Of a stretch of DNA of 64,000 bases, positions 1-64,000 are shown piece by piece. The position numbers were made by a program, and so were the translations under genes. Source of the stretch: Candidatus Bathyarchaeota archaeon (GTDB lineage Archaea; Thermoproteota; Bathyarchaeia; 40CM-2-53-6). Below the pieces are notes generated by a model. That model saw only the letters and a list, made by a program, of their open reading frames with translations. It did not search any database and was not told the origin of the DNA. Every line of letters starts with the position of its first letter. Position 1 is the stretch's first letter. The stretch covers positions 128,001-192,000 of the forward strand of contig CAVPLU010000010.1 of NCBI GenBank assembly GCA_963706285.1, written 5' to 3'.

Positions 1-165
1 CTTGACGCTCGGTACACGCATTTTCATGAAAAAGGGAGCGCGTCGGGTTTAAGATTCAGCTAAGAAGTGTCTAGGCATTAGAACAGGATGTTCCAACGCT
101 TGGATTCATATCAAAGGCAGTGCAGTATTCTTGCGATCACACAACCCATGATGGAGGTGAATTGA

Positions 166-921
166 ATGAGCGAAACTCAAGAGAAGCGGCTATTTGCACT
201 TGTCTTGATCCTTGTCGTAGTCGTAGCTGTGCTTGCAGGCTTCGCAGTATATGCTTCATACACGAAGCCGGCGTTTGTATCTTCTCCAGTTGCGTCTGAG
301 CAGAGGACGATCTCGGTGAGCGGCACTGGAGTCGTTTCTATGACTCCCGATATCGGCTGGTTCACGGCCTCCGTGGTAACACAAGCCGCAACTGCAGCTC
401 AGGCTGAACAGCAAAACAACGATGCGATGTCGAAAGTCATTTCCGCACTCAGGCAAGCTGGAATCGTTGACAAAGACATACAGACGGTTGCCTTCTCGCT
501 GACTCCGACATACCAAGATTCAAAGGATCCTACAAAGCCGCCAATACTCGTCGGCTACTCCGCGAGGCAGTCGATCAGTGTGACCGTCAGAGATGTAGCG
601 GCGATCGGCAAGATGCTTGACATCGCGATCTCGAGCGGAGCAAACGAGATGGGCGGAATCTACTTCGGACTCTCCGACGCCAAGGCACAACAGGCACAAT
701 CACAAGCACTCGACCTAGCCGTAAAGGATGCCAATAGCAAGGCCCAGGCAATTGCGAAGTCGGCCGGCGTCACGCTGGTTGGTCCAATCTCAATCAACCT
801 AGGGTCCTCGTATCAACCTGTCAGAGTGGGCCTCGCAGAGGCCGCAGCACAACCGGCGCCTATCATGCCAGGACAGCTGCAATACACCATTAATGTTCAG
901 ATCAACTACGCCTTCAGCTAG
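166..921 (+). CDS. SIMPL (DUF541) domain protein with N-terminal membrane anchor
   Basis: N-terminal TM helix, then RTISVSGTG..PD, IQT..FSLTPTY, G AN.MGGIYFGLSD, typical of the SIMPL family. Confidence 0.85.
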   Translation: MSETQEKRLFALVLILVVVVAVLAGFAVYASYTKPAFVSSPVASEQRTISVSGTGVVSMTPDIGWFTASVVTQAATAAQAEQQNNDAMSKVISALRQAGIVDKDIQTVAFSLTPTYQDSKDPTKPPILVGYSARQSISVTVRDVAAIGKMLDIAISSGANEMGGIYFGLSDAKAQQAQSQALDLAVKDANSKAQAIAKSAGVTLVGPISINLGSSYQPVRVGLAEAAAQPAPIMPGQLQYTINVQINYAFS

Positions 922-1043
922 ACGAGAATCAACCCTGATTTCTTCTCTGCGCAAGTTCTCGTAGCCGTTTCACTGGTCATCTGCACGAAGAGGGCAACCT
1001 TCATAATGCATGAGGACGATAAATCAAGCCTGAGGCATGTTCA

Positions 1044-1280
1044 ATGCCAATGGCCTTTGTTTTCATGAATATTGATGGAGGCGGCGAACAAGAAGTTCTG
1101 CAGCAACTTCGAAGCATTCCTAACGTCAAGGAATCATACATGGTCTACGGAGTATACGACCTCGTAGCGAAGGTTGAAGCTGACACCATGGACAAACTGA
1201 AAGAGATCGTTACATGGAAAGTACGTAGACTCGACAAGGTAAGATCAACCCTAACAACAATCGTGATGGAATCCGCATAA
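1044..1280 (+). CDS. Stand-alone Lrp/AsnC ligand-binding (RAM) domain protein
   Basis: 78 aa, AFVFMN...VYGVYDLVAKVEA...VRSTLT; no HTH. Confidence 0.9.
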   Translation: MPMAFVFMNIDGGGEQEVLQQLRSIPNVKESYMVYGVYDLVAKVEADTMDKLKEIVTWKVRRLDKVRSTLTTIVMESA

Positions 1281-1473
1281 CTCAGCCATCACTCGAACAA
1301 TCAGCGAACGAATAAGCAAGGACGCCTAGCAGACGATCGGCATCGTTTGAATACACTCCCCGAACCGTGGATTCTTGCAAGATCTGGAACTAGTCTCGCA
1401 AGCCATTGATACTATGATCAGATTGAAAAGTACCGTCGTTGAAGAACTTCTTCTTCAACCTTGAGGGAAGACT

Positions 1474-2013
1474 TTGACTGCAGGAACAAGTTCGAGACTG
1501 AGCGAATCTCCTAGCGTGTGGATGGCCACAATTCTCGTTATCATCTACGTGACTACTGGCATCTTAGCAGGGAACTTTCTAGAACCTGACCTCGGCGTTG
1601 TGTATCCATTTCTGCAAGTCAACGCCGAAGTTTGGCACGGGGCGATATGGATGCTCTTCACATCAATGTTCCTTCATGCAAACTTGCTGCATCTTGGAGG
1701 AAACGTGTTCTTTCTCCTTCTTTTTGGGACAGCATTGGAGGAGCAGGTTTCAGTGAATCGATGGATAATCACGTACTTCACAAGCGGCCTGGTGGGGAAC
1801 ATAGCATTTCTGTTTCTTGGCGGCGACGCTATCGGTGTCGGCGCATCAGGTGCCATCTGGGGACTCTTGGCAGCCGCGGGAGGAATCCGAGGACTCGTCG
1901 GGATGGTTTTCTACGGGGGACTTGACATTTTCGCGGGAGGAGGATTTCTAGCGCATGCAGGAGGTCTTGTCGCGGGGCTTGTTCTCAGGTTCTCTTGGCT
2001 GCGAAGGAAATGA
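1474..2013 (+). CDS. Rhomboid intramembrane serine protease
   Basis: FLHANLLHLGGN, catalytic GASG and AHAGG motifs; multiple TM helices. Confidence 0.9.
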   Translation: MTAGTSSRLSESPSVWMATILVIIYVTTGILAGNFLEPDLGVVYPFLQVNAEVWHGAIWMLFTSMFLHANLLHLGGNVFFLLLFGTALEEQVSVNRWIITYFTSGLVGNIAFLFLGGDAIGVGASGAIWGLLAAAGGIRGLVGMVFYGGLDIFAGGGFLAHAGGLVAGLVLRFSWLRRK

Positions 2014-2387
2014 GTGACCAGCCCGCGGTCCCGCTTTCTATATAGATCAAGACATCCGTGATTGCTGGACACGCTTTGTTTCTATCGCTCTTCAGCGTCG
2101 AAAGCAGTCAGGGGCGTCCGGCATTGGCCGATAGCTGGCGAAAACGTACAGAGAATATGTATCTACGGTGGGACGTAAGTTCGGTTTGTAAATAAAAGGG
2201 GTAGAGTAGTAAGGGGCGGTATATGTATGACAGTACGAAACATACTTCGATAGGCAGAATTCGAATTGATATCCAACGACCTCCAGAAGGATCGGCCACG
2301 GACGAGTTGAGCCCCACAGCTCAAATGCTTGTGCCACCGAGTTCACCGGCTAGACCTGCACGGCGACCGATATCGGCTTCTCACGGA

Positions 2388-2621
2388 TTGAAGCTTAGGG
2401 ACGTGGAGATCGTTATCCTTGAAGATAGATGCAAAGGCTGCTCATTCTGCATAGAGTTCTGCCCGAAAGCATGTTCTAGAGCAAGAGTACGAAGCTGAAC
2501 TTTAGAGGGGCTCATCCACCTCGAGTGAAGGACTCCGCCTCATGTGTTGGATGCGGAGTGTGTGAGGAAGTCTGCCCCGACTTCGCGATATTTCTCGGCT
2601 GAGAAGGGAGAGAGACGCTGA
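2388..2621 (+). CDS. 2-oxoacid:ferredoxin oxidoreductase delta subunit (2x[4Fe-4S]), frameshifted
   Basis: CKGCSFCIEFCP in one frame and CVGCGVCEEVCPDFAI in another; directly precedes the alpha subunit; start approximate. Confidence 0.8.
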
Positions 2622-3760
2622 GAAGAGACGTTCCTGCTGGCACTTACTTCACACTTGGAGACGTAGCTTGCGCCGAAGGCGCTCTGGCAGCTGGTTGCAG
2701 GTTCTTCGCCGGTTACCCAATCACGCCAGCCACAGAGATCGCTGAACACATGTCAAGGAGACTTCCTGAAGTTGGCGGCGTCTTCCTGCAAATGGAAGAT
2801 GAGATCGCCTCAATGGCTGCGGTGATCGGCGCATCATATGCCGGCGTCAAATCGATGACAGCCACATCAGGCCCAGGCTTCAGCTTGATGCAAGAGAACA
2901 TTGGGCTCGCAGCCATGACAGAGACGCCATGCGTTGTGGTGGACGTGATGCGTGCCGGACCGAGCACAGGTCAACCCACCAAGACAGGTCAACAGGATGT
3001 CATGCAGGCAAAGTGGGGATCTCACGGAGACTACGAAATAATCGCGCTTGCTCCATCATCCGTCCAAGAGATGTTCGATCTCACCATTGAAGCATTCAAC
3101 CTCTCAGAGACGTACAGGTGCCCAACCTTCCTGATGACTGACGAGATCGTCGGGCACCTGATGGAGAGACTCGCAATACCAGAACCAGAGAAGATCCGAT
3201 TGATTGATCGCAAGAAGCCCAGCGCACAACCGTCCGAATACTTACCTTTCCGAGCAGGAAAAGATCTTGTTCCAGAAATGGCGACCTTTGGCGAAGGATA
3301 CAGATTCTATGCCACGGGGCTGACTCATGATGAGAGTGGTCACCCACAAACCGACGCCGCAGGAGTACCACGCCGCATTGGTGCAGAGAATCTGCGACAA
3401 GATCCGCAACAACACCAAACGACATCAACAAAGTCGAGCGAGTCTTTCTAGATGATGCTGACGTGTGCATTGTTGCCTACGGAAGCGTGGCGAGATCTGC
3501 ACTTGCCGCTGTGGTCGAAGGACGAGAGAGAGGACTGAAGATCGGCCTCCTGCGGCTGGTCACAATTTGGCCATTCCCAGACGAAGGCAGTTGAGCAAGT
3601 GGCTTCTCAAGTGGACAAGATCCTGGTGCCTGAGATGAACTACGGCCAGCTGGTTCGTGAAGTCGAGAGAAGCGCAGGCCGCGAGAAAGTAACGTCGCTT
3701 CCGAAACTGGGAGACGCACTTCACACCCCCGAGGAGATTCTGGCTCAAGCAGTCAACTAG
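2618..3760 (+). CDS. korA: 2-oxoacid:ferredoxin oxidoreductase alpha subunit, frameshifted
   Basis: GYPITP upstream of the listed ORF, QMEDEIAS, TATSGPGFSLMQE, RAGPSTGQPT; C-terminus (AYGSVARSA, VPEMNYGQL) in other frames after 1-nt indels near 3365-3420 and 3585. Confidence 0.9.
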
Positions 3761-3780
3761 ACGATGGGGGAACACGTGAA

Positions 3781-4630
3781 ATGTCAGCAGTTGAACACCC
3801 ACTTGACGACTACACAAGAAACGGGATGATCCCCCACATATGGTGTACCGGTTGTGGCAACGGCATCATACTCGGAGAATTCGCCAGAGCTTTGGACGAA
3901 CTCAAGTACGACAGGAACAAGATCGTTGTAGTGTCAGGAATTGGTTGCATAGGAAGAATCTCAGGATACACCAACACTGACTCATTTCACACGACACACG
4001 GTCGAGCATTAGCTTTCGCTGTAGGAGTGAAAGCCGCGAGACCGGACCTGAAGCCCGTTGTCATCAGTGGAGACGGCGACCTTTTCGCGATAGGAGGAAA
4101 TCATTTCATTCACGCCGCTAGACGGAACGTCGATATCACGGTAATCTGTTCCAACAACTTCAACTATGGCATGACTGGCGGCCAATCTGGCCCCACGACG
4201 CCGATCGGCGCATTCACAACAACAACTCGATACGGCAACATTGAACACCCATTCAATCTGGTTCACTTGGCCGCAGCCTCAGGAGCAGTCTATGTGGCAC
4301 GATGGACAGCAATTCATGTGAAACGTATCAGAGAATCCATGAAGAAAGCCATCAGCAAGAAAGGCTTCAGCTTCATAGAAATCATAACACCATGCCCAGA
4401 AGAATACGGGCGGAGAAACAAGATCGCAGACCCCGTTCTTGACATGAAGAGGCTGATAGAAATCAGCGAAGTCCGATCCTTCATCGATCCGATCAAGGCG
4501 AAGTCGGGCCTGACAAGATCATTGTCGGAGAATTCGTTGACATTGAGAAACCGGAGTTCAGCGATCTTCTGTGGGAGATAGAATCGATCAGTTCAGGCAG
4601 ACCTTGAGAAAGCAGGGAGGCGCACCAATG
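3781..4630 (+). CDS. korB: 2-oxoacid:ferredoxin oxidoreductase beta subunit (TPP-binding), indel near 3' end
   Basis: WCTGCG, SGIGC, HGRA, GDGD..IGGNH, NYGMTGGQ; end approximate. Confidence 0.9.
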
Positions 4631-5194
4631 TCGCGCTTTGAGGTAAGAATAGCCGGTCAAGGCGGACAGGGAATCGTGACCGCCGGCGTGATGATTGGAA
4701 GAGCCGCCTCAGTATTCGGCGGAAAGAACGTTACCCTGACGCAATCCTACGGTCCCGAGTCAAGAGGAGGAGCCTCCAAAGTCGAAGTCATCGTCTCCGA
4801 CGAAAAGATACACTATCCAAAGATCCGCAAACCAAACGTGATTGCGATCATGTCACAGGAAGCCTATCAGGAAGAACCTCGAAGATTTGAACGGAAACGC
4901 AATCGTCATCCTCGACCCTGACATGGTACAAGAGGACCAACCAATCACGCCAAGAAAATCTACCGCGTGCCTGCTACACGCATCGCCGAGAGTCTTGGCA
5001 AGCGTATAGTCGCGAATATGGTGATGGTCGGCGCCATAATCGGCCTGACCAGACATGGTGGATACAGTCATCTGTCGAAAAGGCAATTGCCAGAGTATAC
5101 TCCGAGAGGCACGGAAGAACTGAACCTTAACGCCTTCAAGAACGGTCGCGAATACGCCCAAAAACTACTTCAAGAACAAGCGGTCACCGCGTAG
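4628..5194 (+). CDS. 2-oxoacid:ferredoxin oxidoreductase gamma subunit, frameshifted
   Basis: [34 protein letters not shown] split over ORFs 4571-4921 and 4967-5194. Confidence 0.85.
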
Positions 5195-5231
5195 CAAGCA
5201 TGATAAGAGAGCAAGCCTCTCGCGCTCCGAC

Positions 5232-7741
5232 TTGGACTTGGACCAAGACGCAGGTTCCGGCAAGATTGGTGTCTACATCTGCCACTGCGGCCTAAACATA
5301 GCCGGGACGCTTGACTGCGAAAGCCTCACCAAGTATGCGTCAAGTCTTCCAAACGTGCTAGTAGCCCGCGATTACAGGTACATGTGCGCCGACCCAGGAC
5401 AGACCCTCATAAAGAAGGACATAAAGGAACTCGGCCTCAACAGAGTGGTCGTTGCCGCATGTTCACCACGAATGCATGAGCCAACCTTCCGGAAGTGCGT
5501 TTCTGAAGCCGGATTGAACCCGTACCTCTTTGAGATGGCTAACATTCGCGAACACTGTTCTTGGTGTCACCCTCACGCCGATGAAGTTGCCAATGAGAAA
5601 GCGAGAGACCTGATCGCGTCAGCAGTTGCGAAAGCCCGCCACCTCATGCCCCTTGAGGAGATAGAAGTTGGAGTAGAGCAGCGTGCACTGGTCATAGGAG
5701 GCGGCGTTTCGGGAATTCAAGCAGCGCTCGATCTTTCAGACATGGGATACGAAGTATATCTCGTTGAGAGAGAGCCGAGCATCGGCGGAAGAATGGCTCA
5801 GCTTGACAAGACCTTTCCAACATTGGATTGCTCGATCTGCATCCTAGGCCCGTTAATGGTGGATGTATCACGTAGGCCAAACGTGAAACTTCTCGCATGC
5901 TCGGAGGTCGAACGTGTCGACGGATACGTCGGAAATTTCCGAGTCACAGTGAACTCGCAGACCACAATATGTGGATTCAAGCAAATGCAATGCATGCGGC
6001 GAATGCGCCAAAGTCTGTCCGGTTGAGATTCCTAACGACTTTGAAGCTAGCCTCGGTTGGCGAAAGGCAATATACACGCCTTTCCCTCAAGCCGTCCCAT
6101 CCACATACGTACTGGACGACAAGAGCTGCCTCGGCCTCCTTCCACTCGCTTGCTCAAAATGCAAAGAGGCATGCGACAAATCCGGAGCTCAAGCCATCAA
6201 CTATGACGCACGTCCCGACACTCGTTGAATTCAAGGTTGGCACAATCATCGTAGCAACAGGCTACGACCTTCTAGACGCGTCAGCGATCAGAGAGTACGG
6301 ATACGGGATCTACCCGAACGTGATGACATGTCTTGAACTCGAGAGAATGATCAACGCGGCTGGACCGACCGGTGGAAAAGTCATTCGCCCATCAGATGAA
6401 AAGCCGCCGAAACGCGTAGCCTTCATCCAATGTGTCGGATCCAGAGATGAGAAACGAAGCGCGTACTGCTCGGGTTTCTGCTGCATGTACACGATAAAGA
6501 ACGCCGTCCTTCTCAAAGAACACTACCCGGACTTGGAGATTCACATCTTCTACGTGGACATGCGAACGAGCTTCAAAGGATACGAGGAATTCTACCGCAG
6601 AGCAAGAGAGATGGGAATCACATTCATACGCGGCAAACCAGCCGAACTCTCAGAAGACCCAACCACAAGCAACCTGGTCGTATACTCCGAGAACCAAATG
6701 ACTGGAAAAGCGATGACTCTCGAAGCCGACCTGGTTGTGCTTGCGCAGGCGGCAGTGCCTCGCGCTGGAACAGACAAGCTCACCAGAACACTGAACATTA
6801 TGAGAGACAGCTCAGGCTTTCTCCTAGAAGCTCACCCGAAACTGAAACCAATAGACACCGCAACAAGTGGAATATTCATCTGCGGCTCGGCTCAAGGGCC
6901 GAAAGATATACCGTTCAGCGTCGCCCAAGGAAGCGCCGCAGCAGCAAGAGCTGCACGAATCCTCTCCAAAGACAAATGGATGATCGAACCGATCGTAGCG
7001 TCAGTCTCAAGAGACCTCTGCATACGCGTTAGAGATCCAAAAGCCGAATGCGGAATCTGCGTCACCAGATGCGCATTCCAAGCAATCAGCGCGGAAAAAG
7101 GCCAAGCCGCCATCATCAATCCGGCGAAATGTCAGGGTTGCGGAACATGCGTTGCAGAATGCCCACACAACGCGATAACACAGATGCATTTCACAGACGA
7201 GCAGATACTCTCACAAATCCGCGAACTTCTACGAAACGAGCCTGAGAAGAAGATCTTAGCGTTCCTCTGCAACTGGTGCAGCTACGCTGGCGCCGATCTC
7301 GCTGGAACAAGCCGATTCGAGTACCCACCCAACGTGAGGACCGTCAGAGTCATGTGTTCAGGGAGAGTTGACAGAGACTTCATCACGTCCGCCTTCACGA
7401 TGGGTGCAGGCATGGTGCTTGTGTCTGGATGCAGACTCACCGAAATGGGAAACGACTGCCACTACATATCAGGCAACGTCTGGGCTAAGAAACGAGTTGA
7501 AACACTCAGACGAACGCTAGAAGCAACGGGAATAAGTGGAGAAAGGCTCAGGCTCGAATGGATCTCAGCAGCGGAAGGCCAGAAGTTCGCTGACCTCATA
7601 CGCGACATGAACGAGAAACTCAAAGCGCTAAGCCCCAAGCAAGGTTCGAGAAGAAAACGAAAGAGCAAGACCGAGACTCTAGAGAGGATGCTCGAACACT
7701 CAACACCATCTCAACAAACGATACCCGCGAAGATCGAGTAG
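5232..7741 (+). CDS. hdrA: Heterodisulfide reductase subunit A fused to MvhD (HdrA-MvhD), two 1-nt indels
   Basis: [52 protein letters not shown], ferredoxin motifs; C-terminal Mvh[33 protein letters not shown]. Confidence 0.9.
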
Positions 7742-7753
7742 AACAAGGCGAAA

Positions 7754-8271
7754 TTGTTGAACGCCATCGAGAAACTGCAAACGCTCTCGGAAGATCGTAG
7801 ACTTACGCAAGAAACTCGCGGTCTGTTATCAATGCGGCATGTGTACAGGAGGCTGTCCGAGTAGCGCATGCGAGACCAGACTACAACCCTAGGCGCATAC
7901 TGGAGGCGATAATCCTTGGACAGTACGATGAGATTCTCTCTTCAGATCTCATCTGGCTTGTGCGCGTCCTGTCAATTCATGTTTGGAGAGGTGCCCACAA
8001 AAGATCGAGCTATCTGAACTTTTCATAGAATCTGAAGAACGCGGCTGCCGAGAACGGCAACATCCCCAGGCTGCTGCTAGAACGGGCGAAAAGAATTGCG
8101 GACACTGGGCAATCCACGCCGATTTCAAAGGCAAGTCTGGTTTGGAGAGAGAAACTAGGACTGGCGCCGCTCAGCCAAGTCAATGTTGAGGAAGTTCGCA
8201 CCCTGCTGGAGGCCACCAAGTTCCCAGGCTGGGTCGAGCGAAGGAGAGAGCAGCGTCAATGGAGCAAGTGA
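7754..8271 (+). CDS. hdrC: Heterodisulfide reductase subunit C, multiple indels
   Basis: Pieces read CYQCGMCTGGCP, YNPRRILEAI, IWLC..C..CLERCPQKI across frames. Confidence 0.75.
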
Positions 8272-9157
8272 GCTAGATACGCGTGGTTCCCTGGCTGTTG
8301 GGTCTCCAACCGGATGCCCTACATTGAAGCTGCAGATAAGAAAGTGTCTCGAAGCATTCGGAATCGAGCTTGCTGAAATGAAAGGCGCACAATGCTGCCC
8401 CGAACCATACGCGGTCTTAGGGCTCGGCAGAGACGCATGGTTTGCATTAGCAGGCCGAAACCTCACAATAGCAGAAGAAATGAAACAAGACATCCTCACG
8501 CCATGCCCAGGATGCTACAACACTCTAAGAACAGCCCAGTCATGAGATGAGAGAGCGACGCGTCACAGCGGCAAAGAACTAACGATCTGCTCTCCAAGAT
8601 CGGTCGAGAACTACAAAGGACGAGTCGAAGGTGGAGCACACGGCCACTCTACTCCACAACAAGGTAGGGACTCGAAAGAGATCAAGCGGCGCAATCAAGC
8701 GGCCGCTAGTAGGTCTCAAAGTGGCGACTCACTACGGATGTCATCTCTCTGCGACCAAGCAGAATAACAGGCATCGAAGATTCGGAAAGACCAGTATTCC
8801 TTGATCAATCTGGTCGAGATCACGGGTGCGACGAGTGTGCCATACATGAGGAAGACATTGTGCTGCGGTGGCCCCATAAGCTCCGTAGATGAGAACACCT
8901 CATACGCAATAGCTCGAGAGAAACTCCTCAAAGTCAAACAGGCTGGCGCAGATTGCCTTGTCGTGGCATGCCCAGCTTGCATGATACAATACGACACAAA
9001 CCAACGATCAATCGAGAAAACTTTCAACGAGACCTACGAACTTCCAGTCCTGTATCACACAGAACTTCTATGCCTCGCAATGGGAATACCGACGGATCAG
9101 GACTCGGTTTTCCTCACCAAACGAAACTGGACAAGATCCTCGAGAAGCTCAAAATGA
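8259..9157 (+). CDS. hdrB: Heterodisulfide reductase subunit B, multiple indels
   Basis: YAWFPGC, CCPEP, TPCPGC, HYGCH, CCGG, ACPACMIQYD (two CCG domains); 8520-8760 is very noisy. Confidence 0.8.
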
Positions 9158-9283
9158 ATGCGCCTGAGGTTTCAGCAAGAACCTAATTTCATCATCATGC
9201 GAAGGTTCAGTCTCGTGAGGCTGAGATAGGCAATCCTTAAACCGACTGTTGTTGGATCGCCACGCCTTCGAAGGCACTGCTCG

Positions 9284-9964
9284 ATGCTTATTGGAACCCT
9301 CATCAACATTGTCGCCATCGCCATTGGAACACTCATCGGTTTCGCATTGAAGCAGAGACTTCCTGAACGAATCAGTTCAATCGCTGTGCAATGTCTTGGA
9401 CTTGTGACAGCTCTCATCGGTCTCAAGATGGTAATCACCACACAAAACCCGTTGATAATCCTCGTAAGCATGGTGACGGGAGGAATACTGGGCGAGCTCC
9501 TACGAATTGAGGAGAGGCTCGATAGACTCGGAGCGAGAGTCGAGACCAAATTCAGCAAGGAACACGGGACATTCGCGAAAGCCTTCGTAACCTCAACGCT
9601 CCTGTACTGCGTGGGCCCAATGGCTATCGTTGGCTCGCTTCAAGATGGTCTACGCGGCGATTACTCGGTCCTGCTAACAAAGTCCGTAATGGACGGAATA
9701 GCATCCGTCGCGTTCGCTTCAACGCTCGGGATCGGAGTCCTATTCTCCACACTACCTCTCGCAGCCTACCAAGGAAGCATCACTTTGGGCGCCTCACTGC
9801 TCGAGCCTTATCTCACTACATCAATGATCACTGAGATGACGGCAACAGGTGGATTGCTCATCATAGGTATCGCAATGAATATGCTTCAAATCGCGAAAAT
9901 CAGAGTCGGAAACCTGCTACCCGCCATTCTCATCGCAGCCATCCTTGCCGCATTCATGCTGTGA
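9284..9964 (+). CDS. DUF554 (YdfK/YqgA-like) membrane protein
   Basis: GTLIN, LLYCVGPMAIVGS, LLTKSVMDG, GIGVLFS, YQGSIT. Confidence 0.9.
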   Translation: MLIGTLINIVAIAIGTLIGFALKQRLPERISSIAVQCLGLVTALIGLKMVITTQNPLIILVSMVTGGILGELLRIEERLDRLGARVETKFSKEHGTFAKAFVTSTLLYCVGPMAIVGSLQDGLRGDYSVLLTKSVMDGIASVAFASTLGIGVLFSTLPLAAYQGSITLGASLLEPYLTTSMITEMTATGGLLIIGIAMNMLQIAKIRVGNLLPAILIAAILAAFML

Positions 9965-10044
9965 GACTACCGAAGAGTCGCAAATCTCATTCTGGTCCGT
10001 GGTAGTGCTCAGACTTATTCTCGCTCGGTTTCAGTACTCTCGTT

Positions 10045-10638
10045 CTATTTTCTGAGAGAAACGATGAGAAATCCGATTCCGCCTGCAACAACGCCGATCC
10101 CGGTGACCAAGAGCATTGCTCCAACTATAGGCACGAATTGGGCGAGGATTTGTTCTGCCACCTTTTCTATGGTCCATCCTAGTCCACCTTGGCTGGGTGG
10201 GCCGAGTGCAATATCGCCCCAAAAGCCGGCGTATATCATTGGCCATGTAGCTCCGGCGATTCCGACGTTCATCAACACCAGATGAATCCATGCAAACAGA
10301 TTGGCTACACCTCGGTACGTTTTTCCCATCACGATCTCAACGTGATGGTAGAGCAACGCTGTCAATGCGACACCAACTACACCCACCACGACGTACATGG
10401 CAAAGAATCCGAAAAGCGCTGCCAGCTCAACAAAGCCTGCAGCAGGAACCGCCAGGATCGTCGCGACCAAGCCAGCTGCAACGGATGGGAGCCCGATGAG
10501 GACCACAGCCAGAAGAATCATGATGACGGTTGCTATCAATCCCTGAATCATTGCAGCCCGCATGAATCTCCTTGACCAGATACTTACTGGTTTTAGACTG
10601 TCGAGGAGATCTTTTTTCGAGTACAAGCTTCCTCCCAA
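10045..10638 (-). CDS. Hypothetical 4-TM membrane protein
   Basis: 197-aa ORF with four hydrophobic helices and AWIHLVLMNVG; recalled as resembling conserved TACK hypothetical proteins. Confidence 0.7.
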   Translation of the reverse strand: MGGSLYSKKDLLDSLKPVSIWSRRFMRAAMIQGLIATVIMILLAVVLIGLPSVAAGLVATILAVPAAGFVELAALFGFFAMYVVVGVVGVALTALLYHHVEIVMGKTYRGVANLFAWIHLVLMNVGIAGATWPMIYAGFWGDIALGPPSQGGLGWTIEKVAEQILAQFVPIVGAMLLVTGIGVVAGGIGFLIVSLRK

Positions 10639-10691
10639 GGACTAACATGCCCACGCCGCAGAGATATAGCTGATTACTTTTCCAAGCTCGC

Positions 10692-11096
10692 TTATGTGGA
10701 CTGCAACTCCTGCAATAGTTCCACTACGCGCTCGTGAATGGTATCTCGTATTGATCGGATCTCACCCAGCGTCTTTCCTTTTGGATCTTCAATTCCCCAA
10801 TCCTTGATCTTGGGCAGGAATTTCGCGGGGCAAAAATCTGATCCCTCACATCCCATCGTTATGATCTTCTCAGCCTTCGTGATCATTTCTGTTGAAACGA
10901 GTTTCGGTTTGCTGTTGCTTGCGTCAATTCCGATCTCTCTGAGAGCTTGCACGACGAGCGGATTGACCTCGCTGGCTGGTTTTGTTCCTGCGCTGATTGC
11001 TTGAAAACCATCGGGTTTGAGCTTGTTGAAGATGGCTTCGGCCATCTGGCTTCTGCCCGCATTTCCGACGCAAACGAAGAGAACGGTTCGAGTCAA
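10692..11096 (-). CDS. arsC: Arsenate reductase / low-molecular-weight PTP family
   Basis: FVCVGNAGRSQMAE P-loop, SAGT, ITMGC..CP, DWGIEDPKG. Confidence 0.85.
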   Translation of the reverse strand: MTRTVLFVCVGNAGRSQMAEAIFNKLKPDGFQAISAGTKPASEVNPLVVQALREIGIDASNSKPKLVSTEMITKAEKIITMGCEGSDFCPAKFLPKIKDWGIEDPKGKTLGEIRSIRDTIHERVVELLQELQST

Positions 11097-11124
11097 GATC
11101 CCTCACGCCTATGGGGTATACTTG

Positions 11125-11682
11125 AAGCTAGGTTACGCGATCGCAGACATAAAACGATCAATCGAGCTTGGATTCAGAGGCTTCTTAGTCGTTGACGAAG
11201 GCCTCCTTTGGGCACTCAACGAACTCCGCAAAATCGGCGAGATCCCCAAGGATGTGAAGTTCAAAGTCTCGATCTTGGCGGGCCACGCGAACCCGGCCGG
11301 AGCAAAAGTGGTGGAGAGTCTCGGCGCAGACACACTAAACCCAGTAGCGGATCTCAGCCTGCCACAACTTGCAGCCATCCGAGCCGCCGTCAACATACCC
11401 GTTGACATTCATGTCTACATGCTCGATTCATTCGGCGGGTTCAATCGATTCTACGAATGCCCCGAACTCAGTCGAATAACCGCACCATGCTACTTCAAGA
11501 TCGAGCCGGGGACAGGCTTCGGAGCGATGTACAAGCCTTGGGTTTCACCTGAAAGCCATGCATTCTCCGCCAGAGAGAAAGTCAAACACGCAGAAATCAT
11601 CAAAGAACTAGTCCAGAAACACTACCCCGAAGCCAAACTCTCAGAAAGAGGAACGAAAGACCTCGCAATACCACAACCCTAG
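11125..11682 (+). pseudogene. 5'-truncated U32-peptidase-like TIM-barrel protein (C-terminal half only)
   Basis: YAIADIKRSIELGFRGFLVVDEGLLW..FKVSILAGHANP..RFYECPEL..APCYFKIEPG; upstream sequence is the divergent arsC, so the N-terminal part expected for the family is absent. Confidence 0.6.
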
Positions 11683-11730
11683 ATTCACTATTGTTCAGAC
11701 CATGTTACGCTAACTCAAAGACACAGAGAA

Positions 11731-11878
11731 GTCAGTTCAAATTCAGGCGCTCGCACCACGATACACACACAAATCAACTCCAATGACGGTTCAATTTACG
11801 ACGCCCGCACCAAGCGTACCGCGACGACGAAAAACGCCCCTGCTCTCCTATGAGGGTTCAAACTTGAATGCCCCACCA
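11731..11878 (+). repeat. Three tandem tRNA-3'-end-like motifs (T-loop ... ACCA), probable attachment-site scars
   Basis: GTCAG-TTCAAAT-TCAGG-CGCTCGC-ACCA (11731), GACGG-TTCAATT-TACGA-CGCCCGC-ACCA (11785), GAGGG-TTCAAAC-TTGAA-TGCCCC-ACCA (11852). Confidence 0.55.
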
Positions 11879-11939
11879 AGAAGCACAACGACGTTTCTTC
11901 CATGGCAAACGACAAATCAAGGGTCAGCGCTTCAGAAAT

Positions 11940-12647
11940 ATGGGACTTGCATTGCACAGTCTGCGGAAGATTGGGGGCATCCCTTTTGTTATTATAATAA
12001 ATGCGATCTACGTTCTCGGGAAGTATTGTCATCTCTGCTCTGGGCTCTTTCTCGCCACGACTTTTCTTGTTGCATCAGTTCTTGGCCTAGCAATGGGATT
12101 TGCCTATTTTGCGACTAGCTATTCCAGCAGGAGAGGGGCGGAGCCCAAACCACTGGCCGATTCCAAGAATACAGTGCTGAATCCGGGGAGATTGTCAGAG
12201 AATCATCATTAGGGCGGCGCTTACAAGCACGGAGTCTTTAGGCAGCGTCCTAGTACTGACGATTCCATTCAGATCGGCTTTGGGCTTCAAACGAAGTATC
12301 TCTTCTATTGGAACAGTCTCGGTGGAATGTCGTTTTTGCCAGGCGTATTCGCGTTTGTCGAAGGCAATTTAAGGGCGAGGTAAACGCGTGTCGGGATGGA
12401 CTGGGACGTGGAAACATGAATTCGTGCTAATGCTTGAGTTCCTTAGGACTTTCATGTGGGGAATACTCGCTTTGGTCGTTGGAGGCTTGCCCGTCAAGTA
12501 TGGAATGGTCTATCCCTATTGGCAGGAGAGTTGTTCTTCGTGGGATATCTGGTTCTGGGATACGGAGCGCTCGTGCTTCTTCCTGTTACGGCCGCGCTAT
12601 TCGAGTTGATTCCGAAAATTCGGGAGTCGGAAACAGGTTTCGGGTGA
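11940..12647 (+). pseudogene. Fragmented multi-TM membrane protein
   Basis: Successive hydrophobic segments in different frames (ORFs 11868, 12388, 12456). Confidence 0.4.
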
Positions 12648-13072
12648 ACTAGGTTGATTCCGATTGACGACCAACCTGCAAGATCCACGAATTCACGATT
12701 GAGTTGATACGAAATTTCTGATTGATACTCTTCTCACAGATGTCCCTTACCCAAATTTGGGCTCCATGGAAAGGCGTTCGTCGTCGTCGCGCACCAAGTG
12801 TACCACACACAAGGCCAAGAACGACAGACGCGCAACAGTTCAAATTGTGACGATCGCACGAAGGGACGCACGCGATCGGGGTTCTGGCGATTATACGTTG
12901 TTCCCCATGCGGAACACAAGAGGCTTCCTCATCGCGTAGCAAAATGGAAAAGATACGCAATGGACCACGGGACAAAGAGAACGCTGTCCGAGTCTGTGAA
13001 GGTTCTTATTAGCTGAATTCTAGCCTTCTCAACGGAACGCCTTGTCGCGCCGTAATTGGTTTCTGGGGGCCA

Positions 13073-13641
13073 TTGCTGTTCTGCTCGTCGGTTGGAAGAG
13101 ATGCAGATTTCCGAAAATCGATTAGAGTTGAAACGACTGTCTTTGGTTATGGTAGTTTTACTATTTGGCGTCTCTTGGTGCTTTCATTTCCCGACATTAC
13201 GAGTTCGGTGGGCTCCGGCGGGTTTGGGTTTGAGCGAGAGGTAGATGAGCTGACTCGGAAACTCGGTACTGCTACATCGTTGCTCAAAGACTCCTGGGTC
13301 CTAGTGAAAGAGCAGAGACAGCTGAAGGCACGACAGAACTTGTACATGAACCAGACCCCCGTGGTGTATTGTTTACGATACTAGTAGAAATTGAACGTGC
13401 AATGGCAAAGATTGGCTGGGATGCGCAGAAGCCTGTACAACGGCGCATGGGTTTCGGCAATTTGATTCGATTACTATCATCGAAGGGGATATTGGTACGA
13501 GATCTCCAAGAAGCCCTAGAATTTCTGAGGAACATTAGGAATTCTGCGTTCCACGGGGAGTACGCTGACCGAAAGTCAGACAGGAGCCGCGCTGGATCTC
13601 GCGACTGTTGTTATTGGGAGATTAGAAGCAAAAGAGGCTGA
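13073..13641 (+). CDS. TM-anchored protein with C-terminal HEPN-like motif, frameshifted
   Basis: N-terminal hydrophobic helix, then EIERAM...LIRLLSSKGIL..LRNIRNSAFHG (RxxxxH). Confidence 0.5.
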
Positions 13642-13668
13642 AGGGGCAAGACCATAGTTACACGTGGA

Positions 13669-13870
13669 CTATAACATTTTTAGTTCTTCAAGTACCTTCT
13701 GTAATTTTAGCCTTACGTCATACCGGACAGGGATACTTGTATTTTCCCTTCCTCAGGGGAGACTTGCGTTTGGTTTTTCCATGTGACGAGAGGACATCGG
13801 CGATCCAACTCGGACTTGACATGTTTTCCATATTTCTTCTTGTAAAGATCAGGTGCTTCTGATATGTCAT
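13669..13870 (-). CDS. Small basic protein (about 65 aa), frameshifted
   Basis: Joining frames gives MTYQK..LYKKKYGKHVK..WIADVLSSHGKTKRKSPLRKGKYKYPCP.DVRLKLQKVLEELKML; recalled as a small family also seen as a C-terminal extension of some RNA methyltransferases. Confidence 0.45.
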
Positions 13871-14029
13871 GGCGTCAAACGGTCAAGTGTGCGGATTAGA
13901 ATTAGCTTGCCGAAGTCGTCCGGCAAATGGGTTTTCTAACGTGCTGAGTCTGTAATAGCATAGCCGCAACCCGAATAATATTGGGGCTGGGGGAATCGGT
14001 TCTATTTCGGGGGCTAACCGATTTTAGCC

Positions 14030-15066
14030 TGAAGGCGCAGCATATGGTTCGAGATTCCTAATGTTTGACAAGGTCGTACGTTAGAGATCTTCTCTTCCTC
14101 TGTGATCGAGTAAGACCTGGCTATTCTCAACAGATAGGAGTTTGTCGGATAGCTTCTTTGAATGCCCAGTCGTCAATCTTGTTGGATTCGTGCGCGCTAG
14201 CCACGCGTGATTCCGGATGCAACCGGGAATTTGTGGCTTCGATCACATAATTCCGGTGGTCCAAGAGAGGCTTCAGATACTTCAAATCGTTTGCGTCCGT
14301 TAGTTTCGTCATGGTTCGGTGCTGTCTAACAACAGAGCACATCCAGCAGCCAAATCTCATGTCATTGAAATTGCGATAGATTTCTACAGGTTCAGCGTTG
14401 GATAACCTTTCGCAGGCAGAACAAATCTCAAAAAGTCACAGAAATCACGTCTGCAACAATCCTACAATCGGCAGCGGCAAAAGATGATGCCATAGCGCTT
14501 TGCTCTGCCAAAACCAGACGCCCTGACGAGTTGGCTCGCATCAACGCAGTGCATGACAAACTCGAAGCTGTCTGTCTCGTTGTTTTAGACTCTCGGAGCA
14601 ATCTGACGCCAGTCAGGACACAAGTTCTTCTTGGATCTTCCTGTCCCATGAACCTTCCTTGACGGAAGTAATTTTCAAACGCCTAGTGCACGCAGCGGAA
14701 TCGCTGATGCGGAGGTGGATATCGCTTTCCCGAGCAGAAGGAACCAAAATCCTTCTCTGACATCTGGCCTAACAATGTCCTGCACTTCTTTCGGGGAAGC
14801 TGTTCGGCATGTGCGATATTGCTGAGCCGTTGAAGGATTGGAGAGCATGCGTCTTGTAGGATAGGTAATTTCCAACAAAGTATCGCAGTAGATTGTTTCC
14901 ACCGATCCGTATTCAGCTCTCCAGATCTGACTAATTTAGGGGAGAGCCACTGTCGCGGTGCGTATTGCGTGCAAGAAAGGCAATTACCGATTTGTCTATC
15001 CCTTTAGAAAGTAGGCGCTTTAGGGACGACCGTGATTCCTCGAATCTTGAATCAAGTTTAGAACAT
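14030..15066 (-). CDS. DndC-like PAPS-reductase-family sulfurtransferase (DNA phosphorothioation type), heavily frameshifted
   Basis: Motifs in order across frames: VIAF-[garbled SGGKDS position]-TATVAL, YCDTLLE, FWFLLLGKGYPPPHQRFRWCTRRLKI, LTGVR..ES, RFGCWMCSVV; 3' end approximate. Confidence 0.7.
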
Positions 15067-15332
15067 AGCCAGCGCTCGTATCAGCATTGACTGGATGAGC
15101 TCTGGACAGCAGTCTAGCAGGCAATGCGCGCGAATCGCGGTCGCCGGGGACATACAAGGACAATGGGCCAGCGAGCTCGTTAAGGATCCTCTTAGAACTC
15201 CCTCTTGGAATGAGTGATATCCGAACAGTAGAGTCGAAACGTATTCAAAAATAGCCCTCGGAGGGTGTAGGCTTGTCTTGAATTTGCTCTGACACGGTCT
15301 GTCAGTCAAAGCCGAGGATCAGTTGAGGTGAC

Positions 15333-16071
15333 ATGCAAGGATATTTCTCGGTTTTATCAAGGTCTTACAAGCTCCACTCGGCAGGCCTAATATGATTGGA
15401 TTGCAGTCTGAGCGAATTCAACTGCTGCTGGGCGGGATCCCATTGGTCTGCAAGTGTGGAGTGATTGTCACCAACCTCCCACGTCTGGAGTTATCGATGC
15501 CATTGCAAGTCTCGCGCTGTGCCATAGTTAGCTTGAATGGAATGCAGTTCGAGTGATGCCGACAGAGGGCGTATGGTAAGAAGCGCAGAGTGTGGAGCGT
15601 GCTCTTGTCGATGCCTACCGCGCCCTTCGCTTTTTCAAGAAGGTTAAAAGATTATGGAATTCTGCGGTTAGACGCATTGGTCAAACCAGAGATTCAAAGT
15701 AATGTCCCGGAGTCCAGCGCTTGCTTAGAGGAAGGTACCATCGCTCTAAACGGCAGGGCATTTCGGGGAGCCGCTGTAATGGCCCGAGCGGCGCTCGAAG
15801 TTTGCCTAGAGTGGGGGGATTCACAAAACAAAACTTGGCGGCAGCAGAGATGATGCTGTTACGGCGAAAGCACTAACGGCTTATGACAAGATAAAAGCGA
15901 GCAATTCGCGCCTAATTGGCAATTTTGGTGCCCATGGAACGTGTGCGTCATATGCTCCTGGAGATGGTTTAGAATGAAGAGAGCGAGGCAAAGTTCTCTC
16001 TTGAACTCTCCAGTCAACTAGTGCAGATCCTCATAAAGTGGAAGACATCCAAAGTCGGTGTTCCCTCATAA
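15333..16071 (+). CDS. DUF4145 (HEPN-like) protein, frameshifted
   Basis: EGTIAL..AFRGAAVMARAALEVCLE followed in another frame by RLIGNFGAHG (about 15908-15938); start approximate. Confidence 0.6.
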
Positions 16072-16122
16072 TGCACTCCAAGCAGGGTTCGATCAAAATC
16101 GTGGAAGATGCAGATTCAGAAT

Positions 16123-17413
16123 ATGCTGGGCAATCCAGATCGAGCCGAAATATACTCCATACCCGATGAAGGTTTCAGGAAAGGTTGTAAAACAGATAAG
16201 CACCGGTTATCCTTATCGTTCACGTGGAAACGTTCTGATAGAACTCGTAAGTAATTCGTTTGTGCGGATGCATCATTTGCGGCAATCAATACGAATCCTC
16301 CGAATTTCAAGTCATTCTCAATATTCGACGATGGTCAAGGCATGTCCGCAACCGAGTTTACGATAAGGATGCAACGGATTGGTGCTAGCGAAAAACTTCC
16401 GGTAGAAGTGACACCAAAAGGACGACCCATCATTGGTAGGATAGGGATAAGGTCGACGAGCAGTTGGCCATGTTTCACAAAGATTTCGCGTCATTTCAGC
16501 ACGGGCCCAAGATGAACAAGGGTTTGAAGCCAAGGTAGATATGAGTCGTCTCTTTGGAGTCGGAGCCGAGTCACTCCCCATGGAAGAGCTTACCGCTGGC
16601 ACGGTCCAGGTTCGAATGTATAGGAAACCCAAAGACGAGCAATACACATTAGTCGAAGTTGAAAGCACATCGAACGTGTTTAGACAACTACTGGCTGAAA
16701 AACACAAAAAACGCTATAGGGGGTTTGAAAAGAAGCCCCCTGCATCAATACATGGACTTTGTCAATTTCGTTCAGCACAAAGCAAAACGAATTTCTCAGC
16801 TATCCGGCTCACGATCAAACCCTATGGGAACTTGGGCTTCTGACACCAGTTCCGTACCTTGAAGGGGAGCCTGTCCGAAATGATTCAGAAATGATCTCCT
16901 CATTAGAGAAACGGCTTCTATCCTATCAATTCAGTTTATACATTGATGATGTTGAAATCAGGAAACCAATCATGCTTCCTCCCTCAACAGGAGAAGTACA
17001 CGATTACGGTGTTTACCCAATACGGATAAATGAAGAAAGTGAGGAGGGCCCGATTGAGGCTACAGGATATCTCTACCATCAAAATGTGCGTGTGGTCCCT
17101 GCAGAGCTGAGAGGGCTCCTTCCACGAATGAAAAATGTTGGAATTGGGTTACCATATCTCAACGTATTTAGGATTCTGCACGAGAGTCCGATCATAACCT
17201 TCAAGTTTGTGGCGAACTATACATCGATAAAGGCTGGATGATGGACTAAACTCGATCGAAACAGTTTCTTTCAGGCATCACCGTCATTTCAGAAACTGAA
17301 AGAAGCGCTCGAGAGAATATTGCGAGAAGAGAAGATTACTGCAAACATGAAACGACGACAAAGAGAAAGTAGAGCCAGCAGGAACACATGTCACGAGACT
17401 AGGGCCCTTGTAG
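16123..17413 (+). CDS. GHKL/MORC-like ATPase, frameshifted
   Basis: ISTG.YRS..VLIELVSNSF(D)ADA (motif I), DDGQGMS (motif II), RIGASEK..TPKGRPIIGRIGIG (motif III), C-terminal GELYID..LD..DRNSF. Confidence 0.7.
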
Positions 17414-17799
17414 CTTACGAGAGCCGCGGTGGAATTTGAATCGCCTTTCTCGTAGCGTGAACGTCGAATTATCACTGTCTCATGACATGCCCAAGAACCA
17501 GCGGCTCAAATGCCCGAAGGCGTAGCTTGTATTTCGAGCTTTCAAGGAAGAGCGGGGACGCAAAGGCCGCGTTTTACAGACTCCTTCAAGGTTTCCTTGG
17601 CGATCACCTAAAGAAGAATGAGTAGAAAGCCTTGACAGGTTCTGAAGAATTGTAGGCAGACGTTTACTTGCGGTGCACTCCCAGCGGACTAACGCTCCAA
17701 TCGCTCGATTAGTGGTTATGTCGAGTCGTAGACAGCGCGTAGAGGGGTATGACAAATCTCTAACTTGTCATCCCTCACCTGACGCGAAGATGGAGTACA

Positions 17800-18170
17800 A
17801 CGATTGAACCGTGTGATCCAAGCCTGGTGAAAGTCTAGGTTCATGAACTTCGACAGTCGTTTGATCTCTTCGAAGTCTTCCATTCCGACCTTTGTTCGTC
17901 CGCAGTACAGCGCGTGAGCTTGAACCAAAGCCCTCAACTGCTTGTTCTGAACCCTGTACTGAACGGTCGTCTCCGCTGTGGCAAAGCTTCTATTCTTCTG
18001 GCGATCTTGCCCGGAATCTCAACTTGCGTTCGTTTCCCTGTAATGATCTCAATCATCTTAGCTGGGAAGTCCTTGCGGATGTGTTCATGTATTCTCAGCT
18101 TCGTCGCTTCTGCGACGATGATGCTTCTGCCTGCGAATCCAATGCCTTTCCAATACTTCTCGCAGCCGCA
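17800..18170 (-). pseudogene. C-terminal remnant of an MCM/AAA+-like ATPase
   Basis: YWKGIGFAGR...GFRT..QLRALVQAHALYCGRTKVGMEDFEEIKRL resembles an AAA+ arginine finger, sensor-2 and lid helices; no Walker A seen. Confidence 0.4.
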
Positions 18171-18400
18171 TGGGGCGTCAGAGAGACTTGGTCTAACAAC
18201 TGTAGGCTCGCCGATGCTGTGTACTCAGGAGTTCACTTTCTAGATGTGCCACCGTCCCTGAAATCATGTGTGTGCAAAGCTCACAATCGTGGATACGCTT
18301 GGATCGAAACTGTCAAGCTAGAAGTGTGAGTAACTTGCGTCAGAATGCTTTTTCAATTCTTTTGTAATACTGTCGTGGCTCTTCATGGAGAAGATCTGAA

Positions 18401-19231
18401 ATGGATGCGCTTGTGACTGCTGGAGGAATCCCAGATCCGAATGAGTCTCTCTACGAGTACACTCAGGGGAAGCCAAAGGCGATGTTAGACATTTGCGGTA
18501 AGCCGATGGTACAGTGGGTGTTGAACGCTCTGGAAGGGGCCAAAACCGTAGATCGGATTGTCGTAGCCGGTTTGCCGCCGGACAACGGGGTGAGTTGTTC
18601 CAAGCCAAGCGCGTTTGTTCCCAACCAGGGAGGCCTCTTACAGAATGTCCGCGCAGGATTGAGAAGGCTCTTAGAAATCAACCCAACAGCTCACCACGTG
18701 CTTCTCGTGGCATCTGACATCCCCGCAATCACGTGCGACATGGTTGATTGGGTAGTAACCACCGCCATGAAGAATGATGAAGACGTGTTCTACAGCATAA
18801 TCGCGCGTCAGGTAATGGAGGCTCGCTTTCCGGGCTCTAAACGCTCCTTTCCATTTGAGTCCACCCATTTGCTGGGCAACTGCGGAGGCCAAATGCACGT
18901 AATCCGTATCACGATACTCAATGAAAACGACGAATTGTTGGAACGAATTGTGGCCGCGCGTAAGAGCACCTTGAAGAAGGCCGCTTTGATCCGCGACTAT
19001 TTCGGTTACAGTGGCTTAGTCTCAGTATTGCTTTCAACAGTTGATCTAGACGGAGCGGTCGAGAAAGTAACCAAACGTTTGCAGATGACCGGGAGGGCGG
19101 TTCTCTGTCCGTATGCAGAAGTTGGAATGGATGTGGATAAACCGCACCAACTTGAAATTGTACGAGCGGAGTTGGCACGGCGAGTATCTTCACGAGAGGG
19201 TGTATTGCAGACTTCAGCGCCAACCGTGTAG
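18401..19231 (+). CDS. MobA-like NTP transferase domain protein
   Basis: ALVTAGG, PKAMLDICGKPMVQWV, ASDIP, EVGMDVDKP. Confidence 0.85.
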   Translation: MDALVTAGGIPDPNESLYEYTQGKPKAMLDICGKPMVQWVLNALEGAKTVDRIVVAGLPPDNGVSCSKPSAFVPNQGGLLQNVRAGLRRLLEINPTAHHVLLVASDIPAITCDMVDWVVTTAMKNDEDVFYSIIARQVMEARFPGSKRSFPFESTHLLGNCGGQMHVIRITILNENDELLERIVAARKSTLKKAALIRDYFGYSGLVSVLLSTVDLDGAVEKVTKRLQMTGRAVLCPYAEVGMDVDKPHQLEIVRAELARRVSSREGVLQTSAPTV

Positions 19232-19264
19232 CCCGATTTAATAGCGCACTAGTTCTTCACTTCT

Positions 19265-19621
19265 ATGATCGCAATGAGCCACTACAATTGGAGCAAGATC
19301 CCCGCAGAGAAGATAACCGATAAACTATCACGCAAGTTCATCTCCGGCAAGAGTATAACGCTCGCCCAATTCTCCTTCAAGAAGGATTGCACCGTTGTCG
19401 CGCATAGTCACAAGAGTGAGCAGATGACCTGCGTACTCAAAGGCGTTCTAAGGCTGCGTCTCCCCGACAGAGAAGTGACGCTAGGTGAGGGTGAGGTTCT
19501 TCACATCCCACCCGGAATCGAGCACAGTGCAGTAGCTCTAGAAGACACTTTAGTTCTGGATGTCTTCAGCCCGGTAAGAGAGGATTGGCTCAGCGGAGAA
19601 GATGCCTATCTCCGCAAATAG
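19265..19621 (+). CDS. Cupin domain protein
   Basis: HSHKSEQ..IPPGIEHS..DVFSPVREDW. Confidence 0.9.
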   Translation: MIAMSHYNWSKIPAEKITDKLSRKFISGKSITLAQFSFKKDCTVVAHSHKSEQMTCVLKGVLRLRLPDREVTLGEGEVLHIPPGIEHSAVALEDTLVLDVFSPVREDWLSGEDAYLRK

Positions 19622-19847
19622 GCCACAATTGCTCTAAGCAGGCTGCGGGTCTCACTCCGATTGTTGGCGGACACGGTGAAGATACCGGTGCGAGGCACGA
19701 CCGAGTCGACTGAGCGCCCGATTTGCTCGAGCAGATTTCGGCAGGGCAGCAGCCACCCGCGTAATAGCTCACCGTGTGCGTCACGCTTAGTGTGCAGCAC
19801 GGAATACCTGCCCAAATCGCGGCCTATTCATGCGAGCCCGTGAACCG

Positions 19848-20657
19848 CTACTTATTCTCTTGATCCGTCTTTGCCTGCTTCTGTGTCTGAGCGAAGCCAA
19901 CTGTTCCTAGTACGCCGCTGAATCCCATTTGGCTGACGATCTCGCTTGGGACGATGATGAATGTGCCCTTCTCCTTTACGGCTTCGTAGAGCATGTTCAT
20001 GGCTCGGAGTCGCATGGCTTCAGGATTTTTCTCGTAGACTCTGCTTGCTTCCTCGAACTTCTTAGAGATCTGTATCTCACTGTCACCCAGTGAGATTCTG
20101 GCTAGTCGTTCGCGTTCAGCTTGGGCTTGCCTGCTCATAGCGTCCTCTAGTGCGGTCGGTATCTTCACATCCTTGATTTCCACGGACTGCACTTCGATGC
20201 CCCAAGGTTCTGCCTTGCTCTCTATCGTTTTCTGTAGGATGGTGTCCAGCTGCAGCCTATCTGAGAGCATCGTCGCAAGTTCAGTTCTACCGATCGTGTC
20301 ACGAAGAGTGGTCATGGATGCTTTCAGTATGCTTCCTTGATAGTCCTGAACCGCCATTATGGTGTCCGAAGGGGTCTTGACACGCCAGAAGAGCACGGCG
20401 TCAACGAAGACGGGCACGTTATCTCTTGTCAACGACTGTTCAGCTGTGAATGTGGTTGTTCTGACACGTCCGTCAACGATTATGCGGTTCTCTATGAGAG
20501 GGATCAAATAGTATAGGCCGGCACCGTTCATTCTACTGTATTTACCTAATCGGAATATTACTGCGGTATCCCATTGACTATTGATCTTGATACCCGACAG
20601 AATCAAGAGTGCTACTATCAGCAGAACAAAGGGCGTAATGAAATCGGTCCAAACCAT
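19848..20657 (-). CDS. SPFH/band-7 (stomatin/slipin) protein
   Basis: N-terminal TM, VIFRLGK, LTRDNVPVFVDAV, WGIEVQSVEIKDV, AMSRQAQAERE. Confidence 0.92.
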   Translation of the reverse strand: MVWTDFITPFVLLIVALLILSGIKINSQWDTAVIFRLGKYSRMNGAGLYYLIPLIENRIIVDGRVRTTTFTAEQSLTRDNVPVFVDAVLFWRVKTPSDTIMAVQDYQGSILKASMTTLRDTIGRTELATMLSDRLQLDTILQKTIESKAEPWGIEVQSVEIKDVKIPTALEDAMSRQAQAERERLARISLGDSEIQISKKFEEASRVYEKNPEAMRLRAMNMLYEAVKEKGTFIIVPSEIVSQMGFSGVLGTVGFAQTQKQAKTDQENK

Positions 20658-20809
20658 ATCTTGTCGCCGCTCTTCTGACCATTACCGCGAGATATAGGTC
20701 ATTTCTAAGGTCTCTAGGGTTTCTTGGATCATCCAATCCATCCCAGGGATTGTCCTGTCAATTCTTGATTGCTCTATTCAAGGGATGAAGCGCATGCGTC
20801 TTTTCGACA

Positions 20810-21766
20810 CTAGTCTACATCCTGTCGTATACGTCGCACGAATGAATCAACAGACTCGGCAAAGGTTTCGCTTTGAATCTGTTTTCGTTTGACAATCAGG
20901 GATTCAACAACATTACAGCTCATCTTGGTGAGCTTACGCGTGAGGCTAGCTAGGAATCTTTGTTCGTCGAATCCTCCGCAACTCATGAACAGATAGAATC
21001 TGGGCTTATCGATGTTCCTCATCTTGTGAATGAATCTGTTGAGAGGTGGACAGCTTAAAGTCCACTTGGGAAACCCCAACAGAACCGCGTCATACTTGGA
21101 CAGGTCCATTTCCGCACCTGCTATGTCGACCTCAGAATTTGGGACGAATGAATATGCAAGCCAGTGAAGATACGATCTCTTGCGTGTCGGCACAATTTCC
21201 ACCGTCTCGACATCGTATCCTTGCAGCCTTTCCAACAAAGCTTCAGCGATGCGCTTGGTATCGCCTGTGTACGAGAAATACGCGACTAACAGTCTCGTCT
21301 GTCGTTTGAGGCTCACCTGCTTAGTCAACAAGAGTCTGTCGTCCCCGTTTGGAAACCAGTTCTTGTCAATCCGAGTGTCCGAGAATCCCATGGCGTGATA
21401 GAAACTTCGAGTTCTAGCATACGGCTCGTATTCTTCCGTGGGCGCAAGGGTCGACACTTGGAGCGATTGAATCCTCTGCTTTGCTAGCTCTTCCTCAATC
21501 GCTTCTACGAGTGCTCGACCTACGCCTTTTCGATGGATCTCCGGACGGACCGCAATCCAAGTCAGCTCCGCCGTCCTATCTTTGTCAGTCTGAAGATAGG
21601 TTGCAAAACCGACAACTTTCTTTTCTATTGCGACAAATCCATCTTGAGTTCGAACAGCTCGCGCAATCTCTTCTAATGCAGATTCGGTGAACCATTTCGG
21701 GTGGAGTGACCGTGCTATCTCCGCGATTGGCTCGTAATCCTCTGGGAGGATTCGCCTGGTCCGCAA
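20810..21766 (-). CDS. GNAT acetyltransferase fused to a flavodoxin-like domain
   Basis: WIAVRPEIHRKGVGRAL and FYHAMGF, followed by AYFSYTGDTKRIA and YDAVLLGFPKW. Confidence 0.75.
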   Translation of the reverse strand: MRTRRILPEDYEPIAEIARSLHPKWFTESALEEIARAVRTQDGFVAIEKKVVGFATYLQTDKDRTAELTWIAVRPEIHRKGVGRALVEAIEEELAKQRIQSLQVSTLAPTEEYEPYARTRSFYHAMGFSDTRIDKNWFPNGDDRLLLTKQVSLKRQTRLLVAYFSYTGDTKRIAEALLERLQGYDVETVEIVPTRKRSYLHWLAYSFVPNSEVDIAGAEMDLSKYDAVLLGFPKWTLSCPPLNRFIHKMRNIDKPRFYLFMSCGGFDEQRFLASLTRKLTKMSCNVVESLIVKRKQIQSETFAESVDSFVRRIRQDVD

Positions 21767-21776
21767 AATCGGTGTC

Positions 21777-22708
21777 TCAGGTTAGGAGTGATGCGAGGAT
21801 TCCTTTGGCGCCGTGGAACTTGTACTCGGCCTGTTTCCACGCTATGCTCTTCGGGCCATCAAGCACGTCAGCCGTGATCTCCTGGCCTCTGTGTGCAGGT
21901 AAGCAATGCATGACCACTGCGTCAGTTTTGGCTTTCGCGAGGAGCTCGTCGTCGATCTGGAACCCTTCGAAATCCATTAGCTTCTGTGCCTTGTCAGCGT
22001 CTTGTCCCATGCTCACCCAGACGTCTGTGTAGAGAATGTCAGCTTCCTCCACAGCCTCTGAGGGGTCATCGGTGTACCAGATCTTCGAGTTGTACTTCTG
22101 CGCCAGCGCGTTTGCTTCTGAGCAATTTCGGCGCTCGGCTGATATCCCGTAGGCGTTGCGATGGAGATGTTCATTCCCGTGGTTGCGCATGCGAGCATTA
22201 GCGAATTGCACACGTTGTTGCCGTCGCCGATCCAAGCGAGCTTGAGCCCTTCAAGTGAGCCCTTCGCATCTTCGATCGCTGCCAGGTCTGACAATGCTTG
22301 GGTTGGATGTTCAATGTCACTCAATGCGTTGATGACCGGGATACTTGCGTGCTCCGCGAGTTCAGCGAGAGTGTCATGATCCGATGTTCGGTAGACAAGC
22401 GCATCCAAATAACCTGACAGTACGCGTGCGGTGTCTTTGATGGGTTCTCCGCGCTTCAGTTGAAGTTCGTCCGGCCTCATGTAGAGTACGTTCGCTCCAA
22501 GTCTCATTGCGGCCGACTCGAAGCTAACTCTGGTTCGGGTGGACGGATGTTCGAACAACAGTCCCACAACACTTCCAGCTAGGATTCGAGCTGGCGTACT
22601 TCCTGGGGCTACAGGTTTCAGTTTCTTTATCGACTTGAGGACCGTCTGAATCTCAGATTTGTCGAAATCAGCAACAGAGAGGAGGTCTCTCCCTTTCAAC
22701 GCTGCCAT
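21777..22708 (-). CDS. argF: Ornithine carbamoyltransferase, 1-nt indel near 22115
   Basis: STRTRVSFE, HPTQAL, GDGNNV, YTDVWVSMG, HCLPAHRG. Confidence 0.92.
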
Positions 22709-22794
22709 TATGCAATCACTCTGATTACAGGTTATGATTCAATGAGCATGGTGCGTGCTCTTTAAAGTACCACATGCGGAGGAAACGATCTAGC

Positions 22795-23112
22795 TTACTT
22801 CTTCACTTTGAGTTCAATGCCTACGGTTCTTTTGACGAGTTGCGCCAACGTGTCCGTGCTCGTCTTTGGGCCTTTCTTTGTAGGTATGGATACTACGAGC
22901 GGGTACTCCTTACGATGTTTCGCCAGCGCCGGCTGAACCCACTCCATCACAGGCTCGGTTACTAGCACAATAGAGACTGAATTATCCGAAAAGAACTGTG
23001 CTAATGCTTTTTCAGCTTCGGCGCGGTCCTTCACAAATCTGCTTTTCCTGATGCCTGAGACTTTGAAGTAGGCGGCGGTTTCTCGGTCTCCCAGCAATGC
23101 GATCTTAGTCAT
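22795..23112 (-). CDS. atpF: A/V-type ATP synthase subunit F
   Basis: KIALLGDRET..FKVSGI, PLVVSIP, LVKRTVGIE. Confidence 0.85.
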   Translation of the reverse strand: MTKIALLGDRETAAYFKVSGIRKSRFVKDRAEAEKALAQFFSDNSVSIVLVTEPVMEWVQPALAKHRKEYPLVVSIPTKKGPKTSTDTLAQLVKRTVGIELKVKK

Positions 23113-23136
23113 GTCTTGGAGTCAACTCCTCTTACA

Positions 23137-23604
23137 TTAGAACTGTTTCAGCACATCATCTTTTCCCATTATTCGTCCGCAATAGTGACAGCGTATCCTT
23201 AGAGGTTCAGCGACCTCGACTTTAAACTCGGAGGTCACCGGCTCACGCGCGTTTACCACACATGAGGGGTTGTTACACTTTATGATCCCCTTGATGATCC
23301 GTGGGAATTCCACGTGCTTCTTCGAGATAACCTCGTAGTCTCTAACGATGTTAATGGTTGCTTTCGGAGCGATAAGCGCGATCTTGTCAACCTCTTGAGG
23401 ATTCAGTTCTCTATCTTCTATCTTGACGATGTCTTTTCGTCCTAGGTCTTTGCTCTCAACGTTCAGGACGGCGCTGACGACTTCGCCTCGTTTCCCGTTG
23501 ATATCCAGCATGTGAAGAACATCAAGCGCATGTCCGGGGTCGATGTGATCGATTACTGTTCCATTCCGGATCTTCTTGACGTACAACTGGTCCTTGGATG
23601 ACAA
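23137..23604 (-). CDS. pyrI: Aspartate carbamoyltransferase regulatory subunit
   Basis: IRNGTVIDHI, KDIVKIE, CNNPSC, CHYC. Confidence 0.97.
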   Translation of the reverse strand: MSSKDQLYVKKIRNGTVIDHIDPGHALDVLHMLDINGKRGEVVSAVLNVESKDLGRKDIVKIEDRELNPQEVDKIALIAPKATINIVRDYEVISKKHVEFPRIIKGIIKCNNPSCVVNAREPVTSEFKVEVAEPLRIRCHYCGRIMGKDDVLKQF

Positions 23605-23731
23605 ACGTTGCTCAGACTCGCTTGTGCAGAGGCCGCTATATATGAATTGGAACCCGCACTCAGATCGCCACCGTCAAAGTCTGCGCGGCTGGCGCTAGAT
23701 TATTTACCAAACCCTTGGCTTAGAGCTGTAG

Positions 23732-24661
23732 GTGGCTCCGGTGGAGTTCGCTGGAAGAGACATTGTATCAATCAGAGATTTCACACGTGAAGAGATCGAC
23801 TATGTTCTGAAGACGACCGATGGTCTCGAGCCTCTAGCTAGAAAAAGTTCAGACATGCTCCACGGCAAGATCCTCGCCACGGCTTTCTTCGAGCCAAGCA
23901 CGCGAACAAGGCTTAGTTTCGAATCGGCCATGTTTAGGCTCGGCGGAACGTGTATCGGGTTCGCGGATCCAAAAGCCGCCTCTGTCGAAAAGGGAGAGAA
24001 TCTGGCAGATACTGTGAGAGTCATCGAGAACTACGCTGATGCGCTGGTGATACGTCACCCACTTGAGGGCGCTGCGAGGCTAGCAGCTGAGTTCGCTTCG
24101 GTGCCTGTGATCAACGCGGGCAGCGGCGCGGAGGAGCACCCAACCCAGGCTTTGCTGGACCTCTACACTATGAAGCGTGAGAAGGGTAGAATCGATGGTC
24201 TAACAGTCGGGCTTGTCGGAGATCTGAGATATGGAAGGACTGTTCATTCGCTCGCCTACGCGCTTGCACAATACAATGTGAAACTACACTTGATCTCTCC
24301 AGACCAACTACGCATGAGAAGAGACGTGCTTGTAGAAGTTGAGAAGAAGATACGCGTCGAAGAGAGTACGAGTCTCAAGAAGCTTCTGCCGGAGCTTGAT
24401 GTCATCTATATGACGCGGATCCAGAAGGAGCGCTTTCCAGACCTTGCCGAATATGAGAAGGTGAGAGGAGTCTACAGGCTAGATGCGACAGAGCTGGAGT
24501 CGGCGAAGAAGGATGCGATTGTTATGCATCCTCTTCCGAGGGTTGACGAGATCAGCTCGGATGTTGACGGGACTTCTCACTCGAAATACTTCAAACAGGT
24601 GTGGTATGGACTTCTCACTCGCATGACTCTGATATCGCTAGTCCTTGGCGGAGTAAAGTAA
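23732..24661 (+). CDS. pyrB: Aspartate carbamoyltransferase catalytic subunit
   Basis: FEPSTRTRLSFE, HPTQALLD, GDLRYGRTVHSL, MHPLPRVDEI. Confidence 0.97.
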   Translation: MAPVEFAGRDIVSIRDFTREEIDYVLKTTDGLEPLARKSSDMLHGKILATAFFEPSTRTRLSFESAMFRLGGTCIGFADPKAASVEKGENLADTVRVIENYADALVIRHPLEGAARLAAEFASVPVINAGSGAEEHPTQALLDLYTMKREKGRIDGLTVGLVGDLRYGRTVHSLAYALAQYNVKLHLISPDQLRMRRDVLVEVEKKIRVEESTSLKKLLPELDVIYMTRIQKERFPDLAEYEKVRGVYRLDATELESAKKDAIVMHPLPRVDEISSDVDGTSHSKYFKQVWYGLLTRMTLISLVLGGVK

Positions 24662-24677
24662 GGCTGCGACAGGCTTT

Positions 24678-24728
24678 CTGTTACCTCATGTAACAGTTTA
24701 TATTCCTGCAATGTTACCTACGGTAAAC
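24678..24728 (+). promoter_or_regulatory. TATA box flanked by two GTTAC-N5-GTAA operator-like palindromes
   Basis: CTGTTAC-CTCAT-GTAACAG (24678-24696), TTTATAT (24697-24703), TGTTAC-CTACG-GTAAAC (24712-24728). Confidence 0.7.
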
Positions 24729-24736
24729 GAGGAACG

Positions 24737-25483
24737 TTGCAACTCGCAGTACTCAACACTCCAAGAATTGCCCGAGTCCGTCCAGTCCACGTTCTAGACT
24801 ACATGGCCTTCAGAGACACCTTCAGCTCCGAAACGAATGAAACCGAACTCCACATGCTGGAGAAATTCCAAGCGGCAAGGTCGATGATCCAGCAAGGCAT
24901 CCAGGACACATTCGTCTCACCTACCCTGAGAACAATCCCAGAGAGCGGTCGTGTCATAGAGGTTGACGTTTGCGGAATAGACCGCGACGATCTGCACCTC
25001 GTCTTCTGTGAAACAGGCCCTGTTAACGCGAATCTGCTTCAGAGCTTGGAGCTCGTGGAGGCCGCGGAAAACGCAGACGCGACTCTACTGTTTCCTTCAA
25101 GAACTGACACGAGCGAGATTGCTGAACAATTTCCCGAGGCGATAGAGTCTGGCAAATTCGAGGTTCAGCGTCTTCCGTGGCGCGAGCATGCTATCGACAG
25201 AACGTTCCGTGAGGCTTTGGAGATAATCGACCTGCTAGGAAATGAGACTAGAGTCCGCATGCTTGTGCCTCTGCTTGAGAGGTCGCACAGTAAGAGGCAG
25301 TATCGAGCAGAGATCAATCCTAAGCTCGTCTATGAGAACGTCACATCTTTGCTTACCCATCGACTCATCGATGAGCTCGACGACGACACCTATGGATTGT
25401 CACAAGCAGGCAGACAGATTTTCTGCGAATACATGGCGTTCTTGGAAAGAGTACGTCGAGTATTGGAGGAGAATAGAGAATGA
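24737..25483 (+). CDS. Putative transcription regulator with C-terminal Phr/ArsR-like winged helix
   Basis: IIDLLGNETRVRML...LIDE....YGLSQAG; N-terminal part has a nuclease-fold-like EVDVCG..VFCET pattern. Confidence 0.6.
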   Translation: MQLAVLNTPRIARVRPVHVLDYMAFRDTFSSETNETELHMLEKFQAARSMIQQGIQDTFVSPTLRTIPESGRVIEVDVCGIDRDDLHLVFCETGPVNANLLQSLELVEAAENADATLLFPSRTDTSEIAEQFPEAIESGKFEVQRLPWREHAIDRTFREALEIIDLLGNETRVRMLVPLLERSHSKRQYRAEINPKLVYENVTSLLTHRLIDELDDDTYGLSQAGRQIFCEYMAFLERVRRVLEENRE

Positions 25484-25965
25484 TAGAAGAAAATGAGATG
25501 AATGGTGCATTTGAGTTCCCGGAACGACTTTGGAAGCGACCAATGGAATTCCATGAAGGCAAGGCTCGCCCGCGTATCGCAGCTGCGAGCTACAATCAGG
25601 GAGTTTCCCACCCAGTGTTCGAAGATGAGACCGCTCCAACTGATCAAGAGCATGAAGATACAGCAGATCAGCCTGGCAAGGCTCTAGCAGAGCCTCAAGT
25701 GAGGGTTTCTACTGAGGCAGGGAATGCGAGAGTCACCGTCGAGTTGCCTTCAGCAGACAAGAATGATTTGAGTCTCCATTGCGCCGAGAACTCTCTTACT
25801 TTGTCGATTAAGACAGAGGCAGGCTCATGGGTGAAGGAGATTCCTTTGCCTTTTCGAGTCGATCCTGACACGGCGAAAGCTGTGTTCAGGAACAAGAAAC
25901 TGGAGTTGATTGTGAGAAAGCATGGAAGCTTCAATCCTCCTAGACCGAAAATAGATTGGGTGTGA
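25480..25965 (+). CDS. Hsp20/alpha-crystallin-like protein
   Basis: VTVELPSADKNDL..KEIPLPFRVDPDTAKAVFRNKKLEL. Confidence 0.8.
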   Translation: MIEENEMNGAFEFPERLWKRPMEFHEGKARPRIAAASYNQGVSHPVFEDETAPTDQEHEDTADQPGKALAEPQVRVSTEAGNARVTVELPSADKNDLSLHCAENSLTLSIKTEAGSWVKEIPLPFRVDPDTAKAVFRNKKLELIVRKHGSFNPPRPKIDWV

Positions 25966-26459
25966 GATTGACGACAGACGCTGCAGGACAATTGGACAAA
26001 TGCAAGAACTTTGGCGATGTCTTCGAGATTGTAAAGAAGACTGTAGAACACTCGCTGGGTCAGAGACGGTCAGGCTTGATGCTCTACCTGGCTGAGCTCC
26101 CTGATCAAATAGGGGCATTCCATGGAGTCGGCTCGAATGGAATTGTCATGAACAAGAGAGGGCTCGACGCAGTCACACATTCGGCTCGAACTCTTCGCGA
26201 GATCAACGCGTACGTCTACTCGATACTGCTTCACGAGTATCTGCATTCGCTAGGCTACATTGATGAGGGGCAGGTTAGGAAATTGGTTTTCGAGATTTCG
26301 AAGGATAATCTAGGCTCGGATCATCCGGCCACCGAGATCGCGCACAAAGGCCCTGCGATGATATTCCCAGGCGTCGGCGAACCTACTTCAGGAGAACATT
26401 CAGACAAAATGGAACTCATCACTGACTTCGATAGATCCACCAACAGCTACATCAAATAG
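25956..26459 (+). CDS. Conserved hypothetical HExxH (zincin-like) protein
   Basis: IGAFH..SNGIVMN..ILLHEYLHSLGYIDE. Confidence 0.7.
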   Translation: MGVRLTTDAAGQLDKCKNFGDVFEIVKKTVEHSLGQRRSGLMLYLAELPDQIGAFHGVGSNGIVMNKRGLDAVTHSARTLREINAYVYSILLHEYLHSLGYIDEGQVRKLVFEISKDNLGSDHPATEIAHKGPAMIFPGVGEPTSGEHSDKMELITDFDRSTNSYIK

Positions 26460-26666
26460 AATACCTGACTTGATGCTTGCTGATTGTTCAAGGAACGTGT
26501 TCTTGGTCCCGAGATTGTTAGGCACAAGCACGTTGCCCGAAGACAACAACTTGCCCAATCTTCGAAACGGCAAAGCGATTACTCAATCTGGAGCTTTCAC
26601 GCGAGTTGGAGCTTGCGGATTGAGGGAAAGATAGAATTAGGGAGCGGTCGTCCTGTTACGTCGCTT

Positions 26667-26759
26667 GGGGCCGTTGTCTAGCATGGTATGATACCCGGCT
26701 CGGGGCATTAAATGCGAGAGCCCGGGAGGCCGTGGGTTCAAATCCCACCGGCCCCACCA
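26667..26759 (+). tRNA. tRNA-Pro(CGG) with 16-nt intron at 37/38 (26705-26720) and encoded CCA
   Basis: Acceptor GGGGCCG/CGGCCCC, anticodon stem CCCGG/CCGGG, T arm GTGGG-TTCAAAT-CCCAC; canonical BHB with helix CTCG/CGAG and bulges GG|G and AG|C. Confidence 0.95.
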
Positions 26760-26812
26760 TTCTACAAGTTCAAATCAAATAACCATTAACTAGCGACCAG
26801 CGTTTTCTTTAC

Positions 26813-27259
26813 TTGGTCTGCATGGCGATGAGAAAGAGTGGTTCCCAGAGAGTCGAATCTGCATCTCGACTGATAGACGCGAGAATCCAGGAGCTAGGCG
26901 ACTGGCGCGGAGAGATGCTTTCCCGCCTCCGCGCTTTGATCAAGCAAGCCGACCCCAACGTGGTCGAGGAGGTGAAATGGAGGAAGCCATCGAACCCCGC
27001 CGGGGTTCCGGTGTGGTACGATGACGGGATCATTTGCACCGGCGAGACCTACAAGAACCACGTAAGGCTGACCTTCGCCAAGGGAGCTTCTCTCAAGGAC
27101 CCGAAAGGCCTCTTCAATTCTAGTCTCGAGGGTAGAGCGAGGCGTGCCATCGACTTCCGCGAAGGCGACAAGGTTAACGAGAAGGCTCTGAAAACTCTTA
27201 TTCGCGCCGCCGTGGCCCTGAACACGTCCTCGACCAGAAGCAGAGAGCGTAATACCTAG
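26813..27259 (+). CDS. DUF1801 (YdhG-like) protein
   Basis: LGDWRGEML, EEVKW, GVPVW, TGETYK, LTFAKGASLKDP..LFNSSLEG..RRAID; GC-richer than neighbours and directly after the tRNA. Confidence 0.88.
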   Translation: MVCMAMRKSGSQRVESASRLIDARIQELGDWRGEMLSRLRALIKQADPNVVEEVKWRKPSNPAGVPVWYDDGIICTGETYKNHVRLTFAKGASLKDPKGLFNSSLEGRARRAIDFREGDKVNEKALKTLIRAAVALNTSSTRSRERNT

Positions 27260-27395
27260 AGGATACAGGCGTGGAGCGCTTTTCACTTCAGCCGGTGGCT
27301 GCCTGTACATGATGAACAGAATTATCGACTCGTCAAAAGCGGCACCTCTTTCCCGGAGGCCGGCACCTCTTTTGAGTTGGAGTGCTAGTGTCGTT

Positions 27396-27830
27396 CTAAC
27401 CGGTGCTCGATCGAGCGAATTGAAGAGCGCCGTAGGCGGCGGGCATCCTCTGTTGAAGATATGGCAGTCTCTTTCTTTCTCTAGCAATATTTTCCAGATT
27501 AAGGCTAGCAGCAGCGAGGCTCGGTGTTCCCTTCGCGCGGGTCATTACGTGGCAATCGGGAGAGACTATTTGGCTATGACCGAAGAAGACAGTCCGCCCT
27601 TCTCGCCCGATCATGTTCGACATGCAAACAAATACTCCGTTCTCACCAGCGCGGCTGCGCAAGAAAGTGTCCACATGATTCTGAAAGGGCCTCATCTCAG
27701 CAGAAGGGAAGAAAATCATCTTAGCTCCGCCTAGTGCTAGGATCCTCGAAGGCTCCGGGAATTCTAGGTCATAGCAGATCCCGATTCCGATTTCTCCGAC
27801 ATGGCAAGTGCCAAATACACGCCAAGCGCA
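27396..27830 (-). pseudogene. 5'-truncated carbon-nitrogen hydrolase (nitrilase superfamily)
   Basis: GIGICYDLEFPE, RAGENGVFV, FFGHSQIVSP present; N-terminal half carrying the catalytic Glu and Lys absent, replaced by the divergent cupin gene. Confidence 0.7.
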
Positions 27831-27849
27831 TTCTGTTACGGCGACATCG

Positions 27850-28194
27850 ATGTCAGTCGTTCTTGTTAGGAAATCCGGGATAGTTCCCGAGAAGTTTGAG
27901 GCTGGAAAGGCTGATCTGAAACTCGTTGATGTGATCGATAGAAAACAAGAGGCACCGTTTACTGCTGGGATTCTTGAAGTCGTAGGATCGGAGCCGTGCG
28001 AGTTCGAATACGACAACGATGGTGCAGTAGTCTACTGTACTGAAGGATCGTTTCTGCTGAAAGAGGGACAAATTAAGACGGAAGTTCAAGCCGGCGATGT
28101 GGTGTACATACCGAAGAAGAAGGGGCTAAAGGTTGAGTGGTCCTCCCGGACTAGAGGTAAAGGCTTCTACGTTACCTATCCGCACTGGCGCTAG
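27850..28194 (+). CDS. EutQ-like cupin protein
   Basis: APFTAGILEV, FEYDND, AGDVVYIPK, FYVTYPHW. Confidence 0.7.
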   Translation: MSVVLVRKSGIVPEKFEAGKADLKLVDVIDRKQEAPFTAGILEVVGSEPCEFEYDNDGAVVYCTEGSFLLKEGQIKTEVQAGDVVYIPKKKGLKVEWSSRTRGKGFYVTYPHWR

Positions 28195-29006
28195 CGTGCT
28201 ACATCCTCTACTTCTCTATACCACTTTTTCTTGGCGCCGACCCTAGCTCTGAGTTTCCACCCCATCGTCTTGGGCTGGTCCTCTATTGTCTTCAGAACTG
28301 TTTGTATTTTGCCTGATATGTCTGCTCGATCTTCATCGGTGAGTTCACCAAAGGATGGCAGGCGATCTTGGATCTTCTTGAGGTTCTCCGTGAAGGTGTA
28401 GTAGAATCCCCAGTCTTCTGACAGCATTCCTGCGACATGCTGGACATCAATTGTTTCAGGTGTCTCTTCGCCGATCGAGTGTTCACGAAGAAGCATGATC
28501 GTGTCGATGACATCTTTCTCGTTTATGTGGACAATCTGCATCTTTTCAAGGAACATATCCGCCAGTGGAATTGTCAACTCATCTATTTCGAGACGCTTCG
28601 CGAACGGAATTACATGGTTCATCTCGAGTTTGTCATAGAAGATGTCTGCGTGCATACCGTTCGATTTGTTATCCCAGATCATGCGCTGATGACCGAAAAG
28701 CGCTGTAATCATCGGTTGGTCAGCGTATCCGAATTCTCTCATCATCTTGTTGATTTCGGCTCTTTGCCCGCCGTAGGCTGCAAAATCAATGTCCGACAAC
28801 ACCCTACCAAGCTTCTTGGTGAGGTAGACATGCTTCGGGCAGTGAAACTGGAAAGCCAAAGCGCCGAGAAGTCGCAGCTGTAAGTCACGTTTTTTTCCCT
28901 CGGCAACTATGTGTGCAGCTTCTTCCATCATGAGTTTCTCGTTTTGTGCGATATCTTCTGGGCTCTGCACATAGCTGCCTCCAGAGCAGTCAGGAGATCT
29001 TGTCAC
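28191..29006 (-). CDS. Uncharacterised Pol-beta-like nucleotidyltransferase-fold protein
   Basis: LRLLGALAF...SDIDF (G..DxD), HADIF, LEKMQIVHINEKDVID. Confidence 0.65.
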   Translation of the reverse strand: MTRSPDCSGGSYVQSPEDIAQNEKLMMEEAAHIVAEGKKRDLQLRLLGALAFQFHCPKHVYLTKKLGRVLSDIDFAAYGGQRAEINKMMREFGYADQPMITALFGHQRMIWDNKSNGMHADIFYDKLEMNHVIPFAKRLEIDELTIPLADMFLEKMQIVHINEKDVIDTIMLLREHSIGEETPETIDVQHVAGMLSEDWGFYYTFTENLKKIQDRLPSFGELTDEDRADISGKIQTVLKTIEDQPKTMGWKLRARVGAKKKWYREVEDVAR

Positions 29007-29210
29007 GGTATTTGTATTATTCGTCTCTCGAATTGAGAACGTCTGCAGCCGCCGTGGGTTCTTCTGAGAAACAAGTCATACTTACCCTATATAGCGCATC
29101 AACAAGGTCAATCCCACGGGCGGCACGGTTTTCGTGACACTGACTGTCAAAGAGATGTCGCGGCCAAAGGTTTAATCTTCATCAGCTCAACCGTTTCGGG
29201 CGGATCGACA

Positions 29211-30194
29211 GTGGCACAGGAAAGGTCGAAAAGAAAGTATCGGCGAGTCTTTTTCTCGACTGACCTTCACGCTTCTGAGATTGTTTTCAGGAAGTTCATC
29301 TCTGCCGCGAATTTCTATTCGGTAGACGCGCTAGTAATGGGTGGCGACGTTACAGGAAAAACAATCGTTCCTTTGGTCAGAGCCATTGACGGGAGTTTTC
29401 ATTTCAACTTTCAAGGACAGGAGTTTCAGCATGTCGCAGAGAAGGACGTGCCGGACTTTGAGACTAGGATATCGAATGCGGGGCTCTATCCCTATCGCGT
29501 TTTGGAGAATGAATACGAGAGCCTGCGTTCAGATCCGGCTAAAATCTCCGCGATCTCGGACACGTTGATGACTGAGCGCCTAGCCAGATGGGCGACTTTG
29601 GCTGAGGAGAACCTTGCTCCTCTAGATGTCAGATGCTACTGGACTGGTGGAAATGATGACTATCAGAAGGTTCTGGACGGCGTCAAGTCTAGTGAACATT
29701 TTGTGAATGCTGAGGATAGAGTAGTCCGCCTTGATAATGATCATGAGATGGTAAGTCTCGGATGGAGCAATGCTACTCCATGGAAAACCCCACGAGAATG
29801 TGACGAAGAAGTACTTGCCGAGAAACTCTGGAAAGTCATGAAGGAAGTCGGCGAACCATCAGGTTGTGTTCTGAACGTTCATCCGCCGCCTTATGATTCC
29901 GGGCTGGACATCGCACCCAAACTTGACACTAACTTTGATCCTCCCAGGGCAATAGTATCTGGGGGTCAGCAGGTGCTGATACCCGTTGGAAGCACAGCCG
30001 TTCGCGAAGTGATTGAGAAGACGCAGCCGCTTCTGACCTTATGTGGACATATTCATGAAACGAAGAACTCTTCTAAGATCGGCCGCACCATGTGCATTAA
30101 TCCAGGCTCCGAGTATGCGTCTGGGATTTTGCGCGGGGTGATTGTGAATCTGGTCAAAGACAAGGTACTGAGCTTTCAGCTGACTTCGGGGTAG
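29211..30194 (+). CDS. Calcineurin-like metallophosphoesterase (Icc-related)
   Basis: TDLH, GGDVTGK, GGNDD, HPPPY, GSTAVR, GHIHE, NPGSEY. Confidence 0.9.
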   Translation: MAQERSKRKYRRVFFSTDLHASEIVFRKFISAANFYSVDALVMGGDVTGKTIVPLVRAIDGSFHFNFQGQEFQHVAEKDVPDFETRISNAGLYPYRVLENEYESLRSDPAKISAISDTLMTERLARWATLAEENLAPLDVRCYWTGGNDDYQKVLDGVKSSEHFVNAEDRVVRLDNDHEMVSLGWSNATPWKTPRECDEEVLAEKLWKVMKEVGEPSGCVLNVHPPPYDSGLDIAPKLDTNFDPPRAIVSGGQQVLIPVGSTAVREVIEKTQPLLTLCGHIHETKNSSKIGRTMCINPGSEYASGILRGVIVNLVKDKVLSFQLTSG

Positions 30195-30345
30195 TTGGAA
30201 TCGATTGCGAGAGCATCCCAAGTTTCTGAGGGGAACAGATGAGGGTATGTTCTAAGACGTTTTAGAATTCACTTCCACGGAAAGTCCGGTATATACTGAC
30301 ATGGACTTAGTCTAATATAGTCAGCCTTACGCGATAACTGCGTTT

Positions 30346-31962
30346 ATGAAAACTACAGGGGTCTTCGCAAGAAAGTCTTCTGGCCTCATCAGAGTGATGT
30401 CACCGTACTCAGCTTTTGCATATAACGTGATGAACATAGGCGTCATCTTCCCATGGGTATACCTGATCTGCGTGGGAGTCTGGCCTGACGCAGACGTTCC
30501 AACAGGAATTCTGATCTGCGGAATTTTCACTGCATTCTTGGCGGTTGTCTACTCAGGTCTCGCTGCCGCAATGCCTAGGACTGGTGGCGACTATGTCTTC
30601 CAAAGCCGCACACTGAAGCCATGGATTGGCTTCGCAATAGTAGCGACAATGATCATTACGATGTTCTGCCATTGGCAGTCCCTTGCAGGATGGCTAACGT
30701 CTGTCCTGGGATTTGCGCCGCTATTTACTGGCCTCGGGTTAACGACTAACAGCATGCAGTTGCTGGATCTGGGACTCTGGTTCACCACGCCGGTAGGAAT
30801 ATGGATTACCACCGCAGTATTCTCAGCGATCGCCGCCGCTGTTCTCATTAAGAGCTTCAAATGGTTCGTTCAGATACAATGGGTCATGTGGTACGGCTTC
30901 CTTCTCAGCTTCGTGGTGATGGTCGTGATGTTCTTCATGACTCCCAACGAAGTCTTCATCGCACGATTCAATCAGGAGATGAACATACTTGCACCGAACA
31001 TACCTGACTACTATCACTACGTAACCGAGCAAGCAATCACAAACGGTTTCGTGCCGGTCGCAGGCATCTCTTTGGCCTCAACGCTCTTCGTCGTACCAGT
31101 CGCGTTGACTAGCTTGGGATGGGTTGGTTATACACAAGAGCAGGCTGGCGAAATTCAGGGAGCCTCGAGCCTCAAGAACCAGTTATTCATCAACCTAGGT
31201 GGCGGTCTTTTCAGCACGGCCATGATGATGATACTGGCATATGCGTTCATCAATTCAGTGGGACAAGGCTGGCTTGCAAGTGCATCGTACGGGAGCTACC
31301 TCACTGGGACAGTAAGTATGCCGATTCCACCCTGGTTCAGCAACCTCGCAGCAGTACTGAGCGACAATCCATTTCTCGTATTCGTGATGATAATTGGAAT
31401 ACTCCTGAACGCAATCCAGATTGTCTTCAACGTCATGATCGGTTGGACAAGAGTAGCCGTAGCCATGTCTATCGATGGTGTATTTCCAAAATTCGTCAGC
31501 AGCGTAAATGAACGAACTCACACCCCGGCAAATGCTCACATCATATTCCTGATTCTGGGCGGAATGATATACCCGTACATCTACAACTTCGTTCCCGGCT
31601 ACATCATATACACGCTAGCCGTGACGGCTGTTGCAACGGTCCTCTACATTGGAGCATCCGTGGGCGGAGCGATTTTCCCATGGACCCGAAAGCAAGTCTA
31701 TGACACATCACCTATCGCAAAGTACAAGGTCGCTGGTATCCCGGTGATCACAATCTGCGGTATCATCGCCGGAGTGTTCAGTATCTGGATGCTGTACTGG
31801 TACATGACGGTTCCAGGACTGGGAGTGGCAAATCCTGTCTCTGAGGGAATCATGCTGGCGATATTCTTGTTCTGGCTTGCGTACTACTTCATCCGACGCT
31901 GGTGGCTCAAGAGAGTAGGCATTGAGCTGGAGCTTGCCTTCAAGGAAGTACCTCCTATCTAG
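30346..31962 (+). CDS. APC-family amino acid/polyamine permease
   Basis: FARKSSGLIR, AMPRTGGDYVF, VNERTHTP; about 12-14 TM helices. Confidence 0.9.
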   Translation: MKTTGVFARKSSGLIRVMSPYSAFAYNVMNIGVIFPWVYLICVGVWPDADVPTGILICGIFTAFLAVVYSGLAAAMPRTGGDYVFQSRTLKPWIGFAIVATMIITMFCHWQSLAGWLTSVLGFAPLFTGLGLTTNSMQLLDLGLWFTTPVGIWITTAVFSAIAAAVLIKSFKWFVQIQWVMWYGFLLSFVVMVVMFFMTPNEVFIARFNQEMNILAPNIPDYYHYVTEQAITNGFVPVAGISLASTLFVVPVALTSLGWVGYTQEQAGEIQGASSLKNQLFINLGGGLFSTAMMMILAYAFINSVGQGWLASASYGSYLTGTVSMPIPPWFSNLAAVLSDNPFLVFVMIIGILLNAIQIVFNVMIGWTRVAVAMSIDGVFPKFVSSVNERTHTPANAHIIFLILGGMIYPYIYNFVPGYIIYTLAVTAVATVLYIGASVGGAIFPWTRKQVYDTSPIAKYKVAGIPVITICGIIAGVFSIWMLYWYMTVPGLGVANPVSEGIMLAIFLFWLAYYFIRRWWLKRVGIELELAFKEVPPI

Positions 31963-32050
31963 AACTGATTGAGGCCCCCTCTTTCTTTCTCTGTAGTAAA
32001 CTCGTGCAGATTTCGCGATGGCCCGAGCGTGAAGCGGGTTACACGCTCGG

Positions 32051-33451
32051 CTACCATTGCCCTGTCTTCAGATACTCATCGATGGCTTTGGCCGCCTTCT
32101 TACCTTGGCCCATCGCTACGATGACTGTCGCGCCGCCAGTGGCGACATCACCGCCGGCGAATACGCCCTTCTTTGACGTTTTCCCAGTTTCATTATCAAT
32201 GACCACGACGCCGTCCTCGCCTGTTTTCAGGTCTGGTGTGGTCTTGGGGATCAGTGGGCTCGGGCTTTGGCCTATCGCGATGATTACGGTGTCTGCAGGA
32301 ATTCGGAAGTTGGATCCTTCAATGGGAACCGGGCGTCGCCGTCCGGAGGCGTCAGGTTCTCCCAATTGATTCTGGATGCATTCCAGCTCCTTCACGCGTC
32401 CCTTCTCGTCGCCGTGGATGGCTACTGGTGTTGCGAGTAGTTTGAATTGTACTCCCTCCTCTTCGGCGTGATGGATTTCTTCAGCGCGGGCCGGCATCTC
32501 TTCGCGTGATCGACGATAGACGAGGATGGATTCTTGAGCGCCAAGCCTGAGGGCGGTGCGTGAGGAGTCCATCGCGACATTTCCTCCTCCTATAGTGATC
32601 ACGTGGCGGCCTCGTGCGATCGGTGTATCATATTCCGGAAAACGGTAGGCCTTCATCAGGTTCGCGCGGGTCAGGTATTCGTTGGCCGAATAGACGCCAC
32701 TGAGGTTCTCTCCAGGAATGTTTAGGAACCATGGTAGTCCAGCTCCGGATCCCAGAAAGATTGCATCGTACTCTTCCAGCAGCTCATTGATGGTAGCAGA
32801 GTTACCAACAACGAAATCTTTGACGAGTTTGGCTCCTAGTCGGCATACATATTCTACTTCTCGTCGAACGATAGCTTTGGGTAGACGAAACTCTGGAATT
32901 CCATAGACGAGCACTCCCCCGGCCTCGTGTAGCGCCTCGAAGATAGTCACGTGGTGACCCATTTTGACTAGGTCGGCTGCTACTGTTAGACCGGCAGGGC
33001 CGGAGCCTACAACGGCCACTTTCTTGCCTGTTGGCGGTGCTATATCCGGGATGGGCAGGTCGCCTTGTTTCGCCTCCCAGTCAGCAGCGAAACGTTCCAG
33101 TCGGCCGATAGCAACCGGTTCGAATCGTTTTGCCAAGGTGCATATTTTCTCGCATTGCTGTTCTTGGGGGCATACTCGGCCTGTGACTGCGGGAAGGGAG
33201 TTTGTTTCTTTGACGAGATTGATAGCGCCTCGGAAATCTCCAGCGGCGACCAGTTTCAAGAATAGTGGTATCTGTACGTTCACAGGGCAGCCGTTCATGC
33301 ATTCAATGCGAGCGCATTCCAGGCACCGCTGCGCCTCTGCCATGGCTTGTTCGGCGTTGTAGCCGTAAGGAACCTCGTTGAAGTTCTTGATGCGTTCAGC
33401 GGGGCTCTGTTCTGGCATCGACGTTTTCTTTGGGATTATCTTTTTCGGCAC
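32051..33451 (-). CDS. NfnB/SudA (GltD-like) subunit of NADH-dependent ferredoxin:NADP+ oxidoreductase
   Basis: EAQRCLEC, GCPV, GRVCPQEQQCE, GSGPAG, YGIPEFRLPK, GGGNVAMD. Confidence 0.92.
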   Translation of the reverse strand: MPKKIIPKKTSMPEQSPAERIKNFNEVPYGYNAEQAMAEAQRCLECARIECMNGCPVNVQIPLFLKLVAAGDFRGAINLVKETNSLPAVTGRVCPQEQQCEKICTLAKRFEPVAIGRLERFAADWEAKQGDLPIPDIAPPTGKKVAVVGSGPAGLTVAADLVKMGHHVTIFEALHEAGGVLVYGIPEFRLPKAIVRREVEYVCRLGAKLVKDFVVGNSATINELLEEYDAIFLGSGAGLPWFLNIPGENLSGVYSANEYLTRANLMKAYRFPEYDTPIARGRHVITIGGGNVAMDSSRTALRLGAQESILVYRRSREEMPARAEEIHHAEEEGVQFKLLATPVAIHGDEKGRVKELECIQNQLGEPDASGRRRPVPIEGSNFRIPADTVIIAIGQSPSPLIPKTTPDLKTGEDGVVVIDNETGKTSKKGVFAGGDVATGGATVIVAMGQGKKAAKAIDEYLKTGQW

Positions 33452-34314
33452 TAAGCCTCTGCCCTCGCCATTGCGCTATCGAGTTGGCATTGGTGTTTCC
33501 AGCGTTCAAGTGCCTCTCGTTCCTGTTCGGCGTAGAATCCTAGACGCGAAAGCAGTATGCCCCAGTTGACCTTGTGAGCATCAAATTCTGGTCCGTCAAC
33601 ACACACAAATTGCGGTCCGTCCTCCAGTACGACACGACAGCCACCACACATGCCTGTCCCATCGATCATGATTGTGTTGAGACTCACGATCGTTGATACA
33701 TTGAAGGGTTTGGTGGCTATCGAAACGAATTTCATCATTATGGGTGGTCCAATCGCCCAAACCCGAGCAATCTCCTTCCCTTTCTTCTCGAGCAGCTCTT
33801 TGAGCGGTTCGGTTACGACTGCTTTGCGCCCGTACGATCCGTCATCCGTACAGACGATTAGTTCATCCGATACAGATCTCATTCGATCTTCCCAGAAAAG
33901 GAGAGACTTGTTGCGGGCGCCAATGATGGAAATGACCTTGTTGCCGGCTTGCTTGAGGGCGCGTGCGATGGGATAGGTTGGAGCGATGCCAACTCCTCCG
34001 CCTATGCAAATCACTGTTCCGTACTTCTTGATGTCCGTTGCATGACCGAGAGGTCCGGCGACAGTGATTAGTTCGTCTCCTGGCTTCAGGGCTCCCATCT
34101 GTGTCGTGGATTTTCCAACCTCTTGGAAGATGAGCGTGATTGTGCCGGTCTCGCGATTGAAATCAGCTATGGTGAGGGGAATGCGTTCGCCGCGCTCGTC
34201 AGTTCGCACTAGGACGAATTGGCCGGCTTCTGCTTTCTTGGCCACCACAGGAGCTTCCACCACGATCAGCTTGACCGTGTCGCTTAGCACCTGTTTTTCT
34301 AGAATCTTGTACAC
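33451..34314 (-). CDS. NfnA/SudB flavoprotein [2Fe-2S] subunit
   Basis: GERIPLTIAD, GPLG, GGGVG, TDDGSYG, DGTGMCGGCRV, CVDGPEF. Confidence 0.92.
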   Translation of the reverse strand: MYKILEKQVLSDTVKLIVVEAPVVAKKAEAGQFVLVRTDERGERIPLTIADFNRETGTITLIFQEVGKSTTQMGALKPGDELITVAGPLGHATDIKKYGTVICIGGGVGIAPTYPIARALKQAGNKVISIIGARNKSLLFWEDRMRSVSDELIVCTDDGSYGRKAVVTEPLKELLEKKGKEIARVWAIGPPIMMKFVSIATKPFNVSTIVSLNTIMIDGTGMCGGCRVVLEDGPQFVCVDGPEFDAHKVNWGILLSRLGFYAEQEREALERWKHQCQLDSAMARAEA

Positions 34315-34486
34315 TCTTCAGCTCCTGAGGTCACTCCGGAAGGCTCACTTACGAGATCCTCAGTATATTCCAACCTTGCGTGGAGTTCTCGCACCTATTA
34401 TATTTACTCTGAGCAACTAGATATTTACTACAAATATACGAGAATATACTATCTCCAGCACATCTACTACGTTGGCCAGAAGGGCT

Positions 34487-35350
34487 CTATGCAAACGCTC
34501 TAAGTTGCTTGACAGTTCCGAGGTACGTTCCGTCTAAGAGTTGAACTTCCGCCTCGTTCATGCTCACGATTCCTCCTCTCAGCAAAGGGCCGAATGAGTC
34601 GATCTTCGCCCAGCCTGACCCAGAACGCTGTTTCAGGTTGATTGGTCGACCGCCTAGGAAGTCATTAAATGGAGGAACGAAAAGGCAACGAACAACCTTC
34701 AGTTCAACCCCGTAACGTTCTCTGACTCTGTCTTCGATGTTCTTGATCTTCCGGTGCTTCGACTCCTTCAGAATCGCGCGAGCCAATTTCTTTGCATTAC
34801 ATGGCGCTCGCACCCAGACGGGCCTCGTGATTCTGTAACCCAAAGCATCAGTGAATGCGACCACAGGATGTAGGTGGCCCTGAATCAGAAACTCGCACCC
34901 GAGGAGTTCAGGGGCGGGCCAGGCGTGTCCGTGAAAGAGGCCGTATCTTCCCCACAACGCGATCCCGCTTGGAGGGAGAATCTTCACTTGGCTCGGCGTC
35001 ATCGGCTCTATGTTCCCATCGTGATTTCCTTGGATGATCTGAATGTCAGACACGAGTGGAACAATCTTCTCAAAGAATTCAGGTATGTCTTTCCATTCCT
35101 CCAGCCCAGCTCCGACGACTGAATGCTTCACATCGCCTAGAAACACGATCTTGGACGGGCTCGACTTCCTAATTATGTCGATCAGACGATCTGCTAGCTT
35201 CGATGTCTGCGAGGGAACGTGAATGCCCTGCTGTGAGAGAGTAATCTCCCATCCGATGTGTAGGTCGCCCACAACAAGAACCCTCTCTCCCTCGCCTTGC
35301 AGCAGTAAGGAAGGGGAATCATCTACTGGTGCTAGACTGTAAGCGACCAA
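34487..35350 (-). CDS. Metallophosphoesterase (ICC-like, Lhr-associated type)
   Basis: GDLHIG, LGDVKH, GNHDG, HGH, GHLHP, PPFN. Confidence 0.88.
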   Translation of the reverse strand: MVAYSLAPVDDSPSLLLQGEGERVLVVGDLHIGWEITLSQQGIHVPSQTSKLADRLIDIIRKSSPSKIVFLGDVKHSVVGAGLEEWKDIPEFFEKIVPLVSDIQIIQGNHDGNIEPMTPSQVKILPPSGIALWGRYGLFHGHAWPAPELLGCEFLIQGHLHPVVAFTDALGYRITRPVWVRAPCNAKKLARAILKESKHRKIKNIEDRVRERYGVELKVVRCLFVPPFNDFLGGRPINLKQRSGSGWAKIDSFGPLLRGGIVSMNEAEVQLLDGTYLGTVKQLRAFA

Positions 35351-35468
35351 ACTGCGCCACCACTCCCTCTAGTGGTTATAGGGCTCCTCCAATGTTGGGG
35401 TTCTTTCAACATATCCTTAATGGAAGGAGTGAGGCTCTCATGGGCCAGTCAATTTGGTTTGGTAAGCT

Positions 35469-35894
35469 ATGTCGCAAGCATACGACCTAGAACTGACGAC
35501 GATCGAAGCCGTATGTCAGAACGTAGCATCCTCCCACACGCTGACGGATGCTCAACGAGTTAGACTCGAGGAACAATTCGGCGACCGATTCAAGAACGCC
35601 TTGGAGTTGGTGGATAATCAAAAGGTGCACAGGTACAAGTTCAAACCGAGCGGAAGAACGATTTGGACTGTGAATGGCAGAAAGGGCGTCTATCAAGTTA
35701 TCCCGGAGACGAACTTCTGCAACTGTGACGACTACTATTTTCGAGTGATGGATGGCAAGAGAGCATTGTGCTATCATATAATCGCGCAGAAGATTGCGTC
35801 CGCGATTGGAAGACATGAGACCAGCGACCTCCGGGATGTCCAGTACAGTGAGATCACGAAGCAGTGGAGGTCGAGGGCTGAGGCCGTCCCCTAG
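35469..35894 (+). CDS. SWIM zinc-finger protein
   Basis: FCNCDDYYFRV....LCYH. Confidence 0.85.
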   Translation: MSQAYDLELTTIEAVCQNVASSHTLTDAQRVRLEEQFGDRFKNALELVDNQKVHRYKFKPSGRTIWTVNGRKGVYQVIPETNFCNCDDYYFRVMDGKRALCYHIIAQKIASAIGRHETSDLRDVQYSEITKQWRSRAEAVP

Positions 35895-35966
35895 CGCCAG
35901 TTCGATGCTTCTACAGAATTGTTTAAATCAGAACCTTCTGTCTAGCACGCAAGATGGCGCTCAGCT

Positions 35967-36071
35967 TTGACACCTGACGAATTCTATGGTCTCTTGCAGA
36001 TCACAATTGTGCTTCTCGCGTCTGTTGCACTCATCTTGACTTTTGCCTATCTCGCATACGAGAAGAGCTGA
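35967..36071 (+). CDS. 34-aa single-pass membrane microprotein (not in ORF track)
   Basis: TTG start, MTPDEFYGLLQITIVLLASVALILTFAYLAYEKS; TTTAAA box at about 35922. Confidence 0.5.
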   Translation: MTPDEFYGLLQITIVLLASVALILTFAYLAYEKS

Positions 36072-36225
36072 CTGCGCAACTCTGGCATCATCGTGACGCA
36101 GAAATTTCCATCCCACGCTAGCCTACCGGCCCGCGACGAAATCAATAAACCGAAGATCGGGATTCGCAGAACTAGCGTGGAAACGAGCAACATCGAGGCC
36201 CGGCAGCAGCCTCCACAATTCAGCC

Positions 36226-39104
36226 ATGTTGAGTCAGGAAGGTGCGTCTTTGGCCGATGATGCTTTTGCTCTGTTGCAGAAACCGCTTCAGGAGCAAATT
36301 GCCAGACTAGAGATAGCTGAAGCCAGCGATATTCAGAGGTTGGCGATTCCGCCGATTCTTGAAGGCAAGAACGCAGTTCTCATAGCTCCGACTGGAACTG
36401 GGAAGACCCTGGCTGCCGTTCTTCCCGTCTTTGATCTCTTTGTTGCAGCGAGAAGCAGAGACGAGACACGCGGCATATCGATACTGTATGTTACGCCTCT
36501 TCGTGCGCTCAATAGAGATATCCTACGCAGAGTTTCTGACCTAGGCGCGGAGCTTGGCATCAAGGTCCAAGTTAGGCATGGCGACACAGCGACTTCCACC
36601 CGGGTTCTTCAGGCGAAGTCTCCACCCCACATGTTGATCACTACGCCGGAAACGCTTCAAGCAATTCTGCCTGGCAAACGCATGCGTGAGCACCTTAGGA
36701 ATGTCAGATGGGCGATTGTGGACGAGATACACGAGTTGGCAGCAGACAAACGTGGAGTCCAGCTTGCGCTCGGACTTGAGCGTTTGCGAAACCTCACGGG
36801 TCAAGATTTCCAGAGGATAGGGCTCTCAGCAACCGTTGGAGACGAGGATAAGATCGCCAAGTTCCTTGCAGGCTCCGAGAGAGACGCAGTTATCGTGAAG
36901 TCTAGGGAGGGACGAGGCTTTGAAGTTCAAGTTGATTACGTCTCACCGACCTCCAAAGATCGAGAGAACGGTGAGAAATTTAGTGTTCCACCGTCCACGA
37001 TCGCTCGCGCGAGACGCATTGCGGAACTGATACACGAGAAGAATTCTGTGCTTGTGTTCACGAACACTCGCGAACATGCGGAAGCTGTCGGGTCTCAACT
37101 CAAGGCTCTTGATCCCAACGCGCCGGTCCGCGTTCACCATGGCTCTCTCTCAAAGGAGATTCGAGAAGAAGTGGAAGAGGACTTTCAGACCGGCAAAGTC
37201 AAAGCGGTGGTTTGCACCTCCTCGCTCGAGCTGGGAATCGACGTAGGCTCGGTCGATTTCATCATCCAATACATGTCACCACGACAAGCAGCTCGCCTAA
37301 TTCAGAGAATAGGCAGAAGCGAGCACAGGCTCCGCGGCGTCGCGAAAGGCGTCATCCTCGGCACATCTGTAGACGACATTCTTGAGGCAGCCGTCATCGC
37401 GCAAAACGCAAAGAGCGAAAAACTCGAACCAACGGTGATCCACGAGAACGCGCTTGACGTGCTTGCTCATCAGATAGCGGGCTTAGTTCTAGACTTGCGC
37501 AGACTCACCGTTGGGGAAGCGCTTGAGATTGTCAAGCGTGCGTATCCGTACCGTGATCTAACGCCAGAGGCTTTCATGTCGGTTGTGAAACAGCTTGGAA
37601 TTGGTAGAGTAATCACAGTCCAAGAAGATATACTCAGAGTTCGATTTCCGAATACGTTCAGGTACTACTATCAAAATCTGTCAATGATACCTGACATGAA
37701 GAGATATCTCGTATTCGACTTTTTCCGAAAACGCAAGATCGGTACACTCGATCAAGACTTCGTTGCGCGTAAGTGCAAGTCGGGAACCGAGCTTATCATG
37801 CATGGTCAAACGTGGAGGGTGATCGCTGTCAATGAAGACCAACTCTCGGTCGAGGTAGAACCGACCGCCCCTACTCTAAACGCGATTCCAAGCTGGGAAG
37901 GCGAGATCATACCGGTCAGCTACGAAGTAGCTAGTGAGGTTGGAAAACTGCGAGGCCTGATTTCTGCGGGACTTGACGACCCTGCAAAGGGTGCTGAGCT
38001 CGGCGATAGATTTGCAGGTGACGCAGGAAGCGATGCAGAAGTCCATTGAATCGATCCGATCTCAGAAGGAATCGTATCCTGTCCCGACCGATGCTGTAGC
38101 GACCGTTGAGAAGTTCGAGAACTGCGTCGTCGTACATACTTGCCTCGGCACCTTAGCGAATGAAACCATATCATTGGCGTTGACTTCACTGCTCGGCGCA
38201 AGACTAGGGATAAATGCTGTAGCACAGACCGATTCCTACAGAATTGCGCTCGTCTTTCCATTCAAGATAGAACCAACTCTAGTTGAAAGAGAGCTACAGC
38301 AGCTGAGCCCCGACGAGCTTGAGAAGGTGGTTGTCAACGCGCTAGAGATGTCCGACATGTTTGCGTGGAGACACTGGCATGTCGCGAAGAGATTCGGCGC
38401 GGTCGAACGGACCGCTGAATACAAGGCAAGCCGAGGTAGACTTCTTGTGAAAATCTTCAAGGGCACTCCGCTTGAGGAAGAAACAAGAAGAGAAGTCTTT
38501 CTCGAAAAACTCGACTTGGAGCATGCAAAGAAGTTCATTGAGCAAGTCAGAAATGGCTCAGTCTCGCTGCAGGTCGTGAAGGAAACGCCGGGAAGCTGTT
38601 CTCCCCTCGCCCTTACCCATTGTAGACAAGATCATTCCGCATGATCTTCTTCGACCTGCCATCCCGAGCAAGAGCCTCACTCAGATTATCAAAGAAAGAC
38701 TTCTCGCGAGTCGCGTTCGTCTTGTTTGCGTCTACAAAGGCGACTGGGACGGAATCAGAGTGGTCGGCGACCTTCCGGAGACCATAAAGTGTCCTCACTG
38801 CAAATCGACGCTAATCGCGGCGACATACCTAGGCGATGACGGACTCGCCAAGACTGTGAAAAGACGACTTCACCATCAGAAACTCTCTGATGAAGAAGAA
38901 CAAGCGTACAAACGCGCTTGGCTTAGCGCGAGCCTAATGCAGACAAACGGCAAGAAAGCGGCAGTCGTGATGAGCGGAAGAGGAGTCGGACCAACCACTG
39001 CCATCAGAGTATTGAGAAAGTTGCATCGGACAGAAGAGGACTTCTACGTTGACATACTCAAAGCCGAACGCGAATATGCAAGAACGAGGCTTTTCTGGGA
39101 TTGA
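36226..39104 (+). CDS. lhr: Lhr-family DEAD/H helicase, 1-nt indels near 38012 and 38612
   Basis: APTGTGKT, TPLRALNRD, RHGDT, TTPETL, DEIHE, HHGSLS, SSLELGIDVG, QRIGRS, IPSWEGE, C-terminal CPHC and GRGVGP. Confidence 0.92.
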
Positions 39105-39181
39105 AGTGATCTTCAACTCCACTATTCTAGGGACTTGATGATGCAGCTGCCTTTGGCATGTCCATGAGTCAATGAACTTAT

Positions 39182-39470
39182 TCACGCGAATACAATCGAA
39201 GCAAAGTAGTTCAAGATGGTCATCAACAGGAAGCCTGTCATGAAACTTGCAGTCGCTACTCTTTCGAATCCGTGACTGTGGCTTTCAGGAACCATTTCAT
39301 CGAAAATGACGTAGAGCATGGCGCCTCCAGCGAAGGCGAGTGCGTAAGGGAGAAGCGCCTGGAACAGGCCTACGACGACGAGAGCCGTGATTGCGCAGTA
39401 GGCTCTATGAAGCCTGAGATAGCTCCTGCGATGAAGCTACTTCGGGTTGAGTAGCCAGGCTTGTGGTCAT
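39182..39470 (-). pseudogene. C-terminal fragment of a ZIP (ZupT/GufA) metal transporter (not in ORF track)
   Basis: Minus strand reads AGAISGFIEP..LLPYALAFAGGAMLYVIFDEMVPESHSHG..ATASFMTGFLLMTIL-stop; 5' two-thirds absent. Confidence 0.75.
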
Positions 39471-39558
39471 GCTTGCGAGGACGCTAAGGATAACCGCTTG
39501 GGGATCCAACAACTGCACGTTCGCTCCGAAGAGACAGAGCTTCGAGCCCTTTTCTAGT

Positions 39559-40473
39559 CTATGAAGATGTCTGTTCCCAGAATAGATGGTACATGAGGTA
39601 GAATGCAGCGATTCCGCTATACGGTGCGAACTTCTTGGTCAGGGTGTTACTGACCTCTTCTGAGGAGACGTTTCTTCCTTTGAAGTAGATTTGCGATACC
39701 GCTCGCCTTATTCCGAGATCATCAGCTGGAAGGGAATTCACGCGACCCATACCACGTACAAGTGTATACTTCGCAGTCCATTCTCCAATTCCTCGGAGCT
39801 TGGTCAATTCAGCTACAGCTTGCTCGTCATCCATTCGTGACAGCCCGTTCAAGTCGAACTCGTCGTTCGCGATTTTCTTTGAGAACTCGGCTATGTATCG
39901 CGCCTTGGCAGCACTTAGGCCGACCTTCCTCAATCCAGCAGGTTTGGCTTTTGCGAGTGACTCTGATGTTGGAAAGCCGTAGAATGTTCTTCCTTCTCGA
40001 GTTATCGTGTTGCCATATCTCTGTACAAGTCGTGAGCGAATTGCGATTGCGGCGTAAAGCGAGATCTGCTGTTCGGTAATCGCGATGATAACAGATTCAA
40101 AGATGGTCGGGGGGCGTATCGGTCTGAGGCCTCTGAGCTTCTTCGCAATATTTCTCATGGCTGAGTCCTTTCTTGCGATTGCATAGAATTGGTCGAAGTC
40201 AAATGTCGGTTCGAACATTGATCGGAGCACGTGTTTCACTGCAAAGATTTCAGATGCGCTATTCAGCAACGGATACGTGCCGACAAACAGTCTTGGCTGC
40301 TCTATCGTTCCTCTCGATGAAACTGAAACGAGGATCGGCTTCTTGTTTGTCCGGAGGACTCTCATGTAGACATTGTCTTCATAGAGGTCTGGCAGGCTGT
40401 TTTGGAAACGTGAGTGCATCTGAGCACTCCTCTGAAAGTCGAATGGTGGTTTGGGACGCATGGTGAAGGACAT
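39559..40473 (-). CDS. alkA: AlkA-type 3-methyladenine DNA glycosylase
   Basis: PKPPFDF, IAITEQQIS, FPT, HhH LRGIGEWTA, PADDLG; start taken at the internal ATG. Confidence 0.88.
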   Translation of the reverse strand: MSFTMRPKPPFDFQRSAQMHSRFQNSLPDLYEDNVYMRVLRTNKKPILVSVSSRGTIEQPRLFVGTYPLLNSASEIFAVKHVLRSMFEPTFDFDQFYAIARKDSAMRNIAKKLRGLRPIRPPTIFESVIIAITEQQISLYAAIAIRSRLVQRYGNTITREGRTFYGFPTSESLAKAKPAGLRKVGLSAAKARYIAEFSKKIANDEFDLNGLSRMDDEQAVAELTKLRGIGEWTAKYTLVRGMGRVNSLPADDLGIRRAVSQIYFKGRNVSSEEVSNTLTKKFAPYSGIAAFYLMYHLFWEQTSS

Positions 40474-40570
40474 GTACAATCTACTCGAACTGTTCGCAGC
40501 AAGTCGTAGTGATGCTCGACGATGAATCAGGACCGGGACAATGTGCGTTCTTCTTTGCGTGGGATCTCTG

Positions 40571-41200
40571 CTACACAGTGCGCGTGAATAGTCTGTATTT
40601 TCCTTCTCCACTCAGTTCGTCCACGATTCTCTTTGCGAGGACTTTGACTGGATCAGAAGTTTTTGTTCTCTCTTGGATGTCTTTGAAGCTTGTGAATTGT
40701 TTCTTTTCTCGAGCGTTAACGATCTGCCACATTGACTTCTTTCCTATTCCTGGAAGCAGTTCCAGAGCGTGCATTCTTGGTGTGACCGGCTGCGAGACAT
40801 TGAAGAACCCTACAAATCTTTCCTCTTGATGTCTGATGAGTGTCTCGAGCACAGGTTGCATTTCCGCTTTGGCGCTCGCCGTCAGTTCCTGGTAGCTGAC
40901 TCTTCCCATTACGCGTTCGATCTTTTCGCGTCGTTCTCGCCCGACGTAGATTCGTTCATGTGGTGTCGCAACAGCGCCTTGCTTCAGTTCCGCTTCGAGA
41001 AGCGTGAAGTATGTCTCTCCGATGACTTGAACCGTGGGTGCCGCTACGTGTCTCGGTCTCTCGGCGGAGGGTCTACCGTAGCTAAGGAAGTCAAGCACGT
41101 AAGCATACTCTTCATAGAGTCTAGGCCGGAGAGCGTCTTCCTTGCTTTGACGATCACTTGAAGTGCTGTATCTTTCATGACTGCCTCTTGATTCCATCAA
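40571..41200 (-). CDS. DUF655 putative RNA-binding protein
   Basis: YEEYAYVLDFL, IGETYFTLLE, RMHALELLPGIGKK; usual neighbour of rpo4. Confidence 0.92.
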   Translation of the reverse strand: MMESRGSHERYSTSSDRQSKEDALRPRLYEEYAYVLDFLSYGRPSAERPRHVAAPTVQVIGETYFTLLEAELKQGAVATPHERIYVGRERREKIERVMGRVSYQELTASAKAEMQPVLETLIRHQEERFVGFFNVSQPVTPRMHALELLPGIGKKSMWQIVNAREKKQFTSFKDIQERTKTSDPVKVLAKRIVDELSGEGKYRLFTRTV

Positions 41201-41461
41201 GAATCACTTCGCGATTTGATTCCTGCGTCCTGCGGGAACTAACAGTTGAGCAAAATGTCCTCTGCGCGGTACTCAGGGGTTGGTGGAATCAGGAACGTCT
41301 TCCGGGACGCAGACATGGGTTGCTCTTCCTGAGGGAGAGTGTTCGTCTCGTCGCGGTCAAAAGTCTTTCGGGAAACTCATCTATGGAGGTGCTTGAAGTG
41401 GTTTGGTGACATACAGAGGCCGTGCAAAGATCATATTGGTTGGATGGCGTGATTCACACGT

Positions 41462-41797
41462 TCAGGGTGCCTTGTATGGCGCCAGTGTCTTCAGGATATC
41501 TTCTAGTTGTTCGGTGGTGAACACTCGGCCCTTTGTGGACAGTACGGTCCTGATCTCTTCTATTGATGAGGGCATGCAGTTAGCGATCTGTATTGCGTCC
41601 TTGCGGTCCAGTTGGTGCTTCTCGGATAGGTCTCGTAGCAGCTTCTCGGCTTTCCCTGGTGGGATCTTGGAGAATTTGATGGTGTAATCGCGGGTTCTCC
41701 TCTGGAACTCGCCCAGTTCGTCCTCGCTGGCTTTCTCCAGAATCCTTCGGGCCTCAGCCGTTGCGATTGGCTTTGCATCGATCAGTTTTCGCGGCAA
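41462..41797 (-). CDS. rpo4: RNA polymerase subunit Rpo4 (RpoF)
   Basis: QRRTRDYTIKFSK, AIQIANCMP..EEIRTVL; synteny with rpl21e. Confidence 0.9.
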   Translation of the reverse strand: MPRKLIDAKPIATAEARRILEKASEDELGEFQRRTRDYTIKFSKIPPGKAEKLLRDLSEKHQLDRKDAIQIANCMPSSIEEIRTVLSTKGRVFTTEQLEDILKTLAPYKAP

Positions 41798-41804
41798 TCC
41801 CGTA

Positions 41805-42095
41805 TCAACTACTTTCTATGTGTTCAGGTCTGGCTATCACGGTGCGTGTCTGTTTTCCTTCGGCGACTTCGATGATGTAGCTTCGTCCTCTCTTTGCTTT
41901 GATGACGCCTATTCGGCCGTGGTATCGACGGTGCGGCATGCCCTTGTGCACGCTGGAGTCGATTCTTATCATGACTTTGTCTCCTGGGTTGTAGGTTCTG
42001 AGGAGGCGACTTAGGCCGACTTTTCCTTTCTCTCGAGGTTTCTTTCGGAAGAGAGTCCGAGTTCTTGATCTGTAGCCTTTTGAACGTCTCACCAA
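41805..42095 (-). CDS. rpl21e: 50S ribosomal protein eL21
   Basis: SKGYRSRTR, GDKV, HKGMPHRRYHGRIG, ARPEH. Confidence 0.97.
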   Translation of the reverse strand: MVRRSKGYRSRTRTLFRKKPREKGKVGLSRLLRTYNPGDKVMIRIDSSVHKGMPHRRYHGRIGVIKAKRGRSYIIEVAEGKQTRTVIARPEHIESS

Positions 42096-42182
42096 GGTAC
42101 CTAGTGCTCCTGAACGTTGTTTTGGATGGTTCCGCTAGCAGACCTCAAACGGGCTATTTAAGCATCCTAGAACCTGTCGGAG

Positions 42183-43514
42183 CTACATCTGGAATGGTAG
42201 CCGTTTCATCATCGCGCCTGGTCGGCGTTTGAGGCTTTTCATCATTTTCTTCATCATCGTGTACTGGTTCACGAGTTCCTTAACTTCCTTCTCAGTTCTT
42301 CCTGATCCTCTCGCGATTCTGCGGGCTCTTGAAGAGTCTATGATCTTTGGTTCCTCGACTTCCTCTCTTGTCATAGATTGGATCATGACACGCCAAGCGT
42401 CCATTTTTTCTTCAGCGTTCTCCATCGCGTCGTCGGGAACATTGTATGCTCCAGGTAGCATACCGAGGACCTTCTTGAGTGGGCCCATCTTGCGGACCGC
42501 CTCAAGCTGATCATACATGTCTTTCAGATTGAAGCGTCCTTCAAGCATCGCACGTGCTTTCTTCTCGGGTATTTGGATCTCAGCCTCGCGAACCTTTTCA
42601 ACCAGCGATGCAACATCGCCGATACCGAGGAGACGGCCGACGAAGTTGGAGGGGACAAACTGTTCAATATCGTCGGTTCCCTCACCAACGCTGATGAACT
42701 TGATCTTCGCGCCGGTCGCAGCTACCGCTGAGAGTGCGCCACCGCCCTTTGCTGTTCCATCAAGTTTTGTTACCAAAATCGATCCAATGTTGGTTGCTTC
42801 GTTGAAGGCTTTGGCTTGCGCCGTTGCGGCTTGTCCTATTGATCCATCCACTGCAAGAATGATCTCATTGGGTTTTGCCAGGTTCGCGAGCCGCTTCATC
42901 TCATCCATCAGCTGGGTTTCATTCTTGTGCCTGCCTGCAGTGTCGACTATGATGAGATCCTCTTTCTCCTTCTCAAAATGAGAGAAACCTTCCTTGACGA
43001 GTTTCTCAGGTGAGGGATCCTTCGGATTCCCGTATACCGGAATCGAGACTTTGCCTGCCAACTGTGCGAGTTGCTCATAGGCTCCCGGACGGAAGTTGTC
43101 TGCACAAATAATTCCGACGCGTAGTGCTCTCTTCTGATAGAACCGTGCAAGTTTCACTGCGGCCGTTGTCTTACCGGTTCCTTGAATTCCCACAAGCATG
43201 ATGACATGGGTTTTTCCCGGTGGTATAGTTGTCTTCGGCGCTTCCTCTCCGAGGAATCTTGTCAGTTCCTCATAGAGGACTTTTATGACGTGTTCTCGTC
43301 TTGAGATGCCAGGGGGAAGCTTCTCTTCAATCGCTCTCTTCTCGACATTTCGGGAGATTTGAAGTACCAGTTCCACATTCACGTCCGCCTGCAGCAACGC
43401 ACGCTGCAGGTCCTTGACGAGTTCCTTGATCGCCTTCTCATCAACGATTGGGAGTCTCAGCATTTTCCGGACCGCATCGCCGAGTGATTTGCTGAGGTCT
43501 CCTAACGCGCTCAA
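42183..43514 (-). CDS. srp54: Signal recognition particle protein SRP54
   Basis: LLQADVN, GIQGTGKTT, DTAGRH, TKLDGTAKGGGALS, SRARRIARGSG. Confidence 0.97.
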   Translation of the reverse strand: MSALGDLSKSLGDAVRKMLRLPIVDEKAIKELVKDLQRALLQADVNVELVLQISRNVEKRAIEEKLPPGISRREHVIKVLYEELTRFLGEEAPKTTIPPGKTHVIMLVGIQGTGKTTAAVKLARFYQKRALRVGIICADNFRPGAYEQLAQLAGKVSIPVYGNPKDPSPEKLVKEGFSHFEKEKEDLIIVDTAGRHKNETQLMDEMKRLANLAKPNEIILAVDGSIGQAATAQAKAFNEATNIGSILVTKLDGTAKGGGALSAVAATGAKIKFISVGEGTDDIEQFVPSNFVGRLLGIGDVASLVEKVREAEIQIPEKKARAMLEGRFNLKDMYDQLEAVRKMGPLKKVLGMLPGAYNVPDDAMENAEEKMDAWRVMIQSMTREEVEEPKIIDSSRARRIARGSGRTEKEVKELVNQYTMMKKMMKSLKRRPGAMMKRLPFQM

Positions 43515-43699
43515 ATGCGCAATCTCTCCGAAGGGTAAGGGTTGTCTGGTCTTGAAGTCTGGTCACTTATAGCCTCTTCATCTCTGCAGTTCTTTCTGCG
43601 ATTCATGACTCTAATTTCTCCTGTCACCGATTCCGTCGGAGCATGGATAGGTTCATTATTTGGTGAAGTTACTTCCCACATGATCTTGTCATAGGTCGA

Positions 43700-44449
43700 G
43701 TGCGCTTGCCAGATGATGTGAAGGTCGTAGAGAAAGGAACGATTCCCAAGAAGTTCACGCTCATCAATGGTCTACCCGATGTTGGCCTAGTCGGTTTGGT
43801 GGCAGCATCGCATATCGTATCTTCGCTTAAGATGGAAGAGGTCGGTTCCATAGAGTCAGACCTATTCCCTCCGATGATCGTACTCCATGATGGCCTTCCG
43901 AAGTCACCGATTAGATTGTACGCAAATCAGTCGCTGGTTGTGATAATGGCGGAGACCGCCATTCCCGCATTGCTGACAAGATCAGTGGCAAATGCCATTG
44001 TGAACTGGGCTGCTTCGCATAACGTAGAGATGATGCTCTCGATTGGCGGGATGGCCGTGCAGAATCGCCAAGACATTGACGTGCCAAAAGTCTTCGCAGC
44101 TATCTCCAACAAAGATCTTGAGAAGAAACTGGGCGATGCGGCGGAAGTGTTAGGCGAGGGATACATTGTCGGGGCTTACGCCCTGATGCTTAGAAAATGC
44201 GCTGAAATGAATATGCCCGCCATCACGTTGCTCACTCAGTCATTCTACAATTACCCTGACCCGGAGGCTGCTGCTGCCGCGCTCAATGCGTTGAACAAGA
44301 TCCTTGGTTTGAAAGTCCAAACCTCCGACCTTCTCCAGAAGGGCGAGGAGATCCGACTGCGAGCTAAAGATGTCATGAAGAGGACGCAAGCTGAGATGGC
44401 CAAGATGGGTAAGTCGCAGGAGTACGAGGTTCCAGCCCTGTATGGGTGA
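43700..44449 (+). CDS. PAC2-family proteasome assembly chaperone
   Basis: GLPDVGLVG, PIRLY, YPDPEAAA. Confidence 0.88.
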   Translation: MRLPDDVKVVEKGTIPKKFTLINGLPDVGLVGLVAASHIVSSLKMEEVGSIESDLFPPMIVLHDGLPKSPIRLYANQSLVVIMAETAIPALLTRSVANAIVNWAASHNVEMMLSIGGMAVQNRQDIDVPKVFAAISNKDLEKKLGDAAEVLGEGYIVGAYALMLRKCAEMNMPAITLLTQSFYNYPDPEAAAAALNALNKILGLKVQTSDLLQKGEEIRLRAKDVMKRTQAEMAKMGKSQEYEVPALYG

Positions 44450-44459
44450 GGGATGAAGA

Positions 44460-44867
44460 ATGTCGCATGATCTGAGAAAACACATTTTGGATGCAGTGGA
44501 TGAGTACTTCAAGCGAGCCGAGTTCATGGTCGAACGCGCCTTTATCTCCACCTGGAACGAGGCTGCCCAATGTATCGAGCCGCTCTACAACATTACCGTG
44601 GGCTCAAACGAGGTCATCGTGACTGTAGATCTACCGTATGTGAATCCTGAGGAAATCAATCTGAAGTTGCCTGCAGACGATACGGTTGAGATTGACGCAA
44701 ACACTAAACGACGAATAACGTTCGCCGACATGGGTGTGAGACACAGGGGTGGCCAATTCAAATCCTACCACGCTGTGGTCCATATGCCGGTTCCTGTAGT
44801 CGAGTCAGGAATGACTTCGAGATTCAAGCGCGGAGTCCTCGAAATCCGTCTGCCAAGACTCGTCTAG
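44460..44867 (+). CDS. Hsp20/alpha-crystallin family protein
   Basis: EPLY, VTVDLPYV, FKRGVLEIRLP. Confidence 0.85.
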   Translation: MSHDLRKHILDAVDEYFKRAEFMVERAFISTWNEAAQCIEPLYNITVGSNEVIVTVDLPYVNPEEINLKLPADDTVEIDANTKRRITFADMGVRHRGGQFKSYHAVVHMPVPVVESGMTSRFKRGVLEIRLPRLV

Positions 44868-45790
44868 GTTGCCTTCTCCAAAGCCGCCAAACAGGCCATT
44901 GGGAAGAGCGTCGCTGCGTCTCCTATCACAGTCGTGGTGCGACTGTTCGGCTTGATTTTTCCCCAGCTCACAGCTTCATCCAGTGGCGCTCCGCTGAGTC
45001 CGCCCGGTTCGGGGCGGTCCATAGTAAACTGGACTGCCGCGTCAAGCCCGCCGCGAAACGTGTTAGCGAGCAGACTAAAGTGCTTCGGCATGCCACCCCC
45101 CAAAATGACGAGCCCGATCTTCTTGCTCTCGTACGTCAGCTCGACAATTTGACTGAAATCACGCATGGGATTGAGGTAGAGGGTATTGAGCTGTCCGAAA
45201 GTCCAAAGGTCGATACCAAACATCGAATCATGTAATCCAGGGCAAAAAATTGGAACTTTGCTTTGGGCAGCATTCCGGAGAATTGAGGCCGGATCTTTGA
45301 TTTGGTTGCCGATCTCGCGCAGCAATTCCCAAGGCGCAATGTTGCGTCTCTTATCTTCAGCGATCTTAGACGCGGCCTTGTAGGTGAACTTTTCCAGCGC
45401 GTTTATCGCCCGTTGAGAGACATACAGGTCATATATTCTATGCAGGCCTCGGCGGCTCAGTTTTCGGTCGTCAGAATCTTCCGCTCCGATCTCATGTCGG
45501 TGACCTAGAGCCTCAATCAGGTCATGCGTCACATTAGCGCCTGTCATGATAAGTGCATGGATTCGTCGACCAGTAACTAGGTCACTCACTAGCTCACGCA
45601 GTCCGCCTGGGACCATAGGCCCTGCAATTGCCATCATGTTTGTGTACCTAGTGTCCCTGAACATCGTCGCAAGGATTTCCACGGCTTCAGAGAATCTTCT
45701 AGGTCCTAGTACTCCCGAACGGCGCATCTGATCTGAGACTTCACTTAGCGTCATGCCCGCTCTGAGTTTCATATGCCTAACATAGGGCAT
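44864..45790 (-). CDS. dys: Deoxyhypusine synthase
   Basis: TGANVTHD, HRIYD, LGGGMPKH, GGLSGAPLDEAVSWGK (catalytic Lys present). Confidence 0.92.
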   Translation of the reverse strand: MPYVRHMKLRAGMTLSEVSDQMRRSGVLGPRRFSEAVEILATMFRDTRYTNMMAIAGPMVPGGLRELVSDLVTGRRIHALIMTGANVTHDLIEALGHRHEIGAEDSDDRKLSRRGLHRIYDLYVSQRAINALEKFTYKAASKIAEDKRRNIAPWELLREIGNQIKDPASILRNAAQSKVPIFCPGLHDSMFGIDLWTFGQLNTLYLNPMRDFSQIVELTYESKKIGLVILGGGMPKHFSLLANTFRGGLDAAVQFTMDRPEPGGLSGAPLDEAVSWGKIKPNSRTTTVIGDAATLFPMACLAALEKAT

Positions 45791-45833
45791 GAAGATGCCT
45801 CGTTCAGTGAGTTGCCCGCAGGCCAGTTTGATT

Positions 45834-46255
45834 CTAGCCTTTGGTTCTCACGATCTTCTTCTTGCCGAGCATTTCCCAGTATTCTATCTCTACGCCAGGT
45901 GCTAGTTTTGATTTGACTTCCTCATCATCTGGCTGGGGAGTTTCGAATGTCTCGTAGGATTGCAGGTCCATAATTTGAACAGAACTAGGCTGTACCGAGA
46001 TGATTTGGCCAGTCTTCTTGTCAATCATCGGAACCTCCAGTTTTCCATCGACCGGACTGATCACGTTACGTTTCTGGCCTGTGAGGACGCCCATTGCGAC
46101 GATCCTTGCTTTCGCGGAGCCGTGCTTGCCGTGTAGCGTTGTTCGCGCTACATTCCGGGTTTGCTCTTCTCGTACTCCACGATCTTGCAGGGTTCGCCTT
46201 CGATTACAACGTATTGTCCGATCTTCAACGAGCCTACATCGACTGGTTTGCTCAA
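45834..46255 (-). CDS. eif5a: Translation factor aIF5A, interrupted by a 26-nt putative intron (exons 46255-46153 and 46126-45834)
   Basis: TTG start with upstream GAGGA; exon 1 [34 protein letters not shown], exon 2 [20 protein letters not shown]...; 422-26 = 396 nt = 131 aa plus stop. Confidence 0.93.
46127..46152 (-). other. Putative BHB-type mRNA intron in aIF5A
   Basis: Insert T-GTAGCG-CGAACAA-CGCTAC-ACGG-CA forms a hairpin, contains an in-frame TAG, and its removal restores SKPGKHG. Confidence 0.75.
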
Positions 46256-46457
46256 CGCGAGTTCCTCAATTCATGCAGGTTGACTAGGGGCGCTTCTAAA
46301 AAGCTTCCGAGAATAGACTCATGAATAAAATCATCGCGTAAGTCATCTGTCTTCAAATCTATCCGATCCTCCGTGTACGATGATCCTCTTTCTCCGCGAG
46401 GGTTTTGCATACCATAAATAGTGGGTTGGATCTCTAGGGTATGCGAGCGGTCCTGTT

Positions 46458-47297
46458 TTGGTCACCAAAGTTGGTCTCGTTTCTAGACTCGACGAAGACG
46501 CTGCCCTGAAGGTCGCGTTGAGACTCTACAAGAACATGACCAAGAAAGGGATCAAGGTACTGCCCGAGGAGCAGCTCGCCCAGATTGCGAAGCTACCTGG
46601 AGGCGTCTCGTTCTCAAAGATGGATGCTGACCTAATTGTTACTGTGGGCGGGGACGGGACCGTTCTCAAGACTTGCATGTCTATTCCGAGGGCTGAGACT
46701 CCGATATTGGCGGTCAACATGGGTAGGAGGGGATACCTTACAGAAGTCGACCCTGAGGGTGCAATGCATGCCGTTGAGAGTTGCATCAAGGGTACCAGCA
46801 AGAAGGAAGAGCGGACGAAGCTCTCCGCGACCATCGAGGGAGAAAGTCCCATCGACGGATTGAACGAAGTTGTGATATCTTCCGGAACTCCATCGAAAAT
46901 GCTTCACTTCATGGTATCAGTCGACTCGTCGCAACTGGAGTTTCGCAGCGACGGCCTTATTGTATCGACACCGACTGGATCAACGGCGTATTCTCTCTCC
47001 GCGAACGGTCCGATCATGGACAACTCTGTAGAGGCCTTTGTCGTGACGTTCATCTGTCCTCTTGAACATCTCACACCTCTGATTGTGTCCATGGAGAACA
47101 GAATCAAAATCGAGTTAATGGATCCCAAATTGAAGGGAACACTAGTTGTGGACGGACGAGTCCAAAGGGAACTACAGCCCCAGACATCAGTCATAGTCAC
47201 TCGATCATCTCACAAAGCAGTGTTAGTCCGCCTCGGGCCAATTCGCTCCCTTAGAGGCCTCATGCGTCTTCGCCCAGTTCCCAGAGACACTTGGTAA
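46458..47297 (+). CDS. nadK: NAD kinase
   Basis: GGDGT, NMGRRGYL, LNEVV, DGLIVSTPTGSTAYSLSANGP. Confidence 0.95.
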   Translation: MVTKVGLVSRLDEDAALKVALRLYKNMTKKGIKVLPEEQLAQIAKLPGGVSFSKMDADLIVTVGGDGTVLKTCMSIPRAETPILAVNMGRRGYLTEVDPEGAMHAVESCIKGTSKKEERTKLSATIEGESPIDGLNEVVISSGTPSKMLHFMVSVDSSQLEFRSDGLIVSTPTGSTAYSLSANGPIMDNSVEAFVVTFICPLEHLTPLIVSMENRIKIELMDPKLKGTLVVDGRVQRELQPQTSVIVTRSSHKAVLVRLGPIRSLRGLMRLRPVPRDTW

Positions 47298-47382
47298 CAG
47301 CTCACTCAAGCCTTATTTGAACGAAATATACGTCGACTTTCTACGTGAATCTGATCCCTGAGCTTTGGATAGCGGCGATTGA

Positions 47383-47949
47383 TTGGATCTACCAAACGAG
47401 AATAAGGTTAGAGTCCTAGTCCTCGACACTTCGGCTCTGGTTATGGGATTAGATCCATCTGGGCTTAACGTGCCTACGTACTCAGTCCCAAGCGTCATGG
47501 ATGAATTGATTCCAGACACCCTACCTCATACTAGGTTCAGCGCATCCATGAACGCAGGTCGTCTGGTCGTCGAAAGACCGACCCCATCTTCCATGAAAGT
47601 CGCGCAGGAGACTTCATCAAAAGTAGGCGATGCAAACGTACTGTCAAAGGCGGACACTGAAGTCATCGCTCTCGCAGTAGATCTGAGAAACAACGGACTA
47701 TTTCCCGCGATTGTCAGCGATGACTACGCAGTTCAGAACGTGTCAGAGACTTTGGGAATAGAACACGCTTCGCTCGCAAATTTCGGTATAGTTCGCAAGT
47801 TCGATTGGATCTACTATTGCCCCGCCTGTTTCAGAAGATATGGGATAGAAGATGCAGGTCAGGCGTGCAGGATATGCGGGACCCGCCTGAAGAGGAAGGT
47901 TGTAAGGAAAGAGAATGCCACTAGGAAGGTTGGTCGTAACCAAGCGTAA
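47383..47949 (+). CDS. nob1: Nob1 endoribonuclease (PIN plus Zn ribbon)
   Basis: VLDTSA, LSKAD, SDDYAVQN, CPAC..CRICG. Confidence 0.92.
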   Translation: MDLPNENKVRVLVLDTSALVMGLDPSGLNVPTYSVPSVMDELIPDTLPHTRFSASMNAGRLVVERPTPSSMKVAQETSSKVGDANVLSKADTEVIALAVDLRNNGLFPAIVSDDYAVQNVSETLGIEHASLANFGIVRKFDWIYYCPACFRRYGIEDAGQACRICGTRLKRKVVRKENATRKVGRNQA

Positions 47950-47970
47950 GAAGAGGATCTGCAGGCCCTG

Positions 47971-48894
47971 TCAGATGAGTTTGGTCTTGCGTGCGTAGTG
48001 GAATAGATACAGTTGAACATAGCCTGCCCATGGTCCGTATCGTTCTCGGAGGAATTTCGCGACCTTCTCTGTGCTGATATTGGCGCCGTGAAAATACATT
48101 TTGCGAACTATCCTATGGATCCATATGTCCACCGGAGCAGCTTCGGTTTTTCCCAAACCGTAGAGGAGAAAACAGTCAGCCACTTTTGGTCCGATTCCAG
48201 GCAATTCCATCAATATCGCCTTTGCTGTTTCGTAGTCTTGGCGACGTAGTTCCTCCAGGTTGAGTTCTCCATCTCGGACTCTGCGAGCGGCTTCGATGAC
48301 GTACTTCGTGCGATATGTCAGCCCAGTTCTCTCAAGATCTTGTTCACTGGCGGCTGCGAGCGCCTCCGGTTTAGGGAAAATGTGGATTGTTGAACCGTCA
48401 GTCAATCGTGCGGGTCGGCCGTAAGTGTTTCTGATCAATTTCACAGTTTTCGTCCAAAGAACTATCGAGTTGTGCTGTGTTGAGATCGAGCTGATTAGAC
48501 TCTCAAACGGGTTGTTGCCGCGCATCAGTCTGAGACCAACAAGTTGTGGAAAGGTTTTGGAAACGACATCACCATTCTTTTCATCGAACGTTAGGTAGAA
48601 GGCATTCAGATCATCATCAAGTCTCAGAACATTGACTATGTGATCTGTCACTGTTTTTGCGAGGTCCGCGCCGTTATCGTCTGAGGTCATAGTGATCTTG
48701 AGGTGGGGTTCTTCTCTAGTCCCGGTCTGGCGGATACGATATCTTACGGCTCTACCTCCGAAATCCTCCACATCCGTGTAGTATCCTTCTTCGAGATCCC
48801 ATTGTGGTTCGCTGGTTTGGCCGCTCATCAAGGTGGTCTCAAGATCTAGTGGTCCCAGTATCTGTTCGCAGGAGATATCGGCTTCCTCGTACAA
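47971..48894 (-). CDS. 8-oxoguanine DNA glycosylase, OGG1 type
   Basis: LDLETTLMSGQ N-domain, FPKPEAL, LPGIGPKVADC, PVDIWI, AGYVQLYLF. Confidence 0.85.
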   Translation of the reverse strand: MYEEADISCEQILGPLDLETTLMSGQTSEPQWDLEEGYYTDVEDFGGRAVRYRIRQTGTREEPHLKITMTSDDNGADLAKTVTDHIVNVLRLDDDLNAFYLTFDEKNGDVVSKTFPQLVGLRLMRGNNPFESLISSISTQHNSIVLWTKTVKLIRNTYGRPARLTDGSTIHIFPKPEALAAASEQDLERTGLTYRTKYVIEAARRVRDGELNLEELRRQDYETAKAILMELPGIGPKVADCFLLYGLGKTEAAPVDIWIHRIVRKMYFHGANISTEKVAKFLRERYGPWAGYVQLYLFHYARKTKLI

Positions 48895-48946
48895 TACACT
48901 TCACCAAGTGGACTGAGCGTGAGTCAAAGTTATTCGTGCAGAAAAT

Positions 48947-49243
48947 TCAAAGTGCTTCTTCCCGTTGCGTCTGCTCGTTCCAGACTTTCCTAATCTTCTC
49001 CTCTTCTTCAGCCTTCACTAGAAGCGATCTTCTTGAGTCTTTCAGCGGTATGACGAAATACTCTCCAATGGTTCCGTCTTCTCCTTTCAGCGTGAGCTTC
49101 GTCTTCTTGTCGGCCAACTTCATGGTTTCAGGGTCAAGATACTTGCACATCACGAAAGACCCGCGTGACTGAAGTGTTCTGACTTCGAGTTTTCCTGATT
49201 TGCCTTTCGTTAGGACTTCATTAGAGAAGTCCATATGGATCAA
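48947..49243 (-). CDS. Conserved hypothetical protein
   Basis: Clean 98-aa ORF co-oriented with neighbours. Confidence 0.7.
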   Translation of the reverse strand: MIHMDFSNEVLTKGKSGKLEVRTLQSRGSFVMCKYLDPETMKLADKKTKLTLKGEDGTIGEYFVIPLKDSRRSLLVKAEEEEKIRKVWNEQTQREEAL

Positions 49244-49295
49244 GGAATGCCGATCTAGTTGTTGTCCGGGTTAAGTTTTGCTGTTTAGATATCAC

Positions 49296-50462
49296 TTACC
49301 GAAGCTGTCGTTCGAGGAGGGCGATGAAGAAGCCTGCGTCGTGTTTGTGCGGGTGAAATCTCTGACATTGTTCCGTGGGTTTGCCTTCTATTGGAATCGC
49401 TCTATCGCCTAGCATGGGTGACTGCGCTTGGATGGATAGGTTGCAGTGCGTGGTGGCATGAAGTACGTTCTGCTCGCATTCCTGTAGGGTGAGTGTGCAG
49501 ACGCTGTAGACGATCCGTCCGCCAGGCTTTATGATTCTAGATGCTTCTTCAAGGAATTGTTTCTGGTATCTGGCGAGTGCTTCGATCTCGCTTTTGGGAG
49601 CGTACTCGTAGATCTTTGGCATTATCCCGAGAGCGCTGCAGGGGGGATCGACGAGAATTTTGTCCGGTTTGAGTGTCGGATGATCATGCGAAAGGTATCT
49701 GCTATCGTGCACGAATAGAGTGACATTTGAGCAACCTAACCTGGAGCATGTCTCCATTGTTTCGTCGATCTTGCGTCTATTGCGATCCACGCCAATGACT
49801 CGACCTTGATTCCCCATCAGTTGAGAGATGTGTGAGAGCTTTCCCCCTGGCGAGCATGTCATGTCGAGGACAAGATCGGTCGGCTTAGGGTCTAATACTC
49901 TGCTTGTGACAATGGCCGGAAGAGACTGTGGATAGATCAGACCTTCTCGGAATTCACGTGTTTCGCGAAAGCTTGGAACCTTGTATTTCGATTCTGTCAC
50001 TTCTACTGCGAGTCCTTTTCTGAAGGTAAGGATCTGAGTTTCATTCATGCGGGCAATGCCAGATGCGAGGGTTTCACCTTCGTCGTCAATTATGTTCACG
50101 CTGTCACCGATTCGAATTCCTTTGCACCTCGCAACCCCAGGAGCATAAACATTGGCGCCTTGCAGAACTGATTCCGCTGTGAATTTGTCAGCCATCACTT
50201 TCTTCGGACGCGCTGATACTTCGAACGGTCCCTGAATGGGGACCCACAATGCTTCAGGGATCAGTTCGTGCTGTGATATGTCGAACCCTCTTTCGATTAG
50301 CCTCGCAGCCACTTCCTTCGGGGTTGTCTTGACCATGTTTGCTCTCACGAAGTAGCGTTTCCCCGGTGTCTTGAGAGCTTGAACCACAGTTTCAAGCTCG
50401 GAACCGTACACTGGAAGAAGCTCTCCCAACGTCTCTTCTGAGAACTTGAACAACTCAGACAT
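49296..50462 (-). CDS. RsmB/NOP2/NSUN6-like RNA m5C methyltransferase with PUA domain
   Basis: AESVLQGANVYAPG (PUA), DMTCSPGGK, DPPCSALG, YSVCT. Confidence 0.93.
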   Translation of the reverse strand: MSELFKFSEETLGELLPVYGSELETVVQALKTPGKRYFVRANMVKTTPKEVAARLIERGFDISQHELIPEALWVPIQGPFEVSARPKKVMADKFTAESVLQGANVYAPGVARCKGIRIGDSVNIIDDEGETLASGIARMNETQILTFRKGLAVEVTESKYKVPSFRETREFREGLIYPQSLPAIVTSRVLDPKPTDLVLDMTCSPGGKLSHISQLMGNQGRVIGVDRNRRKIDETMETCSRLGCSNVTLFVHDSRYLSHDHPTLKPDKILVDPPCSALGIMPKIYEYAPKSEIEALARYQKQFLEEASRIIKPGGRIVYSVCTLTLQECEQNVLHATTHCNLSIQAQSPMLGDRAIPIEGKPTEQCQRFHPHKHDAGFFIALLERQLR

Positions 50463-50535
50463 CTCTCGAAGATCAGAGGACTGTCTAGAGACTGGTTTCA
50501 GTGGTTCTTCGCTTCCCTGCTATTCGTTGATCCAA

Positions 50536-51030
50536 TCAGATTGAGATCAGGCGTGCACTTCTTTCCGCTGTGTTCAGAACTGCGAACGTACTTTTCCCGG
50601 TCAAATAGCCACAGATCTCTCCTGGGTTAATCACCAATGTGTGCCCTTCCTTGATCACTTGAGCCTGGTGGGTGTGCCCGAATGCGACCACGTCGTAGCC
50701 ACCGGAATTTATCAGTGATTTCAGCATCTCATCTTCGTCACCGTGAATCAGTGCTATCCTCAGATTGTCGACTTTGACATCTGCAAATCTTCCCCTGATC
50801 TCATGCCCTGCCTCTGCGAACCTGTCTCTCAGGGCGATTCTTTCAGCGTCGTTATTGCCGAGGACTCCGATCATGCGAGACTTCAGTGACTTGTAGGAGT
50901 CGGTGACGAATGGCGCGGAGTAGTCGCCAGCGTGAAGCACTAGTTCGACTGGATCAGAATTTAGCCGATTGACTGCATCCTTTATTCTTGGTAGGCAATC
51001 ATGGGAGTCAGCAACTATCCCAATCTGCAA
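50536..51030 (-). CDS. YfcE/MJ0936-family phosphodiesterase
   Basis: ADSHD, HAGD, GNND, HG, GHTH, NPGE. Confidence 0.92.
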   Translation of the reverse strand: MQIGIVADSHDCLPRIKDAVNRLNSDPVELVLHAGDYSAPFVTDSYKSLKSRMIGVLGNNDAERIALRDRFAEAGHEIRGRFADVKVDNLRIALIHGDEDEMLKSLINSGGYDVVAFGHTHQAQVIKEGHTLVINPGEICGYLTGKSTFAVLNTAERSARLISI

Positions 51031-51109
51031 TTTTGAACCATTCCTAGGTCTTGACCCGCTTCATGATCGGCAGAGGCTAATGTTGCATTCGGTCAGCGTT
51101 TCAGGTTGA

Positions 51110-51754
51110 TCAATACCTGACAAGCTCCGCGGTCTTTCGTGCCAATCTGAGGTCCATAGATGCATTGGAGAGAAGCGGCTCGCCGTGACCCGGCAGCATG
51201 ACCTGAACATCTAAGAGGCATAGCCTGTCAAGTGAATCGATGAGCTTCCTCAAGTCTCCTGAAGGAAGATCCGTTCTTCCAAAATTCCCTCCAGGAAAGG
51301 CCGTGTCGCCTGTGAGTACGAGTTCATTATCGTGCAGGCACACGCTTCCTCCAGTATGTCCGGGAGTGTGAAGCACTCTCAGATCTCGTCCGCCTAGTCG
51401 GATCATGTCGCCATCTTTCAGGTAGTTGAGCGGTTTGATCTCGAAATATTCCAGCCCGGCAGCGTCGTTCTCATGGACGAAGACTTCAGGTGAGGAATGC
51501 TGCAGAATTTCGGGTAGTCCTCCTATGTGATCTGCGTGGCCATGAGTTATGACGACTTTGGTTACGTTCTCGATCTCCAAGCCAAGCCTCTCGAGGCTGG
51601 AACTGATCCTGTTGGGCCCTATCCACGACCCAGTATCAACAAGTGAGATCTTCCCATCTTCGACGAATGCATAGATGTTCGAGCAGAGGTCGATCCCTTC
51701 GATGAAGTAGATGTCTTTCAGCGAAGGATTATGCTCGCCTAGACTCGCTGACAT
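51110..51754 (-). CDS. Metallo-beta-lactamase-fold hydrolase
   Basis: THGHADHIGG, HTPGHT, TGDT, GRTDLP, PGHG. Confidence 0.92.
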   Translation of the reverse strand: MSASLGEHNPSLKDIYFIEGIDLCSNIYAFVEDGKISLVDTGSWIGPNRISSSLERLGLEIENVTKVVITHGHADHIGGLPEILQHSSPEVFVHENDAAGLEYFEIKPLNYLKDGDMIRLGGRDLRVLHTPGHTGGSVCLHDNELVLTGDTAFPGGNFGRTDLPSGDLRKLIDSLDRLCLLDVQVMLPGHGEPLLSNASMDLRLARKTAELVRY

Positions 51755-51861
51755 TTTGCTCCTCAGGCACCTATTCTGTGAGTCGATCTTGCGGAAAAGA
51801 CAAGAGTATCGACCTCATTGGCTTTGCATAACCTTTGATTCAGTAGAAGAAGGATTCGACT

Positions 51862-52290
51862 TTGGTTCAAAACTACCCCGAGGCCACGGTGGGTGCACTC
51901 ATTGTTGACGACAAGGGGGAGATCCTGCTCGTCCGGTCGTACAAATGGGGGAAGAAATACGTCGTTCCGGGCGGACATATCGAACTCGGAGAACGATCAG
52001 AAGCAGCGATCAAGCGGGAGGTCAAGGAAGAGGTTGGCCTTGAAGTCGAGCCCGTCAGGTTGCTCTTGATTCAAGAGGCAATCTATCCCACCGACTACAT
52101 CAAACACGAACACTACATCTTCCTAGACTATCTCTGTCGCACGCACGAGTCGAAAGTCGTGCTAGACGGGGACGAGATCCAAGAGTACATCTGGATGCTC
52201 CCCAAGGATGCTCTTCAGCTAGATTTGGAAATCTTCACAAGGAATCTGGTACACGCATACTTGAAACTTGGGACTGAGAATATCCACTAA
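51862..52290 (+). CDS. NUDIX hydrolase
   Basis: GGHIELGERSEAAIKREVKEEVGL. Confidence 0.93.
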   Translation: MVQNYPEATVGALIVDDKGEILLVRSYKWGKKYVVPGGHIELGERSEAAIKREVKEEVGLEVEPVRLLLIQEAIYPTDYIKHEHYIFLDYLCRTHESKVVLDGDEIQEYIWMLPKDALQLDLEIFTRNLVHAYLKLGTENIH

Positions 52291-52847
52291 GGAGTTATCT
52301 TACCCTGTCTTGGGCCGTTGACGCCTAACGTTTTGGCCAGTTTCTTGTGCTCCTTCTTGCTTATCCATTCTACGTAGAGATAGTCCTCGATCTCTTCTTC
52401 GGTCATGCCGATCTTGCGTGCCTCATCCAGGGTGATTCTGTAGGCTTCGAGTTCGGTTGGTCGGTCAACGTATGAGAACCTTGAGTCGAAGAGTTCTCGT
52501 CCCTCCCGGTACTGCTTAACGTGGACGAGTTCATGAATTATGTCGAGGTAGAGAAGTTTCTCGCTGGCCGACCGCAAATACTCGCCCCTGACAACGACAT
52601 TTCCATTTGCTTCGTTGACGTACATGTATTCAGCTGAATCATCTAGCTTCACGTGCAGGTTCTGCAAGATCTCAGCTGCCGAGGCTCTTCCTCCAAATAG
52701 CGATTGAATAACTTCCGAGTCCTCAAGGCCCATGAATATGTGTGAGAACGGAAACTCTTGCGCTGTATTTGTTAGGAGAGGCTCCCTATTTACCCCGAAC
52801 CGACTAGGCAAGCCTCCCATTCTCTCACGTCTCCCAACAAATGTCAA
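52287..52847 (-). CDS. Hypothetical HExxH protein
   Basis: LYLDIIHELVHVKQ..YVDRPTELEAY. Confidence 0.7.
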   Translation of the reverse strand: MTFVGRRERMGGLPSRFGVNREPLLTNTAQEFPFSHIFMGLEDSEVIQSLFGGRASAAEILQNLHVKLDDSAEYMYVNEANGNVVVRGEYLRSASEKLLYLDIIHELVHVKQYREGRELFDSRFSYVDRPTELEAYRITLDEARKIGMTEEEIEDYLYVEWISKKEHKKLAKTLGVNGPRQGKITP

Positions 52848-52867
52848 CGACCTAGAGGAATAGTGTA

Positions 52868-53356
52868 CTAGATATGGGCAACTCTTATCCTAGCTCGCGT
52901 GGTTATCTGTCGCGCATTTGTTTTTGGTCCAGGCTTCTCTTTCTGGCTGATTTTGAAATCTTCGATTAGATTCAACAGTTTTACGGTGGGCGAGACTACG
53001 AATTGATCCATCGTCAGTGTGGGTTGCTTTGGGTCAGAAATCTGCGTCATGGTGCAAGTGATTAGACCGTTCTCGTCAGCACGTTGAACCTCTGGCCTTA
53101 ACGTTCCAGATGCGAAGATTTTGTAGTCATTGATAAGATAGGCTTCTCCATATCGGAAATGCTTTGCTCTGGCCTCAGCCATGAGGATAGGATGATTCTT
53201 CTCGAACTCTTCCAGTGACATGCTCTCTTCATTGTCTGTCTTGGCTGGCGCTATCGTGACTCTTGCGGTTTCATAGCCGTTATGTGCATCGTCATAGATG
53301 CCCTCTTCATCGGGGATTTGCTCTTCACTCATGCTTTTCACCTTCAGTTCCTTCAC
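52868..53356 (-). CDS. Hypothetical protein
   Basis: 162-aa ORF, no recognisable motif. Confidence 0.5.
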   Translation of the reverse strand: MKELKVKSMSEEQIPDEEGIYDDAHNGYETARVTIAPAKTDNEESMSLEEFEKNHPILMAEARAKHFRYGEAYLINDYKIFASGTLRPEVQRADENGLITCTMTQISDPKQPTLTMDQFVVSPTVKLLNLIEDFKISQKEKPGPKTNARQITTRARIRVAHI

Positions 53357-53782
53357 CTAACAGCCGGATTATCACCGGCTTCGGAAAGGCAGAGCTCACA
53401 CTCGCGTTAGTAACGCTCGAAAAGACAGCGTGACCCCTAACCTCAGATTCAGAACTAAGAGATGTTTCATTCATATTCAATCACGGTCGAAAAACAGGGC
53501 CGCTCGGATGACTTCGCAGTCGTCGGCTAGAACTGCGAAATCGTCTCGCCAAAGAAAGCGGCGTGACTGTGTAACGTCTAGAGCAACGCTCTATGGTTTG
53601 GAAACAGGTTGACGGAGAACGGCAGACCTATCAGTTGCCGATGAAGGCAACACACCGTCAGCCTCGCGTGGTCGGCACACTGGAGTCTGTCTTTGGCCTA
53701 GCAGTTGGAGATTGATTCCAGTTGGACGTATCTGCTAGTAAGCTCAGCAGGTAAGTTCTACGCCGCCATGCGTGGTTGACGC

Positions 53783-54118
53783 TTAGGAAACAGGTTTCTT
53801 GTTGAAAAATAGGTACGGGTCTTTATGGTGAATCTTAGGATCCAACAAGACGACGCCGGGCTGTGATCCTAGAATCTTGTATCGGTCCTCCGCTTAGACT
53901 TCTCCTAGGCTATTCGTGACATCTGTGACTGCTTCAGGTGCATGCCACTTTTTGATTTCGGATTCACTGAGCAGATGCTTTCTTAATCGGCTTTCAGTCT
54001 CACCAGTTGAGAGGTGCTCGCCATTCTTGAGTTCAACATATCCGAAGAGCCGCTGTCTTTCGAGATATTGCGCAATCTTTGACAGTAATGCCGATGCTTC
54101 TGGATCCGGTCTCCGGTG
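53783..54118 (-). pseudogene. Start-less gene fragment with internal stop
   Basis: Protein-like frame (..ASALLSKIAQYLERQRLFGYVEL..LGEV*AEDRYKILG..) beginning immediately after the gcvT stop. Confidence 0.35.
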
Positions 54119-54124
54119 CGAATA

Positions 54125-55253
54125 CTATGCCTTTCTCTGCCAGCCATATTTGTCAGTCGGATAGAATGGCAGCTTCGTAATTACAGAATCTAATCGTCTT
54201 CCTCGAATCATAATTCCGAGCGCATGGCCTTCAGTTGCATATTCCCGAAGAACGTATCCCATACCGATGCCACAGTTCAAAGTCGGCGAGAAGCTGCCGC
54301 TCGTCAGTCTTCCAATAGTCTGGGCGTCTGAAAGGATCTCGAATCCGGGCCTGGGTATCCCTTGACCTGTAGCTCTCAGACCTACTCGCATGAGCTTGGT
54401 ACCTTCAGCCTTCTGCTTCGCAAGAGCGTTCTTACCAATGAAATCGGCTTTCGAAATTTTGACCGCGAATCCGAGACGCGCCTCGTATGGGCTGATGGTC
54501 TCGTCAAGGTCGTTTCCGTAGAGACACATTCCCGCCTCTAGTCTCAATGTGTCCCGCGAGCCCAGCCCACATGGCTCTATCCCAAATTCTTTGCCGCTTG
54601 CAAGTATCGAGTCCCAAATATTCTCAACCTTTCCGGGATCAGAAAGCGGGCACTCCCATACCAGTATCTCGAACCCATCCTCTCCAGTGTAGCCGGTTCG
54701 GGAGACTAGGCAGCTGATGCCGTTGACTTCTGTTTGCACGCATCCGAATCGCGGAATCGCTGATAGGTCTGCCTTCGACAATTCCTGGAGAGTCGCTTGA
54801 GTCTTCGGACCTTGAAGCGAGACTAACGCCGTTTCATCCGATTTATCCGTTAGATATGCATTGTTTCGTGTCGCTTGTATCTTCAGCCATTCCATGTCTT
54901 TCTTCCTGTTGCCTGCGTTGAAGACGACTGACAAATCTCTCTGATTCGAGTCGAAGGATGATGATATCGTCCTTTATGCCTCCGTTTTCATTGCACAACA
55001 ATGTGTAGTGCGCTTGTCCAGGCTTGAGTGCGGTAACGTCGTTGGTGGTTACAAAGTTGAGGAACGTCTCGGCGTTGGCACCCTGAACTATCGCTCTGCC
55101 CATGTGTGAGACATCGAAGATGCCGACGCGATTCCGCACTGCTAAGGATTCGGGGACTATGCCCTTGTACCATATGGGCATCTCAAATCCTGCGAAATCG
55201 ACAATTCTGCCGTGGCTTACATGATAATCATTCAGCTGGGTCTTGAGCGGCAT
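54125..55253 (-). CDS. gcvT: Glycine cleavage system T protein, 1-nt indel near 54930
   Basis: FAGFEMP, FDVSHMG, GGIKDD, LQGP, SRTGYTGEDGFE, GLGSRDTLRLEAG, SGSFSPTL. Confidence 0.95.
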
Positions 55254-55334
55254 ATTGGCGACCCCGCGCAACTGTAATTATGCTTGCGTGAAAGGAGGGG
55301 CCTTGGCATTGAAGCTACCTGTATCGTCGGTAGT

Positions 55335-55508
55335 CTACTGTTTCGTGTCGTGAGGCAGAATCTTCACCGACTCAGGCTCGAATAAGAGTTTCTTCTGACA
55401 CTTGGGGCAAGTTCCGCTGTATCGTTGGATTATTTCGGTGGGCGATTCAAGCTCAGGTCCGTCGTAGAGAGTAGCGCCGCACGCATCGCAGAAGACACGT
55501 TGTGGCAT
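55335..55508 (-). CDS. 57-aa zinc-ribbon protein (not in ORF track)
   Basis: MPQRVFCDACGATLYDGPELESPTEIIQRYSGTCPKCQKKL...; two CxxC pairs. Confidence 0.75.
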   Translation of the reverse strand: MPQRVFCDACGATLYDGPELESPTEIIQRYSGTCPKCQKKLLFEPESVKILPHDTKQ

Positions 55509-55589
55509 CCACGTAGCCTCGGTAAAGGGTCGGGAAGTGAGGCAACATATTTTAACTTCTTGCCATTATCCGCGTGCGTGCGACGAGCG

Positions 55590-56051
55590 ATGTCTGCAGG
55601 GCTTAGGAACTGGCTCAAGCGTGCACCATGGAAGATCAGGCGGAGCCTTGGAAACGTCGCGTATAGGCTTCGCTTAGTTCAAGCGCCTGGGGCGGCTGGA
55701 TTCAAAGGTTCATGGACAATCCTATTCTTTGTCGTGCTTGGTCTAGCCACATTCTTTCTGGCTGGAGGAATCTACGATCTCCTCGAGAAGCCCGTTTCTC
55801 TTCTTCCGAGAGCGAGCCAGCAGGGATGGACGTTCATTTATCCTGGCGGACTAGGAGGACAGACACTAAATGAGAGCCTTCTCTCAGCGATACTGTATCT
55901 ACTCGGCCTATCAGGCTTCTACATGCTCTTCAGGAGCACGAGATTCGCCTACCGGCCAAGGAATGCTTACATTTTGCTGATCCTCGGTTTTGTGACAACG
56001 CTCATCGTGATATACTATTCAGGACAAATGCTCGCCCAAAAGGGCGGCTAG
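55590..56051 (+). CDS. OST3/OST6/DC2(OSTC)-like membrane protein
   Basis: Three TM helices with FFLAGGIYDLLEKP...GGQTLNESLLSAILYLLGLSGF; start taken at ATG 55590. Confidence 0.6.
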   Translation: MSAGLRNWLKRAPWKIRRSLGNVAYRLRLVQAPGAAGFKGSWTILFFVVLGLATFFLAGGIYDLLEKPVSLLPRASQQGWTFIYPGGLGGQTLNESLLSAILYLLGLSGFYMLFRSTRFAYRPRNAYILLILGFVTTLIVIYYSGQMLAQKGG

Positions 56052-56086
56052 ATTAGGTCCAGGCGACTCCTAGATCTGATTTGTAG

Positions 56087-56566
56087 CTACCAGAGGCGTT
56101 TCTTCAGTCGCAGCAAATAGGCCGCGACATTGGACAACAAGTGGATCGGTATAGTCGCTATCACCAAAATGAAGACCGCGCCGACTGTTACGTTCAGTAC
56201 GGGCGAAGCGAATAGAAGGGCTACCAAGATGAAGCCTAACTGATCAACTATTGGCAGAGGATTCCCAGGCGGAATGTTCAATCTTCTCTTGAGAAAGGCC
56301 CCGAAGAGGTCGCCCAGCAATGCGCCGAGACTCGCTGCGATTCCCCCGAGTACTAGCAGAGGATTACTGAATAGAATGGCCTCTGCAAAAGAGGCTGCGC
56401 TCCCACACAATAGTCCGTAAGAGAACCCTTTCACCGTTTTGTTGGTTCCGAGTATCGGTCGACCGTCAATGAATCTCCGTCCTCGGTCAATAGGTGCTCC
56501 TCCTCCGAGCAAGACGGGAGTGGAGTTCGCCACGTATGTCGGAATTGCGATGTAGATGGCGATCAA
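56087..56566 (-). CDS. carS: CDP-archaeol synthase
   Basis: YVANSTPV, PIDRG..DGRPILG.NKT..G, GDLFGAFLKRR, DQL, HLLSN. Confidence 0.92.
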   Translation of the reverse strand: MIAIYIAIPTYVANSTPVLLGGGAPIDRGRRFIDGRPILGTNKTVKGFSYGLLCGSAASFAEAILFSNPLLVLGGIAASLGALLGDLFGAFLKRRLNIPPGNPLPIVDQLGFILVALLFASPVLNVTVGAVFILVIATIPIHLLSNVAAYLLRLKKRLW

Positions 56567-56653
56567 GAGATCATACAGGTCGAGCGTGGGTTTCTCACTT
56601 CCGCGTCTTCTTTGCGCGTCAGTATCTGGATGAAGTGAGACAATGTAATAAGC

Positions 56654-57388
56654 TCAGACTGGTTCGAATCCACGAGCCGCGAGTTTTGCTTGACACCTCA
56701 GTGAGCTAGTCTGTTTTCCTCTCTGACGTTCTATTACGATTTCCTTTCTTGAATGCTCTGAGGTGTTCTTCAATCTGATGATTGTGCGAGGCCAGTGTGC
56801 GAGCGTCCGGCGTGCAACCGGTTCAATCCGACCGAAAGGAAAGTCTAGTCTAGCGTGCACTTGGCTCGTCAACAACGCGACTAGCTCGCGGCGTGCTGCA
56901 ACCTCACTCAGGTAGGCAAGTTGTCTGTTCAGTTCTCGGTTGAGGATGAATGTTCGTTCCGCTGATCCAAGGCTGACCCTATACAGGGACGTGATCGTGT
57001 CAATTATCACCAAGCGTGTCCGCGTTGTGAGATAACTCTCGATGTTCTCGACGAGGCTGGTCTGAGCCGAGAATGTCTCGGGGAAGAAGAGAAGTATGCT
57101 TTCGCTTACATCGGACCTTTCACCCGCGATCTGAACAAATCGTTGATGCGTGAATGAGTGATCCGCGTCGACATAGATGACCTTCAAGCCACGGCGTGCG
57201 GCTTCTATGGAGGTCTGAAGAGCAAGGGTGGTCTTGCCAGTCCCTGCTTCGCCATAGACGACAACCACTTCTCCTATTGTGAAACCTCCATTCAGCAGCT
57301 TGTCGAGAGGTTCACATCGCGAAGGAATGAAGTCATCTGCAATGCGCCAATTAGTTTCCCTGCTGAGCGGCATCAGTAGGCCTATCAA
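56654..57388 (-). CDS. radB: RadB recombination mediator
   Basis: LDKLLNGG, GEAGTGKTT, IIDTITSLYR, TSQV; lacks the RadA N-terminal domain. Confidence 0.8.
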   Translation of the reverse strand: MIGLLMPLSRETNWRIADDFIPSRCEPLDKLLNGGFTIGEVVVVYGEAGTGKTTLALQTSIEAARRGLKVIYVDADHSFTHQRFVQIAGERSDVSESILLFFPETFSAQTSLVENIESYLTTRTRLVIIDTITSLYRVSLGSAERTFILNRELNRQLAYLSEVAARRELVALLTSQVHARLDFPFGRIEPVARRTLAHWPRTIIRLKNTSEHSRKEIVIERQRGKQTSSLRCQAKLAARGFEPV

Positions 57389-57580
57389 CTTTCGAGCATG
57401 TAAGCTCAGTTGTCACTATCTTGGAGTGCGTCAAACGGATAACTCAGAGATCAGATCTGCCATGAATCCTACGCCCAGCGGGAGCGGCTTTACTATTACA
57501 CGGTCAACTCTCTTCAGGCAGGGGATGAAGATTTGATGACCTGTTGTTGGAGCGACCTATCCGCAAACACGCAGATATAG

Positions 57581-57976
57581 TCACTCTTGGTCTGAGAGTA
57601 GTTCCCGGACTTGGGATCTAGGTTTCGCAGCTTCGAATATTGTGCTGAATCGTTTCAGCCACAGTGGGTACATGAAGATCTTGCCGTAGAAGAACTCCTC
57701 AAAGATTGCGCTTTCGACTTTGATGAGTGCGGTTCGTACTTTGGCGTAGCTGTAGAAGAGACATAGGTGATGAACGTTCTCGAGCGTCGGCAATTCCAGA
57801 AATCTCGACGCTATCTCCCAGTCCCAAGTGTTTGCATTCGGTTCGCTCTTCTTCCCCTTGACGATTCTGCGAAGAACGAATCGTTTCAGGTAGCGTGTCT
57901 GTGCGTGTCTGCTCGCGAACAGCTGTGTTGCATCCGCTTCCATGTTGGTCTCTGGCTCTGATCGACGATGTTTCAC
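57581..57976 (-). CDS. Hypothetical protein
   Basis: 131-aa ORF downstream of gcvH, no motif recognised. Confidence 0.45.
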   Translation of the reverse strand: MKHRRSEPETNMEADATQLFASRHAQTRYLKRFVLRRIVKGKKSEPNANTWDWEIASRFLELPTLENVHHLCLFYSYAKVRTALIKVESAIFEEFFYGKIFMYPLWLKRFSTIFEAAKPRSQVRELLSDQE

Positions 57977-58016
57977 TTTTTATGCTTTGTCGTGCCCATG
58001 GAGCTACTTAGACTTC

Positions 58017-58445
58017 TCAAGATGTGGCGTGGTTCGACTTCTCTTGTGAGAGTCTATCGAGGAGGGCTCCATACTCATTCGCAGACATGAGCGAGTCAGT
58101 TTCTTCTTTCAGTTTTGAAGTCTTCATCAAAATGAGCCATCCCTCTCCATAGGGTTGTTGGTTGATGAGCTCTGGTGAGTTAACGAGTTTCTGATTGGTC
58201 TCCATGACTTCCCCCGACACGGGAGAATAGATCTCGGACACTGCTTTCACCGATTCAACTGTCCCGAATGATTCCCCTCTGTTGAGTGTTCTTCCAACCT
58301 TAGGGAGGTCGGCGTATACGACTTCATGAAGAGACTCTTGTGCGTAATCGGTGATTCCAACTCTGGCGCGGTCACCCTCTAGGCGAATCCATTCATGATC
58401 CTTCGTGTACTTCAAGTCGCTCGGAATATCTCGTCCTTCAACCAT
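58017..58445 (-). CDS. gcvH: Glycine cleavage system H protein
   Basis: YTKDHEW, VGITDYAQ, VESVKAVS (lipoyl Lys), PYGEGW. Confidence 0.97.
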   Translation of the reverse strand: MVEGRDIPSDLKYTKDHEWIRLEGDRARVGITDYAQESLHEVVYADLPKVGRTLNRGESFGTVESVKAVSEIYSPVSGEVMETNQKLVNSPELINQQPYGEGWLILMKTSKLKEETDSLMSANEYGALLDRLSQEKSNHATS

Positions 58446-58641
58446 TTGGACCTCACTCGTTACTGCTATGCACTACGTTGCTCTGTAGCTCGGCATGAAT
58501 CAATATATAGAGTCATGCGGTGACAGCATGTCCGCTTCTGCTCTCCAAGTGACGCCAGAAGATTCCCTCCTCAACCATGGAAAGCTTAACGAACCATGAA
58601 GTGTTTGATCCCAGTCAGGTAGCACGAGGACGCCGCTCTCA

Positions 58642-59766
58642 TTGATCGGAACCGCGAGGACGATCCACGCCCAAGCCGGGAGAACGCTCCTGATTGCAGG
58701 CCCCGCCTCTTTTCAGTTGATTGAGGGTGAAGCAAGCGTACTCGGCGCACCACTAGATCTCAGCAGGAACACTGTAGCGCGTGGAAAGCAGACCCCTATC
58801 GAAATTCGCACATCCTCATCATTCAACATCATTCTCGGCGAGGAGGCTAGCCTCGAGGAACTCGATGGAAGCACAATTCCGCTCTCGTGGCGTGAAGCTG
58901 CCTCAGCCCTTGCCGAAATCGGAGAAGGCATCGCAGTCGTGATAGGAGGGGCAGACACTGGAAAGACAACACTGTGCACTTTCCTCTCCAACTCTCTCAT
59001 CCTGAAAAATAGACAGGTCGCAATTGTCGATGCAGACATAGGTCAGACAGACCTTGGTCCACCGACCACTATGGCAGCAGCAGAGGTCACGGCGTGCGTA
59101 GTGAACCTCTCGCAAGTCAAACCGTCTGAGCGACTCTTCATCGGTCTCACCAGCCCTGGCCGCGCCAAAAGCAAAGTGATTCGCAGCATCAAGAGACTCG
59201 TTGAGTGTCACGCTAAACCTGGAAAGGCGGTAATCGTAAACACGGACGGGTGGGTCGAGGGAGATGAAGCGACTCTGTACAAGCGTCAGATGCTCGACGA
59301 ACTTCGGCCAGATATCACTCTAGGAATTGGAGGAACCGACATATCCCCGATCTTTCAGGCAAAAAACCGCACGACCTTGCTCGTTGGATCTCCAGACACG
59401 ATCAGGGAGAGAACTCGCGTTGACCGAAAAGAGCTGAGATCGCTTGGATACAAAAAGTACCTTACCGGAGCTTTCTTCAGGACTTTGCGGCTAGATGGCA
59501 CGAGGCTGCGCTATTGTCTAGCATCAAAAGATCTGGACTTGGAACATATTCCACAATTGCAGTTCGAGAATATGAAGGGCGCTATCGTTGGCTTCTTGGA
59601 TGCGGATGGTTTTCTTCAGGAGATTGGTGTTCTAAAGGACTTGGTTCGCTCCACCAAGATGGTCACAGTATGGTCCAGAATCTCGGGCACACCGAGCACG
59701 ATCGAGATCGGAGATGTGAAACTGAACAATGAAGGTCGCGAACTGGGCCACTTGGACAGACTATGA
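58642..59766 (+). CDS. Clp1/Grc3-family polynucleotide 5'-kinase
   Basis: GGADTGKTT, DADIGQTDLGPP, NTDGWV, RTRVDRKELR. Confidence 0.9.
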   Translation: MIGTARTIHAQAGRTLLIAGPASFQLIEGEASVLGAPLDLSRNTVARGKQTPIEIRTSSSFNIILGEEASLEELDGSTIPLSWREAASALAEIGEGIAVVIGGADTGKTTLCTFLSNSLILKNRQVAIVDADIGQTDLGPPTTMAAAEVTACVVNLSQVKPSERLFIGLTSPGRAKSKVIRSIKRLVECHAKPGKAVIVNTDGWVEGDEATLYKRQMLDELRPDITLGIGGTDISPIFQAKNRTTLLVGSPDTIRERTRVDRKELRSLGYKKYLTGAFFRTLRLDGTRLRYCLASKDLDLEHIPQLQFENMKGAIVGFLDADGFLQEIGVLKDLVRSTKMVTVWSRISGTPSTIEIGDVKLNNEGRELGHLDRL

Positions 59767-59806
59767 CCGCGCAGAAGCAAGTCGTACATACTAGTCGAAA
59801 GCTAGG

Positions 59807-60391
59807 TTGTGGCAACGCGAACGCAGGTGTGACCAAGCGTTGACCAGCAAGCCAGCGAAAGATGAGAAGGAAGTCGCGTTTATCGAGAAATCCATAATCA
59901 AGACGATGAGGAAGTTCAGGGAAAGCCCAAAGAATTTCTGGTCAACTGGCGACATCCAATGCCACCTCAAAGTCCACCTTCTCAAAGGTAGACTCTTCAA
60001 AACGGGACCACTGGGCAACGTCTTTCTGAGCTTCCCTACAAAGAACACTTATCAGCACGGCGAGGACGGCTCACTACTGCCCTCCGCGACGGGGAAAAAT
60101 GATCATTTCGCATTAGCGGGCTGGGCAGCCTCAATTCCAACCACTTGGAACCACGTCACCCAGCAACTTTCCTTCGCAACCGAAATAGAATACTTCCCGG
60201 TCATTCCCAAGAACTGGGCAGTCCAAATAAGGAATGATCTGCTGAAACTGAGCGACGACGCAAACAAAGTCCCACTCAAAGGGAGGTTCCTCCTGCTCCT
60301 CACGATCCCGTCTACTTCACTCTTCAGAGAGCAATTGAATGCTCTCTTCGAAGAGTTTCCATCCGTCAGGTGCTATCAACAGATCGCATAG
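59807..60391 (+). CDS. Hypothetical protein
   Basis: About 180-194 aa ORF; weak restriction-endonuclease-like layout. Confidence 0.55.
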   Translation: MWQRERRCDQALTSKPAKDEKEVAFIEKSIIKTMRKFRESPKNFWSTGDIQCHLKVHLLKGRLFKTGPLGNVFLSFPTKNTYQHGEDGSLLPSATGKNDHFALAGWAASIPTTWNHVTQQLSFATEIEYFPVIPKNWAVQIRNDLLKLSDDANKVPLKGRFLLLLTIPSTSLFREQLNALFEEFPSVRCYQQIA

Positions 60392-60472
60392 CCATGTTCG
60401 AACGACCGTACTCATTGTGCCGACTAAAGGCAGAAGGTTCCTCGCTTCCGGATTAGGAGCAAGGAAGCCAGT

Positions 60473-61083
60473 CTATGCTGAACGTTCTCTGTTAGCTCGA
60501 CGATTTCGGTAGAGCAGATGCACTCCCAGCAGGCCCAGCCCGAGTCCCGCCAAGATCGATTCCAGAGGAAAACCAGGTATGGGCGGAGGAGTAGGCGCCG
60601 TAGCTCCCGTCACAGTGTATATGCTAGTTGTAGTGACGCCTTTGGTCGTGAGAGTTGTTGAGGTTACCGTCTGGCTCGCTGTGGCTGTCACCGTTTGACC
60701 AGTTGTTGTAGCTGTCACCGTCGATAATACTGTGGTAGGAACAGTCGTCGTCCCACTAGTCGTAGTCGTGACGTAGGTTGCCACTGTTACTGTCGTGGTT
60801 ACGCTGGTGGGTATAGTCGATAGTGACAATCACGTCGGTGAAACTAGGTATTCGTATTCGTAGTAGTGAACACGGTTGTTGTGCTAGTCGTTGTTATATT
60901 CGAGAAAGTGAATGTGAAAGTGATAGTAGTTGAACCTGATATTGGCTGCAGCGGTCGTAGTGACAAGTAGTAGTCACCTGCATTGGGTTTACTGCAGGTG
61001 CTTTCACCGGAACAAGAACCACAAGTGCGGCAAGGGTCGACGCAGGCGATAACAAGGGCTCTGATTACGTTCCGTCTCTTCAA
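60473..61083 (-). CDS. Thr-rich cell-surface protein with C-terminal IPGF sorting motif, frameshifted
   Basis: Signal-peptide-like start, Thr-rich linker, PIPGFPLESILAGLGLGLL TM and basic tail. Confidence 0.7.
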
Positions 61084-61265
61084 GAGCGTTCCGTCTAGAT
61101 GTTGGGTTTGACGTAGGATATAACCCTGAGGCTCCTCTCCCCATGTGCCTGTGGTGATGAGGCTGTCTTTGAGCAGCTTCCGTCGTGCATCTCTGGCCAG
61201 CGCTCTAATGGGTTGGCGACACTATTTCTAGATGCAAGACCTAACGTAGCCGATCGCTAGATGGG

Positions 61266-62165
61266 TTGACTATGGGAAACCGGCCGTTTGCGGGGCTTTT
61301 GCCGGGGCTGGTCTTCGGTTCGCTCTGCTTCGTCTGGGGGTCGACATGGTTGGCGATCAAGGTAGGATTGGGTTCTCTACCTCCAATCACATTTGCGGGG
61401 ATTCGATTCGCCATAGCTTCATGCTTACTCGCCAGCTACATGATTGCCAAGAGGATCGAGGTACCGAAAGACGTGGGGACTTGGCGAGTCATGCTCTTCC
61501 TCAGCCTAACCCAGATCGCCGTGCCATACGCCCTCACCTTCTGGGGAGAACAATACATGACAGCAGGCCTGACCTCCCTCCTGTTCGCCACCTTGCCTTT
61601 CTTCGTGGTGGTCTTCGCTCATTTCATGATACCCGGCGAACACCTGACGCCACGGAAGGTGCTGGCATTATTGGTATGCTTCGTTGGCGTCACGATAATC
61701 TTCTCCAAAGAGTTGATGTTTTCGCTCAACTCTCTTTGGGGGGGCATAGCTGTGATCGTAAGCGCCGGATGTGCCGGATGTGCGAACGTCGTCGGAAAGA
61801 AGTACTCGTCGTTCATCAACTCCACGGTCAATTTGGTGGTTCAGATGGGTGTTGGCGCGATTCTTCTAGTGGCAGCTGGGCTTGTCGTGGAACACGGAAT
61901 CCAGATGAACTTCAACTCTACTTCGGTCTTCGCGATTCTCTATCTTGCCATAATAGGCTCAGTTTTCGGTTTCGTAGCTCTCTACTGGCTTTTTGGTCGC
62001 ATGGAGGTGACACGGACTTCTCTCTTTACATTCATCACACCAATCGTTGCAGTCCTACTAGGATGGCTCATGTTGGGAGAGCGCATCGATCTCAACGTTG
62101 CCTTGGGCGGGTGCTTGATTCTGGTCGGAGTAGTATTGGTGAACCAAGCGCCGAGAACAGGCTAG
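61266..62165 (+). CDS. EamA/DMT-family transporter
   Basis: VWGSTWLAIK, PPITFAGIRF, YLAIIGS, PIVAVLLGWLMLGE; about 10 TM helices. Confidence 0.93.
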   Translation: MTMGNRPFAGLLPGLVFGSLCFVWGSTWLAIKVGLGSLPPITFAGIRFAIASCLLASYMIAKRIEVPKDVGTWRVMLFLSLTQIAVPYALTFWGEQYMTAGLTSLLFATLPFFVVVFAHFMIPGEHLTPRKVLALLVCFVGVTIIFSKELMFSLNSLWGGIAVIVSAGCAGCANVVGKKYSSFINSTVNLVVQMGVGAILLVAAGLVVEHGIQMNFNSTSVFAILYLAIIGSVFGFVALYWLFGRMEVTRTSLFTFITPIVAVLLGWLMLGERIDLNVALGGCLILVGVVLVNQAPRTG

Positions 62166-62179
62166 AGTTCGACCAAGTA

Positions 62180-62962
62180 CTACTTGCGTGGCTTTTTCGG
62201 AACAGGTTGTGCTTTGTCCCTGATTTTTCTCAGCACGCCCGTGATCAGAGACACCTCTCTTCTCGAAATGATCGACCTTGCTAGAATATTCCTGAACGCA
62301 CGATCGGCTAAACGCCTTCTATGTGTCGGAAGATCCGCCACATGTGCCAGCTGAGCAAACATGGAGGCTAATTGCTCCACCGACTGCTGCGATGGTTCAA
62401 GCGACCGTGAGCGCACGTGCCCAACCTTATGGAGTTCATAGAACACAATCGACGCAGCGGTCGCAACATTGAGCACATTGTAGTCCTCGTTAGCTGGTAT
62501 GCTGACGATCATGTTGCAATGTTGCAGCTCTATATTGTTGAGTCCAGTGCTTTCTCTCCCAAAGAGGAGCGCGACGGAACCATGGGTTCCTGCCAGACGC
62601 GAGGCGAGTTGTGCCGGATCGATTGTTATTCTAAGAATGTTCCTACTGCTCGTGCCTACGATCGCAGTCGTGCCGACCACATGATCAACTCCTTTCAAAG
62701 CATCTGAGAGTGTCTCGACTATCCATGCTTTCTCGAGAATCTCTTTGCCACGTGTAGCGTATCGGTAGGCCTCATCTCCGATGGATGTCTTCGGGGAGAC
62801 AATCCAGAGCTGTGTCAGACCAAAGTTACTCATTGACCGCGCGATAGATCCGATGTTGCCCTCCTTTTCAGGCTCCACGAGGACTACGCGAAAACGCTCG
62901 CTGCGTTCGTAGACAGAGGAAGCTTCGTTTTTCGAAGAAGCCTGATCTCTAGAGGTGTTCAC
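62180..62962 (-). CDS. trmJ: TrmJ-family SPOUT tRNA 2'-O-methyltransferase
   Basis: VLVEPEKEGNIGSIARSMSNFG, FGRESTGL, YNVLNVA. Confidence 0.9.
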   Translation of the reverse strand: MNTSRDQASSKNEASSVYERSERFRVVLVEPEKEGNIGSIARSMSNFGLTQLWIVSPKTSIGDEAYRYATRGKEILEKAWIVETLSDALKGVDHVVGTTAIVGTSSRNILRITIDPAQLASRLAGTHGSVALLFGRESTGLNNIELQHCNMIVSIPANEDYNVLNVATAASIVFYELHKVGHVRSRSLEPSQQSVEQLASMFAQLAHVADLPTHRRRLADRAFRNILARSIISRREVSLITGVLRKIRDKAQPVPKKPRK

Positions 62963-63818
62963 TCTTCATCATCTTGATCTCATTTGATAGCCGTTCAAGA
63001 TCGCTGACCTTCAACTGAAACACGCGCACGTCTGGCGGAGAGGGAAATGTATTCATCGCCAGATCCTTGTACCCGAGGGATCTCTCAAAGTACTGGCGAA
63101 GAACCTTCCTCGCCCTTCTTCTCCTCTGAGTGAACATGAACCTGACCATATCCTCGAAAAGCTTCTCGCTCCTCACAGGCACTTCGGCACGTGTCTTTCG
63201 GATGACAACCACAGCGGAATCCACTCTAGGTACAGGCCTAAACGAGCCCCTCCGAATAACCCCAGCCAGCTCGACTGAGGCTTTGTGTTGCACCATAACA
63301 CTGATCCTGCCATACTCAGGTGAGCCTGGCTTTGCTGCCAAGCGCTCAGCAAACTCTTTCTGAAGCGTCAGCACCACGCGGCGAAATCTCTTGGAAACGA
63401 GAAGAAGAACCAACCGCGACGAAATGTAGTACGGGGGGCTGGAAACGACCTTGTTGAAGCGAGGCAACTCCACTTTGAGTATGTCTCCCTGTATGATACG
63501 TAGTCTCCGATTTCGCCCATACTTGCTTCTCAGAATTGTTGCGAATCTTGGATCCTTCTCAACTGCGATGACCTTTCCGGCGTGGGCAAGAAGAGCCTCG
63601 GTCAGGAATCCTTTGCCAGGTCCAACCTCGAGAACGACATCCGATCTATCTAGATGGGAAGAGTTCACCATCAGATCGCGCGCGGTCTTATCCACAAGGA
63701 AGTTCTGACCTAGTCTTCGAAGCGGGGTGCTGTCCAAGTACTCGCCGGAATATCCTGGCTGCATGCTCAAGCCCACAATATGGGATCCGTAGCGGGGACG
63801 CTCTCGAAGCGTCGTCAT
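62949..63818 (-). CDS. rsmA: 16S rRNA dimethyladenosine transferase KsgA/Dim1 (true start probably about 63764-63770)
   Basis: LGQNFL, VLEVGPGKG, PPYYISS, QKEFAERL, YGRISV, FRPVPRVDS. Confidence 0.95.
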   Translation of the reverse strand: MTTLRERPRYGSHIVGLSMQPGYSGEYLDSTPLRRLGQNFLVDKTARDLMVNSSHLDRSDVVLEVGPGKGFLTEALLAHAGKVIAVEKDPRFATILRSKYGRNRRLRIIQGDILKVELPRFNKVVSSPPYYISSRLVLLLVSKRFRRVVLTLQKEFAERLAAKPGSPEYGRISVMVQHKASVELAGVIRRGSFRPVPRVDSAVVVIRKTRAEVPVRSEKLFEDMVRFMFTQRRRRARKVLRQYFERSLGYKDLAMNTFPSPPDVRVFQLKVSDLERLSNEIKMMKSEHL

Positions 63819-64000
63819 TCGGAACGTACCAGTAGGCGACAGCCCTCTTAATCATTTTACTATGCACCTGGCGCCGAGAATGTGCTAGGAAATGCAGGAA
63901 CGCCCGCTGGATTCGACAGCGTGTAATCCCGTTCATGGAACGTCTGAATCAAAACTCTGAATTGGAAGGCACGTGGCTTTCTCTATGGGAACTCTAATGC

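Follow-up and report, generated by a model that had tools for sequence, protein, structure and literature searches.

A predicted bulge-helix-bulge intron in the hypusine-lysine codon of archaeal aIF5A

In a Candidatus Bathyarchaeota genome, the gene for the translation factor aIF5A is broken by 26 nucleotides that fall inside the codon of its hypusine lysine, Lys35. In all likelihood the insert is a real and conserved intron of the bulge-helix-bulge (BHB) type in the only aIF5A gene of this genome, and it is very probably spliced; cleavage, ligation and the efficiency of both are what we infer. It is neither an assembly artefact nor a product of decay, because it recurs at the same codon in other genomes, its helices covary, dN/dS is low, the gene is single-copy, the splicing machinery is encoded and the 26-mer is unique.

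The interrupted gene and its surroundings

The window, that is, the whole stretch of 64,000 nucleotides that was analysed, corresponds to G000:C10:128001-192000 and belongs to a genome of 2.13 Mb in 21 contigs (89% complete, 7.5% contamination). Near-duplicate contigs are present in this assembly. On the minus strand the locus reads ...GAG AAG AGC AAA CCC GGA A / TGTAGCGCGAACAACGCTACACGGCA / AG CAC GGC TCC GCG AAA GCA AGG..., the slashes marking the borders of the insert (Table 1). Translation from the TTG at 46255 stops after 35 residues (GGA ATG TAG), giving a peptide that ends in SKPGM, while a second frame continues with HGSAKARIV... through the eIF-5a C-terminal domain; the PF01287 eIF-5a domain lies at G000:C10:173840-174025. 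A preliminary description of this DNA had claimed a 26-nt insert with an in-frame TAG and a perfect inverted repeat, TGTAGCG/CGCTACA, and had stated that its removal restores SKPGKHGSAK and a protein of 131 aa. Upon re-reading, the insert occupies exactly 46152..46127 and the repeat is exact, and excision in silico reproduces the 131-aa aIF5A. With exon 1 as tblastn query, aIF5A residues 1-34 were matched at all 31 relatives' loci tested. The gene for deoxyhypusine synthase (DHS) is situated on the same strand, 43 nt downstream of aIF5A, and a gene for NAD kinase is found upstream in divergent orientation.

Table 1. Features of the aIF5A locus, in positions of the window
Feature	Position	Strand	Description
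aIF5A exon 1	46153..46255	-	TTG start, 34 codons and the A that opens the Lys35 codon
Putative BHB-type intron, 26 nt	46127..46152	-	TGTAGCG CGAACAA CGCTACA CGGCA, with in-frame TAG
aIF5A exon 2	45834..46126	-	AG finishing Lys35, HGSAKAR..., to the TAG stop (45834-45836)
Central helix, 5' strand CCGG, in exon 1	46155..46158	-	Last two bases of the Pro codon and GG of the Gly codon
Central helix, 3' strand ACGG, in the intron	46129..46132	-	3 of 4 pairs in the window's genus
5' bulge AAT	46152..46154	-	Predicted cut after the second A, between 46153 and 46152
3' bulge CAA	46126..46128	-	Predicted cut after CA, between 46127 and 46126
Inner hairpin	46133..46151	-	GTAGCG (46151-46146), loop CGAACAA, CGCTAC (46138-46133)
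Deoxyhypusine synthase gene, intact	44864..45790	-	PF01916, E 1.1e-87

The genome yields a single eIF-5a domain match. Furthermore, an intact aIF5A of a relative, used as query against the genome, found only two pieces at the 45834..46255 locus, so that the search for a second, intact copy that had been proposed gave no paralog. The proposed search for scattered elements was also carried out: with up to 5 substitutions allowed, the 26-mer was found nowhere else in the 2.13 Mb, which excludes a scattered mini-transposon in this genome. A near-match to 17 nt of the intron at C10:84902-84918 was rejected as a chance hit (E 1.3, without BHB context), and an Rfam search over 45700-46500 returned nothing at E<=1.

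Both halves of the gene had been described as undecayed. This is borne out by the spliced coding sequence, which is free of stops, and by a median dN/dS of 0.069 over 21 pairs of intron-bearing genes of the window's genus, g1, with dS between 0.19 and 2.25. Judged by these rates, the interrupted aIF5A is under strong purifying selection over a long divergence. None of 39 coding sequences spliced in silico where needed (21 intron-bearing, 18 intron-less) contains a stop.

The bulge-helix-bulge motif and the predicted splicing reaction

The insert had been drawn as a BHB motif, and this drawing corresponds base for base to the sequence, with a central helix CCGG/ACGG of 3 out of 4 pairs, the bulges AAT and CAA, a 6-bp stem and an outer C-G pair. 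The missing pair in the window's genus is a G.A mismatch, and the A of ACGG is able to pair with T46152 instead, thereby lengthening the inner stem. The inner helix of the window has 6 of 6 pairs and its outer helix 1 bp; the motif is a relaxed form of the BHB. RNAfold predicts the CCG-CGG pairing around the inverted repeat (-22.2 kcal/mol, z -2.1).

In the canonical 37/38 tRNA intron, both 3-nt bulges are cut behind their second base. Applied to the window, this rule gives a register in frame with KPGKHG and places the junction within the Lys35 codon, as the preliminary description had it. The same rule leads to the in-frame KPGKHG register in 19 of the 21 intron-bearing species genomes. In that register these 19 form 3 or 4 of the 4 central pairs and no fewer than 5 of 6, or all of 4, inner pairs. 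Read in frame, all 21 genomes show 3+3 bulges. Central pairs number 4 of 4 in 12 genomes, 3 of 4 in 7 (the window included) and, as counted by script, 2 of 4 in G513 and G485, for which a phase-2 reading by hand, backed by the metagenome locus L159, gives 3 of 4. The outer helix has 2 bp in 11 of the 21 genomes and 0 bp in G415, G520, G422, G429 and G490. The flanks of the insert, SKPG and HGSAKAR, are conserved in all 21. It had also been remarked that the junction can slide, and this holds for the window's genus, in which a second register exists: an unbiased scorer prefers in g1 a register CCCG/CGGC with a 7-8 bp stem, by which 28 nt would be removed, out of frame. This scorer picks the in-frame register in only 10 of the 21 genomes.

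An alignment of relatives had been suggested as a further check, and it brought to light the same-codon insert in 20 other species genomes as well as covarying helix pairs. The covariation was assessed in an alignment (A1) of the 12 intron-bearing genes of the window's order, against a drawing with an outer helix of 2 pairs, a central helix of 4, a 3-nt bulge, an inner stem of 6 and a 3-nt bulge on the opposite strand. In A1, 91.0% of the cells are paired; sliding the 3' partners by 1-3 columns lowers this to 20-35%. Together with the recurrence of the insert at one codon, this goes beyond what chance would give. Two-sided changes are seen in 4 of the 12 pairs, comprising 13 cells, and the alignment scores 0.302 for covariation, whereas shuffles score 0.151 and the slid controls 0.001-0.086; none of 500 shuffles reached the observed value. 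The slid control is the fairer one, the shuffle test being inflated by the relatedness of the sequences. Within the inner hairpin, 98.6% of the cells pair and compensatory changes occur in 3 of the 6 pairs. In the central helix, the pair 27-56 of A1 covaries, being C-G in 9 genes and U-A in 3: where the Pro codon is CCT in place of CCC, the intron has CCAG in place of CCGG, and thus a base of the exon changes in concert with one of the intron. In the genus g7 and the family f2, all 4 bp of the central helix are formed. The Gly codon, the A of which sits in the bulge, is GGA in all 12 intron-bearing genes of the order, as compared with 10 GGA, 7 GGC, 4 GGG and 1 GGT among 22 intron-less genes.

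As to the enzymes, the genome encodes two paralogous EndA proteins, one of 186 and one of 174 aa, both with an N and a C (catalytic-type) domain. The nearest matches of the 186-aa protein are chains of EndA structures, which we take to be crenarchaeal, whereas the entries nearest to the 174-aa protein are presumably a Methanopyrus construct and the M. jannaschii enzyme. These sequences suggest a two-subunit EndA, a type reported to accept relaxed motifs in the parts of PMC5829648 that are drawn on here. RtcB is encoded on contig C4, split over two frames (YLPAMA and AACNFAW) in a manner consistent with a 1-nt indel; the frameshift is probably an assembly error. The mention of 1-nt indels elsewhere in the preliminary description is plausible for this reason.

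On this basis the following course of events may be envisaged. The exon sequence CCGG, to which the Pro codon contributes its last two bases and the Gly codon its GG, would pair with ACGG of the intron into the central helix, while the 6-bp hairpin of the intron would supply the inner helix, and the 3-nt bulges AAT and CAA would bear the cut sites. The two-subunit EndA is expected to cleave after the second bulge base on both sides, and RtcB to ligate ...CCC GGA A to AG CAC GGC..., by which the AAG codon of Lys35 would be rebuilt, that is, of the residue presumably modified by the neighbouring DHS. Without splicing, translation of the mRNA would end at the TAG after 35 residues.

The claim of a tRNA-type spliced intron is sustained as far as the BHB type is concerned, by the comparative evidence; splicing itself is predicted, and the one contig from an RNA library retains the insert. 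This contig (metatranscriptome X20) is 312 nt long, with a depth of 4.6, covers 46061-46313 and differs from the window by one base in the loop. It may represent DNA carry-over or pre-mRNA, since it runs past the start codon into the upstream spacer. No exon joint is reported from X20, and contigs cannot reveal rare forms or their absence. Altogether four runs were compared; the RNA runs X16 and X17 have no contigs on the gene, and the DNA run X1 has short pieces outside the insert.

The public protein collections hold the aIF5A of these lineages as truncated ORFs of 75-118 aa predicted by gene callers. Searches with exon 2 of the window and of G702, an interrupted genome described below, found no full-length product of the spliced type. 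In the window's lineage, full-length proteins come no nearer than 90-93% identity, and these look like those of the intron-less clade of g1, and the closer or lineage-specific entries are all truncated ORFs; for the lineage of G702, the entries of close relatives are likewise truncated ORFs only.

Distribution of the insert and its history

A first comparison found the same-codon insert at 9 of 31 relatives' loci. Among 105 genomes of the window's order searched, 98 carry aIF5A, and 12 of these have the insert: 7 of 10 in the genus g1 (26 nt), both genomes of g7, which belongs to another family (25 nt), and 3 of 15 in the family f2 (27, 27 and 28 nt). Nine further interrupted species genomes are found in the phylum, outside the class of the window, with insert lengths that bring the overall range to 19 to 36 nt. 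The phylum sample consisted of 401 genomes, 387 of them with an aIF5A match, and a reversed-pattern control gave no matches in the screen. All four genomes of g145 (G415, G422, G520 and G429) have inserts of 35-36 nt with a central helix CGGA/TCCG and bulges AAA/AAA (AGA in G422), the predicted cut falling after the second base of the Lys codon. In g177 both genomes, G513 and G485, have 30 nt and a poorly fitting central helix, and G490 has 19 nt with GGGT/GCCT. The one-contig genome G702 carries 32 nt, with CTGG/CCAG, bulges TAT/ATA and a cut after the first base of the Lys codon; its minimum-energy fold by RNAfold is a textbook BHB (z -2.9). A search of 61 genomes of the class of G702 contributed G744 (22 nt, central helix CTGG/CCAG, inner stem GTAGC/GCTAC), the insert of which resembles the Bathyarchaeia type. 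The inserts of the Bathyarchaeia, G702 and G744 have end sequences in common. In total, one and the same Lys codon of aIF5A is occupied by inserts of at least four sequence types, in two codon phases; the position is thus kept, whereas the length and the sequence of the insert differ.

Inserts of a length that is a multiple of 3 (G097, G034, G429, G513 and G485) still carry in-frame stops, and read-through of in-frame inserts is therefore impossible. A screen for two separate protein matches is blind to inserts of such lengths, and pattern screens were used instead. The latter require exact motif matches, by which G009 was missed, and the screens are able to detect inserts of about 15-77 nt. 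In the class sample, 296 of the 401 genomes of which lie outside the order, no further case was found by the pattern needing exact motifs. Double matches outside the order, in G238, G242, G272, G298, G140, G186, G356, G640 and G649 were set aside as contig-end cuts or other breaks, and G559 was discarded for having in-frame protein insertions instead. In metagenomes, 38 of the 42 stretches retrieved by a pattern scan parse as BHB-interrupted aIF5A with G-K-H-G in frame and 21-36 nt inserted, 17 of the 38 having a perfect central helix; some of them probably stem from the same organisms as the listed genomes. A de novo BHB scan of the whole genome G000 gave 25302 raw matches, reduced to 1903 and 807 by two open-frame filters. 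Without homology such a scan is too noisy, and therefore no conclusion is drawn on other mRNA introns in this genome.

The history of the insert was approached with a maximum-likelihood tree of the coding sequences. The genus g1 forms one clade (support 100/100). Its intron-less members G002, G004 and G008 group as one clade (99/98), which is sister to G000 and G001 (99/98) and nested within the intron-bearing g1. This topology fits an ancestor of g1 that had the intron and one precise loss since. The branches deeper than g1 are without resolution in this tree, and gains are not countable from it. For cbf5, precise intron loss has been proposed to proceed via reverse transcription of spliced mRNA, according to the sections of PMC2738675 considered here.

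Alternative readings, known systems and significance

One further reading concerns the origin of the insert and not its mechanism. The insert could be what is left of a mobile BHB intron, one that used to carry a homing-endonuclease gene, for instance, or else a mini-transposon with this highly conserved DNA as its target. Such an origin we consider possible but rather unlikely, and we hold the same tentative opinion of the corollary that the insert persists not for any benefit to the cell but since its imprecise loss would destroy the Lys35 codon. The occupation of one codon by unlike sequence types, in two phases and in distant lineages, is what such a history would lead one to expect. Nevertheless, the element has no other copies in the window's genome, the stretch between the flanking DHS and NAD kinase genes contains no endonuclease ORF, and a long version bearing an ORF was not seen among inserts of about 15-77 nt, to which the screens are limited. 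The end sequences shared by the Bathyarchaeia, G702 and G744 fit inheritance as well as transfer.

Two further readings dispense with the removal of the insert from the RNA, and both seem very improbable. The first is a programmed translational bypass. In gene 60 of phage T4, a hairpin and a stop come right after a Gly codon GGA, and an untranslated gap is skipped. By analogy, peptidyl-tRNA-Gly would leave GGA, land on GGC 26 nt further on and resume at AAG CAC. It is hardly to be expected that an identical protein is obtained in this manner, without RNA splicing, even if the sequence of the window's genus permits it, with a GGA soon followed by a TAG in the hairpin, the sequence ...ACGGCAAGCAC contains a contiguous GGC AAG CAC, the take-off and landing codons of G415 could both be AAA, and the X20 contig is unspliced. 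The take-off GGA and the landing GGC of the window are unmatched and, other than in gene 60, matching is not conserved in the relatives. In g7 a second GGA precedes TAA or TAG, in f2 CAT stands without a contiguous AAR before it, and in both the Lys codon exists solely as A/AA or A/AG across the two cut sites, which is beyond the reach of a bypass; in G422 the triplet to land on would be AGA. Moreover, a bypass leaves unexplained why the 4-bp helix that joins the exon to the insert's 3' end covaries and why the bulges are constant at 3 nt.

According to the second of these readings, the insert is never removed, and the gene gives rise to an N-terminal peptide of 35 aa together with a protein started downstream (the first ATG corresponds to Met46), or to the C-terminal domain alone. 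The truncated ORFs of the gene callers and the unspliced X20 contig would agree with this scarcely credible arrangement. However, this would cost the protein its hypusine loop with Lys35, although the adjoining DHS gene is intact, and to our knowledge aIF5A is the only substrate of DHS. It is also at variance with the maintenance of SKPG and HGSAKAR in 21 genomes and with the cut rule, which rebuilds the Lys codon in 19 of them. Furthermore, dN/dS is low over both exons taken together, and exon 2 begins without a conserved start codon.

That the gene is dead or dying, or that the insert is an artefact of an error-prone long-read assembly, as the probable rtcB error, the contamination and the near-duplicate contigs might insinuate, is next to negligible in view of the recurrence of the insert, which 20 further species genomes and 38 stretches from metagenomes share, of contig names (NODE_, k127_) that suggest other assemblers, and of 39 stop-free spliced coding sequences, the low dN/dS and the lack of a second copy.

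Having weighed these readings, we return to the BHB-type intron and compare it with known systems. Beyond tRNA and rRNA, the only archaeal BHB intron known was that of the cbf5 mRNA, until a 5'UTR intron was described in Haloferax (Schwarz 2020, PMC7714728, in the portions of the text used here). The cbf5 pre-mRNA intron occurs in Desulfurococcales and Sulfolobales (Watanabe 2002, cited in PMC7714728; Yokobori 2009, PMC2738675). The accessible parts of these accounts reveal several likenesses with the aIF5A insert. Both are short BHB inserts in a protein-coding gene of Thermoproteota, both split the codon of a key functional residue, both have a patchy distribution with inferred precise secondary losses, and both are found in lineages with a hetero-oligomeric EndA, as the two paralogues suggest for the window's genome. 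Some copies of the cbf5 intron are in frame (33-39 bp) and their removal is still required, which parallels the in-frame aIF5A inserts. The differences lie in the host gene and the lineages (Bathyarchaeia and others), in the several sequence types and two phases at one codon, and in the nature of the evidence, as cbf5 splicing has been demonstrated by experiment in the passages referred to, whereas that of aIF5A is predicted from sequence. The cbf5 gene of the window's genome has an uninterrupted TruB_N domain. The aIF5A intron would act in the manner of the cbf5 intron, yet it is no member of the cbf5 family, the host gene being a different one.

With the canonical tRNA intron (hBHBh', position 37/38, processed by EndA and RtcB), the aIF5A insert has in common the opposite 3-nt bulges at a distance of 4 bp, the cuts after the second bulge base, which are predicted for aIF5A, the enzymes, which are presumed to be the same, and the small size (19-36 nt). 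It differs in having mRNA exons, an outer helix that is coding and weak (0-2 bp) and, in the window, a mismatched central helix. Small mRNA introns that change the frame are also excised without a spliceosome from HAC1/XBP1, by an endonuclease and a tRNA ligase or RtcB, and the XBP1 intron has 26 nt, the same length as the insert of the window. This is an analogy only, given another endonuclease, another motif and a role in a regulated stress response. The IRE1-dependent splicing of HAC1/XBP1 mRNA is named in the consulted part of PMC13149111. The intron of HVO_1309 in Haloferax volcanii is another mRNA substrate of the tRNA splicing endonuclease; according to the passages of Schwarz 2020 (PMC7714728) relied on here, it is located in the untranslated leader and has been shown in vivo and in vitro, whereas the aIF5A intron lies within a codon and is predicted. 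The preliminary description knew of no described aIF5A example, and in the main texts of the literature searched we found none either, nor any intron in a hypusine codon; supplementary lists may name further cases.

Since the gene callers give truncated aIF5A ORFs, surveys of marker genes and pathways will count the factor as absent or defective in these lineages. The aIF5A insert would very probably add to the known archaeal mRNA BHB introns, which so far comprise, in the literature searched, cbf5 and one 5'UTR. A second, widespread case, and one in a universal translation factor, would show that the splicing of mRNA by the tRNA machinery extends beyond a one-gene curiosity. It could be imagined, although we are doubtful of it, that the hypusine-lysine codon is a preferred site of landing or retention for BHB introns across the Thermoproteota, mirroring the catalytic residue's codon in cbf5. 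If this is true, archaeal mRNA introns would behave like inteins or homing elements, surviving only where imprecise loss is lethal. Alternatively, the synthesis of the hypusine-bearing factor would depend on the tRNA-splicing machinery, which would constitute a splicing gate on translation capacity. The split at the hypusine lysine would thus offer a clean test between selfish passengers at undeletable sites and regulators, and the repeated occupation of one functional codon in other lineages gives the finding a wider interest.

Gene calls and other interruptions in aIF5A

The aIF5A genes that bear the candidate Lys35 intron, the bulge-helix-bulge (BHB) element splitting the hypusine-lysine codon, are rendered by gene callers as truncated proteins of 75-118 aa in the public protein collection (entries P0007, P0009, P0016, P0053 and P0121-P0130). 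The N-terminus of some of these truncated entries is a wrong-frame translation across exon 1, the coding part 5' of the insert, and the intron (...VREEQARNVARRTLHGEHGSAKAR...).

Two further irregular aIF5A genes were rejected as introns of this kind. The match in the Bathyarchaeia genome G272 is split into two with overlapping query ranges, and its break differs from the Lys35 intron, lying near residues 65-90. The G559 protein is about 17 residues longer owing to LLPHSDQPSGEPC and DAKNAPTWVRSDSGQKRPH, which are in frame and free of stops; they are protein insertions.

Features discussed, with positions in the window unless a genome and contig are given
Feature	Location	Strand	Remark
aIF5A and deoxyhypusine synthase	44864-46255	minus	head to tail, 43 nt between
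188-aa ORF	47383-47949	plus	adjoins NAD kinase gene
RtcB ligase gene	G000:C4:105729-107043		outside window; split over two overlapping frames
G272 aIF5A (L037/L041)	G272:C29:1656-2146
G559 aIF5A (L094)	G559:C1:1480130-1480570

Predicted tRNA introns, rtcB and near-identical contig stretches

With introns allowed, ARAGORN finds 26 tRNA genes in the whole genome of the window (G000) and predicts candidate introns for 25 of them, several at non-canonical positions. In RtcB, the ligase presumed to join the exons, the first frame contains YLPAMA... and the second ...AACNFAWVNRQ. The break is compatible with a 1-nt indel, and it is probably an assembly consensus error rather than an intron.

Outside the window, different G000 contigs share near-identical stretches (C6/C7, C10/C11/C15 and C4/C20): for example, BHB-scan matches are identical at C6:23444 and C7:4190, and one tRNA-Met and tRNA-Phe pair recurs on both C4 and C20. 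These stretches fit the bin's figure of 7.5% contamination or redundancy.

The aIF5A neighbourhood

The ORF beside the NAD kinase gene has a C-terminal CxxC...CxxC pattern. As for aIF5A and deoxyhypusine synthase, substrate and modifying enzyme are probably co-transcribed.
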